Positions 1 to 64,000 of a stretch of 64,000 bases of DNA are shown here, piece by piece. The position numbers and the translations under genes were made by a program. Numbering within the stretch: position 1 is the stretch's first letter; the number at the start of each line of letters is the position of its first letter. The notes under the pieces were generated by a model, which did no database searches, had not been told where the DNA came from, and worked only from the letters and a program-made list of their open reading frames with translations. The DNA is from Parasitella parasitica NRRL 2501. Taxonomy: Eukaryota; Fungi; Mucoromycota. The stretch lies in the NCBI GenBank assembly GCA_025201805.1, contig MU619354.1, positions 37,430-101,429 on the forward strand, written 5' to 3'.

Positions 1-579
1 GACCAGATCAATTTGTGCATTTCCAAACCCAACAACCCCAGATCGAATACATGTGTTGATCATGTTTTGACGGTACACAATCATCAAAGCCAAAGAAATA
101 GAGAACTTGATAAAGGATAGTGAGCAACATACCCAGACGACAACACTAAAAAACTTGGCTGATTTCCTTTGTGCCTAATTTGCAAAATTAACAACAATTT
201 TTCTCTGTACATGCTACTATAAATAACTTACAAATATTGAACCAATGGTGCCTGATAAGCCTCCAACAAATACTACCACGGTAAATAATAAATTGATGTA
301 ATACCACGCTTTTGCCGTTTGTCCTGAATATACAATGATAGCTGCATAGAATGAACAGTGAATGACAGATATTAGTTGCATACATTCAAATCATACAGTT
401 AACACCTAGAAACCCGGTAATAGCATCAAATAGATAAGCAAACTAATATGCAAATCAGTGAAATCATTCGTTATTACAGGCTGCAAAGTAATTTAACTTA
501 CAAAGAACCAAAGAGCAATAATGAACGTACCCAGACGTAGTGGTATGAAGCAACAGCATTTCTCCAGAGCCAAACTCAT
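1..579 (-). CDS. Multi-pass (tetraspan-like) membrane protein, 5' part; runs off the left edge of the window
   Basis: Not in the ORF track. Manual splicing with GT..AG introns gives MSLALEKCCCFIPLRLGTFIIALWFF / FAYLFDAITGFLGVN / SIIVYSGQTAKAWYYINLLFTVVVFVGGLSGTIGSIF / AQRKSAKFFSVVVWVCCSLSFIKFSISLALMIVYRQ..., i.e. a CCCxxPLRxG N-terminus followed by hydrophobic helices. Confidence 0.7.
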
Positions 580-919
580 TTGAATTTTTTCTAAAAGATT
601 TTAAAATAAAAAGAGGAGTAATAAAATTAAAAGTGTGTCATTTATGGTAAAATTACTGTATATATTTTTCGTGGGGCAGGGCACCTGAGGATAGTGTCCT
701 TTGGGATATCCCAAGACATGTCAAAAATTTTCGAGCAAAACAACTGGTATTGAACAAACATGTGCATTGTCAAGTTGAGTGATTGAAAAAGCTCTTTTCA
801 ATTGAGATCTTAACATTGAATTTCTTCCTTGCCAAGCTCTCACATCATGTTTTCACCTTGAAATAAAACTTTTTTTTTAAAGATTTTTATTACTTGCTCC
901 GCGTAAATTACAGAGTTTT

Positions 920-1800
920 GAGTGTAATCGAGCGGCGGGCGCAATCATCAATTATATAAGATATGAAGGATAAGATATGAAGAATATAGTATAAAGTGGA
1001 TAAAGGATAAAATAAAATGAAATAAAATTTATAAGAAAAGAAAGGATAGAGAGAGAGCCTATAAAGAAGCATGAACTTGATTTTCGTCGATCATCTTGGA
1101 GATGTCGAGTCGAATACTGTTCAGTACGGCAGCGGTTTCGAAAGCCTTTTGGTTAAAGACAAAACGGTAGTGAGCCCTCCAAATGTTAGCCAGAGTAATC
1201 ATGACTATGAGATGAGAGGGTGCCCGGGGCTTTTGACTATACCGGGTGTTGTAAAAGTTAAAAGAAAGGATGGAATGGCAGATATCCTCAATGGTAACAG
1301 TGGGCCAAAGAAACTCAAAGATGATACCTTGCCAAACGAGAGCCTTGTTTGGACAGCGGAATAGGAAGTGATCCAGAGTATCTGAGGCAGAAGAGCACAC
1401 TACACATATGTCCGAGCTATGGCGATCAGGAAAAATCCGATGCAGGAGCGAGAGATGTGGAATACAATTGTTATTGAAACGATATATAACATTCCGCTGG
1501 ATCATGATAAGTGACAGAGACCAAAAGAAGGTCCAGGCAGAAGAGTTTATAGCTCGCAAGTGTAAAGGTACAACTAAAAGAGAAGAACAAGCCTGACGGA
1601 AAGTTTTGGAGTGACTTTGCATGGGAAATCGATTAGTAGCATTCAGAAGTAATAACTTTTGAATGAAAGGACGCAGAGAGACTGAGGTGGACGTGGTATC
1701 TGTAACAGCATTTGGATTGCAGAGAGGTAGAAAAAAGGGTTGTAATTTGAGATTGCCTGATTCGATGCCTCGAAACAATTGCCGAGGTGCGTTTCCAAAG
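920..1800 (-). mobile_element. 5'-truncated non-LTR (L1/LINE-like) retrotransposon fragment: ORF2 C-terminal zf-RVT domain plus pyrimidine-rich 3' UTR
   Basis: ORF 1059-1778 has W..FWSL, CVVC..SDTLDHFLFRCP..VWQ and IWRAHYRFVF, the zf-RVT pattern at the end of L1-type ORF2. No RT or endonuclease domain upstream. Confidence 0.85.
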
Positions 1801-2822
1801 GACCTTGAAATATAACTTTATTAATAGGATTTACAAATTCAGATTCTGTCTTTCAATCAATATACGGATACGGTCATAAAAGTGTGTACATTTTTTGACA
1901 AGTGTAATAGATTGCAAATCAAACGTACGGCAACTTTTTGGTGCAAATAATGCTGAAAAAGAAGCTATACTACATCAAAAAAAGAGTATAATATAAATTG
2001 AACTAAAAGTGCAGTACTTTATTGCAAAAATAGGATTTCAATTTCTTAACAAGACGTGTAGTCTAGTGTACTACTGCATCAGGTGATTTCTGCGCAAAAT
2101 TAGAATTTAAATTGCATGGTAAAGTGTTTTACTATCAAAAATCTGTCCGAAAATTTTACAATGTTGGTTCTATTTTGTATGATACTATTTGCTTTTGTAG
2201 CTCTATTTCTCACGCATTTTCCCGGAACCAAAGAATTAAGGCGCGGATTCTCGTAAAATGCACTATCTCCATCGAAAATTAACATTTTTGAGAAAGTAAA
2301 AGCTGCACAGGCGCCAACGAATATAACAAATGAAGTTTGATAGACACACTTGAATTAATGAACTTTTATGAATTTTGCAATAGAAACGACCAATATTATT
2401 AAAGCTTAAAAATGTTGTTAACGATTGCTATAGTTAAGATACGAAATTCTGATCATTGACCTTTTTTGATCACAGAAATAATTCCGCCATTGTGAACGGA
2501 ATCGGCTGATGTCGCCAGCTGCCTCATCATGACAATGCTCTCGGTAAAGCCAAGATCCAAATAAAGCATTATATTGAAGTTTAATAGGTCTCTCATAGGG
2601 TTATCCCGTAAAATATAACTGACATAAACCTCAAAACCTCAAGCTTAAGACAACCATTGTAAGATTCGTCTAATTAGCTTGTATGCCCGCGCTACACCAA
2701 AGACTTTGTTAAGTGAACGTTTGTGCATTCCTTACACAGTTGGGTGACTCGTATTATGGAGACTCGGTGTAAAAAATTGATGTCTCTTCTTCTTCGCTTG
2801 AACAGCACAACACATTGGATAA

Positions 2823-4412
2823 TTGATGGCATTTGGTAGCGGTACAGCAAGAACTTTGAAAATAAAACGTAACAGAAAACTGCCACAGCGTGAGATTGTC
2901 GATGCAGACTTTGTTGTGCCTTCTTCCAATAAAACTATCGACGATCTTTTACTAGAACGAGCGCCCTCACAACACGACAGATCCATTTTATCAGAACTAT
3001 GGGGAGGCAATGCGTCAAATTTCGACAGAGACATAATGCCTACTGTCAGCATAGGAAAGCCTAAAAGATCTTTGAATAATGACAGCTCCACCAGGTCAAG
3101 AACGTATAAAGATATGCTGAAAGAGACACACAAGGACGACTGGAAACTGGATTTGAGCAACTTGACATTTGTCCCTCCAACAGCCAAAGGAAAACATATC
3201 CGCTCAGTGTATAATGATAGCAAACCACTTATTACTGAAACCTCAAAGGTAGCGTTTGAAATAGAAACTGAGGACATGGATTCAGAATATGTCGTCCAAG
3301 TGGATGATAAATTACAGGATGCAGAAAGTGATAAGAATTGTTCGGATGAAGGGAATCAAAACAACCTTGATGAAGTCGAAAAATTAGAAGAAGGTAGTAA
3401 TACAGAGTTTGAGAGCCTAGATAAAATCACAAAAACTGCTGCAGATTATACGTTACCGCTGCAACACAAGGATTTTATACCCAAGGAAAATCATTGCGAA
3501 CACTCAACGAACCAAAATACTACAAACGATCACTGTTTAGAAGTAAAGCAAGAGAAAATAAATTATTTAACAGTAGTCGACTTTGAAAATGATGCAATGC
3601 AAGATGGAAATATGATCAACAACGATACTGATGATGGTTTATATGAATACTCTGAGGAAGAATGTAAGACAGATCAGGGCATGATTAAGCAGCCAGTTGT
3701 CATGTATCAAAGTATAGAAAGCAATTATGGTGAATCGAATGATTTGAAAGAAACAGAAATCCTACCAACAATTGACGATAAACTTTCATCAAAAGGGGAA
3801 GTTTCTCAGGAACCGCAAATGGCTGAAACAAGCCCAAGTATAAGCAGTGGGTTAAAGGTCGTTAACGATCAACAGCTGGTTCCAGAAACGTGTGTGGCTG
3901 AGAATGAGCAACTAGAACAACCCCCTACGCAGCTCATCCCATCAACAAAAGAAAACATCATTAATATACCGCTTTTTGGTCAAATAGCGGGTGAATGTGA
4001 TGATAATAACAAGGTGGATGATCAGGAAAATGAACAGCTACTAGACATAATTACGGCACCTTTATTACGGCATCTACTTTCTTCTGAAACCGAAAATAGT
4101 CGAATGATTAGTAAAAAGGATGTACAAGATGAAAAGCCGCTTTTAAATTTGGGTTCATCAGTGTCTGATGCAGAGGAGCACATCAAATCGAAATCAAAAA
4201 TCATAAAGAGATGGCAGCAAAATCAAAAAAGGCACCGCATACTCAACATTTTAAAGGACACAACGGCACTGCATTGGATAGAAAATGGTAAAGATATTTC
4301 TTACAAAAAGGAACTTGGGTTTGTCAGGAAGCGGCAGTTGGAGCAAAAATTCAACAAGCCATTTGTAATTAAAAAACGTATTAAAGGCTGTTGGATTGTG
4401 GAGGATTGCTAG
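2823..4412 (+). CDS. Hypothetical acidic, largely disordered protein (~528 aa); true start uncertain
   Basis: 1.6 kb open frame in AT-rich DNA, E/D/N-rich middle and basic C-terminus, no recognisable domain. Confidence 0.6.
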   Translation: MMAFGSGTARTLKIKRNRKLPQREIVDADFVVPSSNKTIDDLLLERAPSQHDRSILSELWGGNASNFDRDIMPTVSIGKPKRSLNNDSSTRSRTYKDMLKETHKDDWKLDLSNLTFVPPTAKGKHIRSVYNDSKPLITETSKVAFEIETEDMDSEYVVQVDDKLQDAESDKNCSDEGNQNNLDEVEKLEEGSNTEFESLDKITKTAADYTLPLQHKDFIPKENHCEHSTNQNTTNDHCLEVKQEKINYLTVVDFENDAMQDGNMINNDTDDGLYEYSEEECKTDQGMIKQPVVMYQSIESNYGESNDLKETEILPTIDDKLSSKGEVSQEPQMAETSPSISSGLKVVNDQQLVPETCVAENEQLEQPPTQLIPSTKENIINIPLFGQIAGECDDNNKVDDQENEQLLDIITAPLLRHLLSSETENSRMISKKDVQDEKPLLNLGSSVSDAEEHIKSKSKIIKRWQQNQKRHRILNILKDTTALHWIENGKDISYKKELGFVRKRQLEQKFNKPFVIKKRIKGCWIVEDC

Positions 4413-5957
4413 ATGCTATAGGCGTGGGGATCTCACAAGGGACACAGTGATTTTAGATGCAAATTTTTGATGATCCCATTTGGGAATCATTTGTAATACA
4501 GTGCTCTTTCCAGTAATTGTTTCCAGGCTTCTTGTCTTTCTTTGGTGATCCACTCCCAGCTTTATTATCACCAATGTCATTACACATATTATTCATATTA
4601 TTCTTGTCATATATGTTAATGTCAAATATGTGTGCATTGGTGTCTGCAGCTTGAGGATTGGTGCCGGTTTTTCTACCTTTAATTTTTTAGCCCTTTTTGA
4701 TTTGCTTAACTTCGCTTAGAAACCTTTCGGCCCAATTTTATCTTTTCAGGCTAATCTACAACAAACTCTTCTGTTTCGGAGTAACGATCTTTATTATAGC
4801 TATCTTCTATCATGATCTTTTTCTTTCCCATGTTAACGAAGTAATTTTTTATTTTTTTGAATTGAGGTCATTATTGTCATTTCCCCTGTTCAAAATATTT
4901 GGCTTGGGACACAAATACAAAGCTCTCAACACGCCCGCAATGTCCTGAATTATTGGTACTATTCGATGAACACAACCATGCCATTATAGCGTGGTAATTT
5001 TATCTAGATGAAGCAACAAGCAAAATAAACTAAATTACTACAAATAGCGATAGATAATCATAAATAAGCTATAAAGGACCTAAATGCATTAAGATGTTTC
5101 CAAGTCAGATCTCGGTTCTACGATCATTTTAGAGCAAATGTTCGATATTTATATATATTTCAGGCATTTCAATACAATAAGAAGAGACTTGTAATAAATT
5201 ACAGCTTTCAACAATAAAAGAAATTTATGATGCATTATGACATAAATACAGATGTTTAGAATGATGTACCATGTTAATGTCAAGTAAGCAGTTATTATTG
5301 CTAACATTGGTATCTGGGTCATTACTTACTATATAAGATACGTAGATATTACTGGACAAGTAGTAATTGACAGCAATGTATGGAGGTAAGTTTATGGTGA
5401 TGAACTCCTTTGAGATGATGGATGTTAATCAGGAAGTGACCGATCAATTGTAGTAGTAAAATCTAATAAGGCTTTGATTATAGTAATAATTAGAACAAGA
5501 ATAAGCAGAACTAGAATTAGATAGCTATTTTTACTAAGCTTCTGATATCTGGTAAGAGTTAAGCCTTATTTATATTGTAAAGTAATACTCTGCGGTGCTT
5601 TTTTGTGAATTGATTTGGGTTGTTTGGAAATTTTTGTAGTAAACAGAACAATTCCGAGACTAATTCAACTGTTTTGCTGGTGTTTAAGTGTATATTATGT
5701 CCAATAACTAAAATTATATGGTATTTCAGTGATAGAATAGCAATATTAAGTATATAGGATAGAATTTAAACTTGAGAAAGTTCGATTTATTTCAAATATA
5801 CAGCATAATTCAATACGTACAATATCTAAGGTGAGACGTTTCCAGCATTCAACATCAGATTCAGGAACGTAGCTTCCATTGGCTCAGACTTTGATCACGT
5901 GCGGATAATCAATCAATACAATAAATATAAGTTACATTTGTAACAGCTCAATAATAA

Positions 5958-6046
5958 CTTTATTTTTTAGTCGTAAGTAAAAGCGCCTTGAACAAAATGC
6001 TGCGGGTTCGAGGCCCACGAAAAGCTTTATTTATCTTTTTTTTTTT
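5958..6046 (+). pseudogene. Degenerate tRNA-like / SINE-head remnant
   Basis: GCGGGTTCGAGGCCCAC resembles a T-arm with B-box (6002-6018), followed by GAAAAGC and a T-run. The D-arm and anticodon arm cannot be folded convincingly. Confidence 0.3.
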
Positions 6047-6870
6047 ATATATTTTACTTTCCATGTGGTTCATTCAATCGTTTATCCTTCATTCTTAGTC
6101 GATTTCGATTAATGACAAAACACGGCAGCAAGTGAACTCCATCGTAAATGCTAAGTTGCTCAAAATTATATAAACAAACCCATTCGTGCAATAATAATGA
6201 AAAACATGTTCTATCCAACTGTATCACTGCTAATATAGTTTCATTGAAGTCTTAACAATTAAAAATGTCTTAAAATCAAATCCTAGAAATTTGTGTATAT
6301 TAATTATATAAGTTTACAGTTGTTATTACTGCTTTATACGTCCGTGCACACGGCGTTTTGAGGTCTTTCGCATTATAAAAATTATGTCATAAAATACAAC
6401 ATGAATAATAGCATGAAACAATTTCAAGTCAATATAGAGTACCTTACTCTTCTTTAGCTACTATAGATGCAATGAATTACGAAAGATGGCCAAATTGTTA
6501 CGTGAAAGGTATGCGCATCCCTATTCTCTATCAATTACTGTACTTTAAAAACTATAACGCATTGTTATAGTTGTGTGTTTTTTTCATATATTTCCGTGTT
6601 ATATTGTTGTTATAGCTAAAAAATTTATGGCAGACGGCGACAAATCGTTCAAGTAATTTCCTTTTAATGCTAATTCTTTATGTTTTTTCTGCGCAATTTA
6701 TACGCTCAAGTATTAAGCAATCCTTCGTTGGTCCTTAATGCCTAGAATAATTTTTTTGCTCGATTTTTTTCATACCTATCACAAGGGGGACGTATCAATA
6801 ACTAATGTCAAATTTTCAATTAAAGATGATGACCGTCTTGCTCTGGGAGGTGGCGATGATAAGGACGCTG

Positions 6871-8390
6871 CTACAGGTGTACCCTGTAGGTGTACAGTTT
6901 GTTCAATTTGCTTTTGATTCTGCTTTTTCGTAGCACGGTGATAAGTACTTTGAGTACTTCTGTGCGACTTATACTGCCCCCAAGCGGCCTGGTATTTTTC
7001 CTATTGTAATTGAGCTTTCCATAGTATGTGTCCGTTTTTTTCCACTTGTTGCTCAGCAAATTCTAAATAGGACAATGGATCCTTCAAGTGTCGCTTTCGT
7101 GCTATTTCATCGACATACGCTATGGCATTATTCAAAATATACACGGCCGTTTCAATGGGCACGCCAACGCCAACAGGTTGATCTTGATTTTCAAAGGCTG
7201 CCTTTGCCTTAGAGCATTCTGATTTTGATTGGGCACACATACTTTTCAATACGTAGATCATACAGCATTCGTCGTCATGGATATGGTCATAAAGTATACA
7301 GATAAATTAGTGTCAGACCATTGCATTGTGTAAAGTTTACAAATGATGCCTCTTGTTCAATAAGACAGTAAACAAGTGCAAGAATGGGTTTACAATAGCA
7401 CCTTGAACTAGGACGAGGGATAATCGGGTACGCCTTGAAACAGTCCATATAAGCTTGGTGGATAAGAGTATACGGATCACCAGTAAGATATGAGCCCGGA
7501 TACGTATCAAAGATGGAGTGTTCTTCATAATGGATTTGGTGGAAGAAAATTCATCAGGATTTAACACCGTTTTCAGGAACAAAATGTCATAAACGGGCTA
7601 TCATCACTCTGCACTGGGGTAAAGATCAGCCGTTCAATGGCACCACCCATGTCTCTTTGCCTTGTCTAAATAAATTCATCCCATTCTACTACCCATTTCT
7701 ACTCAAGCTCGCTATGTGATATATTAAACCAAGTATAATACATTATCGCTAAGACTTGATCTATCTCCTAAACATTCGTCCCCACCAGAATCGATAATAC
7801 TGCAAGAATTGACGATTCCTCGAAAAATAACCCAGAAAAGAGACAGATCAACCAAGGCCGATGCTCTGGAGTCCCCTTTCTAAAAAGATTTCGTTAAGAT
7901 AGGGTGCAATAGTTTCTGCAATGGGAAGTAGACATGAGCGGGCCCTGCCAATACACGACAGCTGCTTTGCAAAAGAGATATGAGAACCAGGTATTTCAGT
8001 TTCAAGTAGATCTCTGGTTGTCGAATTAATCACGGTTGCCAAAGAAATAAGGAGCGTAGATGCTTTTTGTTGTCTAAAAGCCGAACGCGAGTAGTTGATT
8101 AGTCGTTGGTAAAAAATTATATTAGCCTTATTTTGAATCTCGAATAGAATGCGAGGTATGTCATTAGAGCGGTTGACTGACTCGTACGCAACATCAGGGC
8201 GAGTGAAATCAATCCACTCGGTTGAAATGTCAATGTATTTATCTTTTGCCCTTGGTCCTACACAAACGAAAGGAATTAGTAACATGCTAATAGGTATATT
8301 TAAGCTTATATCAGTAATAGCCGAGACAACAACATTAATAACATCTTGATCAATTAACAACTGCTTGCTCATTGAATCGGTTCCAGGTAA
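6871..8390 (-). pseudogene. Disrupted PD-(D/E)XK-nuclease-like gene, resembling a multicopy Mucorales family
   Basis: PGTDSMSKQLL...TEWIDFTRPDVAYE...PRILFEIQNK...YQRLINYS has a nuclease-like D...ExQ core. The frame is broken by stops and an unrelated ~0.5 kb stretch (about 7340-7850), then resumes in ORF 7001-7261. Confidence 0.55.
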
Positions 8391-9879
8391 AAATTATTTC
8401 TTGGAAAAGAAAAAGTCTTGAGGTTGACGCCGTCTGCCTTAAAATTTCTAGCTATCACAAAAATGCCCTTTGCTATAACACGATGTTATAGTTATTTCCT
8501 GAAAGATCAATACTATTTCTCTTGAAAACCCTACTGTACACACTAATAATAACCTTTTTTCTACATAGATGTTCTTTGTAAAGACACTTGGCCAGTTTAA
8601 TATATTATTATCTCATCGCATACAGTAATTTTGAAATCATCGTAGATTCCACCATTTTTACATTTCATCTTGATTTCTGTTTATTGTTTCGAGTTGACAG
8701 ATATACAAGGTAGGCTTGGATGAATCAATGTGCACCAAATATTCTTCTCTCTAGTAGTTTTATATGGTGAATTCGGTATTAATACTATACATCATTGAAT
8801 GTACATGATAAATTTCAACGTGGAATAATACATTTAAGTTTTGAATATATCGTTGATTGCAATATTTCATTCACTTCCAAAGGTTACAACAATCAAGTTG
8901 GACATTTTTCAAATACTTTTATTATGGTTTAGAGGAATGGTAATCAGAAAAATTCTATTTTTTGTATTAGGGCATATTGTATTAGCTAAAATTTTAGTAA
9001 TTCATTGGTATATACACCTTGTTTTTTTTTATGAATTTGCATGGTAAACCCAAACATTATGTATCTGCTTTAACATGTTCGAAAACTAGAAAAAGTCCAG
9101 TTACTTTCTTAGAAACGCAGCACAATTTCTTTGAAGTTATACATTAAAGACGCTCATAACATGCCGTAGGAGGTAAAATCTTGCAGTTGTGTAGTATGTA
9201 GTTTTATATTAAAATAACGTTTTTAACCCTCTTTACGATTATAATTAGGGGTTTTTTTTAGACGTAATAAGATCTGTATACGGTTTGGTTTCAGTCTTTC
9301 CACAATCTTTTTCTAGATGTAAGGTTTTAAATGCATATTTTTGTGATGAACAGGACATATGTTTTATATGGTATATATGCCACACGTATATACAGATGTC
9401 CATACGAAATATGTGGTTCTAGACATGATAATCTAGCTTTTTTTTTTTATTTAAAATATGTTGCTCCACTCATATCAATGTAGTATTTAGTAATGTAAAA
9501 TATGCGGTGAAATTGCCAAATTCACGTCAAGGTCATAAACCACATTTTTTCCTTATTTTCCTTATAAAAATTTGTAGTTAAATGACAACATTCATGTGGC
9601 TCTAGACACAACAAATGGGCCATAGTGAAATGAACACAGTCAAACTAGCCGATGTGTATTCTATTCATACCATCCAAACAAAGATGACACATCAAAAGAT
9701 AAAGACTCATTTAAAGCATAGACTGTTGCTTCGCTTTAATTCTATGCTCGTTTGAAAAGAAATCCACTTAATGTCGGCATATGACATATTTGCTTTATTT
9801 ACATGTAAGTTTTACATTTTTTTATTGAAATTTCAACGTTAATAAAGTATAATAATCCAAACTTTAAAACGGTCTTAAC

Positions 9880-10763
9880 GATCAAGTTATAATATTCGAA
9901 AAATTGGTAGTAGAATAGTTGGGATTGATTGAGGTTCCTGACGAAGAAATGATCTGTTTCAGTCAATAAAGAACTACCACTTTTTACTATTTGTCCTGAA
10001 AACAAAATTAAATCAATATTTTCTGCTCTTACCATGCCAACAAGATAAATGTGTTCTCAGTGAATAATGATAAAAGTCATTAGGCAAAAAGAAAAAAAAT
10101 CATAGTATCGTATCCCTCTTCTTCATTTGCAGATTTTCTAAATGTAACTGAGTCTTTCTTATCATCAAGTCCCGAATCAGGGAAGCTTCTACAGTATTTC
10201 CAGTGTTCTTTGAAAGTAGCCAGGGCTGGTGGCCAGAAATCGTCTTCTGATATAATTTTATTAAGATGTCTTACTAGCAATTGCTTCCTCCCTACATTTA
10301 TGAATGCTGTTGTAAATACTCTTTCTGTGAACTTGGCGGTACTTGGAAAAGCATCAGTCAGACAGATAATCACATCTGATGGCTTGGTAGAGTCAGTGAG
10401 CATATCACCAACCATATCGTGTTGCTTTCTACCCTTAGCAGAAAAGGGAAAAACCAATAAAAAACCTTTAGTATTGATGAACGAGTAACAGAAAAAAAAA
10501 GGTATGAATAATTTTATAGGGAAAGAACGGAGGCTGCTCTTTACAAATCTTCCTTTGTGAATAAATTTAGAATGTGATCTTATGATCGAATTCAACTAAA
10601 AACTTAAATGATTGCACCATAATTTATCAATGTCCAGCAGATAATCATACAAGTTTGCATATCCATAAAAATTAGCAATCATCTTTCTCAGAAGTAAGGG
10701 GTTGATGCAATGGATGAGGTGGTAGTAAAGCGTGTCCCTCTCTTTTTCTTTCTTGATGGCCAT
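9880..10763 (-). pseudogene. Possible decayed intron-containing gene of unknown function
   Basis: Protein-like exon within ORF 10080-10595 with GT/AG-like borders nearby, but the flanking putative exons contain in-frame stops. Confidence 0.3.
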
Positions 10764-11008
10764 GTTTATTATTAGAACGATTGGCAGTGTTTTACAACAC
10801 TGAAAAAAGTTTGAATGTTCTAACCAATAAATACCTAGTTCTAGATATGAGCAATAGCTGGTTAACCAATCAGTCGATGCAACATTTTTGACAAAAAAAA
10901 AAACTATAAAAATCGATGGATAGCCGCATCTCCTTTCGTGTTTTCTTTAAAACTTTTTCAACTTTTTTAAACATCTATCCAATTCTTTGTATCGTTCCAC
11001 TGTTTAAA

Positions 11009-11023
11009 ATGGTTGCCTTTTAA
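11009..11023 (+). promoter_or_regulatory. uORF1 (Met-Val-Ala-Phe-stop) in the bZIP leader
   Basis: AAAATGGTTGCCTTTTAA in strong start context, downstream of a TATAAA at ~10905. Confidence 0.7.
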
Positions 11024-11106
11024 TTCTCTTATCGTGTCCCCCCTCTCTTGTTTGAATCAATTTTATATCTTGTTAAATATTGATTAATTTGTTAAATTTG
11101 TTAAAT

Positions 11107-11241
11107 ATGCTTTTTGATTGCCCCCCAAAAATGCTGCTCTTCAACCGTCGTCCCAGCAAGCCTTTTTTCTCATATACTACAGACGAACCCTCTACCTGCA
11201 ACAGAAAAAAAACTAACTCAAGTCCCAACTACCCAATCTGA
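11107..11241 (+). promoter_or_regulatory. uORF2 (44 codons, second in-frame ATG at 11131), out of frame with the bZIP CDS
   Basis: ATG CTT TTT GAT TGC CCC CCA AAA ATG CTG ... CCA ATC TGA, ending 20 nt before the main ATG. Confidence 0.65.
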
Positions 11242-11261
11242 AAATAGAAACCAAGAAAACC

Positions 11262-12041
11262 ATGAATACACCATTCAACCCCAACATCTTTGCTGGTGGC
11301 TACACCAGCCCCATCACTCCCATGCCTCAGCAAGATCAAGCATTTGCCCAAGTCTTCAACTCTACTAACTCCAATTCCCCTTGTATGGATGATTGGTTTG
11401 CGCCAATTCCTTCCAACCCAAATGACCTTTTCTTGAAACATTCTGACTCTTTCCAAGACATCCTTCAGTTGCTGCCTATCTCGCCTCCTCTGACTGCAAG
11501 TCCAGTATCCGATCAAGACAACGAGGCAGCTTCTGCTGAAGCTTTGGTGGCTCTTTTCCCTGACATCTTGAACACCGCCAACGCTACTCGAGTTTCTTCG
11601 CCAAAGCCAGTTCAAGTGCAGACACAACAGCCTCGTCGCTTAGCGCCTGTCGCACCAAAACCTGCTCCTGTTGCTATTCTGCCCAAAACGGATATTCCCA
11701 TTGCTCCTCGTCCTGGCGGAACCCTCTATACGCCCAGCATGAATACTATGAAGCGTAAGATCCAGAACCAACAAGACAGTGATGAAGCTGCTCAAAAGCG
11801 CCAAAAGAATACCGATGCTGCTCGTCGTTCTCGTCTCAAGAAAATCGTTAAAATGGAAACATTGGAGAAGCAAGTTACAGAGTTAGAGAGTGATAATTCC
11901 CGACTCACGACCCGTGTTGCCGTGCTCGAGTCGGAAAAAAGTGCGCTTCTGTCTAAAGACAAAAGTCTCGAAGATCGTATCCGTGTCCTTGAAACTCAAT
12001 TAGCGGAAGCACATAGAGCGCTTACATCTAAATCTCATTAG
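11262..12041 (+). CDS. GCN4: Gcn4/Cpc1(CpcA)-type bZIP transcription factor
   Basis: KRQKNTDAARRSRLKK basic region plus leucine zipper, DDWFAP activation-type motif, and a uORF-containing leader. Confidence 0.85.
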   Translation: MNTPFNPNIFAGGYTSPITPMPQQDQAFAQVFNSTNSNSPCMDDWFAPIPSNPNDLFLKHSDSFQDILQLLPISPPLTASPVSDQDNEAASAEALVALFPDILNTANATRVSSPKPVQVQTQQPRRLAPVAPKPAPVAILPKTDIPIAPRPGGTLYTPSMNTMKRKIQNQQDSDEAAQKRQKNTDAARRSRLKKIVKMETLEKQVTELESDNSRLTTRVAVLESEKSALLSKDKSLEDRIRVLETQLAEAHRALTSKSH

Positions 12042-12167
12042 TTATTTTTGTTTTAATCAATGCAATAAAATAATCAAGGCCATTCAAAATAGCCTTGCAG
12101 TATAAGAAACATATGTCTCTATTTCATTATTACTTATGATGTTCGTGTTTTATTACTGCAATGCACA

Positions 12168-13828
12168 TTATACATCCACAAACCCTTCGACGAACTCGTA
12201 GATTGAATCAAGTGTACTTTGTTCGATCTGCTCATCTTCCAAAGGAGGTTTTCTTGCATAGCATGCAAACCAATCCAGATAAGACTTATTCTGTTCACAT
12301 TCATCAATAATGCTGTCGATTAGGCTTCTGCTTAATGGCAGCTCTTGCTCTTGTTTGCTTTCTACGGACTGCAGCAGCGATTTGAAATTCATACCATGCA
12401 AATTACCAATTTGCCCACCTCCCCAGCCACCAATGGGTAGAGTAGCGTGTTCCTGACAGATATCAATAAAATTTCCAACAAAAGACCTTGCTGGATCTTG
12501 TAGAGCAACCATCAAAAGACTGAAAATAGGGTGATTTGTGCTTGATTCATGATGGGAATTGATTGAAAATGAGGCGTTGCCTGAATGCAGTATGTGCTTC
12601 ACTATGAATATAATAAGTACAGTATGCGTTGCTCAGTGTATATTGATACTTACAGTCAATGTTGATAGCTTTATTCGACACTGGTCCAGCATGTCGAACA
12701 GTATAATTTGTATCTACGATTTCAAAATAGCCACCAGGCTTCATTATCCTTGATATTTCAGACATCAGTTGCGACAGCTCTTCTGGCGAAAAATAATAGA
12801 TCATCATTCGCATATGCACATAGTCAAATTCGCTGTCTGGATACGGTAACCCTTCAAGAACATCATGCAGTCGAAAGTGAGAGTTGTTGGGCTTGATATG
12901 ATTCGGAAACAACGGGCAATCATCGATTCCGTAAAACTCTGTTTGCACATTTATATCTAGTTAGCACTGAATTGTTGAACATTTGGATATTAAAATTACC
13001 TGCATTTGGAAATTCTGTTGCCATTTCAAGTATCCTAAAATAAAATTAAGCTATCAGTATATTTCTCATGATTTTAACATTCAAAACGTTACCAAGTGCC
13101 TGATCCACAACCTATATCTAATACTTTAGTCTTGGTGTTTGAGTTTTCCAACATATTGTACACAGGGGCCGTGAAATTGCCTTGAAAAGTAGCTTTTAAA
13201 ATATAATGCTACGTTTTTAAAAGCCTTAAATACATGTATGCTTGTCTAGACACATCAACTGCTCATATAAATATATATATACCATTGTCATTAATCGATC
13301 CGATTCATCATCATCACAAGGTAGCATGAAATTTTGAGTGCCATGACCCTTCCAATATCGTCTATTGTGTAAAATAACGTATTCGAATGCATCAGCGACA
13401 AGGTCTGTTTTAGATGTTTTAATAGACATATTTTCTAGTTGAACAGTTGTGCTTGCAATAGATGATGCTGTAAAAGAGTCTTTAGGAGAGGCTGCCCCTT
13501 TCTTTTCTCGAGAATGCTGTGAAGATGAAGGGTATAAAGAAGAGTTCTTATTTGTGGATGCTGCTTTGATGGATGATTTTGAAGAAGAGTTTGAATGTAT
13601 AGATCTGGCAGGCTGGGCAGTAGTTGCTGCTATTTCGAAAAAATTGATATTACCAGCGGGTCGATTTGGCTTTTGTGCATAGTGATGTGGTAATGGAGCA
13701 GCCATTTGAGTATCAAAGAATGAAGAAGCATACGGCTGAGGTTTTTTTGCTTTAGCGACTGTAGGATAACTTGTAGCTGTAGTATTCTGAGAATCTTTCG
13801 ATGCCGACCTTGATTGTTCATTCCCCAT
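12168..13828 (-). CDS. Class I SAM-dependent methyltransferase (LaeA/TdiE-like family), multi-exon
   Basis: LPCDDDESDRL, VLDIGCGSGTW motif I (exon ~13090-13200), GLPYPDSEFDYVHMR, RIMKPGGYFEIVD. Confidence 0.9.
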
Positions 13829-16262
13829 AATGATTTATATATGGATTCGAATATTTGGTTAAATTGAAGCAATGTGAAGAGAAAAACGGAAAGAAAGGTT
13901 AATTAACAGCTACTTTTTCTTTTTGCCAGAAAATATCTGAGAAATACATTAGTAGTATGGACCTGCTGCTGCTGCTCACTTCCAATCAAAAATCTAGTGT
14001 TTCTGATGACTCCTATCAGTGTGTAACTCTTTTCTTTTTATGTAGCTGATCGTATTTATCTGAAGAACTGTGAATATACAGTTTTACAATACACTGTCTT
14101 CACAAATACGCTTTATTAAAGTCATTTTCTACGGCATTTCTATGTAAATTTAAATCTAATGCACATGTAATTAAAATTGACTGTTCGGGAGTCATTTCTT
14201 TTGCAATTATACCATTATACTATCATGACTAACATCTGCCATTTGTTGTTCATTAATCTTTATCCGACACTTCGCTTTTAACACTGAAATTAATCTTAAC
14301 TTTATCAGTCCAAGTGCTACTTGAGAATAAATAACCTTTTGTAAATATAAACACCTAAATTCGTTCATCTTCTTACAATGAATTCCTAACCAAAAAAAAA
14401 TCCTGGAATTTTGACAGAATTTGCAAATCTCCCAACTAGATTTCAATCGAGACATCTTAAAAGTTACAGCCACAAATTAAAGTAATGACCAATAACTGTA
14501 CCTCGCTTACCTTAATTGACAGCTGGCGCGGTAGCTCCTCCAACCTTTCTCTTCTTAGAAGGCTCGGTTCTTTTTCGACGTCTAGCGCTAATCTTTACCG
14601 TTAACCATAACTGTACTACTGTTCATGACATCTTGACATCTTGACACACATCATGAGTTTATATCTTTCAGCTTCTGAGTTTCTTTATCGTCAGAGGTTA
14701 TTAAATTCTAGATGTAATTTAATTGATGTGCTGGGGGGCTCTATATTAAAATATTCTAATATTAACTCAGTATTACACATGAGGTAATGTCTGTGCAGTT
14801 CTGAACTACAATTATTATTGGCTAAGAATAACTTTTACTCTTTTAAGATACAAGCTGTAAAGACAGGTATGTAGCTATTAAGCTATTAAACGTAGAGATT
14901 AGGTCAGCCTATTTGGACCGACTATAAACAAAGATTTCTGAATGGATGAGGGGTTGATTTTATGAAAATTCGTGGATTATTGAAGAATTGAGAACCAACG
15001 CGAGTATATTATTTTCATCTAACTTATTTTGATTACTATCATTACCTTCAAATTTACGTTTAAATTTTTCGAACTTTCACCAAGCCATGCCTCACGCAAG
15101 CACCTGTCTAGATATAACGTATTTGTATCCATCAGCAAGCCTTTTATATAGGGTGCAGGCACAGAAACTATTTGTCGTGCTAAATGCGATTGGAATACAC
15201 CCGGTTTGTGCTTCAGAGATGGAATCATTAGTCGATCAAGAGCCGATAACTTCATGATGCGTGGTGTTGCCTTGGGTGAGATACCTGCTATTGTATCATC
15301 ATATAAAGCTGGTTGCTTAAAGTACGTTAGTCCTATATAACCATTAGCTTTTAATAATACAGAACTTACTGAAGACATTTTTGGTAAAGAAGAAGCTGAG
15401 GGCCTCTTAAGGTGTGCTGTGCAGTCTAATTCGGATAAAGACATGCAGAATGACTTGATTACCAGCAAAAGATAGGTGAAGTGTTCGTTGATCACCGACT
15501 CTGCTTTGATAACTAACAACAAATATAAGGTCAAAACTGATCAAGAAATGTATTATTTATTGTTATTTTGCCATTCTAGCATTTTCACCAAATCATTGCT
15601 AATATCAATGCTAACGCCAGAGATGTTAATGGAAGTCGGGCTGATATCTCTTTAATGAGTATTTGATATGGCTCGCACTCTTGGCCATGATAACAGTGAT
15701 CAATTTAGTATCACTCGTGAGAATTTTGGCTGATCCATATTCTTATAAACGATATCTCGAAAGCACATCAGGAATCAATTGCTGCTTGATTATGAATAGT
15801 GAATCGTTTTTCAAAAGGTTCATTGAATTTTATTCGTCGTCTATTGTATCGATTAGATAACTCTGTTGAACATTTTAGTATTTTTTTTTACTTGTGGGAG
15901 TAAACATACAATGATACCTGACCAATTATCATAAAAAATGATTTCCAAGAAGAGCGAATGCGGTGTAACAGATCTCTATTAGAAACTGTTCAGCACATTT
16001 GTTAATTTCAACTGGCTGACCATGACACCGAGGATAAGAGGCGGATGTCAAAAAGTATGTGCATGTGCATACGCCCAAGATGGTGCATACACATGGATTT
16101 TATAGTACTAGCCTGCCCATAACGATATGTGGTAAATTGATGTGCATGTGCTATATTTTGACTGCAAATGTATACAATAGCACAAGCATACTACAGAAAG
16201 CTGGTGGTCAAAGATACAAATGTTGAAAACTCCCGTTTATTGTCTATACTATAGGAACATCT

Positions 16263-17658
16263 CTAATTTTCATGCAACTTCCATTCGTAAACTTCAACTG
16301 TATAATCTAAAAGACCTAATACAAGCTCATCTTGACCATCTGCATTTATGTCGCCCAAAGTAATTGCGTGCGGCCAATCTGAGGTACGGATATGTGAAAT
16401 TTGCTGTAGAGTACCAGGTCAGCATGACTGTATATTCAAAACCATCATTCAAGATGCTTTACCTTTCCGTTTTGATAGACCAACACCTCGTTAGAATGGC
16501 CGGTGCAAAGAATCATATCCGTTTCACTCTCTTCTAATGTTGATGGACGAAATCGCATGATTCGCTCAAGACAAAACCCTATCCTGAACCATCGAAAGAT
16601 CTATCGCAAGTTTGTTGGCCATTTTGACCATGATCCTTGTGTTCTGCTGCATTTACCTCGAAATCTATCATAATATATACACATCCGTCCTTTCCAGCCA
16701 ACAGCACTTGCTGAAAGTCTAATTTATGTGGCTCGGTGCTCTTTTTGTGGCTATTAGGAACAAAGCGTCTCAAATCGTTCGAGTTCAAAAAATTCCCTGC
16801 ACAAAGCTGTCTTTTTGTCAAAACAAAAAAAAAAAAAGGAAAATGCTCTTACATCAAGTACCTACTGAGTGAATTACACTTGGTGATCTTATTGATTGTA
16901 TTCTCTCTCCATTCTGTATGAAATGCACCAAGGGCCAACCATCGCACACTAAAAGACATGCCATATTCATTCCAAACCTATCCTTTAATACTGTTGAAAG
17001 TGTGCAACGAATTGATGGTGATTTACGTCCTGTCTGAAATCAAATAAAAAGCCATTAGGGGTTTGTTGTTTGAAAGAAGTCGTATCATTATCTTACCACA
17101 CCCAATGTTGCTAGCTTTGCTGATTCTTCTGATATGTTCATCTTCCATAAAGCCTCATGCTGCTGAAAACTCGTCAGATTACCATTGATATCGCCTGCAA
17201 TAATCTCACATCCTCCTGCCAAGTCGCTGTGGATATTCAGATCTGTAATTGCAGATCCAAAATCCCGCTTACTCAGAATCTGTTGTCGAGAAAATAATGT
17301 AACAATACCATCGCAATCGCCAACAGCAAGATCCAAAGCTCCAAATCCAGTTAAATCATGTAATAAAATCGATTGAATTGAACCTCCCTTGGTTTCTAAA
17401 AGTCCTTCTACAGGCTACATTATCAGCGTATAGTCCTTTATTAGCAACTCATCACCGTTTATTTTATGTACTTATTGTTACCTTTGTCTGGTTTAGGATA
17501 AGGACGCGTCCAGCTGTTGTGCCAATTAAAATATCATTTTCTTCACTGAGTTCCTCTAGAAATGGCTTTCCAACAGCTAAACAGTTGATTGAATCAGATA
17601 GCTTATTCACCCATAGCTTTCGAAACTCCAATTTAAACTTATTTCCTTGTGAGTCCAT
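16263..17658 (-). CDS. FG-GAP/beta-propeller protein (ITFG2/kaptin/BBS2-like repeats), multi-exon
   Basis: Blades INCLAVG..DILIGTTAGRVLI, HDLTGFGALDLAVGDCDGIVTLF, EIIAGDINGNLTSF, VLLAGKDGCVYI and final WPHAITLGDINADGQDELVLGLLDYTVEVY. Confidence 0.7.
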
Positions 17659-18067
17659 ATAAATATGATAACATACGAAGACAGAAGAGTCATCAACCGT
17701 GACACATTCAAAGCAAAGTTCTGAATGAATTGCTTTGAACTACCGATACTAGAAAACATTTTGATAGGATTTGAAAATCTATCACAGGTCAAGCAATGCC
17801 AAGGTCTTGAATGATGTGATTTCATGCCAATAGTGGTAGATCTCTTGTTCTGAGAGTAAAGTTCAGCGCTCTACTACCAGATCTATGTACAGGACACCGA
17901 AATCCCTAATGAACCAGGAACAAGTGTCAGCATTGTCCAGGAGAAATTTTAGCCATTTTTGTTAACCTTAAATAAAATATGGAGTGGCTTAACCATTGAC
18001 ATTGTGAAATAGATTTTTTATCAATATTTTTTATTGTTTCAACTTTCTCATTATACTTTAAATCGAT

Positions 18068-18846
18068 ATGGTCAGGTAAGGCTGCGTCAATATCCAGTAA
18101 TGCCTATGTTTTTTTTAATCAGCCGAATATTGCTAGTTTTCAATGTGATGGTTGTGGCGATGTCGTCAAGAAACCCAAGTTAAATCAACATGGCAATCGC
18201 TGTTTTGCTACTTTCACCTGTATTGATTGCTCTACAACTTTTCAAGGCACATCTTATCAATCACACAACTCTTGTATGACTGAAGCAGAGAAATTTCAAA
18301 AACATATCTACCAAGCCAAAGTGAGATTGATAGTGTTTCTTTAGAAAAAAAGGTAGTTGATGTTTTATTTTTTTTAATACAGAATGCTCCTACAGCACCT
18401 GTCAAGAAGAAGTCTGATCCCAAGCAAGCAGCTCCTTCTACTAGCAAGCCGATTTCTATTATTGATCAATTGAATGAAAAAAAAAGGAAAAACGATAGCA
18501 AAGAGGAAGAAAGAGTGAAGCCCAAGTCTAAAAAGACAAAGAACAGCAATTTATCAGCATGGAGTCCTGATGAACTTGACAAGGACGAATCCAAGAATTT
18601 AACAAATGCACTGAAGCATATATTAAAGGGAAACGTAAGTAAATTTTGTGTGTTTTTAGAGGGATTTCAGTATTTTTTAATTCGTCTAAATAGAAATCAT
18701 TACCATTGAAAGATGTCCGTAAAAAGACGATTGAATTAATCGAAAAGCACCCTAAATTCGAGAAATCAGAAAAATCTGAATTGAAGAAGAACTTCGACAA
18801 GCAGTTTAGTTTGACATTGAAAGACGACATCATTACATTTTCATAA
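18068..18846 (+). CDS. LYAR-type C2HC zinc-finger nucleolar protein
   Basis: Spliced MVSFQCDGCGDVVKKPKLNQHGNRCFATFTCIDCSTTF..YQSHNSCMTEAEKF, lysine-rich tail, 8-nt first coding exon. Confidence 0.9.
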
Positions 18847-20208
18847 AATAAAACTTTAGATCTCGGGAATATTTGAGTTTTATGTGTTTGCTGTGATGAT
18901 AGTTGCCAGTGGATGATTTAGATAATTCACCTATTGCCATATGAACTGACTGTACTAAAAATTGCTTGTTTATTACTATTTTCAACAATCAATTTTTTTT
19001 ATTATGGAAGCAGTTATAAAACCAACTATCAAATCGTAACTGAGCAAAACCAAGTGCTGGCGCTAGTGTCGCTAGAGTGAAATCAGCAATAAATGATAAG
19101 CACATGTAACAAATGTCAGTCAATCGAATTGTCATTAAAGCACTTTTTAGGCGATTAATTTATTTTACGTGGCTATCATCATCAGGAAAAGAAACAATCT
19201 GATGGTCAAGTCAGAAAAATAACTTTGGCCGAATATAAGCGCAAGCTCATTTGTGCAGCTTACAACCCAATATAACGAGAGTGTTCTTTGTGTGCCTTAC
19301 ATATAAATGTTTTTAAAATCAAAGCATGATGAATGCAAACTTTGATAGTTTCAACATAGTACAATAGGCAAATTATTATTCTTATCTTGCCCAAGATCTA
19401 CAGGTACTCATGCAGCAATGCTTCAAAAAAAAATTTTCATATTAATGTTGGAAATGCTAGACAAGGCTACTCCCGTCATAAATTTGGGAGGTTTTGATTT
19501 CGATTAATCGATAACAGCATAGTTCTAGCTGTTATAAAACGCTGTTACAGATATGGTATTATTCTGGCGCTTCTACAGCGTGTTGGCGCTCTTGATCTTA
19601 GCGATCGAATTTAATCTTGCTTGTATACAAACAAACGTCTTTAGTTTATTTATTTTTCATCTCAAATTGTATGAAATCTCAAGTATGTCTAATTTTCGTG
19701 TCATTATTATTGCTGCTACTAGAGATTCTCAAGCTTCAGACAGTAACCTACTGCTACTATGCAGCACTAAGCAAGTTGTCTACTATGCATGTTAAACTCA
19801 GCATTATCTGCACAGTTCAAGGACATTTATCCCTGCAAAGCTCAATAAATGCCACAATTTTTTTTTTGCCTTGGTGCCCTATTTTTATTAAACATAGATT
19901 ACGATTATTCAGTTCAATTTGATGATTATCACAAATTTTAAAGGAAATTCTATTATATCGTTTTTTTTAAACCAAAAATTCAATTTTAAACGAGGGAAAT
20001 CTCCATGATCGAGGAAGACACATACAATTTTATTTGTTTTCTCTAGTTATTTTTTTTTCCTCGGTTCACCTAATGTTTTAGTTTGTTGAAGGAAGGATTA
20101 CAATCAAAAATAACTTCCTTTTTTCGTTTTTCGTATTTTTTCTGCTGTCAAAAGGAAAAAGTATTGATAAGTTAAAAAACAACATCAACTACAAAATCGA
20201 GACAAAAT

Positions 20209-22889
20209 ATGCCAAATATTGATTTGGCTTTCAAGCCTGTCAGTGATCAAGCAGGACGCATGGTAGAGAATTCATGGAAACGAATTTTAGCTATTGCACA
20301 AAATCATGTACAAGATTTCGAACAAGAAGACGATGCTGGCGATATATCACAAAGGAGCTCAAACGATACCAGACGATCAAGATATAGTGCAAATTCAAGC
20401 GATGCAAATAATCGGATACACTCCTCAGATCAGAGTCAAACAGATTTTTATGACAGAGAAAGGCATATGGTACATGCATTAGATACCTTGTTCACGCTGG
20501 CTTATGAAGGTATTGTTTGATTGTGTTAAAAGGTACCATATTAATCGTTCTGTAGGGCCCGGCTACCTCGCTTTCATTGCCACTATTACTAGCAATTTAG
20601 ATCCTGATAGCCCAGTTGCAATGGCATTTTTAAGCCATATTATTGACAGAGCAGCATTACCTTCAAGACAAACCATGGCTTCAGTCTCACCGGTTATTAT
20701 TTCTAAATTAAACAAAAAGCCTGGTCGTATTCAACGCATGATTTCACTCATTTCGGGGCGTTATAAGATTGAAAGATCAGCGAGCAAAAGAGAAGCACTT
20801 CGCAACCAAATATTTCACAACACAACCAATCCACCCACAACATCAACCTTTATGTCAACTGTCCAAAATTCTGAGCAAACTAAATTACGACTGAATGCAG
20901 CTATTCTCTGGTCTCTTCTCGCAGAAAAATTTGCTGGTGAAATGTGCTTATCGCTTTGGCATCAAGATGTAGGTGACATGCTAATGAGATCAATATCTGA
21001 TCCGCAAGAAGATTTGATGGTTCGCATATTTTCATTATTGGCTCTTGAAAAATTTGCATTGACAGGCACTGTCAAAGATATCATTCTTGCGCATGATTTC
21101 AACATTCGACAGGTATTGCTATCTGTAGTAAAAGAGTGCGAAATTGCAAACGAACGTATTTATGCTCTGGCTTCATCTGAAAATGAAGAAAAACTAATAT
21201 CCGTAAAACCCTTGACTTCTTTGACATTATCTTCGTTGACGAGCATGTGTTCAGCTGGTGTCGCAACTACGGCAGGAGCAGGAGATCAAGTGCCGGCATT
21301 TTCTAATCTCAATAGCTTCGACTCAAGATTTATTCCTCCAAAAGGTCCATTGCGTGAAGAGTGGGCAAAGTATGTTCAGTTAGGGTTATGCTCAAGGTGG
21401 GCTTTAGATCATGTATTTATAGATGGCAAAAAGGTAATTTAACACTGTCTGAAAGATAATCTAGGCTAATAACGACCTTGTAGATTACTTGTCCTTGGGA
21501 TCTAAGGAATTTAAAGGTGATTATGAATCCATTTGATTCTACACCACATCTAAAGATTGGAGGCAATGGATTAGAGGTAAATAGCGTTTTTAGAAACAAT
21601 GAAGCAATCTACTGATGCACACAACTTAGCTTCGCAATGATCGACCTCATTTCGAATCAGTAAGGGCAACCGCATGTGTAAAAAGAGAAAAGTGGTACTA
21701 TGAGACACTCCTATTAAGTAACGGTATCATGCAAATTGGTTGGGCTACAAGTAGGTGTAGATTTTCTCCAGAAGAAGGCTATGGTGTAGGCGATGACTGT
21801 GTAAGTATATATTAGATATTTAATACGTATGATTAACTGATATCATCCAGAATGGTTTTGCATTTGATACCTATAGAACAGCTGTATGGGCAGATGGCTC
21901 AGCTGTCTATCCCCAGAGTAAAGTTAAAATTAGATGCCAGGCAGGTGATGTGATAGGAAGCTTCCTTGATTTGGATAACGGATTTTGCTCATATTATATC
22001 AATGGACGTGACCTCGGCCTTACAGTAGAATTTGAGCATCCCAACAGAAAAAAGCACCATAGCCAAAACTCGCATCAGCATAGACAACAGCAACCGCATC
22101 GTAAAAGTTCAGAGACATCACCAAGATCTTCCAACGTAAGCGAATCCACCACAACCACCTCAACAATTCATAGCATAAGTAACTCTTCTCCTAAAACAAC
22201 CATATCTTCATCACCAACTACTTCGAATCCTTCACCTCGACTAATAGAAGCAGCAGCAAAGCGCAGCAGTAAAAAACCAGCTAAAGGTTTGGGCCTCTAC
22301 CCCGCCATTAGCCTAACAACACATCAACAGGCACTAGTTAATTTTGGAGAAAAAGCATGGATATATCCACCGCCTACCACAGCAAAGTTTAAGGGCATTA
22401 ATGAAGCAGGTGCATTAGACGGTACTTTCGAGAATCGAGTAATGCGCTGGGTCAAAAAAAGAGGAGTAACATCGCACGGTAAATCATATCAACCCATGAA
22501 TAAACCACCTCTTCGTCCTCGTGTGGGTGCAGATGAGATATTCCAAGAAGAATCTCCAGATTCTGATAGTACAACCGAAGTAGAAGAGGAAGAGGAAGAA
22601 GATTATGATTGGGATGGTCCTTTATGTACAATTTGTTTCTCTGAACCAAAAGACACTATGCTAATGCCTTGTAAACATGATGGCATTGGCGGTCGCTGTG
22701 CTAAAGTATTGAAATTATGGTAATTTAGCATTTGTATCTGAAAAAAAACAATTTTAACATCTAACCTTAAATTTCCATAGCCCTTTATGCCGCACAGAAA
22801 TTCATGATAGAGTTTCAGCTACGACAATGACTAAAACCACCATAACTACAATTGTTGTTGTCGAAGAACAAGTTGTACCAACATCCTAA
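20209..22889 (+). CDS. RING finger and SPRY domain-containing protein (RSPRY1-like E3 ligase)
   Basis: LLAEKFAG and LALEKFA helical region, SPRY motifs (FESVRAT, WYYE..L.SNGIMQIGWAT, GYGVGDD, GDVIGSFLDLD), C-terminal RING CTIC..PCKH..C..CPLCR. Confidence 0.88.
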
Positions 22890-25032
22890 ATTATAATAAA
22901 CATTTTTATATTGTACATCTTAATAAGACAATAAAAGACATTTGTATTGTTCCTATTTTAAAATAAAGTCTCTTTTTTCAACAAACTTTATCACAATATT
23001 GCATATTTGAAAAGCCAGCGCTAACCATGTTTGGGATTAATATTTACTTCATCTCGAGCATTCGTATCCTGCTTTACTTGGTCAGTCGAAAAATCTCAAA
23101 AAACATGCAAGTTGACGTAGTATCGAAATCATCGATTTATCAGAAAAGTTAATAGAAATTAATTAGGTGAAGATCCGTTTATTATATTCGAAATAGAGAG
23201 TTTATATACCTCTATGCCCTGAGGGAAGCGATGTGAGGATATGTGAAATTAATAGTATAAAAAAATGCAAAAAATGCAAAAAATGCTTTTTAAAACTGTT
23301 ATTTATTTTTTAGATGAAGATCATCAAAATTTCGTTTAAAAACTATCTTTTTACACTCCAACGATAAATGATTATGGATATGGACCTAAATTATATTGGA
23401 TTATTCATCCAGGACGTCTTGGCAGCAAGAATTGAGAAAGAGAGAACCAATGGCAAATTTGACAAGTGTTGAATTTGCTTCTATTTATTCTAGGTTTATT
23501 GGATTACGTCTTCTTAAATCCGTTGATCTGCGCTAATGTAGGTTAGGAGATCATGATAGTTTACTTCAATTAAAGATTGGAGATTGTCCAATGATGTGTT
23601 GTTATACTTGTCGAAACAGGAGAATAAAGTCTTTGTTTCAAATCAAGAAGGTTATCTGTAACACAGATCTGTATAATTGACAAACAATAAGGTACTGTCA
23701 GATCAAAGATCAATAGCCTTATAATATAATAATATATCGTACCCTGTTAACGATATGATGTTGCTTACAAATTATTCTTATCGATTAGTATCGACTAGTA
23801 TTTTAAATAAGTCACCAAAAATTTATGTTGTTGTAAAAAGTATAAATAGCAGATGCAAAGTTGAATCTTAATAAAGTAATCTCAAGTTTTCGTATCTCGT
23901 TAATTCAATGTTTTATATTATACTTTTCTTATTTCGAGCTTGCAGATCTCAACATCCATGCTAGCCTGGTCTTGATGATTGTGTTCTTTGTGGAATATTC
24001 TGGGGTAATTTGAAGTCCATATCCATAATATTTACGGAGATTTTGTTTATGCGATAACTGTTGTGCCAGTTTCAAAGGGCGCAGCGTAATGTTATGTAAA
24101 TATGATTTGTATAAAGTAATTAAGACTTTTCTGAATAAAACCATACAAAACTGAAGTCTTTTATTGACATAAGATATGATCTCTATTTATACTAAAATAT
24201 ATCCCAATCAATGTTTATCCACATAACATCTGATGTTTGACAAGAAGTGTCAAACCTTATTAAATCACAGCATTTCCAGGACAGACCTATCTTTCTATTT
24301 TGCATTAGAGAAGATTGGGTAGGCTTCCCAACATCCCGCGATCTGATCTAGACGTATTCTTTGAATAAGCCTGGAACCTTGCAAGAGGTCCAATTACAAC
24401 TTGTAGCTTATTACTTATTTGTAAAAAAATTACCAACAATTAATATCATGATCCGTGCATTATGACTAAGTTAGATATGACAAATGTAGCCTTTATATGG
24501 ACACAACAAACTCAGTTCATACTGATCTATAGCAAGATTGTTGTGCCAGGTCTTGAAATTGAGCACAGCAGGTGATTGTATATGATATAAAGAATATAAG
24601 AAAGTAATAAAGACTTAATTTACCAGAAACAAAACTATTGATTTATTGATTGACAAGAAGCTGTCTATTTATATTAGAATAAATCTATCTAAATCAATCT
24701 ATAAAATACAATCAGGTCATGTTTGACATTTAATTGTCAAACAAGCTTATAACAAAGTAGTAGTCAGAGCAAGACCTATTTCTATATTTAATCAGCTAAT
24801 CGTTATGAATGCGAATCATTTATCGATAAGTTGAGCTTCGCAATTTAGAATAAGTAGAAACCAAATAGATGGTTTCTTATACAAGACACTCTATTGAATA
24901 CTTCTATTTACTAGATAGAATTGCGGAATCGGTATAATTGTTATATTTATTCACGGAAAAAAATATAATAAAAAAACAATAACGTCAACTTGATAAAGGT
25001 GGTGTAGGTTTTTATTATCAAATCGACAGGTG

Positions 25033-25079
25033 TATAAAAGCTCCAGTTCATCTACTGGCCAGGTAGATGAACCTTTATA
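25033..25079. repeat. Near-perfect palindrome/hairpin
   Basis: GTTCATCTAC-TGGCCAG-GTAGATGAAC (25046-25072), extended by flanking TATAAAAG / CTTTATA. Confidence 0.75.
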
Positions 25080-27445
25080 TACTTAAACTGTGGATAAATG
25101 TTCTATTCTCGCAATTTAACATGTACGACAATATTGCGTAACTAGCATCTTAAATTTGTGCTAATCAACATATCAGCAGACTCAAGATAACTTAAATCTA
25201 TTTGAGTGAGGAGATAGACTTTAGCCGAGGTAGTACCCTGATCAATCTTCTATGCGAAGGTTATTAATATCGACCCATAAGCGTATATCATTCCTTGTAT
25301 AGTCTTATCCAGTCTATATTAATAGTACATGTCTGAGTGTATATCACTTGGTATTCATCTTAGCATATATCGGTATATGTAGCATGTCTATGGCATGTCA
25401 CAAGCATATCTATAGCATTGCACATATTGTACAAGTCTTTAGTACATGATGTATCTGTAGCTAGTATCATGGATATAAGTATATGTCTTGTAGTGCGTAT
25501 CTAGAAACTGGGAATACGCATCTGAAGCATAAATCTTATATAGCATAAGCTCGTAGCATACACTAGATTTAGTAAATGTCTAAGGCTCGTGTCGAGATAT
25601 AAGTATAAGTCTATAGCGTCATCCATCCTAATGGTGTCATCTCTAGCTTACATCTTATATAGTATAAATATGTATTGCACATCTTATTATCAGTGCGCAT
25701 ATGTAGTCTATATCAATTTAAGGTAACTGGATGAATCTAGAAGTGGAATGCAGATCATCATAGTGAATGTATTTCACAAGAATAATAATCGATGCCATTT
25801 AACCTTAGATCCAATCAGGAACGGTTGTCATGACAACTGAGTTGAAATAGTGGTAACCATGGTATTCTATGGATACAACAAAGATAAAGGCTTTAGCGAT
25901 GAGATCCAGGAGATAGATAGATTATATCTATCCCAAATGTCATGTCATATTATACTATGATCAGACTTTTTACTTTTAAGTATGAGTACATATTATTTTG
26001 ACATCTAGTTTTAAATTTGCTAAATCAATAATATAAAAACGATACCTTTTTTGTACATTTTAAACTTAAAAATTTACACGAAATTGTACAGAGGAGTAGA
26101 GGTAATATAGAAGAGAAATGCAGAGAAATTTGGTACAATATGGATTGGATTCACGGAAGGTATATGGCAATTAAAATGACTACTTTTTGCTGATTACGCT
26201 GGATACACATGTCATCCTTACATGTCACAACTGAGAAAAGATAGTGGCACCTTTTGTGAATTCAGCAACGTATTTTTCACCTCTACATGTCTCTTAAATG
26301 TTAAATTATGAACGATATTGTGATATTCCCAGCAAAATCTCTGCAAAATCATTACCTTTTGCTGATCACTCTCGATATAAACACCAAAATTACCAGTGGC
26401 AAAAAAAATTGATGTTCGAAGTTTCAAATATTTCAACTCCGCATTGCCGTATTTTTTGATTTTTTGGGAGCAATACGGGTGTTGTATTGTAAATATGAGT
26501 ATATGGGAAGAAGTTAAACAAAGCTAGTATGATGAGTGTTGGTTACGGAGAATGTAGTGATTTTATTTTCGATGAATAAAAAAAAAACAGTAGCAGTCTT
26601 AGAACATCTCCAACGGGGATGCTCGGTCTGCAAAAGTTCCAAGTGAAGAAGATAGCAAGATGCCAAAAGGTGAATAATAGTTGTTGGGAGCTAAGCTTAT
26701 GTCAAGTTTGTTAAAAGTGGTATGATCTCAAAATCAGTTAGTAGAATGAATCTGCCAAAGAGTTACACGTTTATCAGAAATACATCCTCTGGATGTATTT
26801 ATGTGAACCACATTATGTGCTAATGTCATAATGTACGGCTGTAACTTAGATTTCCTGAATAGAGCATGCGGTGCAAATTCCTGTTTAACCCACGCATATT
26901 GGCTTTAGCCGCTGGATCTGTCCAAAAGCCCTATAACATATTGATATGACAAAAAGCTTTAAAAACCAACCAAGTTTTTTTTTTTAAAAAAAAAATTGGT
27001 AGAACAACCAAGCTTTTGAAAAACTTGATGTAGTTTAAGCTTTGAAATGGCTGAAATTAATATGCGTACTTGGAAGATGTCTCCAAAAGAAAGAAGTGAA
27101 AACCAAGCACTACCACGGCCAGTTTCAGGGAAATTCACAAGATGAAATAACCAGCTATAATCTTCAATATTGAGGATCAAGTCCCTGATAAAGAGGGCTA
27201 CACGTGAGAGTCCAACATCCACATATTAAAGAGTCGCCAAAGAATAAGAATGAAGATAATTATTATGTAAAAGTATTTTATTTCTACTTGGAATGAACAA
27301 TGGCGTTGTCGTGGATTTTGTATACGATGGAGTAAGAAAAAAAAAAAAACAGTTTTATATGATAAATACAAAGAAAAAGTCAATCATTTCAGGGAGGAAA
27401 AAAAATTGATGGAAGTTGCTACAAAACATCAAAAATCTATTTTTC

Positions 27446-30273
27446 TTATTGATTCCAATAAGGTTGCTGGCGAGTAGGCTGTTGTGATTGCTGCTGAGGA
27501 TGCATCTGCTGTTGAAACTGTTGATGATGTTGTTGTTGAGGATGCTGGGTGTAAGAGAACATTTGAGGTTGGCCAAAATAGTTAGCACCAAAGTAGGGTT
27601 GTTGCTGAGGTTGCTGAGGCTGTTGTGTTTGAGGGACTTGTTGAGGGGCTTGTTGCTGTTGTTGGGGTGTAGTAGTGGCAGCATTGGTAGTACTTCTGAT
27701 TTCATTCTTTTGGCTTTGGCCTTGGGATGATTGTTGCTGTGTCTGTTGCTGTTGGCCATTTAAGCCCCCAAGGAATCCTTGTAATTGAGGCTGGGCAGTG
27801 TTACCATACATGGATTTTTGGTAGTCGTTCAATCCTCCCATACCCAATTGTTGTAAATCGTCATATTGGTGGCTATAAAGTTGAGACTGTTGGCCATAAG
27901 GAGAAGCAGCACTTCCGTAAGGCGATGCATTAGCACCAGTAGCGGCAGAGGTAGCAGACGGCTTACCAGGCTGCTGTTGTTGCTGTTGGTACATGTTGGG
28001 GTACATGCTCTTGTTCATGAAAGGTTGACCATACGCAGATTGTTGATAGGCGTTAAATTGATTAGGCATGTAGTAGTATTGGTAGTAAGGGAGGTTTGTA
28101 GGATACATTTGTTGCTGGGGAATATTTTGGTTTTGACCAGATTGTCCATGGAGACCAGTATCTTGGGTGTACTTGTCGCGACTTTGGTAAGCACTTGCAG
28201 ATGTAACAGAAGGGGAATGACTGAACGCAGTAGGATCGTAGTAACCCTGCAAATAATATCCAATTAACATTACTATACGCGAACAAAAACTCGACTAAAA
28301 AATACATACCATGGCAGCAGCTCTTTGAGCTTCAGTACCATAAACCCCGTAATCTGGCAAATTACCCATAGGATTCATACCGAAATTAGAAGCTCCAGTA
28401 GGGGGTTGGTTAGGCAAGTATGAGCTGTAGGCAGAAGTGAGGTGATCCATCCCAAATTGCTGTTGCTGTTGCTGGGGCACTGGTTGTTGCTGAGGAATTT
28501 GGGATTGTTGCTGTTGTTGTTGAGGAACTTGTGTTTGCTGTTGTTGAGGTTGCTGTTGCAGAGGTTGTTGTTGCTGTTGAGGTTGTTGCTGTTGCTGTTG
28601 AGGTTGAGGTTGCTGTTGTTGCTGAGGAAGAGCGGCAGCAGGTTGTTGATAAGCAGGCTCTTGTTGCTGCTTGAGGTAAGAGGTTTGACCAAAAGTATCG
28701 TTGTTGATGTTGGTGGGGGCGGCATTATTGGCTGTGGGAGTAACAGCAGAGACAGTGGGGGCAGTAGTAGTGGTAGTAGCTTCAGGAACAGGATTGGTCG
28801 ATGCAACGGGTTCCTCGACAGCGGCGACAGCAACGGTTGTTTCCTGGACACTATGATAAATAAGTTAGTCGATGATGAAAAAAAAAATAAAAAATAAACG
28901 CGACTCAGATCTACGTACATCTCCTCAACAGCAGGCTCTTGCTCAACACTTAGTGAACCGAATTTAACGTCCAAAGATGAGATAGCAGTGGATGAAGAGG
29001 TGTTTGGTAACACAACGGGTTCCTCTTGGTTGAGAAGACGCCCGCTAATGGTATTTGATTCAGCAGTAGTAGACGCATTGGCAGCAGTGCTTTCGTCTTC
29101 TTTATCTAAACTTTCCGGTTCGACTTGCTCCTTATTGTCCAATGGTTCTTCTTCAGTGGTTGATGTGGTAGTAGGCACCATAGATTCAGCAACAGGAGTA
29201 GATTCATTAGCAGGGGTAGACCATTCATCGGCGACAGGTTCGTTAGGAGCTTCCCAGCTGTTTGTTGATGTTGTTTGGGGAGCATTCCAGCCATCTGCTG
29301 TGGATGAAGGAGCATCCCATTCGCTCGAGGCAGTATTTGAGGTATTGTTTTCGTTCGCTGTAGGCGCAGGTTCTTCGACTTTGGGCTTCGACCTAATTGA
29401 TTTTTAGGGAGTAAAATAATTAACTATCTACCCTTGCAATAAATTGTAATTATACTTACTTGAGAAGACTAGCCCAAGTCTTTGGCTGGTCGTCGTTGGA
29501 ATTATCATCATTAGATGTAGTAGTGGTAGTAGTTGGAACAGGGGCCCAATCGTCAGTGGGGGCAGTAGAGTCGTTATTATTGGCGCTGGAGGCGTTCCAG
29601 CCATCATTGTTATTATTGAAGGCAGAATCATCTTGTTGCTGCTTTGAGGAGGCAATGGATGCCCAAGAGCCAGAGGGCACTTCGTGCTGGCTTACCTTTG
29701 ATTGGCTGTCCCAAGCTACAGGCTGGACATTCGTCTTTGGTGGACGTGTACGTGGAGTGGATGCTGCGATGAGGAAAATGAGGGTTACTTATACAGTGCT
29801 GTTGCAAGAAATGTTTTGCTTTTACCTTTTCCAGATCGAGGAGATCGAGGAGCTCGGTCGCTGTATGTCCTCTGTTGTGTATTTTTAGTATCACGAAATG
29901 GAGTGGTAGTGCTTTGTTGTTGGTGTGGAGAGACACCTGTGGTTACAGCCTTTGCTTTTTGTGCTTCTTTTTTTGACTTTTTAGTCTTCACTTCGCCCCA
30001 TTGATTGGCGTGTCCTTTTTGATAGCTTAGACTTGGATTTTGCGCAAACCTATTTTACGTACCTTCACTAATTCTGTCTATGGTTAAATCCAGGTCGCCG
30101 TTTGCTTCTTCCAATGCAAATAAGAGGTCCTCGTCTGACCAGTCAGAGAATAGAACTTTGAGGGTGGGTAGCTTTGCAGAATATTTAGACTTGAGTTTCT
30201 TGAGGTCGTTTTGGTCAGAAGCAGAACCTTTATTCCTTGTTGTATGTGATGAGCGTGTTTCGTGTGAAGTCAT
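27446..30273 (-). CDS. Def1/UBAP2L-like CUE-domain, glutamine-rich protein, multi-exon
   Basis: N-terminal CUE/UBA-like LFSDWSDEDLLFALEEANGDLDLTIDRISEG, then WGEVKTKK, EPVVLP...LDVKFGSL motif and a Q/Y/G-rich prion-like C-terminus. Confidence 0.8.
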
Positions 30274-30624
30274 TTTGTATTTTTGATTTTTAGATAAAAA
30301 AAAAAAGTTCTATACGTCTCTTGCGTTTTAATTGATGTGTTTCATTTTACATTTGGCTCTATTTTTTTTTTTTTACCTCTCGTCTTTTAGTTTCCTATTT
30401 ACCCTTGTTCGGTGCTGATGTAGTAGAAATCTTTAAAAAAAAAAAAAAAGGTTATTTTTTGAAAGAGAAAAGAGAAAAAAGAAAAAGGGAAAAAATCCAA
30501 TAGAAATAGGTGCGAATGTTAGGTGTGCTGGGACCTAATTGCAATTTATACACATGGCTACTATAAATTGAGACATTTTTACTCACGTCACTTGCAATGA
30601 AGAAAGCGACAAAAAGCTTTATTT

Positions 30625-32079
30625 TTAGAGTCGAATGCTACCGTTCTTGTTGAGCTGGCGTCTGTTCTTCTTCTTCTTGACCAGCAAGTTTACCTGAGAG
30701 TTGTTCAATGCGTAATCTTCGTCCAAATCTTCATCATCATAGTCTTCTTCTGCGTAAACGATTTGTTCGCCATCATAGTCATCTTCATCTGCCGCTGCTG
30801 CTAAGCGTTCTGTCTCTGAAAGCAACGTACCAATCTCGTCGGTTGCTGGTTTGGTAGCCTGTGGTTGCCAGGACAACAGTAGTACTCCAGCTACAGTTAT
30901 GATCACGCCAAAGAGCACATTCATCAGCTGCCAGTATTCAAATCTATGCCATTGGTTGTAATACACTAATCCGTTGAACAAACAAGACACATTAAATGCA
31001 CAAAAGGAGAGCGGGATTAAGATCACTGTATCGCACAATCGAAGGCCCTTATTCAAATAAAAGAGCTATATGCAATAAAATAAATTAAAATGTACTTGGT
31101 TACACATTTCCGTGTTGTGCTTACTTGTAGCCCACCTGTCAAAATCATCATGACAAGCAAAAACCATGTCAATGGATATTGCAATTGATTTTCTTGAGAT
31201 ACGATGGATATAATGATCAATTCAATGCCACTTTTTGCAAAAAGCATGCTTTGGCTGCTGACATTGCCAGATAAAATGCCATAACTGTATATACAGGTGG
31301 GTGCATAAATGCATGTCAGTGATTTCAAATTTCATCAAGCATAACTATAACTGTCTGCCGCTATTACCTGATACCAATCCAACGTTTTAGATCTGTCAGA
31401 GGATAGCCGTGTATCTTTTTATGCTCCATTTCTTCTTTGAGTTCGATCTGAGCACAGCGATATTCGAGATAATGTGTTACAAGCATCAATGTCACTATGA
31501 CAGTCTCCAGAATAGTAAAGTATATGATAAAGCCAGATTTCCTGTACAGTTGTATCAAATCTTCCAAGCTATGATTTGGTTCGGGTATCACGCCAAAAAG
31601 CCCTACCAAAAGTGCGCCTAATGCAATCAGTGCCGTTCCTGATGATAGTCATAAGTAGAGTTTTACAAACAAATAATACAATTTCAAATGTTTTTTTTTG
31701 TTTTTTTTTTACCAAAAATGCTTTGTTTTGATAATGGGTCACCCAGCACAATATTGGCCGCAAATGCATTAAACACTAGGTTCATGGCACCAATGGGCGC
31801 AAGGATGACGATCGGTAGATATCCAATTGAAAAGATGGACCCCACTGTATTGGCAAAGAGAAAAGACAGAAATGCAAAGAGCCACATTGGTCTTTTGTAT
31901 GCATTTCGTCTTAATTCACGGGGTAAAAGATCGTTCAAAAGATGTGATTTCCGCTGGAAAGAAAGCGCAAATGCTTGTATTAGATTTGTGATGACTGACA
32001 CACCCAGCCCAAGCCAAAATGATGATGTGTATCCGATTTCTTCTGGTTCATTGTTCGGTGGAGACACTTCGATCAACAT
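30625..32079 (-). CDS. NIPA-type magnesium transporter (DUF803/DMT superfamily), multi-exon
   Basis: QRKSH...YKRPMW, LPIVILAPIGAMNLVFN, LFAKSGIEL, LNKGLRLCDTVILIPLSFC. Confidence 0.9.
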
Positions 32080-32117
32080 TGTTTCTTTTTTTTTAAAAAA
32101 AAAAAGCAAAAAGAAAA

Positions 32118-32142
32118 GAGAGAGAGAGAGAGAGAGAGAGAG
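32118..32142 (+). repeat. (AG)n microsatellite in the NIPA/GLTP divergent promoter
   Basis: Direct reading of the AG run. Confidence 0.9.
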
Positions 32143-32278
32143 GAAGCGAGCCTTATAACCATCAGTTTAGAACTATATTATGATATGACGATCATCACGT
32201 GTTGGGTCTTTTCATTACAAAAGATTGCTCTATTTTACCCGGAAAACTTTTTACACTTCCTTTTAGTTGGGTTGCATA

Positions 32279-33056
32279 ATGACTGAGGAGCAAACCGCAT
32301 TTGAAAGAGTAATTACACTTTCCTACGCTGATGTGCAGGTACGGGAGGACGGCATTGACACTGCGCAGTTTCTGGAGGCTACCGATAGTATGGTCAACAT
32401 GTTTGGTAAGTATTACGTGGGTGGAAGTGCGCATTTGGCTCACTGTTTTTGCGAGCTGTTCAGATTTATTTGGAAACACCGCTTTCGGTGTAGTTCAAAG
32501 CGACATGAAGAACAACGTAAGTAAGATCAGAACTCGCTTCTTAGAAAACCCCATTGAGTACGATACCCTGGAAAGTCTGATGGCAAAAGAAGCTCATTTG
32601 CAACGACGGCTGGCAACAGAAGCTGTGCTCTGGCTGAAAAGGTACAGTGGTCCTGTATGAAATGATCAGCAGTTTTTTTGATATTTTTCTCAGAGGCCTT
32701 GACTTTACGGCAAAATCACTTGAGCATAGCATAAACAATCCAAATGAAGAACTAAATGTTTCATTTTCCCTGGCTTATAATACAACGTTGAGACCATACC
32801 ATAGTTTTATTGTTCGTCCAATTTTTAACGTAAAATTACAGTGCAAATCCAAGGAAAGGCGATTGATGACTAATCCTTTTGACCACTGTAGATTGCAATG
32901 AATGCTTGTCCCTGGAGGCAAACTTTCTACGAAAAAATTGGTGTACAAAACGATGAATCGATCAAGCTGATGCGCGGCTGGCTTGAGAGTCTTTTACATT
33001 TGATTGCCATTTTGAATAAGGTTTTTGATCAAAACCCTGCTTATCTCAAACACTAG
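32279..33056 (+). CDS. Glycolipid transfer protein (GLTP/HET-C2 family), 4 exons
   Basis: FLEA, F..VQSDMKNNVSKIR, ATEAVLWLKRGL, AYNTTLRPYHSFIVRPIF, AMNACPWR. Confidence 0.92.
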
Positions 33057-33451
33057 GTGGCAAACCTTGCATAATTAGAACGACAGACTTGACGCTTTGT
33101 ATAGGATCAGCTCCTGGAAGCACCTAGCTTTTACTGCAAAACTTGGGCCGAGAAGCATTCGCCGTTAACGATGAGGCAGAAAGACGAAGAGTTTTCTGAA
33201 TAAAAATCTGTTGGCAAAAAATATAGCTGTATATATAATGGCTAACTATTGTTGTATGCCGTTGAAATACTCTCTCCTTAGACCACTTGGTCATGCTGAG
33301 CGGGCGATCATAGTGATTCAAAGCGCTTGACCTTCATATCAATGCTGCTTTAGTTTGAAACATGTCGAGTGATTCAGGCTTATAAAAAAGCGGGCTTTAT
33401 TGCAACATCCCCATTTTCTTTTTTCCTTTTCTTCAACTCTACAAATAGTCA

Positions 33452-35110
33452 ATGGGTAATACAAACTCGACAGAAGGAAATAACTTGGTTTCTTCTTATC
33501 AGCAGCGAAGAGAACAGCAGACTCAAGAGCAGATAGAAACAGAGCAAAATCAACTACTACTACTGCAACAAGGGGAGCGAAGAAAGAGTAGCAGCAGTGC
33601 AGCTTCAAAAGACCCAAAGCCAGACTCTTTGTCCACCTCTACTTCGTCTTCTACTTCGTCCATATCCAGAAAACCGCAATCATTCGAATTCACTGTAATT
33701 GAGCCTACTAGTCATTCAGTTTCAGAGCCTGAGCCGATACCCGACAGCACCCACCATTGGTCTCCTACAGAGCCTTCTATTCAAGAGGATAACCCTCCGG
33801 ATCTTGATATCATGAGCGAAGAAAGCGGGCCAGAGCAACCAGCAAACACTCCTTCGAAGGCTGTACCTGTTTCAAACACCAAATCAGGTTGGGTTTCCAG
33901 TACTGGCGCTGCAAGTCCTTGGTACAGTTCGCTATCTTCGTCAACCTCTTCTTCGCACCACCGTGCTTCTATCAGTGGTCCCTACTACCGTACACGCGGT
34001 ATGAGTGTTACACGTGACTCTGAAAACGACGAAGATTTGACAAACATCCTTACATCTACTACTGCTGCCAACAGTAATGCCTCGCCAACAAGTAACACGC
34101 CAGCTCCAGCAGCAGTAACAGCATCAGCATCAGCATCAGCATCAGCATCAGCATCAGCATCAGCATCAGCATCAGCAGTAGCAGTAGCAGCAGCAGCAGC
34201 AGAAAGTCCAGCATTAACGGCAGCACCAACCTCAATGGCGTCAACTCCAAGCCAAGGTAAGTCAGCGAAAAAGTTGAAGCAGGATCATGGCAGCATTTAC
34301 AAAGGATTGGAATAGGAGTGCCAACTATCATTACATGGACACAGGGCGGCAACAATGTCTACATAACCGGAACATTTAATGGCTGGAAGCACAAGATCAG
34401 GTTGATTAAAAGGTAATCAGACTGCATCGGCTGTCTGCAAATCAACTAACGCTTGTGTCAATAGCACCCATGATTTCAGCGCTGTTTTAGAGCTACCACC
34501 AGGGACTCATCGCCTCAAGTTTATTGTTGACGACGAATGGAAATGCTCGAATGATATGGAAACAGCAACCGACCCTGATGGGAACTTGGTAAACTATTTG
34601 CAAGTTTTAGACGAGGACGATGAGGAAAACAATGATGAATTTGCAGACAACGATTTGTCGACAGTGTCATCGTCGGGATCCCTATCGATGGACGAAAGTA
34701 AAAAGTACTCCAATGTGATCCCACCTGAATTATTGCAGTTGGCATCACTCTTGTCGAATAACGAACAAAAGGACGACGAACCAGCACAGCAGCAAAGAAA
34801 GACAATGCTGGAGTGGGAAAAGAAGCAGCCACAGCCACCTGGGCTTCCTCCTCATTTAGAGAAGGTCTTGCTCAATTCGAATACTGTCAGCGAGGAAGAC
34901 AATTCCGTTTTACATGAGCCAAATCATGTTACCCTGAATCATTTATATGCTTGTTCGATCAAAGATAATGTGATGGCTTTGGCAACTACATCCAGATATC
35001 GCAAAAAGGTAGTAAAAAAAAACCGCTATCGCTTCTGGTGCGAAACTAACGCTCTTTTCGTATAGTATGTAACAACCATGTATTATCGCCCTGTATTTCC
35101 CAAAAACTGA
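33452..35110 (+). CDS. SNF1/AMPK beta subunit (Gal83/Sip2-like)
   Basis: MGN myristoylation start, glycogen-binding CBM48 (TWTQGGNNVYITGTFNGW, FIVDDEW), and AMPKBI domain (PPGLPPHL, PNHVTLNHLY, RYRKKYVTT). Confidence 0.95.
34121..34202 (+). repeat. (GCATCA)n hexamer repeat grading into GCAGTA/GCA, encoding poly(Ala-Ser)/poly-Ala within AMPK-beta
   Basis: About 9 perfect GCATCA units read directly. Confidence 0.95.
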
Positions 35111-35163
35111 ATAAATAACACTGTATAGTAAAATTATGTGTGTTTTAATTTAAATTGTGATAT

Positions 35164-36029
35164 TTATGCAAATTTCTTTTGAGCCTCGTTGACCTTTGCC
35201 TTGAAGGTAGCGATAACCTCATTAGGTTTTTCAGCCTTAAAGATGCCAGTGCCAGCAACAATAACATTAGCACCAGCATCGGCAGAAGCATCAATGGTCT
35301 CGAGCGAAAGGCCGCCATCGACTTCAATATCTAACTTGGGATATTTGCGGCGCAATTCTTCAACCTTGGGCATGCATTCAGCCATGAATCTTTGTCCACC
35401 AAAACCAGGCTCAACTGTCATGACCAAAATCATGTCGCAGTTTTCGGCAACTTCACCCAAGACTTTTTCAACGGGTGTTTTAGGTTTGATAGCAACACCA
35501 GCTTGCATACCAGCTGCATGAATTTGCTTGATTAAAGCCATCGGATTCTCAGTGGCCTCAATATGGAAAGTATACATTTGTCCACCAGCTTTAGCAATAT
35601 CGTCGACCCACTGAGATGGGTTTGAAACCATCATGTGGCAATCTGAAAAAAAAAAATAATGTTAATGTTATACCATCAATATGTACCAGCTTACTACTCA
35701 CCAAAATACGCATCTGTATGTGGGCGGATAGCATTGATGATAGGAGCGCCCCAGGTGAGATTGGGTACAAAATGGCTAATGACAGGTTTAATACACGGAC
35801 CATTTGAAGAAAAAAAAAAAGAAAAAAAAAAACCTATTGCAATTACCCATCCATTACATCTAAAAAAGGTGAAATTTATTAATTCATTTTAAAACACGAG
35901 CATATCAACACAAAAAACGTTACCAAGGTGAAGCCATTCGGCACCATTCTTTTCCATACGCTTTGCTTCTGCGGCCAAGTGCGCAAAATCACAAGAGAGC
36001 ATAGAGGGAGAGACTTTAGCGACTGGCAT
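35164..36029 (-). CDS. RPE1: Ribulose-phosphate 3-epimerase
   Basis: SPSMLSCDF, WLHLDVMDGHFVPNLTWG, DCHMMV, MTVEPGFGGQ, IEVDGG. Confidence 0.97.
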
Positions 36030-36338
36030 GTTGCAAGATCTAATTAATGTTTCAAAAGAACAGGAAAGGAAAAAAGTCGTTGATGGGGTTTTTGGCTATT
36101 TCATCAATCTCGGATAAAGAGACACACGGTCACGGAAGGTTGCATTGCTTAGGTAATGGTTCCTGTCTGTCTATGGTCTTTGCTTGAGAGCAACAGTGAT
36201 CTACCAAGTAGCTGGGTGCAATTGGCTCAGTTATGAGATTTCCAAACGTATCCTCGGTGGGCTTTTTGCTACTAGCAGCATTTATAGAGCTTTACAGTTG
36301 AAGGCATTGTTGGGATAAATGTCGTATTGACATGCACC

Positions 36339-36339
<1 letters not shown>

Positions 36340-36373
<34 letters not shown>
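36340..36373 (-). repeat. 34-nt poly(A) on the sense strand, 4 nt after the stop of the DUF247-like gene
   Basis: T34 on the + strand. Confidence 0.95.
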
Positions 36374-36377
36374 CAAA

Positions 36378-37484
36378 TTAGTACAGGGGTGGTATAATTT
36401 TTGCATTCTGCAGCACTTGAATCAGAGAAAGCAAAGAAAAGATAGTAGCCATGAACGTCAGGTAAAATGACACTGGCTCAAACATGAGTTTGTTTGTGAG
36501 ATCTCTCCAGAATGCGTTCAAGTACTGGTAAAAGTATTCGTTGGCACTCACGACAAAATCGAAAAGATGCTCATCATAGTCTTCGACGGGAACAAACGAA
36601 GAGGTGCAAAAGTTTTTAAAATCGCAATATCGCATGTCTGTCTCGAACATGCCCTCTTTCTGTGCCAGTTCAAAATCCTGAAATGTCGGTATGAAAGCAG
36701 CCAGAGTCCCCAGATAGGTGGCCAAAAACACATTGATTCTATAGTCGACGCTGACGATACCTCCAAGTCCCCTCATGATTGAATCCAGCGGTGGAACGCA
36801 AATCTTCAACTCCTCTGTCGTGATGATAAACATGTTGTGGCTACTGCTTGCTTGGTAAATCCGCATTCTTTTCCTCGACTTGATAAAGTCTGAAAAGCTC
36901 CTCATTTTTTTGAGCTCGTTTTCAATCTGACTGACAACTCTTTTCCTGGGCAACATCGTTGTTGGAATAGCTGCAGCCATGTTTGATCCGTCGTCTTCCT
37001 TGAGAGGTCTGCATTTTTTATTATAAAAGATGTTGTATATGCGACAACCCGTTTGGCTTTTCAAATAAAATCTTGCCACATGGTCGTGATAAGCCGAGGT
37101 TATTTCAGGGTGCTTGATAGTGTTGTCGATGAGATAAAACACAGACAGGTCCAGTTGACATTTTCGCAGAAATAGTCTTGCCAAGTTCAAAGCCGTGTGC
37201 TTCAGAGTATTCTCCATGTATAGTTTCCACTGCGGCAGCTCTCGGTCTAGATAAATAATCAGGAATTCTTCTTTGACGGATAGCAATGCCTTACGAACGT
37301 CAGTCGTTGTTGACATTGTGCCATCTGCAATTGCTAACGATGCCTTTTTCAACGCATCCACCAAAGCTTCGTATTCATTCGAATCATAGCCGCCGTCGAA
37401 CCGAGTTTGCAGCTCAATGAGGCCATCTACTTCTTCTGGAGGAAGATTCTGAAAGCATTTTTCATCAGGCAATCTTCGAGTCAT
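36378..37484 (-). CDS. Intronless 368-aa tail-anchored protein with DUF247 (UPF0481)-like motifs
   Basis: ATG at 37484 follows an A-run. Contains ELKICVPPL, FLATYLGTLAAFIPTFQDFELAQKEGMFE and ANEYF...FWRDL...FEPVSFYLTFMATIFSLLSLIQVLQ, with a single C-terminal TM helix. Confidence 0.65.
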   Translation of the reverse strand: MTRRLPDEKCFQNLPPEEVDGLIELQTRFDGGYDSNEYEALVDALKKASLAIADGTMSTTTDVRKALLSVKEEFLIIYLDRELPQWKLYMENTLKHTALNLARLFLRKCQLDLSVFYLIDNTIKHPEITSAYHDHVARFYLKSQTGCRIYNIFYNKKCRPLKEDDGSNMAAAIPTTMLPRKRVVSQIENELKKMRSFSDFIKSRKRMRIYQASSSHNMFIITTEELKICVPPLDSIMRGLGGIVSVDYRINVFLATYLGTLAAFIPTFQDFELAQKEGMFETDMRYCDFKNFCTSSFVPVEDYDEHLFDFVVSANEYFYQYLNAFWRDLTNKLMFEPVSFYLTFMATIFSLLSLIQVLQNAKIIPPLY

Positions 37485-37489
37485 GATTC

Positions 37490-37558
37490 TTTTTTTTTTT
37501 TTTTTTTTTAAAAAAACAACAACAACAAAAACAACAACAACAACAACAACAACAAAAA
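37490..37558 (+). repeat. T20 + A7 + (CAA)n compound microsatellite
   Basis: Direct reading. Confidence 0.9.
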
Positions 37559-37979
37559 GACGGGGAGAAAGAGTAGTAAACCAATATTCGAAACTACAAT
37601 GTTTGACAACAGTTGCCTTGAGATGCCACAAAGTCTGATGAATGTAGATCACCCTCGCACCAACAAAATTTGATGTGAGTTTAGCGTTTTCAACACGAAA
37701 TTGGCCAATCATTGCTGATAAAGCAAGATAGACATTGGTGGGTCAAGACTTCAAAGATCGACACGATTATATATATGTAAATGAGGCTGTGCAATTTACT
37801 ACGCCCCATTTTCACCGCAAATCATCTGCTCATATATTATACGTAACTATCTAATAGATGGCATTATCGAAGAAGTCCTATGACACCACAACCCGACTAC
37901 TTTATTCAAAATAGACTCGTTTTTACGCGGAACTGGCCATTTTTAGAGTATCCTTCATTGCAATGCTGCATCACATTGC

Positions 37980-38960
37980 AAGAAATCATGGTTCATACTC
38001 ATCTCCGATTGTGCACCATAATTACAATGCGATCATCAAGTCTACATGATCGTGTAAGGCCTTTCTCATCAACCATATGATGATGCTGCATTGCTTCAGC
38101 TTGGAGTTTGAGGGCGAAAGTCCGACCCAACGCCCATTCCTATTTTTGCGATGATGATTGTCAATGGCAAAACAAATTAAGGCCACAAGAAAACTATTCA
38201 GTGTGGTCTCATCAGGCATAAAGAGGCGAATGTCTGTGCTTTCAATGCGCTTGGTCTCAGCCTCTTCTGCTTATTACCTTGTGCTTTGATTACGCCTCCA
38301 GAGAGCCTCCAGCAAATGGCATTTCCTGGTTATGCTAAATGCAAAGAAGGAGGCATTTTGGACATCGAATCTCCTTTGTATACATTTTGTGGTGCTGTCT
38401 TTCTTTGCTTACTGAGGGGAGCTGCAAATTATCATTTCACAAGATGCTGTGGCTCTCAGGCAAGAAACCCCGGAGAGTCTTATATGGCGAAACAGAATCT
38501 TCCAGTCGCCTGAATTCCAAGCATTCGCCGCGGAAAGTCTCCAGGCAATGGCGACCCACGGTATTACCTGCTGGCCTATTGGTGATAATGATCTGGCAAA
38601 CCAACTATTCGCCATCAATAGCAATGTTATTGCCCTTTTGCCTTGAGATATAGATAATGAATTCTTGGTTTGCCTCGGCAAGAGTTATTGATGGCGGGCC
38701 GTGCATCTTTCGAGGCTAGTAGCTTAAATGCCGTTCACACCTGCAACTATTGAGGAAGCTGGGGGTGCTATCAAAATAAAGAACCAGAGTTAGAGAGAAA
38801 GGCTCTGATTCCATCTTTTACTATACAAAGGAATCATAGTTTAGTGAAGGGACTCTGGGATGAGTGGACCTCTGGGTTGAATGGCCAGGACAGAGTCAGA
38901 GATTTAAATGCAAAGTATGGAACTAAATTAAGGCAAGGGGCCAAAGGTGAAGCTTGTTCA
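37980..38960 (+). mobile_element. Decayed Crypton (CryptonF-like) tyrosine-recombinase transposon: Ndc10-II-like + GCR1_C remnants
   Basis: Motifs in order across frames: AFLINHMMML, EGESPT, NGKTN*G...GLIRHKE..VCAFNALG, PPESLQQMAFP, QDAVALRQETPESLIW..RIFQSPEFQAFA, LWDEWTSGLNGQ..VRDLNAKYGTK.R. Stops and frameshifts are present. Confidence 0.8.
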
Positions 38961-39958
38961 ATATTCATTTGAAAACAAAGTAATAGCAAAAAACTTTATT
39001 CAGTAGAAAGAAAATATTGCACTGAAAGATTGATCTTGATTGAGGAAGTGGAAAGGATCGCCAATGAAAGAAGAAGATGTAGATGCCGTCAAGTATTTGG
39101 ACGAAAGAAGAAAAATACGTGAAACTTGTACTCTTTACAAGCTCACAGATAAGTTGATACAATAAAAAAAGAAGAGAAAAGGAGAAATCTCAAGACGATT
39201 AGATGCCTTTTCATTTGATTTTTAACTATAAAGCCATCAAGTTTTGTTTGTTATATGTGTTCATGTTGATTAAGCATTAGAATAACTTTACAAACTCTAC
39301 TGATTTTTATGAGATTCAAGCCAATGTATTGTATATAGCAATTCGTGGAGCAAACAGCTTCTGTTTATCTAGCATAAGGTCCTCTTGACTAGTTCACCAG
39401 CTTTGCTTCTGCAACAGCACGGAGGTCTTGTATTTTATATAAAAGTCGACATAACATAATCATTGATTATTTCCAAAAGATTAAAGCATATTTTACGTAG
39501 CAAGCTCTGGCTACAATTTTAACGATGTCAGGCAAATGTCATCACAGCTAAACATTGAACTTGGTATTGCATGCCAAGTTAATTATCAAAATAGATTCAA
39601 ATATATAGCTATGGAATTTGTTACAGCAAATTTACGACTTTTTGCTCATTACACTGATTAAACAAAATTGCATAAAGATGATTGTGGCAACTTTAATATT
39701 TCAAATCGTTGTTTCGTGCCTTGACAGTTGATAAAGCCTACCGTATCTTGGTGCTGCTATAACGCCAAGATATTACGGTATCCAGCGATAGTTGAGACCA
39801 TTATACAGATTAGTATCTGAGATAATCTTATAACATGTAGCCGTAAGCTAAAGTGCGTGATACCTGTAGGAATTGATAGTGAAGATATAACACTGTACAC
39901 ATCAAGAGCAGAGCCAAATATGGTAATTGAAAGAATAGCATGACCATTCTCTGTAAAA

Positions 39959-39959
<1 letters not shown>

Positions 39960-40036
<77 letters not shown>
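39960..40036 (+). repeat. A77 homopolymer
   Basis: Direct reading. Confidence 0.95.
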
Positions 40037-40038
<2 letters not shown>

Positions 40039-40893
40039 GAGCTGTTTAGCATTTGTAGAGATATAATTTACGCAATTATCTTGGGAGACAGATATTTTGG
40101 TCTAAGAAGCTTGCGACATTTAGCCTTTTGAAGTTAAAAAGGCTTGAAACTGATATTATCCTGTTCTTGGATGTTATTCAAGTGATATACTATGACCCTC
40201 GTATTCTCAAAGCCAAGTGGCTTCTGCATATGTATAGTAATGGAGTTGGAAGTTTCAGAATTGAATGCACATTCTTTGAGAATATACTATAGTATAGAGA
40301 GTCGTGGGAGTCCAGAAGTTACCATAGGTACATCTCTGAATTAAGATACGATGTATATGGGTGCATATACTTGTCCCGCAGCGTTTGGTCATTCACAATC
40401 CTTTAAATATTCATTATCAAGAGAACTCATCTTGCAACATATGATATATGTATATGTGGAATGGCTAAAGACTTGAGTATGAGCAACTGATTCCTGTACT
40501 GAGTTCCAAGGTGCATTAAACAATAAATAGTGCATCAACTTGCCTAAAGTTTGAGGGTATTTTGGCTCGGCCTTCGGTCAATTATGGGCATGGGAGAATG
40601 TTGATATGTCCAAGTAGCGCACTAGTTTTAATTATAGGTGCTTACATTGCACATGCAACAAGAAAGAGATTGGAGGAAAGAGACGAAAGAGAATGAATAT
40701 CGGACTCCATTTCAATATTTCTTTATGCCACATATAGTGCGTCCCATACATACATTTACATGTACAGACGCACACATGGAATGCCAAGAAAAGGTACATT
40801 GTGCTTGTATTTGCATTTTCTTTATAAAACTGTACATTGCTATTTTAAAATCAGCCTGCAGCTGCTACAGCTAAAACTCAGACATGTTGAAAG

Positions 40894-40947
<54 letters not shown>
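40894..40947 (+). repeat. A54 homopolymer
   Basis: Direct reading. Confidence 0.95.
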
Positions 40948-40948
<1 letters not shown>

Positions 40949-41998
40949 CCAATGGTCGTTATCAAAATGTGTCTAATTTATTATATTGGATAGACAAATG
41001 ATCTACAAGTTTTATGTGCAAGCCATTACTTGTCAATGTCAAATACTTGAAGGTCTCACCCTTGATCTTGGTTGCCAACAGTTTCTTCAACAACAAGTAT
41101 GTTATTTTAATCAAATTATCAGGTTTATAATCTGTACAACCAGTTGACTATTCGGGCCGATTAACTAAATGTACTTGGATTTTTGAAATGTAATGTGTTG
41201 TATTAGTAAAACATGCAGTGTATAAGCTATATTTCTACTGAACCATACAGCGCCATGTATCATTTGTTACACCCGAAAGACGAGCAATTTGTGTTTTTTT
41301 TTTTTTTTTTGGGTATTAATGAATAATAAAGATATTTTGTGTTGTCAAATAAATAATTTTATGCAAAATTCAATATTTGTATCATTCAACTATAATATGA
41401 TACAAATAAATAATAGAACCTTTGCTGTTATGCCGAATACAAAACCGTCAGTGTTCTCTTTGTTGTCCATATCATCAGGGAAATTTGTTTTTCCTTGTGA
41501 TTCCTGGTACGTCTATGAGCCAACAAAAAGGAGGGAACTTTTTTCGGATGTGATAATATCATGCTGTGCTCTTTATTTATTTTTTTTTTTTTTTTATTAT
41601 TATTATCATGCATATCATCATTTAATGCCTTAATCCGCACCTGCTTAAATTATCATTAAACACGTTGTTGATATTTCGTGATCGGTACACAACATGACAT
41701 GAAGCATAATACTATAAATGTGTAAATACAGATGTTCAATTTCATCATTTTACATGCAAAGGAAAGGTTTCATTTATAATAGCCATTTTATTTACCAAAT
41801 CTATTATACTACGATGAGAGAAGGAAAAGCAGAAAGAATTAAGACAAAAAAAAAAGAAGATATGCTACAAAAAAAAGTGGGATGGGATGGGATGGGGGGA
41901 GGGGAGGAGGAGGAGGAAGGGGGAAGGGGGGGGGGGGAAAGAGGTCAGGATATTTATATGATTGTATGTAATATTTATATGGGTATTTTTGATCTTGG

Positions 41999-42376
41999 TT
42001 ACAATGAACGGTGATTTCTAGTTATTTTGTTCGAGTGGATATTGGTCTCTGATCCAGTTGAATTTGAAGGCGACGGTAGAGCTGTTAGCATGGCGGCATC
42101 GTTTTGTCTAGGCGAGGCTGATTGATAGTAATTTATGAAGGATGATGTGAAATTCTTTGGCATAAACTGTTGATTTATCGGATCAAAAGACCAGCATCTT
42201 GAGCAGTATTCATTCTGACTGAGGAATCTGTTGCAACTGTCGCACTTTACATGGCAATTTGAGCAAAACCAGTCGGCTCCTAGGATTTCGTTGCAAGTAC
42301 CGCATGTTGCATGATCTTGGAATGAAGGGGCAGAATCAGAGCGAGGAGACGAAGGTGGGGATAACAGATAGTTCAT
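41999..42376 (-). CDS. Small (125 aa) protein with four CxxC motifs (double zinc-ribbon-like)
   Basis: MNYLLSPPSSP..., CGTC, CSNC, CDSC, CSRC, with a pyrimidine-rich 5' leader and a TATA-like sequence at ~42500. Confidence 0.7.
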   Translation of the reverse strand: MNYLLSPPSSPRSDSAPSFQDHATCGTCNEILGADWFCSNCHVKCDSCNRFLSQNEYCSRCWSFDPINQQFMPKNFTSSFINYYQSASPRQNDAAMLTALPSPSNSTGSETNIHSNKITRNHRSL

Positions 42377-42841
42377 TTGAGGGAAAGATGTGGAAAAAGT
42401 GAAAAGAGAAAGAGAGAAAAAGAGGCAGAGAAAGAGGATGATATTTATACTAAGCACGGACAAGCCGAAAACATGTAAAAATTCCTCTCCTATTTATCCT
42501 TTTTTTATATTTTATGCATCTTCATGTAAGTTGAGGTGTGTCAAAATTGGCAACTTTATTAAACAAGGTTGATTCGGTTGACATTTTGTGCAGTGTTGTG
42601 ATTAGAATGCCATCCACAAAGTCAGTGTAATCGCTCAACGGGATAAGGAATCCCACAACACGTGGTATAGACAATGTTCTGTAAAGTTTGGGTTGTAAGG
42701 AGTAAAGAGGAAGAAGGAGAAAAGGTGCCTATGATATTTAATATTTGGTTATTATAATGTATTTATATATGGGTGCAGATCACCCTCACTCTCTGTATAC
42801 AAAACATCATATACAACATCATCATATCGTATATTTGTTTA

Positions 42842-45800
42842 TTATAGTACATCCAACAGTTTCAATCCTGCATTGTCAAGCTGTTCTCGCTCAGCAGCTG
42901 AGAGGTGTGGGACTTGATTTACGCCGACCTTAAGTGTGGCAAGTATGTCTCTGTAGTCGCTGAAGACCAAGTGACGATAGTCAACAGTGTCGATTTGAGT
43001 CACAAGGTAAACCAAAAGGCGCGCAAACCCGTGATGCCCAAGCGATACGGCTGCATATTGAGCAACGAAGCCTTGATAAAACTGGAAGAAAGGTACCTGA
43101 GCTTGTCGGATATGTTCCGACGACCTCCGCCATGCGTTTTCCAATGCTGCCAAGTTGGTTCTTGTTCGGCAGAGATAGTCCAGCCATTGATCAATGTCCT
43201 TTGACACTCTTTGGTTCATGAATATCTCTCGTTCGCTGATCATGTCTGTCTGTCTGCCTTCTCGGTCGCCAATCAGGAAGACCTTCATCAGCGTCACAAT
43301 GGCAATGTCGTGATTGATGTCACTTGTGTAAAACAGCTTGTTTGCCAAATCAATTGTACTAGACACAACGCTTGCTGCATCCGCTTGATTGTTTTGTGCT
43401 ACTGTCGACTTATCCAAGTGATACAATGCATCGATGGGTGATAAAATAAATGCAGTTGTTTCCAACGAACTTGACTCGGTCTCTTGGTTGCTGATGTACA
43501 TGAGGGTCTTGATGGATCGTCCGTCATGGCTGAACAGCGACCTAGATGTCTCCACATTCTGCTGGTTAAAATCGAGATAGAACGGCTCCAAGGTATCCAG
43601 TAGGTGCTTTTGCTGCTTTGACGATAGACAAAGATGCAACAACTCCTGCGCCAACCACGTTTCGACAATACCACTGTGCTTACTACGGATACCTGATTCC
43701 AGCTTCGTCAATCGCAGGTTCATTCCCCAGCGTTTCTCTGTATCTTTACACTGATCTAGCCAGATCCATAGAGCATATCTGCCCAGCATGTCCTTAGAAT
43801 AACATTCCTTCAACAAATGAACTACCTGTGCAGATCCAAGTCTGCATTGTGCATCATGGCTAATGTCACGGCACAGTCCACTATCCAGCGATGCGAAAGC
43901 AGCAACGAACTGCATGTAACGAACAACGTAATTTGTGGATGGTGTGTAACCCAATGCAACGGAATTACCGGTTGGAAAGTTATTATCCTCCTGAATCACG
44001 GCCTTCCAGACTTCATTGACCGTCTCTATCTCGGGTGGAAATAATACAATGTAGGAAGCCCAAGCGCCCAGATAGCCCAACGCGGACTCATACAACGGTT
44101 GATCCTTATCTCGACTGGCACGCAACACAGCTGTAATAGCTGGCAAATATGCAGTAGGTTGATGCCAGTCAATAGCATGCGCTGGAATGGTTTTATGTGG
44201 GTCTGCAGCAGCATACAAAAGCACCTCCAATAAGCCAATGGCAGTGGATGCTCTGATAGAGTCCATTCTGCTTGCTTCCTTGCCCAGAACAGAACGAAGC
44301 CAGTCCATTAAAGGACCTTGCAAATCCTCCAGTGTCGGAACGATAAACCCGTAACATGCCAACACACGAATAAGTCTTAGTGTTTCAAGCTGCAGTGCAT
44401 ATGCTCTTCGTTTCAAGTTATCAGAGGCAGTATCTGGAGAAGTAACCAGGAATCGTAACGTGATAGTTGCCTTTTCAACAATATTTTCCGCAATTTGTTT
44501 ACTCCCCTGTGCTAATACAGTCAGGAGTCGCACAGCTGCTAAACTGGGGTAATTTATATTGTCATCTTCTGTCATGGGCCATTGTGTATTCGCCACACCC
44601 CACCGGACAATAGGCTCCAAAAGCTCTTCCTCCTCGATTGATTCACAGACATCCTGACCTGCCTCTGCCATGCGAACCACGATGCGAACCAGACATTCCA
44701 CAGAGGCAGCATCGTACTCGATCAGCTCACTGCTATCAGATGCCAGCAGATAGCGAATACGGGCCAACAGGTCCATTTTCACCAGGCCACGCACGAGATC
44801 CCGTTCAGCCAATTCAGCGTCGTTTTTTTGTTCTTGTAAGGAGGGTTGACCAGATGTTTGGCGCACTCGATCTACTAATTCGGTCAATTTGTCATTAAGG
44901 CCTTTCTGTTTGATGTCTGTAACACCACGAGGCAAAATAGGACGCGCAACATGACCCAAAAATCGGTTAAATTCTTCAGTGGAGCTGAAAAGATTGCCTT
45001 CCCAATCGCTTTGATCCAACACAAGGGCAGCCAACGCCTTGATCGCACTTACCAACACAATCAGATTGCGATCATCCAAAGCAGAGCGAAGATAGATGGC
45101 AGCCGAATGCTCCTTTCCAGTAAACACAGCCAGAACATGGTTCCACACAGACTCAGTCGCAGCAGCCTTTTTAGCGAGGCTGATGATGCGCGCAATGGTA
45201 GTCAAGACCATGGAGCGTTGAGAGGGTACCTGACTGCGTACAAGGTGAAATAATTCGGCCAATGTATATCCAGCTTTCTCGGGTTCGTCTCCATGATGGT
45301 GCAATCCCTTGTGGTGAGGGATGTCGACCGACTGATCAATGATGCGACCTTGTAAATCAAAACGCACTTTACGATACACTTTCTCGACTTCAGTGGAGAC
45401 AGCTCCAGATTCCTTGTTCTCCTCCTCCAGCTCCTCCAGCTCCTTTAGTCTCTGAGCTTCCTGCTTCCTGATCTCTGGCGTCAAGAATCGATTGTCCATC
45501 CAAGCCAGTTTGTCATTTTCCATTGGCACTTTAGCGAAATACTGTTTTTTTAGGTGCAGCAAATCCTCTTTGTCCTCTATTTCTTGTTCATGTTCAATTT
45601 GAGGTTCAAAAGACACCTTCTTCTTTGCTGCAGTTGCTGGCTCGCTATTCTTCTTCTTGCTCTTCAATCCCTTTGTCAGTAATGCAATTGATTCAGGGCT
45701 GAGTGTATTCATGATTTCATGACGAGCAGCCTCTAATTCCTGCAGAGACATTTCCTGGATGCGTCTATCATTGTCATCCAGTGGTTCTTCTGTTTTGACG

Positions 45801-46399
45801 TGCGGTGGCGTTTGAGTGCGGGGGCCGCTTGCTGGTTTTTTGAGTCGTTGAGCCTCCATTCTCTTTTTGAACTCACTTCGATGAACCGGCTTGGGGAATC
45901 CATTGGCATGTCCTCGCGCAGGCTTGTTCTCCATGACGGACGGCAGTGTCGGCGCAAGCACTTGTTTCACATCATGTTCCTTGATTTCGCCTAGAACTTG
46001 GCCCAAGAGGGAGGTTAGATCGATCATTTTCTTGCTGACTGGCACATGAGGCTCAGGATTAGGGTCCATGACAGGCTCGAATTCCGGCTGCTCCTCCTCT
46101 CCGATGGGTGTAGCTTCGGCACCGTACTCCATGGCTGGTACGGGTGCGTCTTCTGATGGTGTTTCCAAGCCTGGTATAGCCGAGTCCACACTGCTGCTGC
46201 TGTGTGCACTGGCTAGACGTTCAGCAAAAAGACTGGGCTTCTTCTTCTGCTTCTTTTCTGTTTGCTCATCAAACGAAGGAGGTGCATTTGCACGATACAC
46301 TCGAGCCGACGGCATGGTTTCTTGTTGGAAAAAATCTCTTTGGAGTGCTTCTAAATCGTCATCGTCAACATTAAACGTTGGGCGAGTAAACTTGCTCAT
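42842..46399 (-). CDS. RBA50: RNA polymerase II-associated protein RPAP1/Rba50
   Basis: RPAP1_N (NDRRIQEMSLQELEAARHEIMNTLSPE) and RPAP1_C (RFDLQG...GLHHHGDEPEKAGYTLAELFHLVRSQVPSQR). Confidence 0.93.
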   Translation of the reverse strand: MSKFTRPTFNVDDDDLEALQRDFFQQETMPSARVYRANAPPSFDEQTEKKQKKKPSLFAERLASAHSSSSVDSAIPGLETPSEDAPVPAMEYGAEATPIGEEEQPEFEPVMDPNPEPHVPVSKKMIDLTSLLGQVLGEIKEHDVKQVLAPTLPSVMENKPARGHANGFPKPVHRSEFKKRMEAQRLKKPASGPRTQTPPHVKTEEPLDDNDRRIQEMSLQELEAARHEIMNTLSPESIALLTKGLKSKKKNSEPATAAKKKVSFEPQIEHEQEIEDKEDLLHLKKQYFAKVPMENDKLAWMDNRFLTPEIRKQEAQRLKELEELEEENKESGAVSTEVEKVYRKVRFDLQGRIIDQSVDIPHHKGLHHHGDEPEKAGYTLAELFHLVRSQVPSQRSMVLTTIARIISLAKKAAATESVWNHVLAVFTGKEHSAAIYLRSALDDRNLIVLVSAIKALAALVLDQSDWEGNLFSSTEEFNRFLGHVARPILPRGVTDIKQKGLNDKLTELVDRVRQTSGQPSLQEQKNDAELAERDLVRGLVKMDLLARIRYLLASDSSELIEYDAASVECLVRIVVRMAEAGQDVCESIEEEELLEPIVRWGVANTQWPMTEDDNINYPSLAAVRLLTVLAQGSKQIAENIVEKATITLRFLVTSPDTASDNLKRRAYALQLETLRLIRVLACYGFIVPTLEDLQGPLMDWLRSVLGKEASRMDSIRASTAIGLLEVLLYAAADPHKTIPAHAIDWHQPTAYLPAITAVLRASRDKDQPLYESALGYLGAWASYIVLFPPEIETVNEVWKAVIQEDNNFPTGNSVALGYTPSTNYVVRYMQFVAAFASLDSGLCRDISHDAQCRLGSAQVVHLLKECYSKDMLGRYALWIWLDQCKDTEKRWGMNLRLTKLESGIRSKHSGIVETWLAQELLHLCLSSKQQKHLLDTLEPFYLDFNQQNVETSRSLFSHDGRSIKTLMYISNQETESSSLETTAFILSPIDALYHLDKSTVAQNNQADAASVVSSTIDLANKLFYTSDINHDIAIVTLMKVFLIGDREGRQTDMISEREIFMNQRVSKDIDQWLDYLCRTRTNLAALENAWRRSSEHIRQAQVPFFQFYQGFVAQYAAVSLGHHGFARLLVYLVTQIDTVDYRHLVFSDYRDILATLKVGVNQVPHLSAAEREQLDNAGLKLLDVL

Positions 46400-46749
46400 G
46401 CTTGATTGTATGGAGTCAAGAGGAAAAAGCAAAGCATTTTTAAAATGGAAAATTTTTTGTAGCTGCTGCTCATGAAAATCTATCAAGCTACGACATTTGA
46501 CGTATATCCAAGCCTTGAGAATGGGTGTCTAACAAACTTTCAAGAGACAAAACCAGCTGGAATCGACGCAGTGCGCTGATGAATCCACTGAAGCAGCTGT
46601 TGAATGTTTTGTGTGGAATGACAGACGAAAAAACGGACCAAAAGCACGGGTTGTCCAAAGCACAATAGTAGGAGACCTAATTCCAAAAAAGAAAACGAAG
46701 CGGAAAGCACGCGCTTTATATTGGAGGCGTTTTTTAATCGTCTTCTTCC

Positions 46750-49088
46750 ATGTCGTCCAAACAGAGGTCAATCAAGGACCACTTTAGGCCGCTAAAATCC
46801 AACGAGCTAGCTGAAATAGAACCCAACTTATACCCTCATTTTCAATCCAAAGCTGTTGCAAACAAGACAAACAAGACAAACAAGACAAACAAGAGAAAGC
46901 CCAAGCCATGGCTGCTGCCAGAAGCAACCAAAATACGACCACCACAGACTGTAGCAGCTGGTGCTATTGCTCCAAACTCTCAAGCGATGAAGAGTATCTT
47001 TGCTGCCACAGAAATCATCCAAAACGGATCCCGCACCAAAGAAGCCACGCAAACCCTGGATTCGATTATCGCGACATATACCACACAGTTCTACTTGAAT
47101 CAGAAAAGACGCAGAGAACAGAATCAGCCCTCTAGCCAGCCGAGACAAAGCCAGCCCATCAACTGCTCTCAACCGCTCAGTATGGAGGAAATCGAACACA
47201 AAATGAACGCCTATCACTCGATCGATTGGAAACAAGATCGCTGCTGTCGAGTTTTGTTTGGCCGGATACCAGATATACGGATGGCCGACAACAGGAGAAT
47301 CATGTGGCGAGATAAATATAGACCAGACACAGTAGAGGGGCTGCTTGGGTACTTTCCCGACTACGAGTATTTGAGAGATTGGCTCAACCAACTCAAGATC
47401 AAGAGCCCTACTGTATTGCCAGAGACTGCGGTTAAAAAGATCAAAAAGAGTGCAAGGAAAGACGACAAAGAGGCTATTTATAACCTCATGTTGTTTGTTG
47501 GTGGCCATGGACTGGGCAAGACAGCCGCAGTGTACACAGCTGCCAAAGAGGCTGGATATTCCGTTTTCGAAATCAACTCGAGTGCGCGGCGCTCAGGGCG
47601 AGATGTTACAGACAGTGTGGGAGAGATGACAGAAAGTCATTTGGTGCGATTCTGCAGCAATACCAACAAGAGAAAGCCACCCCGAGAGATTATCATTTTA
47701 AGGGACACTGTAAAGCCAAAAAAGCCAAAAACGATCGATATAGCACAGCATTTCAAAAAGATGCTCATTATGCAAAGTAGCAATGGACAAGTACAGGACC
47801 CAGCAGTTGAACCAACTCTTCCAGCAGCAGAAACAGACCCACCACTCTTGCCGCTGCCATCACCGCCGCAAAAGAACACTTTGGAAGCATTCTTTAAAAA
47901 AGCAAAGGAAAAGCAAGATCTTAGACTAGAGGAAATAGCAAATCAACCAAAGCAAAGCTTATTGCTGTTTGAGGAAGTGGACATCTTGTTTGAAGAAGAC
48001 AAGGGGTTCTGGCCAGCAATCATTGAGCTATGCCAAAAGAGCAAAAGGCCGATCATCATGACATGCAACGATGAAACCAAGGTACCGTTTGATTTTCTGA
48101 ACATACAATCCACTGTGTATTTTGAAAAAGCAATGACTCAGGAAGACCAAGCAAGGTTTATACAGTACGTACAACTCATTTGCTATGCAGAGAACTATTC
48201 GATCCCGAAACGAGAGATTAGCTACTTGTGTGAACTATGCGAATATGATACAAGAAAGATTATTGACATGTTACAGTTTTGGTTAAATGAAACATCAACA
48301 GACAGAAATGGACATCTTGTTTACCGGTGTTTGTTTGCTCATATAATGGGATTTTCAAATAGTTTATTTGCCAGGGATTATATGCAGCTGATGGATGGAT
48401 TGAAGGGATCCAGTAGCAAAACCATTGAGATATGTACAAGATACTATCATGAATACATGTTGGAGCAAGAGGACGCACAGCAAGAACAAGAGGTCATGCG
48501 AATACAAGATTTAACCCAAGCCATTGAAAATGCATGTTTTGCAGACGCATGGATTGGACTAAACAATAAGCATCGACATCAGGTGAGAACGGCTAGCTGT
48601 TTTATATTTACCAAAATAGAGGGATATTCATTGCCGACACTGTATAGCTGTATGATATCGACCAGTACAAATCGCTCCACGATGGTTACCACGGCAACGA
48701 CACTCGAATGATTTGCAAGAATGCAGCAGATCTAGACCATTGGGAATTAGGGGAGATTATGGACAATTCAATTACAGTGATGAATATAGCGACAATCATT
48801 AAAAGGAAAGGTTGGCGTAACCAACTATCGTATTGGGAAAATTTGTGCTACACAAGGCAGCTCTATTCTGTTGATTGTTTAATTGCTTGTAAACACATTA
48901 TACAACAGCAGAACAATCCTGAATTAATCATGTCTCAGTACATGCCTTATATTCGCAGTTTAGCAATGTATGACCAAGGTGTAGCTGGAAAAGGACGTAC
49001 CGCAAGAACCAGAAAACGACAACGATATTTACAATTATCTGATGAATCAAGAGACATAATTAACTGGCAACAGCATACGACTATGTAA
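46750..49088 (+). CDS. ELG1: Elg1/ATAD5 RFC-like AAA+ PCNA unloader subunit
   Basis: WRDKYRP, Walker A GGHGLGKTAAVY, FEINSSARRSG, LLFEEVDILFEEDKGFW, SKRPIIMTCN. One intron near 48583-48648. Confidence 0.9.
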
Positions 49089-49135
49089 AAGAACAAGCCT
49101 CCCATCTTGTTTATAAGAGTGCTCATCCCTCCCCT

Positions 49136-49136
<1 letters not shown>

Positions 49137-49176
<40 letters not shown>
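49137..49176 (+). repeat. (CA)20 microsatellite
   Basis: Direct reading; lies in the ~200 bp ELG1/RhoGAP spacer. Confidence 0.95.
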
Positions 49177-49179
<3 letters not shown>

Positions 49180-49293
49180 CCCCTTGTTTTTTAAATATTT
49201 GCATTTGAATAAAATGGATCAAAAAAGTCTCTTTTCCTTCTTCTTCTTTTCTTCTTTCTTTCTTTCTCTACTTTTCTTTTTCTACCACATTAA

Positions 49294-52200
49294 ATGCTGA
49301 ATGATAAAACTGCAAATCAATTGAATCTACATAAAAAGACATTTCCAGTATGTCCTAAATGTAATGCAACCTGTCCAGCATCGAGTTCGGTTGTGAGAGC
49401 ATTTAACCAAGTGTACCACTACAATTGTTTTGTTTGTGAGGTATAGAAGAAAAAAGACTCCTTCCCCTTAAAAAATCAAAAAAAGGCGTCAAGAGGGAGA
49501 CTGATCTAAATTTCTAATAGGATTGTCTCAAACCCGTAGCAGATAAATATTATCCTCACACCAGCAAAAAAAAGGCAGTTTTATGTGAGCAGCATCACCT
49601 TGACCGATCTGGACCAGTCTGCTCAGCTTGCAACACATCCATACTACAACATAAATGCAGCGCATGTTCTGAATGTGTTACACTGAATACAAATCAATAC
49701 GAGTTTAAAGGCCAAACGTACTGCCGACTACATTATTCGATGATTGAACAAACACACTGCGCTGGCTGCGATCAAGCGATTCTCAAGCAGTTCGTGGAGC
49801 ATGCAGACTTACCGAACCAGATCTGGCATCCTGAATGCTATATGATTTACAAATTCTGGGGCGCCAAATTAGCCCCCAAAAAGTGCACAGCACAGCAACA
49901 AGACATCATAACCACACAGATTCAGACCGACAAGAAAGTAACGCGCGTGTGGACTGATTTATCGTCATTCGAAGAATCATCTGCCAATTGTATATCAGAC
50001 ATGCTACTGAATGTAGCTGCTGGTGCGTACAGCGAAGGTGTTCGTATGGCCAACCAGTTCATCATGCATTTGCAAGTGCTTTTCAACGCCTTGGATGCAA
50101 TCGAACAGACAAGGCAACAAGGTACTATACAGATTATAACAAAAATGACAACATGCATTTAATATGTCTGCTAGAATTGCACTGCAATAACGAAGCCAAC
50201 CTCATATGCCAGCAAATGATTCGATTTTTCCAACTATTGACTGCACCACCCAGCGAAGCTTCAATCACCCAAGATTTGTTATCACTTGTCACTGGACTAG
50301 CGCAGAACCTAAAATCACTGATTCGAGTTGGATTATCCGCTGCACTAAACTTGGTAAGGAATTTTTCACCCTTTTTAACCATTGTTAAACAACAAGAAGA
50401 AACAATAAAATTCATTTTTAATTCATCTCTAAAATATTTATATACTACATGTAAATCATTAAGGAACGAGAATTTGATGTTCAAAATGCGATACCCCAAT
50501 TTCTAAATCAATTACTGGAACTGGAAAAGAAGCGAGTGTGGATCGCAGGAAGATACTGGTTTAAGGATCCACCAGCAACCACCGCCGCCACTCAACCAAG
50601 CGACATCTGCTCCCAATGCCAAGCCCCCATCCAAGAAACAGACTGCTACTCAGCCCACCAGCTGCAATGGCACCCATCCTGCTTCCAGTGCTCGCACTGT
50701 CATGTCGCGCTCAACGAAACTAGTGCTCTGGTGCTGGACGGTGCTCTCCACTGCCAATCATGCTGTCAACTGGATGCAACTCATCCTTCCATAGCGCAAT
50801 GTACACACGTAAGTCTGCTGCAGCACAACCTGAATCGTCTGCGGGTTTATTTAGCCACTTTGACCTCTTCCACAACCAAAGACGCTGCTTCTCCTGTAAT
50901 AACTGCAAATGATTTAAACGGAGGTAACAATCAAATCAACTCAGAGAAGTCATGCATAACAACGATTTTTAACCCATAAACACAAAATAGCTAAAATATC
51001 GCCACACCAAACATTTATACCCGAGACAAAGAGGCAAAGATCCATTCTGCGTGTGCTTGGCAGCCGACAACAGCAGCAACGGCCGAATCGACTGAATTCG
51101 GTGCACTTGGGCCAGATTGGACGCACGTCCTCCACTACTTTGAAAGACTCGGCGTCGTCATCCATAGGCAAAAAGAAAGGAGACCTCATAATTTGCACAG
51201 ACACCTCGCACGCTTCGACTAGTCCACAGCAGCATCGGTCTTCATTTACGGCACTATCATCACCCATATCACCTGTAGTATCACCAGCAACAACCAAAGG
51301 AGGGAAATTCACACAAAGCCTGAGACGCACATTCAGCTCAAGCAGCCAATACACTGGCAAATACCGGCCTTCTCTGTACAGCGTGTTCCAGTCAAAGAAA
51401 CGAGAGCCGCGCCGTGCTTCTGTGCTCACCATTGACGAGGCTGGGCGCACATCGCACAAATACGTGCAATTAACAACGCTGACGCCTTCACAGAATTTCA
51501 TTGTTCGCCATGCGGCTGTCATTGCCATGGAACCACTCGTCAATGCCACGTTCTCGCTGGATGAGCTGATTGACATGATAGACGATAAAAGAAAGAAGAA
51601 GCGCAAGGCAAACCACCAGTTCACACACTCACAAAACCCTGCTTCAGCGCTATGGGGAAAACTGATCACCCATATCAAAGCTTCATCTTCTACTGCCGCC
51701 CTTGCCGCTGCTGCCTTGACGACGAAATCTGACACACATGACACCAAAACATTCGGCGTAGCATTAGCCACGGTTGCCGAACGAGATCACGATCGCTTCA
51801 TACAGGAACAGCAGCAGCAGCAACAGCAGCAGCACAAACAAGTAGACGACGGCGTAACGCTGAGAGACTACACGCCAGCCCTGGCTGCAAGCTTCTCAGA
51901 TAATGCATTGATTCCTATTTTTGTCAAGAGTTGCATTATGGTTATTCTACAATCAGGTATGTAAATATTTAAATATATAGTGTATGGTATATTTATAGTC
52001 ATCTTACACGTACATATGTATACATCATACATTACAGACATGTCGATTGAAGGAGTATTTCGTAAGAATGGCAATATTCGTCAACTTAGGACACTTTCAG
52101 AATCTATCGATCGACTCAAGTCAGCAAGCACTATGGAGAAGCTGCTGGAGAATCAAAATGCCATTCAACTGGCAGCGCTGATCAAGCGATACCTGCGAGA

Positions 52201-52929
52201 GCTTCCAGAGCCCTTGTTGACATTTTCACTGTACAAACTGTTTGTTCAGAGCGCACGCATCGTGGGAGACCAAGAGCGTAGGAAAAAGGTACTTCATCTT
52301 GCATGCTGCCTGCTACCAAAACCCAACCGCGACACAGTTATGATGCTGTTCTGCTGCCTAAAGTGGGTGTCGAGTTTTAGTGACACTAACAAGATGGATA
52401 TTCCTAACCTGGCACGTGTGATTGCTCCTAGCGTTTTATTTGAAAGACCTTCTCAGACATCCAATATATCTGTTGCTGCTTCTGCTGCAGTTGATCTTCG
52501 TTTAGGGGCCCAGGAAGAAATTAACGTGATTGAGACTCTGATACGAGAAGTGGACGAGCTGTCGATTGTAAGTAGCACTATAGCCATTGGGGAGGAATGT
52601 GTGATAGACTAACGCGCTTATAGATACCTTCTGATTTGACAATATTCACGCTGCACGACATCAACCAAGACATGGCTGATCTGAACTCGAGGTACTTTGT
52701 ATACCACTACCGGCAGCTGCTGGCTGAAATGAAGAATCCGAAATCAAAGAGTGAAACCAATAGCCCTGTGTCGCCAACAGGCACTTCCAGAAAACTGACA
52801 CAATCAACCTTGTTATTAAAACATCACATTGGATTGCCAAAATCATCCACCTTTAATAGCAATCATTCCCCGTCAGCTACCCCTCCTTCAAAACAAAGAA
52901 GGACATCTTGGATACCCGGGTTAAAGTAG
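49294..52929 (+). CDS. LIM-domain Rho GTPase-activating protein (Lrg1/Rga1-like), multi-exon
   Basis: LIM motifs (CPKC..YHYNCFVC, CAGCDQAILKQFVE..WHPECYMI, CSQC..WHPSCFQCSHC) and RhoGAP (EGVFRKNGNIR, AALIKRYLRELPEPLLTF, NKMDIPNLARVIAP). Confidence 0.9.
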
Positions 52930-53973
52930 AGATTTTCAATCATTATTTCATATTACAAAAAAAAACAAAAAAACAAAAAAAAAAAACTGTATTTCTTATT
53001 TTATTCTTTATTATTCATTTATTTCACTATAGTATTATTAATATGTATACCTTTCCATTTTCTTTTTTATAAAGCATTTGTATTTTTTTTTTTTTCTTTT
53101 TCTTTTTTTTTCTCTGTATGTCTGTAATTTTTCTCTGGCGATCTGGAATAAATAGCAAATCATAATATGCACCGATTTATTTTATTGAAAGTGTAGAATA
53201 CATATTTTTCTACCCCTTGATTGTCCATTGTTACGATATGAAGCGCTATATTTAACTTCATTTCCTTGTTTTGGTAAAACGCCTTATGATAGGTCATCTA
53301 GACTACTGTACGAGACTTTCTGATTTCATTGTATTATATTTTATGTGAGGGGTTGACGTTGCACGGCCGAAGGAAAGCAGGCTTTTTGGCGCTAAACTTG
53401 CACTATGTTGCATGCACATAATGTGAACTGTGCCAAACAAAAGCACAAAGGCTGCGTAAAATATACAAATGTATGTGAAAATGTCATTTGCTATGTACCG
53501 TAATGGCATGTGTACTCCAAAAATGTCGGCTTCATAAAAAAAAAAAAAAAAAGCCTCATCAGAGTTTCACCAAATGCACTTTGTTGACAGTGAATTCAAG
53601 TCCATTCTTCAACTTCACAAATATTTTGTAGGTACTGCATTCTATCCTTTATTAAGGCAAATCCCGCCCATGTAGAGACATCACCATCGAGGCTTTTATT
53701 GCAGGGAACAGATCACGAAATATTGTTTGTATCAGCATATAGCCCAGAGCTCTAAAAGCTAGTCTTGGCAGCATTTTACTGCTTTGATTCGATTTGGCCC
53801 TATGAATGACAGGAAGAATTTGTGTTTTTGACATCATTTAGTTTTTCAAAGATCTTGCCAAGATATGTCGACAATCTACCTCTTTCTATGCTTGTAATGA
53901 GCGATCAACGCTCTTTTAGCTTTATTTATGCCAAAAAAAAAAAAGCATACATAAATTAAATTTCTATTATAGT

Positions 53974-56382
53974 CTACATGGCTTCACTTATTAAAGTAAA
54001 TACATTCTTATAAATATCCAGCATGGCCTTGCATCTATCCCTTTCTGAAGCCACGGCTGGGTCTTCCTTCAACAAATCATCAAATAAATCCTCACGATAC
54101 AAAGAAGAAACAAGTCGATTTTGTACATTCTCTTTGGTAAAATTGACGAGTAGATGCATAATTGCTTTAGGAACCGAGTCTTGAATCGATTTACAAACAA
54201 TATTGAAATATGCTGTTATTAAATAACCTTAAGGAGGAGGATTAGCATTTAACCTAATTCATGTGTTTATGGACTTACGGATCAGTTCAACTTCTTTGTC
54301 ATCTCTTTCAGTGATTTTGAATTTGATATTGCCATCCAATTCCGTCGACAAAGATGATGTTGTCTTTGAGAAATGCTGTTCCTGATCCTCATCAACAGAC
54401 AAAAGTTGCGATAGTCCTGTTGGTTTTACGTTGTTGCTGGTGTTGCCAAAGAAAAGATTCAAAAAAGAGTCTTTAGGCGGTGTTGATGTGGAAGTAGAAG
54501 AGGCAATCGACGTAATGGACATGGAACGAGCGGATTTGTTGTGTACCTCTGGACCCGAAGCAAGCAACATTTGCTGACGAGCAAGTCTCTTTTTCTCTGC
54601 CTTTTCTTCTTCTTTGTGCTTCTTTTGCATCTCCATCATAGCACCAGAAGCTCCAGGAAAATCGGGATGGTTAGTGTTGATGTAAGCACACTGGATAGCA
54701 ATAAGACTTTGAATATACTCTGAAGAAGGGCTCAATCTTTCTTGGAGTAAATCAGACACCACTTCAACCAATTTCGTATGAAGCTTAGGGAATCGAGTGA
54801 TCTCCTTACTGCCACAAGTGTGACAGATCTTGGACAGTTCTTCGTAAGCTAGATCAACACATCGCAAACTAGGTGCTTCCAGTAGTTTGATTTGGGGCCG
54901 CACCAGCAGATCGAATGCGATTTCAGGTACGAATAGAGAACAGCGAGGACCTTTTGAATTTCTGATAGCTGTACGAATGTCCTCGTCTGTCAAGTTGGCG
55001 CATGGATAAATGCCGTCAAGCGCATGTCTAAAGATTGAGTTGAATATGAAATAGATGCGTGCTCCTCCCGATAGCTCTTTTGTTGAGATAGAGGAGGATG
55101 TACCATCGATCGATGACACAAATTCAGTTGAATACATTGTTAACAATTTCAAAATGAGCGAGCCCTAGTGTATTGGATTTAGATATTTAGTGTTCTTTCG
55201 ATACATTCGTACACACGTTACTCGATGAACTGAGCCAGTAAAAGCAGGATCCCCATATTGTGATAATTCATGCTGTGCTTGGCCTATTAATGAGCTTGTC
55301 TTTGAGCGAAGATCAGGTAATTTCTCTCGGATACGATTGACGAGGACTTGGTGCAGCTGTTTGCTCAAATATGCCGATCCACATCTTTGAGATATACTTC
55401 TGTAAACAGTATGGCTTTGAAAGAACAGCTTTTCTGACTGAATAGCATCCTGCATTGATTTACTGATGATAATATCTTGTTGACTCCGGTTGACTACAGC
55501 AATAAAGCCCATTTTCAACGGATACGACTTTCCTGTTAGCACATCTAATGCATGTGTTCCGGTATCCATCAAATCCAACTTTGTCAATACACCCATTGTT
55601 CTCTTTCCTGACGGATCTACGTGCTTTGCGAGCTTCAGACTATCGGAGTTGGCTAAATCAGCGTTTGCAGGGGTCACCGCCAAAATGATGCTATACAATA
55701 CAGCGCGAAATGGTTACTACCCTCTGTGCTATCCGGCAGATATATAAATTTTACCTATTGGCCTTGGAGATATAGTCTAGGACCAGTGTTCTAATCTGGA
55801 CATCAATATCCTGTGGCTGATCCCCTAACAAAACAATACGTTATATGAACTTGCAGCTTTGCATCGAACGTCCATATCAATTATACCTATTGGAAACTAC
55901 ATGGAATTAATTATTACTGAACCACATACATCCACGCCCATATACAAAAGTCTTACCTTTGTCAATCCCGGTAAATCAATCAGCGTCAAATTCAATACGC
56001 TTTTCGAGTATATTTTAAGGTTGATAGGCTTTCTCGAGATCCCTTTATTGCTCCCAGCAATACGATCAGTTTCGTTTACAATTTCTTGTCGAACTTGGTT
56101 GAAATCGTATATCTTTTGGTTTGGTAAATGCAGAAATTCGGCATAATCATCTTGACTCCCGTTTCGAATTGTGATGAGCTGTAATACTAAAGGTCGTCTG
56201 GTTACAATGCCACTTCCTCTAGGTAAGAAATCGCGTTGAACAATGTGTTCCAAGACGGATGATTTTCCAGAGCTTTGTTCACCCACAGTGATGATTTGGG
56301 GCAAGTCTAGGCTTTCATGGCCACCAATTGTAATAAAGGCATCTTGGATTTTGTTTATCAGCTCGATGCTAGTATCCGACAT
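53974..56382 (-). CDS. DNM1: Dynamin-related GTPase Dnm1/Drp1 type
   Basis: [55 protein letters not shown], and GED with [11 protein letters not shown]. Confidence 0.9.
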
Positions 56383-56489
56383 GTGTTTTATAAAAGAGAG
56401 AGAGAGAAAGAAAGAGAGAAGAAAAGATGACAAGAGCCTTTTTTTTGTTTTCTTTTTTATTTCCCCACAAAAATATTGGCATTTTAAAA

Positions 56490-57389
56490 TCAAGCACCAG
56501 AGCTGTCTTTGTTGTGATCACCACTGAGCAATCTGTGAAACTCTGAGTGCGATTGATCCATTTCAAACAGCATTTGTCTAGCTTGCTCCTCTGTGATTTC
56601 ATCGCTTGCTTTCATAGAGTGTAGTGTAATCAGCCATTGGCGAACTTTTTGTTTGCCCTCAAAATCTGCTGATAGCCCAGGGACATTGTTTAATGATTGG
56701 ATTAAATCTGCGAGAATTGGATGCAGTTCATCGACGGCGTATCTGTTTAGACGAAGTGTATCCATTAGTGTAATGAAATGGAGTACGCTTTCTGCGATAT
56801 ATTTAGCTGATTTTGCGACATCTTTAGTATTGTCTCCGATAGCGTGCTCGTAGGTTGCGGGTACTCCAATTTTAAACCTATTTACTGCTGCAGGACAAGA
56901 TAACTGCATAAATCCAAGAATTCAGTAACCATGGCAACAACTGTATATGATTGACTATTTACTTTATAATCATTCATAAATGTCTCTAGATTATCGACCG
57001 AATCTGATAAGAAACTCATTGTCGTTTTGTATTTTGCAATCAAGTTTGCACTTTGAGGTGTATATTCATCGGCTGTGATGGAATCTCGAATAAATGCTTT
57101 TTCCAAATGCTCCATCAATACAATGATCGAGTATAAATCTGCCATATTGTCATACTTGTCTCTCTCTTTATTATTTGTAAACAGCTTGATTTCCTAATAA
57201 TATGATTTAATGATCGCATTTGGCTTATAACTTTCTTGTAATATACTTCGTCAAGGTTAAGATCTAACAATTCATTCCAGATTAGTAATTCATAATACAA
57301 TGACAAAAAAGAAAAATAATTTTACTTGGTGATTTGCCCAAGTAACTTGGAGCATACTGTGGTACTTGTGAGTTAGTTGGAGAATCCAT
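56490..57389 (-). CDS. VPS28: ESCRT-I subunit Vps28
   Basis: [61 protein letters not shown]. Confidence 0.95.
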
Positions 57390-57577
57390 TTTTGAAGAAG
57401 AAGAATAAAAAAAAAAAAAGAGAGATTTGAGAACACGTTATCTATTGAGAGAGTCAAATGTGTTATCCTCGCACTATAGCTATCATTGGTCAGTTGCAAC
57501 CGTCATAAACCAAACTCCCCTGTATCCTGAAAACATCAACCCTCATCAATTTTTCTTTTTAAAATTAATAATATACC

Positions 57578-58180
57578 ATGAACAGACCTTTGGGTAGTTT
57601 CGGGGGTCAACAGAACAATGGGATGTCTCTTCAAGAACAGCAAACAATTAGAATGATGCAAGGGTTGATGGAATCTTGCGTTGTGAAAACTGCAATGTCT
57701 GGTGTAGCAGGTATAAAAGAAGAGTCATCTAATGTCGAAATTATGTATTAATGTCGAGATCAGGCTTTGGTATGGGTGCAGCGTTTGGTTTATTCATGTC
57801 ATCTTTTGAATATGCGGGCCCTACAGTAAATGAGGAATTGGTGAAACAAACCACAAAACAACAGATCAAACATGCATTCAAAGATATGGGTACAAGATCA
57901 TTATCGATGGCAAAGAATTTCGGTATGGTTGGCATGATTTATTCTGGGTCAGAGTGCTGCATTGAATCAGTAAGTCTCTTCAATAGATGTACATGATTTT
58001 ATCGCTGATATGTATGTGTGATAGTATCGAGCCAAAAATGATTTAACAAACAGTGTGGCAGCAGGTGCCTTCACAGGTGGTCTTTTAGCTGCCAAGGCAG
58101 GACCCCAAGCGATGGCTCTAGGTGCAGGCGGTTTCGCCTTGTTCTCATTAGCCATTGATTGGTATATGCACCGTGATTAG
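57578..58180 (+). CDS. TIM22: Mitochondrial inner membrane translocase Tim22
   Basis: [51 protein letters not shown]. Confidence 0.95.
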
Positions 58181-58244
58181 CTTGTGTATATTAAAAATTT
58201 AGATGTTGTAATATAGGAAAATAGTAATAAAACGATAAATGGGT

Positions 58245-59610
58245 TTATTCAGTCTTTAATTCATTGCAGACTGCCAAGATGGCTTTTGCAACAGTTGCAA
58301 AGTCTGTTTCATCTGTATACACTTGCGCACTAAGTCGAGTATACCAAATATTGTTATGCTTATAGACGGGTGCCATACAGTTGTGTTCATACAACAATTT
58401 ATCAATAAACAATCCAATGATCTCGGCATCCGAGAGGTTGACGTTTTGTAATGGTATTTCAACATTCACCATGGCAACTGTCAAAGTTTGGTCAGAATTT
58501 TCCATGACCTTGGTGCCCAAAATATCAGCTGCAATAGCTCCACCCTTGACAGCTAAATCGTGGCAGTACTTCATAATGGCTTCTTCCCCTCCCAACGACT
58601 GTCTGAAATCAACAGCTAAATTATTTGTGAGCATACCTTGATTAATCCCGTATGTATATATATATTTACCTGCTTCAATGCACATGAAATTCGAAAAATC
58701 TGCTGTTCCTGGCCAAGCAAACTCGTCCTGAAAAGATACTGTTTTGTCGGCGGGATCACTATGATCTGCGTAGGCAGAGTTGATAATAGCAGGATGTATC
58801 AAACGCTGATTTCTAAAAGGTACGTAGAGTACAGCGCATCCTCTGGGTGCAAAGAGCCATTTGTGGCAGTTGGTAATGAAGAAATCAGGGTCAGCTTCAT
58901 GTAGATTCAAAGGAATTTGGCCTATGGCATGTGCCCCATCCACTAAACTCAAGATGCCATATGCACGCACCAGTCTGACAGCTGATTCGAATGGGAATCT
59001 CACAGCTGGCACAGAACTAATAGCATCCATAAAACAAAGCTTAATTTTACCATCTCCTTTACTATTCTCACGCTCAATAGTTCCCTTGATAGTTGCCAGG
59101 ACTTCATGATCATTCAAAGGATATGCGAGGTCAATGCGAATAAGAGAAAGCTTTTCCGAGTTTTTGATGAACTTTATGGTGCTCTCCACGGAATTGTATG
59201 CTGTATTAAACTAGTATACGTAATCAGTAGTATATGATTAGATTTGGGTCATGCTTTACGAAATGTTTCTTCTTTTCACATACGTATATGATCTTATCGC
59301 CTGCTTCTAACGGTAAACTTCTAGCTACTGTATTAATGCCCGTCATAGCATTGAACACATATACAAGCTCATTGGGGTCAGCATGTACCAGATCTGCTAG
59401 TACCTTTTTGTTCCTTTCTAGCACTGGAAACATTTCGCGTCGTAACCAACGGTCAGGATTTACCTCAGATTTAAGACGAAGATCTTCCAAGACAGGTAAC
59501 AATGATCTAGGGATGGAGCCATAAGATCCATGGTTCAGTGAAGTATATGAAGATTCCAGCAAGAATTGAGGCCGAAGGCTTCTGCCAAAACTAACTGTTC
59601 CTTGAGCCAT
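58245..59610 (-). CDS. Class V PLP enzyme, hercynylcysteine sulfoxide lyase (Egt2)/cysteine desulfhydrase-like
   Basis: LNHGSYG, NAMTGINTV, VDGAHAIGQ, NCHKWLFAPRG (PLP lysine), WPGTADFS, RLSAQVY. Confidence 0.88.
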
Positions 59611-61261
59611 GAAAAATAAGTTAGAGAAAATGAGTAAAGTAGTCGCCAGAAGCATCAGATTTAGGCCTGCTTTTAGCCTGGAGCTTGTAATGATGACAAA
59701 AGGAAGGCGAACTATGGAAAAAGTAGTCTAAATAGTAAAACTTTTTCATTTCATTCATTTTTTAATGCAGCTCTTAAAGATAAATTGCATGGCGTAATTT
59801 AATGCATACAAAGTGTAAACAAATTGTGCTTTGCATTCCATCATATACAACAAATAATGCGCACTAGTGAATAAATTTCATTAAGCTCAGAAAATTTCGG
59901 ATGCATCACTTTCAACTTCTTTAAAAGCTTGCAGTTGACTGATCTGAGAATTTTTCTAATAATTGATGTTCCCATATTGTTGTTAGCGATGAAAGAATAA
60001 CCCCTCACCTTCAAAAACACAGCAAATAAAAAACAAATAGATTGAATTATGTAAATATCCAAATTACTATCAATAATCAGTAGTTGTTATTCCCCTTATT
60101 TTATTTTGTAGGTGAAACAGCCTAAACATTATAAGGATCGAAATGACCCACACACCCATGGAAAAGACTCTCAACTAGGCTATATTTGCAACAATAAAAT
60201 CGCAATAGTAAATAAATAAGCCTCTAAAATACTCGCGTAACACAAAAACTGATTCAACTTGGCATCAATGTTCAATAGATCGTGACAAACTTGAAGGTGC
60301 TGTGGGTTTTATGCAAAAGAGCAAATATTTGTGCTACTGCCAATTACTCCGCGCTTGAAAGTTGATTTTCACTCAATAAATAAGGAAATAGCACTGGAAG
60401 AGTGCAAACGATCGGAAGGTTCTGATTTTAATGAATTGGGTTTTTCCCTTGTACGAAAAAATAACATTTATACTAACGCCAATGTTAATATTGGCATATT
60501 TATTTGATTTGTTTTTGGAGATATGTAAACAATCACAGGCATAAAACGAAATTATATGTCTCTTTACTCTCATAACAGTATACGAAAATTTGGTTTTCAA
60601 AATGTGATTATCACCTAAGCATAACAATAGAAAGACACAATGGCAGTTGAGAACAATGACCACAAAATCAATATAATTGCCTTTCGATTTTCGTAGAATT
60701 GTTAGTCTGTACACTGTTTCACAATGGTATCAGATGAAGAGCTATAATAATAGCATTAATTCAAAGACAATATGTTTTTTTTTAACGTATATGTGCGGCT
60801 TTAATTGTCCTAATTCATTTGTATAATATTGCAATGTATAAGCAAACGCAAGGGGCACTTATGACTACTAATATATGTTCAGGTATACTCTTTAACACTG
60901 TAACGCTAATCCAAACTTTTTGGAAAGATCGGATGAGAACAAATCAAGAAATTTAGTAAATTACCAAATCAAGCATTATATTTTCACTTGACTAGGTGTT
61001 ACCTGAAGTAACAGACACAAATCACGAGAAAGACATAGCCTGAAAAATGACAGTTCTTTCCTAAACATCCATTACAATCTCATACCAAATTTTTCATTTT
61101 ACACAAACCTGAACATATATATTTATTTACTATTTGGGTTCCCAAATCAATAAGTGAGAAAATTCATGACAAACTGGTATTTCGTGTGAATCCAGTATTC
61201 TCATAAGCATATATATATAGGGAGAGATTTGATCATGTATTTTGACATTCAGTATTACTTG

Positions 61262-62916
61262 ATGAATGAAAAAATAGGAAAAACTAGCACAAAGTCCTCT
61301 TCCTTTGAGGAAAAAGGCCAAAATGACTATAATGATGTGTCCCATGAGTCCTTTGTAAAATCTGACGCAGAGAAGCGCTTTGTTCGAAAACTTAACACAA
61401 GATTATTACCACTTGCCAGTTTGATCATCTTCCTCCAGGTAAAATCGCATACGCACCAAGTACACACGAAGCACTTTATTAACAGACATGTATAAATAGT
61501 TTGTTGATAAAGCCGCATTAAGCGTTGCTGCTGTCTTGGGCATCCTTCAAGACACAAACATGACATTAAGCGATTACAGTTGGCTAGGTGCTCTTTTCTA
61601 CCTTGGCTATTTTGTCTGGCAATTACCCAATACGTATTTTCTTCAAAAATTTCCAATTGGCAAGTATCTTGGTTTTTTGTTGATTATTTGGGGCGCAATC
61701 ACCATTGCCACCGCTTTTGGCAAAAACTTTACTCAATTGGCCATTTTGCGTGTCCTCTTGGGCGTGTTTGAAGCAGGAACCTATCCCGCTTTGATTATGA
61801 TTTTCAACACTTTGTATCGTCGTAGCGAACAATCCGCCTGCTTTGGTTTCTTGTATTTGAGCAATGGTGTTGGTAGTGCTGTAGGTTCTGCTGCTGCTGT
61901 TGGCATCGCAAAAATGGGAAATCGACACGGTATAACAGCGTGGCAATGGTAAATAGATCTACCATATCGTTGGACCCTACATCAACCACAGATACTCACC
62001 ATATTCTCTATAGGGGCTATGTTATTTGGGGTATCATAACAGTTGCTATAGGCATAATTTCATTTATTTTCTTGATTGATGGCCCTGAATCTTGGTTTTT
62101 GCAGTTGACAGAAGAAGAAAAGGAGATTGTAAAGTTGCGTACTCAAGACAATGCGGTAGTGCGCAAACAAAAAGTAAAGCCTGGCCAATACTGGGAAGCG
62201 CTCAAGGAGCCTCGTCTATGGCTTCTTTTCATTACATCTCTCTCGCACAACCTTCAAAATGGTGGGTTGGTCACCTACAGCACCGTGTTAGTTCATGGTC
62301 TTGGTTTTGACTCCATTCAATCTATTCTCTTGCAAATTCCTAGTGGTGCTTTTACAGTCATATACATTGCTATCGCCGTCTTTATCAATCGTAAATCGAA
62401 ACAAATTATCTACACTGCTCTTATTTGCTATTCCGTATCTGCTTTGGGATGTTTGCTTTTAGCTGTTCTCCCAAACACTGGGATTAAACTCTTGGGATAT
62501 TACCTCACCTGGGCTCAAACTGGAAGTAAGTTACTTGATACATCGATTATGAAGACAATTGTTAGGTTAAACTTATGAAAATATCTATAGGCTATGTCAT
62601 GCTTATCTCTATTATTGGATCAACTGTATCTGGTTACTCAAAAAAAATCTTTTACAATGGCGCCAATATGTTGGCTTACACCATTGGTAACTTTGCTGGC
62701 CCTCTTATGCTTGTTTCCAGCACACAGCCTGCATATACTCCTACTATGTGGGGCTACTTTGGTGCTAACCTCCTCAACATCTTGTGTCTTTTAATTGTTC
62801 GTCTAATTCTAATTCGTACTAACAAGAAACGCGCGCCTGAAAGATCTGCTGAACCCACAGACGTTTACCTCAACTTGACGGATAAGGAAGATAAAAATTA
62901 TGTATACAGCTTGTAA
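61262..62916 (+). CDS. MFS transporter, allantoate permease (Dal5/ACS) family
   Basis: RKLN.RLLP, YSWLGALFYLGY, LRVLLGVFEA, YRRSEQ, EALKEPRLW, GYSKK, GNFAGP, DLTDKE-like C-terminus. Confidence 0.93.
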
Positions 62917-64000
62917 AACCCAACAAAAAAAGACCTAAGCATTCTATTTTATTTATCTTTATTATTTTTTGCGACATTTAATTACATTACTATTCAATTT
63001 AATCCATTTGATGCCTGCCACTCAATATTCTGAATCATATGTTTTAATAACTAATTTTTATAAATATCAACACACCAGTTTTTCCCCTTCTTTATAATAT
63101 GTGTGGCGCAAGACTGAATAAAAATACTACGGGAAGCTATGAGATTTGTAGTTCCAAAAAACCAGCATCCGTGTCCTTATAAAATATGTAAATTCTAGAC
63201 GACCACTGCTCCAAATACTTCCAGATTTTGATTTGTGGCTACTAGTAATCCTCAAATACTCGATAAAAATTGATTAGTCTGGTTCCACACAACTTTTTTA
63301 CAGGTAGAAAACTTTAAGGTTATGAACTCGAACCTAGTCATCGCTAGGCTCAGAGGATATATTATTACAATTTGTAAGAAAAAATACTAAATATTTAAAA
63401 TAAAAACCGAAACTAATGCCTTTTTATTGATTAATAAGAAAATCCCAACTTCTTACAATAAGTTAAATTTTGTAACACTAGTTGCTATTATGATTAAAAT
63501 TAACACTGGGAATGTAAAACAAAGTTTTTTACAAAATACTTTGCCTCAAAAAATTCCTCCTTGTAATTATACACGAATAATTACAGAACCTATAGAAATT
63601 AAACTCACACATTTATGGCACAATGTTTATCTTTCAATATTTATCATAAATATCAAATACAAATTTACATATCAGAATTGCATATAATCGATGATAGGCT
63701 TCCATAAAAAGCAAATAAAACCCGGTCTTATGCGCCATAAGAACAGGCATGATCATCGCTATCTGAGCATACCTTGCTTTCCATTCGCCAATGTCTCTAT
63801 CAAAAGTTATCTGCAAAAACAGTTTTATTTTTCAACATTTATCATAAATATCACATATTTGCTCATAACTTGTGCTAAAATGACCTTAGAACCGAGATCT
63901 AACTTGGAAAACTTAGCATTGACTTGGCGCTATCTGGCAACAACATTGGCATCCATGTTTTTATGGATATCTATAAAGTTAGCAGATGATATCACAAATT

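What the first reader, a model, noticed from the sequence alone, without database searches (positions are those of the whole stretch)
36378..37484. Intact fungal gene with motifs of the nominally plant-specific DUF247 family
Seen: an intronless 368-codon ORF with one C-terminal TM helix, in a region where most neighbours are intron-rich. Recalled family knowledge: the C-terminal half of DUF247 proteins runs L-x-I-P-x-L, then TSY..FM..LI.T..DV.LL...GI, then LN.Y...W...L....F..PW..IS..AA..LL.LT..QT. This ORF shows the same order and similar spacing (LKICVPPL; ATYLGTLAAFIPTFQDFELAQKEGM; ANEYF..FWRDL...FEPV..LTFMATIFSLLSLIQV). In grasses, DUF247 genes are the proposed pollen determinants at the S and Z self-incompatibility loci. 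Inference: this is either a horizontally acquired gene or an unrecognised fungal branch of the family, and could act in membrane-level recognition. The function is speculative.
Basis: partly seen in the sequence, partly recalled or inferred. Interest (0 to 1): 0.8.

Follow-up and report, generated by a model that had tools for sequence, protein, structure and literature searches.

The report
Fungal tail-anchored protein with DUF247-like end
This is a real, strongly conserved, intronless Mucorales gene for a membrane protein anchored by its C-terminal tail; only its last ~110-170 residues are a very distant relative of the C-terminal end of the "plant-specific" DUF247 proteins, so it is a separate fungal family and not a plant gene acquired by transfer.

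Summary
The ORF is confirmed: 36378-37484 (-), 368 aa, intronless, one C-terminal TM helix with a 10-residue tail. It has full-length orthologues in Mucoraceae, is syntenic with Parasitella, is single-copy here, and has dN/dS 0.056 (0.007 in the C-terminal half).

It is not a DUF247 member by Pfam. The window protein gives no PF03140 hit, and one orthologue reaches 14 bits against a 24.8-bit cut-off. Its first ~190-250 residues show no similarity to the rest of DUF247.

The C-terminal module does align co-linearly with genuine plant DUF247 proteins that I fetched and verified:
- hhalign P 2-4e-5, probability 72-78%.
- The real score is higher than all 301 decoy profiles.
- The match persists in the same register without the TM helix.
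- The fungal HMM hits 91/140 real DUF247 proteins and 0/2,940 decoys.

The invariant Y, I, D, G, N, P and Q positions coincide. Weak co-linear hits to the fungal family DUF6601 suggest a shared plant/fungal tail-anchor module.

Recent transfer from plants is not supported, and a recognition role is untested. No solved structure matches the confident AF2 model.

Another first-reader note (s1-787991) covers this same stretch. Overall this is a moderately interesting, distant new branch of unknown function.

The parts
36378..37484 (-). Complete intronless CDS, 368 codons plus a TAA stop at 36378-36380
   Evidence: Orthologues are 59-90% identical over the full length. dN/dS against Parasitella is 0.056.
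37005..37484 (-). Residues 1-160: N-terminal all-helical domain, probably cytosolic. It is specific to this fungal family and has no DUF247 counterpart.
36930..37004 (-). Residues 161-185: variable, disordered linker
   Evidence: pLDDT is below 50 for residues 164-183. Mean identity to orthologues is 0.40 and the length varies.
36480..36929 (-). Residues 186-335: small beta-meander (207-229) followed by the helical juxtamembrane module that aligns with the DUF247 C-terminal region
   Evidence: hhalign without the TM: score 24.6, P 0.0033, 97 columns, same register, higher than all 150 decoys. The greedy alignment extends to residue 192. dN/dS for residues 186-368 is 0.007.
36414..36725 (-). 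Residues 254-357: core of the DUF247-like match (SY..L..IP....F.LA...G ... N.YFY.Y.NAF.RDL..KL..EPV + TM ..IQV)
   Evidence: hhalign probability 71.5%, P 3.6e-5, 102 columns. Real score 43.8 against a decoy maximum of 36.5. Pfam PF03140 positions 299-400/401 hit the same stretch in orthologue P0006. DUF6601 positions 99-148 hit residues 256-306.
36405..36473 (-). Residues 338-360: the single transmembrane helix (tail anchor), with near-invariant I355, Q356, L358 and Q359
   Evidence: Hydropathy, AF2 helix 337-360, and near-invariant columns across divergent paralogues.
36381..36404 (-). Residues 361-368: short conserved tail after the TM helix (NAKIIPPLY)
   Evidence: Conserved even in paralogues of 16-21% identity.
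36340..36373 (.). 34-nt homopolymer (poly-A on the gene strand) starting 5 nt after the stop codon
   Evidence: It is absent from the syntenic Parasitella and Gilbertella orthologues, so it is private to this genome and not a retrogene tail.
37490..37560 (.). Poly-A run plus a (TTG)n microsatellite immediately upstream of the ATG; a low-complexity 5' region, not coding
   Evidence: The conserved Met1 lies downstream of it.

Best explanation
The gene encodes a tail-anchored membrane protein of a small family of early-diverging fungi. The family comprises Mucoraceae/Rhizopodaceae orthologues, divergent Mucor paralogues, and full-length relatives on ~17% GC metagenomic contigs.

Architecture: a family-specific helical N-terminal domain (residues 1-160), a disordered linker, a small beta-meander, and a helical juxtamembrane module ending in one TM helix with a 10-residue tail. 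This last part, securely residues 254-357 and possibly from about 192, is a remote homologue of the C-terminal quarter of plant DUF247 (PF03140 positions ~299-401). It probably also relates to the corresponding part of fungal DUF6601. The rest of the protein is unrelated to DUF247.

Inferred mechanism (not shown). With no signal peptide and a TM only 10 residues from the end, the protein would be inserted post-translationally, with its bulk facing the cytosol. The near-invariant polar residues inside the TM and tail (IQVLQ.A.IIP here; LT..QT in plants), and the extreme constraint on this half, suggest the module is more than a passive anchor. It may mediate a specific intramembrane or juxtamembrane protein-protein contact, either self-association or binding of a conserved partner, while the lineage-specific N-terminal domain supplies the cytosolic function.

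The gene was inherited vertically in Mucoraceae and is not a recent plant transfer.
For: Gene reality and constraint: (dN/dS 0.056 overall; 0.007 for residues 186-368).

Vertical inheritance: co-linear synteny with Parasitella over five genes. The gene is single-copy in its own genome.

Family size: only 16 hits among 1.84e9 representatives, none carrying a Pfam domain.

Homology of the C-module to DUF247:
- Real plant DUF247 genes were fetched and verified at E 1e-90 to 1e-136.
- hhalign P was 0.0039 with shallow alignments, 3.6e-5 with probability 71.5% with deeper ones, and 1.8e-5 with probability 78% on the C-halves.
- None of 301 decoy profiles reached the real score: 43.8 against a maximum of 36.5 and means of 15-17.
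- Without the TM the same register persists, and the score is higher than all 150 decoys.
- The fungal C-module HMM hits 91/140 real DUF247 proteins at E <= 0.1 and 0/2,940 locally shuffled or reversed decoys.
- Pfam itself places P0006 residues 259-357 on PF03140 positions 299-400/401.
- All 30 top ESM-Atlas clusters are PF03140, and no other named family appears once PF03140 is excluded.

Conserved positions that coincide in the alignment: Y257/Y421, I265/I429, D270/D434, F271/V435, G278/G442, N315/N, F325/W492, P337/P504, Q356/Q.

Spacing from the SY motif to the TM: about 82 residues here, about 85 in plant DUF247, about 86 in the DUF6601 profile.

Topology.

Literature: PMC9623065 and PMC10221614 describe a conserved C-terminal TM in DUF247.
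Against: - No hit reaches a curated threshold. For PF03140, the best score in the family is 14.1 bits against 24.8, and the window protein scores nothing. For PF20246, the best is 18.1 bits against 27.
- The hhalign probability is only 72-78%, and identity is 15-17%.
- About half of the hhalign score comes from the EPV/NPW + TM segment: 43.8 falls to 24.6 when it is removed.
- The reverse HMMER test (plant C-module HMM against the fungal family) is only weakly enriched, and its top scores tie with decoys.
- The 120 added plant sequences are mostly one subfamily, so they are not independent.
- The Atlas 'recognition' value (1725) is below the level at which its scores are reliable.
- No structural comparison with a DUF247 model was possible.
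- Topology, localisation, expression and the proposed intramembrane-interaction role are all inferred, not shown.
Confidence: 0.66

Rival explanations
1. The protein is a lineage-specific orphan tail-anchored protein, and its resemblance to DUF247 is convergent or generic. Amphipathic juxtamembrane helices followed by a TM helix would be shaped by common membrane-insertion constraints, with no common ancestry.
For: All database hits are below threshold. Identity is 15-17%. Half of the score comes from the TM-proximal segment. The reverse HMMER test hardly separates real sequences from decoys. The N-terminal 250 residues are unrelated.
Against: Locally shuffled decoys, which keep local composition and hydrophobicity, never reach the real score (0/301, 0/150 and 0/2,940). 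The register is identical across four independent set-ups and in Pfam's own hit. Seven to nine conserved positions of the two families coincide, with the same spacing. The language-model neighbours are exclusively DUF247.
Confidence: 0.22
2. The gene was acquired from a land plant by horizontal transfer, one of the reader's alternatives. It would be a truncated or diverged plant DUF247 captured by a Mucorales ancestor.
For: DUF247 is large and nearly confined to land plants in Pfam, with only three AM-fungal entries, and these have themselves been proposed as HGT (PMC10221614). The gene is intronless among intron-containing neighbours.
Against: Only the C-terminal quarter of the domain is detectable, at 15-17% identity, and the plant hallmark N-terminal motifs are absent. 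The family has diverged deeply within fungi: paralogues at 16-21% identity, and full-length relatives on 17% GC contigs. The gene is syntenic with Parasitella among housekeeping genes. GC content is unremarkable. Many plant DUF247 genes are also intronless, so this feature does not discriminate.
Confidence: 0.04
3. The protein is simply a divergent member of the fungal family DUF6601 (PF20246), and the DUF247 signal is secondary.
For: DUF6601 is the most frequent weak Pfam hit: 7 of 8 orthologues with best E 0.0023, and P0017 covering profile positions 91-204/240. The family is fungal.
Against: All scores are 13.8-18.1 bits against a 27-bit cut-off. A scan of the own genome with PF20246 found nothing. 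The Atlas gives no usable named neighbour once DUF247 is excluded. I could not obtain DUF6601 sequences, so no profile-profile test was run. Plant DUF247 proteins also give weak DUF6601 hits at their TM end, which fits all three being related rather than this rival alone.
Confidence: 0.1

Closest known systems
Plant DUF247 / UPF0481 (Pfam PF03140), e.g. the grass S- and Z-locus DUF247 pollen determinants, asparagus SOFF and Arabidopsis DUF247-1
   Same: Both have a single TM helix at the C-terminus followed by a short tail (10 aa here, 12-26 aa in plants) and no signal peptide. Many genes in both groups are intronless. The last ~105-165 residues align co-linearly: an SY-x7-I-x4-D-hydrophobic-x6-G block, then N-x-Y-aromatic...aromatic-x11-P, then a TM helix ending in Q, with the same ~82-85 residue spacing.
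   Different: The first ~300 positions of the 401-position domain (GPYHHG, LDGCF, LLENQ.P motifs) have no counterpart. Scores are below the Pfam threshold. The gene is single-copy, whereas plants carry 20-70 copies, often in tandem (PMC10221614). It is under strong purifying selection, unlike the hypervariable S/Z alleles.
Fungal DUF6601 (Pfam PF20246)
   Same: It is a fungal family of unknown function. Weak, recurrent, co-linear hits fall on the same module: residues 256-306 on profile 99-148, and P0017 on 91-204. Plant DUF247 TM ends hit profile 181-217.
   Different: Every hit is below the 27-bit cut-off. No DUF6601 sequences were available for a profile-profile or structural test. The only literature mention is a domain annotation in a Curvularia gene table (PMC10512319).
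Generic tail-anchored (TA) membrane proteins (GET/TRC40 clients)
   Same: One TM segment within the last ~30 residues, no N-terminal signal, and the bulk predicted to be cytosolic.
   Different: TA is a topological class, not a homologous family. The near-invariant polar residues in the TM helix and tail are unusual for a passive anchor.

Membership tests
DUF247 (PF03140) | Score above the Pfam gathering threshold (24.8 bits) over the 401-position domain | tested here: not met
   The window protein gives no hit at E <= 10. The best score in the family is P0006: 14.1 bits, E 0.03, profile positions 299-400 only. Genuine plant proteins score 304-455 bits.
DUF247 (PF03140) | N-terminal and central conserved motifs (invariant G-P-Y, D-G-x-F and L-E-N-Q-x-P columns of the plant alignment) | tested here: not met
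   Plant invariant columns are listed. hhalign of residues 1-250 against the first 410 plant columns gives P 0.19 over 15 columns.
DUF247 (PF03140) | C-terminal block TSY..FMD.LI....DV..L...GI, then N.YY...W..W...L....F.NPW | tested here: met
   Met in remote form (15-17% identity). hhalign P 1.8e-5 to 3.6e-5, probability 72-78%. The real score is higher than all decoys, and conserved positions coincide.
DUF247 (PF03140) | Single C-terminal transmembrane helix with a short tail | tested here: met
   The hydropathy maximum is at 340-358 with 10 residues after it; plant proteins have 12-26 residues after theirs. AF2 predicts helix 337-360.
DUF247 (PF03140) | Same three-dimensional fold as DUF247 AlphaFold models | not testable with these tools
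DUF6601 (PF20246) | Score above the Pfam gathering threshold (27 bits) | tested here: not met
   14.2 bits for the window protein, and at most 18.1 bits in the family. The own-genome scan found nothing.
DUF6601 (PF20246) | Profile-profile or structural similarity to DUF6601 members | not testable with these tools
Tail-anchored membrane proteins (topological class) | One TM segment close to the C-terminus, no signal peptide or other TM | tested here: met
   Windows scoring >= 1.6 start only at residues 337-340, and the N-terminal maximum is -0.38. Actual insertion and orientation were not tested.

The most novel reading that the evidence does not exclude
The C-terminal juxtamembrane-plus-tail-anchor module of DUF247 may not be a land-plant invention. 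It could be an ancient module shared by plants and fungi, comprising plant DUF247, Dikarya DUF6601, and this family of Mucorales and other early-diverging fungi, each fused to a different lineage-specific N-terminal domain. If so, a single-copy gene in a genetically tractable Mucor relative would offer a simple system for finding what this module binds or does in the membrane. That question is still open for the grass S/Z self-incompatibility determinants and for asparagus SOFF.
Probability: 0.5. Interest if true: 0.55.

Novelty: new variant of a known kind. Interest (0 to 1): 0.42.

Why it matters
DUF247 proteins sit at the centre of grass self-incompatibility and of an asparagus sex-determination gene, yet their biochemical activity is unknown. 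The family is also treated as essentially plant-specific: PMC10221614 lists only three AM-fungal entries and suggests these arose by HGT.

A vertically inherited, single-copy, strongly constrained fungal family that keeps only the C-terminal module has two consequences. First, it identifies that module as the separable, conserved unit of the domain. Second, together with the weak DUF6601 link, it argues that the module pre-dates or at least extends beyond land plants.

The practical value is modest. It gives a hypothesis about domain boundaries and a tractable organism for localisation and interaction studies. It does not reveal the function.

Tried and rejected
- Direct family scans. Pfam gave only sub-threshold hits; NCBIfam gave none.
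- PDB sequence searches with the single protein and with the profile found nothing meaningful.
- Scans of the own genome with PF03140 and PF20246 found nothing, and the controls did not ring either, so this is uninformative.
- The first AF2 model, from 8 close sequences, was unusable at pLDDT 44. Adding divergent paralogues raised it to 84.
- The word search with the broadened fungal alignment at E <= 10 brought in no DUF247 or DUF6601 proteins.
- The Atlas search excluding PF03140 gave no usable named neighbour.
- Retrogene idea (an intronless gene with poly-A just after the stop): rejected. The homopolymers are absent at the syntenic Parasitella orthologue, and 6 of the window's 8 runs cluster locally.
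- Recent plant HGT: rejected (see rival explanations).

Method note: the DNA motif used to fish plant DUF247 genes out of metagenome contigs was written from my own recollection of the family's conserved block. The resulting ORFs were accepted only after Pfam verification.

Full report
OBSERVATION

On the minus strand, 36378-37484 encodes 368 residues plus a stop. A longer in-frame start at 37712 only adds a translated (TTG)n/poly-A low-complexity stretch. Met1 at 37484 is the start shared by all orthologues.

The protein has one hydrophobic segment at residues 338-360, followed by ten residues, and no N-terminal signal. This is a tail-anchored topology.

The gene is intronless here and in every relative whose locus I could fetch. 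Its Parasitella neighbours all contain introns.

WHAT FAMILY IT BELONGS TO

The word search found seven full-length relatives at 59-90% identity in Parasitella, Mucor lusitanicus, Gilbertella, a contig labelled Rhizopus arrhizus, and unnamed assemblies.

A full HMMER profile search of 1.84 billion representatives found only 16 proteins. These are fragments, a Rhizopus stolonifer fragment, and divergent proteins of 300-536 aa that share only the C-terminal ~115 residues. One of the divergent proteins is from Mucor hiemalis. None has a Pfam domain.

Two full-length relatives at 29-32% identity, and two divergent ones, lie on metagenomic contigs of about 17% GC. Their source is therefore some very AT-rich eukaryote and not a Mucorales genome.

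In its own 32.8-Mb genome the gene is single-copy, and the M. hiemalis-type paralogue is absent.

IS IT A REAL, FUNCTIONING GENE, AND WAS IT TRANSFERRED?

Against the Parasitella orthologue, dN/dS is 0.056 overall. It is 0.144 for residues 1-185 and 0.007 for residues 186-368.

The gene and its four downstream neighbours (ribulose-phosphate 3-epimerase, a 482-aa gene, GLTP, NIPA) are co-linear with Parasitella. Synteny ends just upstream of the gene. Gilbertella has different neighbours. Gene GC (0.43) resembles that of adjacent coding DNA. This pattern indicates vertical inheritance within Mucoraceae.

THE DUF247 QUESTION

Pfam gives no hit above threshold. The window protein has only a 14-bit hit to the fungal family DUF6601 (PF20246, cut-off 27). 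Seven of eight orthologues show the same hit on the same residues (256-306 to profile 99-148). One orthologue, P0006, has a 14-bit hit to DUF247, with residues 259-357 on profile positions 299-400 of 401.

The ESM-Atlas language-model search returned PF03140 clusters for all 30 best hits (score 0.93-0.94, 186-192 of 256 features shared), but with a low recognition value. Once PF03140 was excluded it returned no usable named neighbour.

To test the lead by alignment I needed real DUF247 sequences. A degenerate DNA pattern for the family's conserved block, written from my own recollection, found 52 JGI metagenome loci. Many carry full-length intronless ORFs, some in tandem. Ten of these scored E 1e-90 to 1e-136 on PF03140. 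The last word search added 120 plant proteins, mostly of one subfamily.

Profile-profile comparison gave the following results:
- With shallow alignments: P 0.0039.
- With 25 fungal and 140 plant sequences: probability 71.5%, P 3.6e-5, 102 columns, pairing window residues 254-357 with the plant C-terminus.
- On the C-terminal halves alone: probability 78%, P 1.8e-5, extending at low confidence to residue 192.

Controls on the comparison:
- The real score of 43.8 was higher than that of the reversed profile and of 300 locally or globally column-shuffled plant profiles (means 15-17, maximum 36.5).
- With the EPV/NPW motif and the TM helix removed from both sides, the same register returned at score 24.6 (P 0.0033), against 150 decoys with a maximum of 20.1.
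- An HMM of the fungal C-module hit 91 of 140 real DUF247 proteins at E <= 0.1 and none of 2,940 reversed or locally shuffled decoys.
- The reverse test (plant HMM against the fungal family) was only weakly enriched.

In the alignment, conserved positions of the two families fall on each other: Y257/Y421, I265/I429, D270/D434, F271/V435, G278/G442, an N, F325/W492, P337/P504, and the Q near the end of the TM helix.

The spacing from the SY motif to the TM helix is about 82 residues here, 85 in plants and 86 in the DUF6601 profile. Two of ten plant DUF247 proteins give weak DUF6601 hits at their TM end.

By contrast, residues 1-250 show nothing against the first 410 plant columns (P 0.19).

CONCLUSION ON RELATEDNESS

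The C-terminal module is, more likely than not (I estimate about 0.7-0.75), a true remote homologue of the DUF247 C-terminus. The protein as a whole is not a DUF247 family member.

The first (LKICVPPL with L.IP.L) is not what the aligner finds.

STRUCTURE

With the broadened alignment, AF2 gives a confident model (pLDDT 84.1, pTM 0.77). Its elements are:
- a helical N-domain;
- a disordered linker (164-183);
- three short strands (207-229);
- helices 233-330;
- a long terminal helix, 337-360.

HOW IT PROBABLY WORKS (INFERENCE)

The topology implies post-translational insertion, with the ~335-residue N-terminal part in the cytosol.

The TM helix and its tail are the most conserved parts of the whole family, including polar residues (I-Q-V-L-Q-x-A-x-I-I-P). 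dN/dS in this half is 0.007. Plant DUF247 proteins likewise keep polar T/Q in their TM, and the TM is regarded as essential in the grass SI model, which proposes dimer or tetramer formation (PMC9623065).

I therefore favour a module that makes a specific intramembrane or juxtamembrane contact, either self-association or binding of a conserved partner, with the lineage-specific N-domain providing the output.

Being single-copy and strongly constrained argues against an S/Z-type polymorphic recognition determinant. Within-species diversity was not testable here.

NOVELTY

No paper in the searchable library links DUF247 to Mucorales. PMC10221614 states that, outside land plants, Pfam lists the domain only in three AM fungi, and suggests HGT for those. 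DUF6601 appears once, as a table annotation.

I class this as a new, distant variant of a known kind. It is interesting mainly because it isolates the C-terminal module as the conserved unit and extends it into fungi.

OTHER NOTES

Another first-reader note (s1-787991) covers the same stretch and calls it an accessory island with a Crypton relic. The gene itself is syntenic and core-like, but the 37.7-42.8 kb stretch upstream is gene-poor and AT-rich, carries long homopolymers, and coincides with the synteny break. I did not test the Crypton claim.

Noticed in passing
window 36340-41595: Six of the window's eight A/T homopolymer runs of 15 nt or more cluster here, including runs of 77 nt (39960-40036) and 54 nt (40894-40947). 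They flank the gene on both sides but are absent from the syntenic Parasitella and Gilbertella loci, so they are lineage-private expansions.
   Followed up: partly
window 37700-42800: A gene-poor, AT-rich (GC 0.31-0.34) stretch with no long ORF lies upstream of the gene. Synteny with Parasitella (Peptidase_M16, EMG1, NUDIX upstream there) breaks exactly here.
   Followed up: partly
L059, L060, L061 (metagenome / Logan contigs): Full-length and divergent relatives of the family (P0023, P0019) sit on contigs of 17% GC, far below Mucorales (37-38%). The source organism is unknown. An extremely AT-rich fungal lineage such as anaerobic gut fungi is a guess only.
   Followed up: partly
P0005 (Mucor lusitanicus V8B55DRAFT_1587537): The deposited 338-aa model lacks 33 conserved residues and has a short out-of-register stretch where the other orthologues are continuous. 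It looks like a spurious intron in the annotation of an intronless gene.
   Followed up: no
P0003 ('Rhizopus arrhizus' G6F42_022305, 1,657-nt contig): It is 82% identical to the window protein and closer to Mucor-type orthologues than the Rhizopus stolonifer fragment is (77% over 44% of the query). The very short contig may be contamination or a mislabel in that assembly.
   Followed up: no
L021, L032, L007, L047 (plant-derived metagenome contigs): Tandem arrays of DUF247 genes spaced about 3 kb apart, several truncated to the C-terminal ~112-155 aa open frame. In L021 and L032 only the C-terminal block stays open after the motif.
   Followed up: no
PMC10512319, gene table of the Curvularia clavata KK-1 region: The only DUF6601 protein mentioned in the literature library lies between HET-domain, ankyrin and NB-ARC/TPR genes, a neighbourhood typical of fungal non-self recognition loci. 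This is an anecdote and was not analysed.
   Followed up: no
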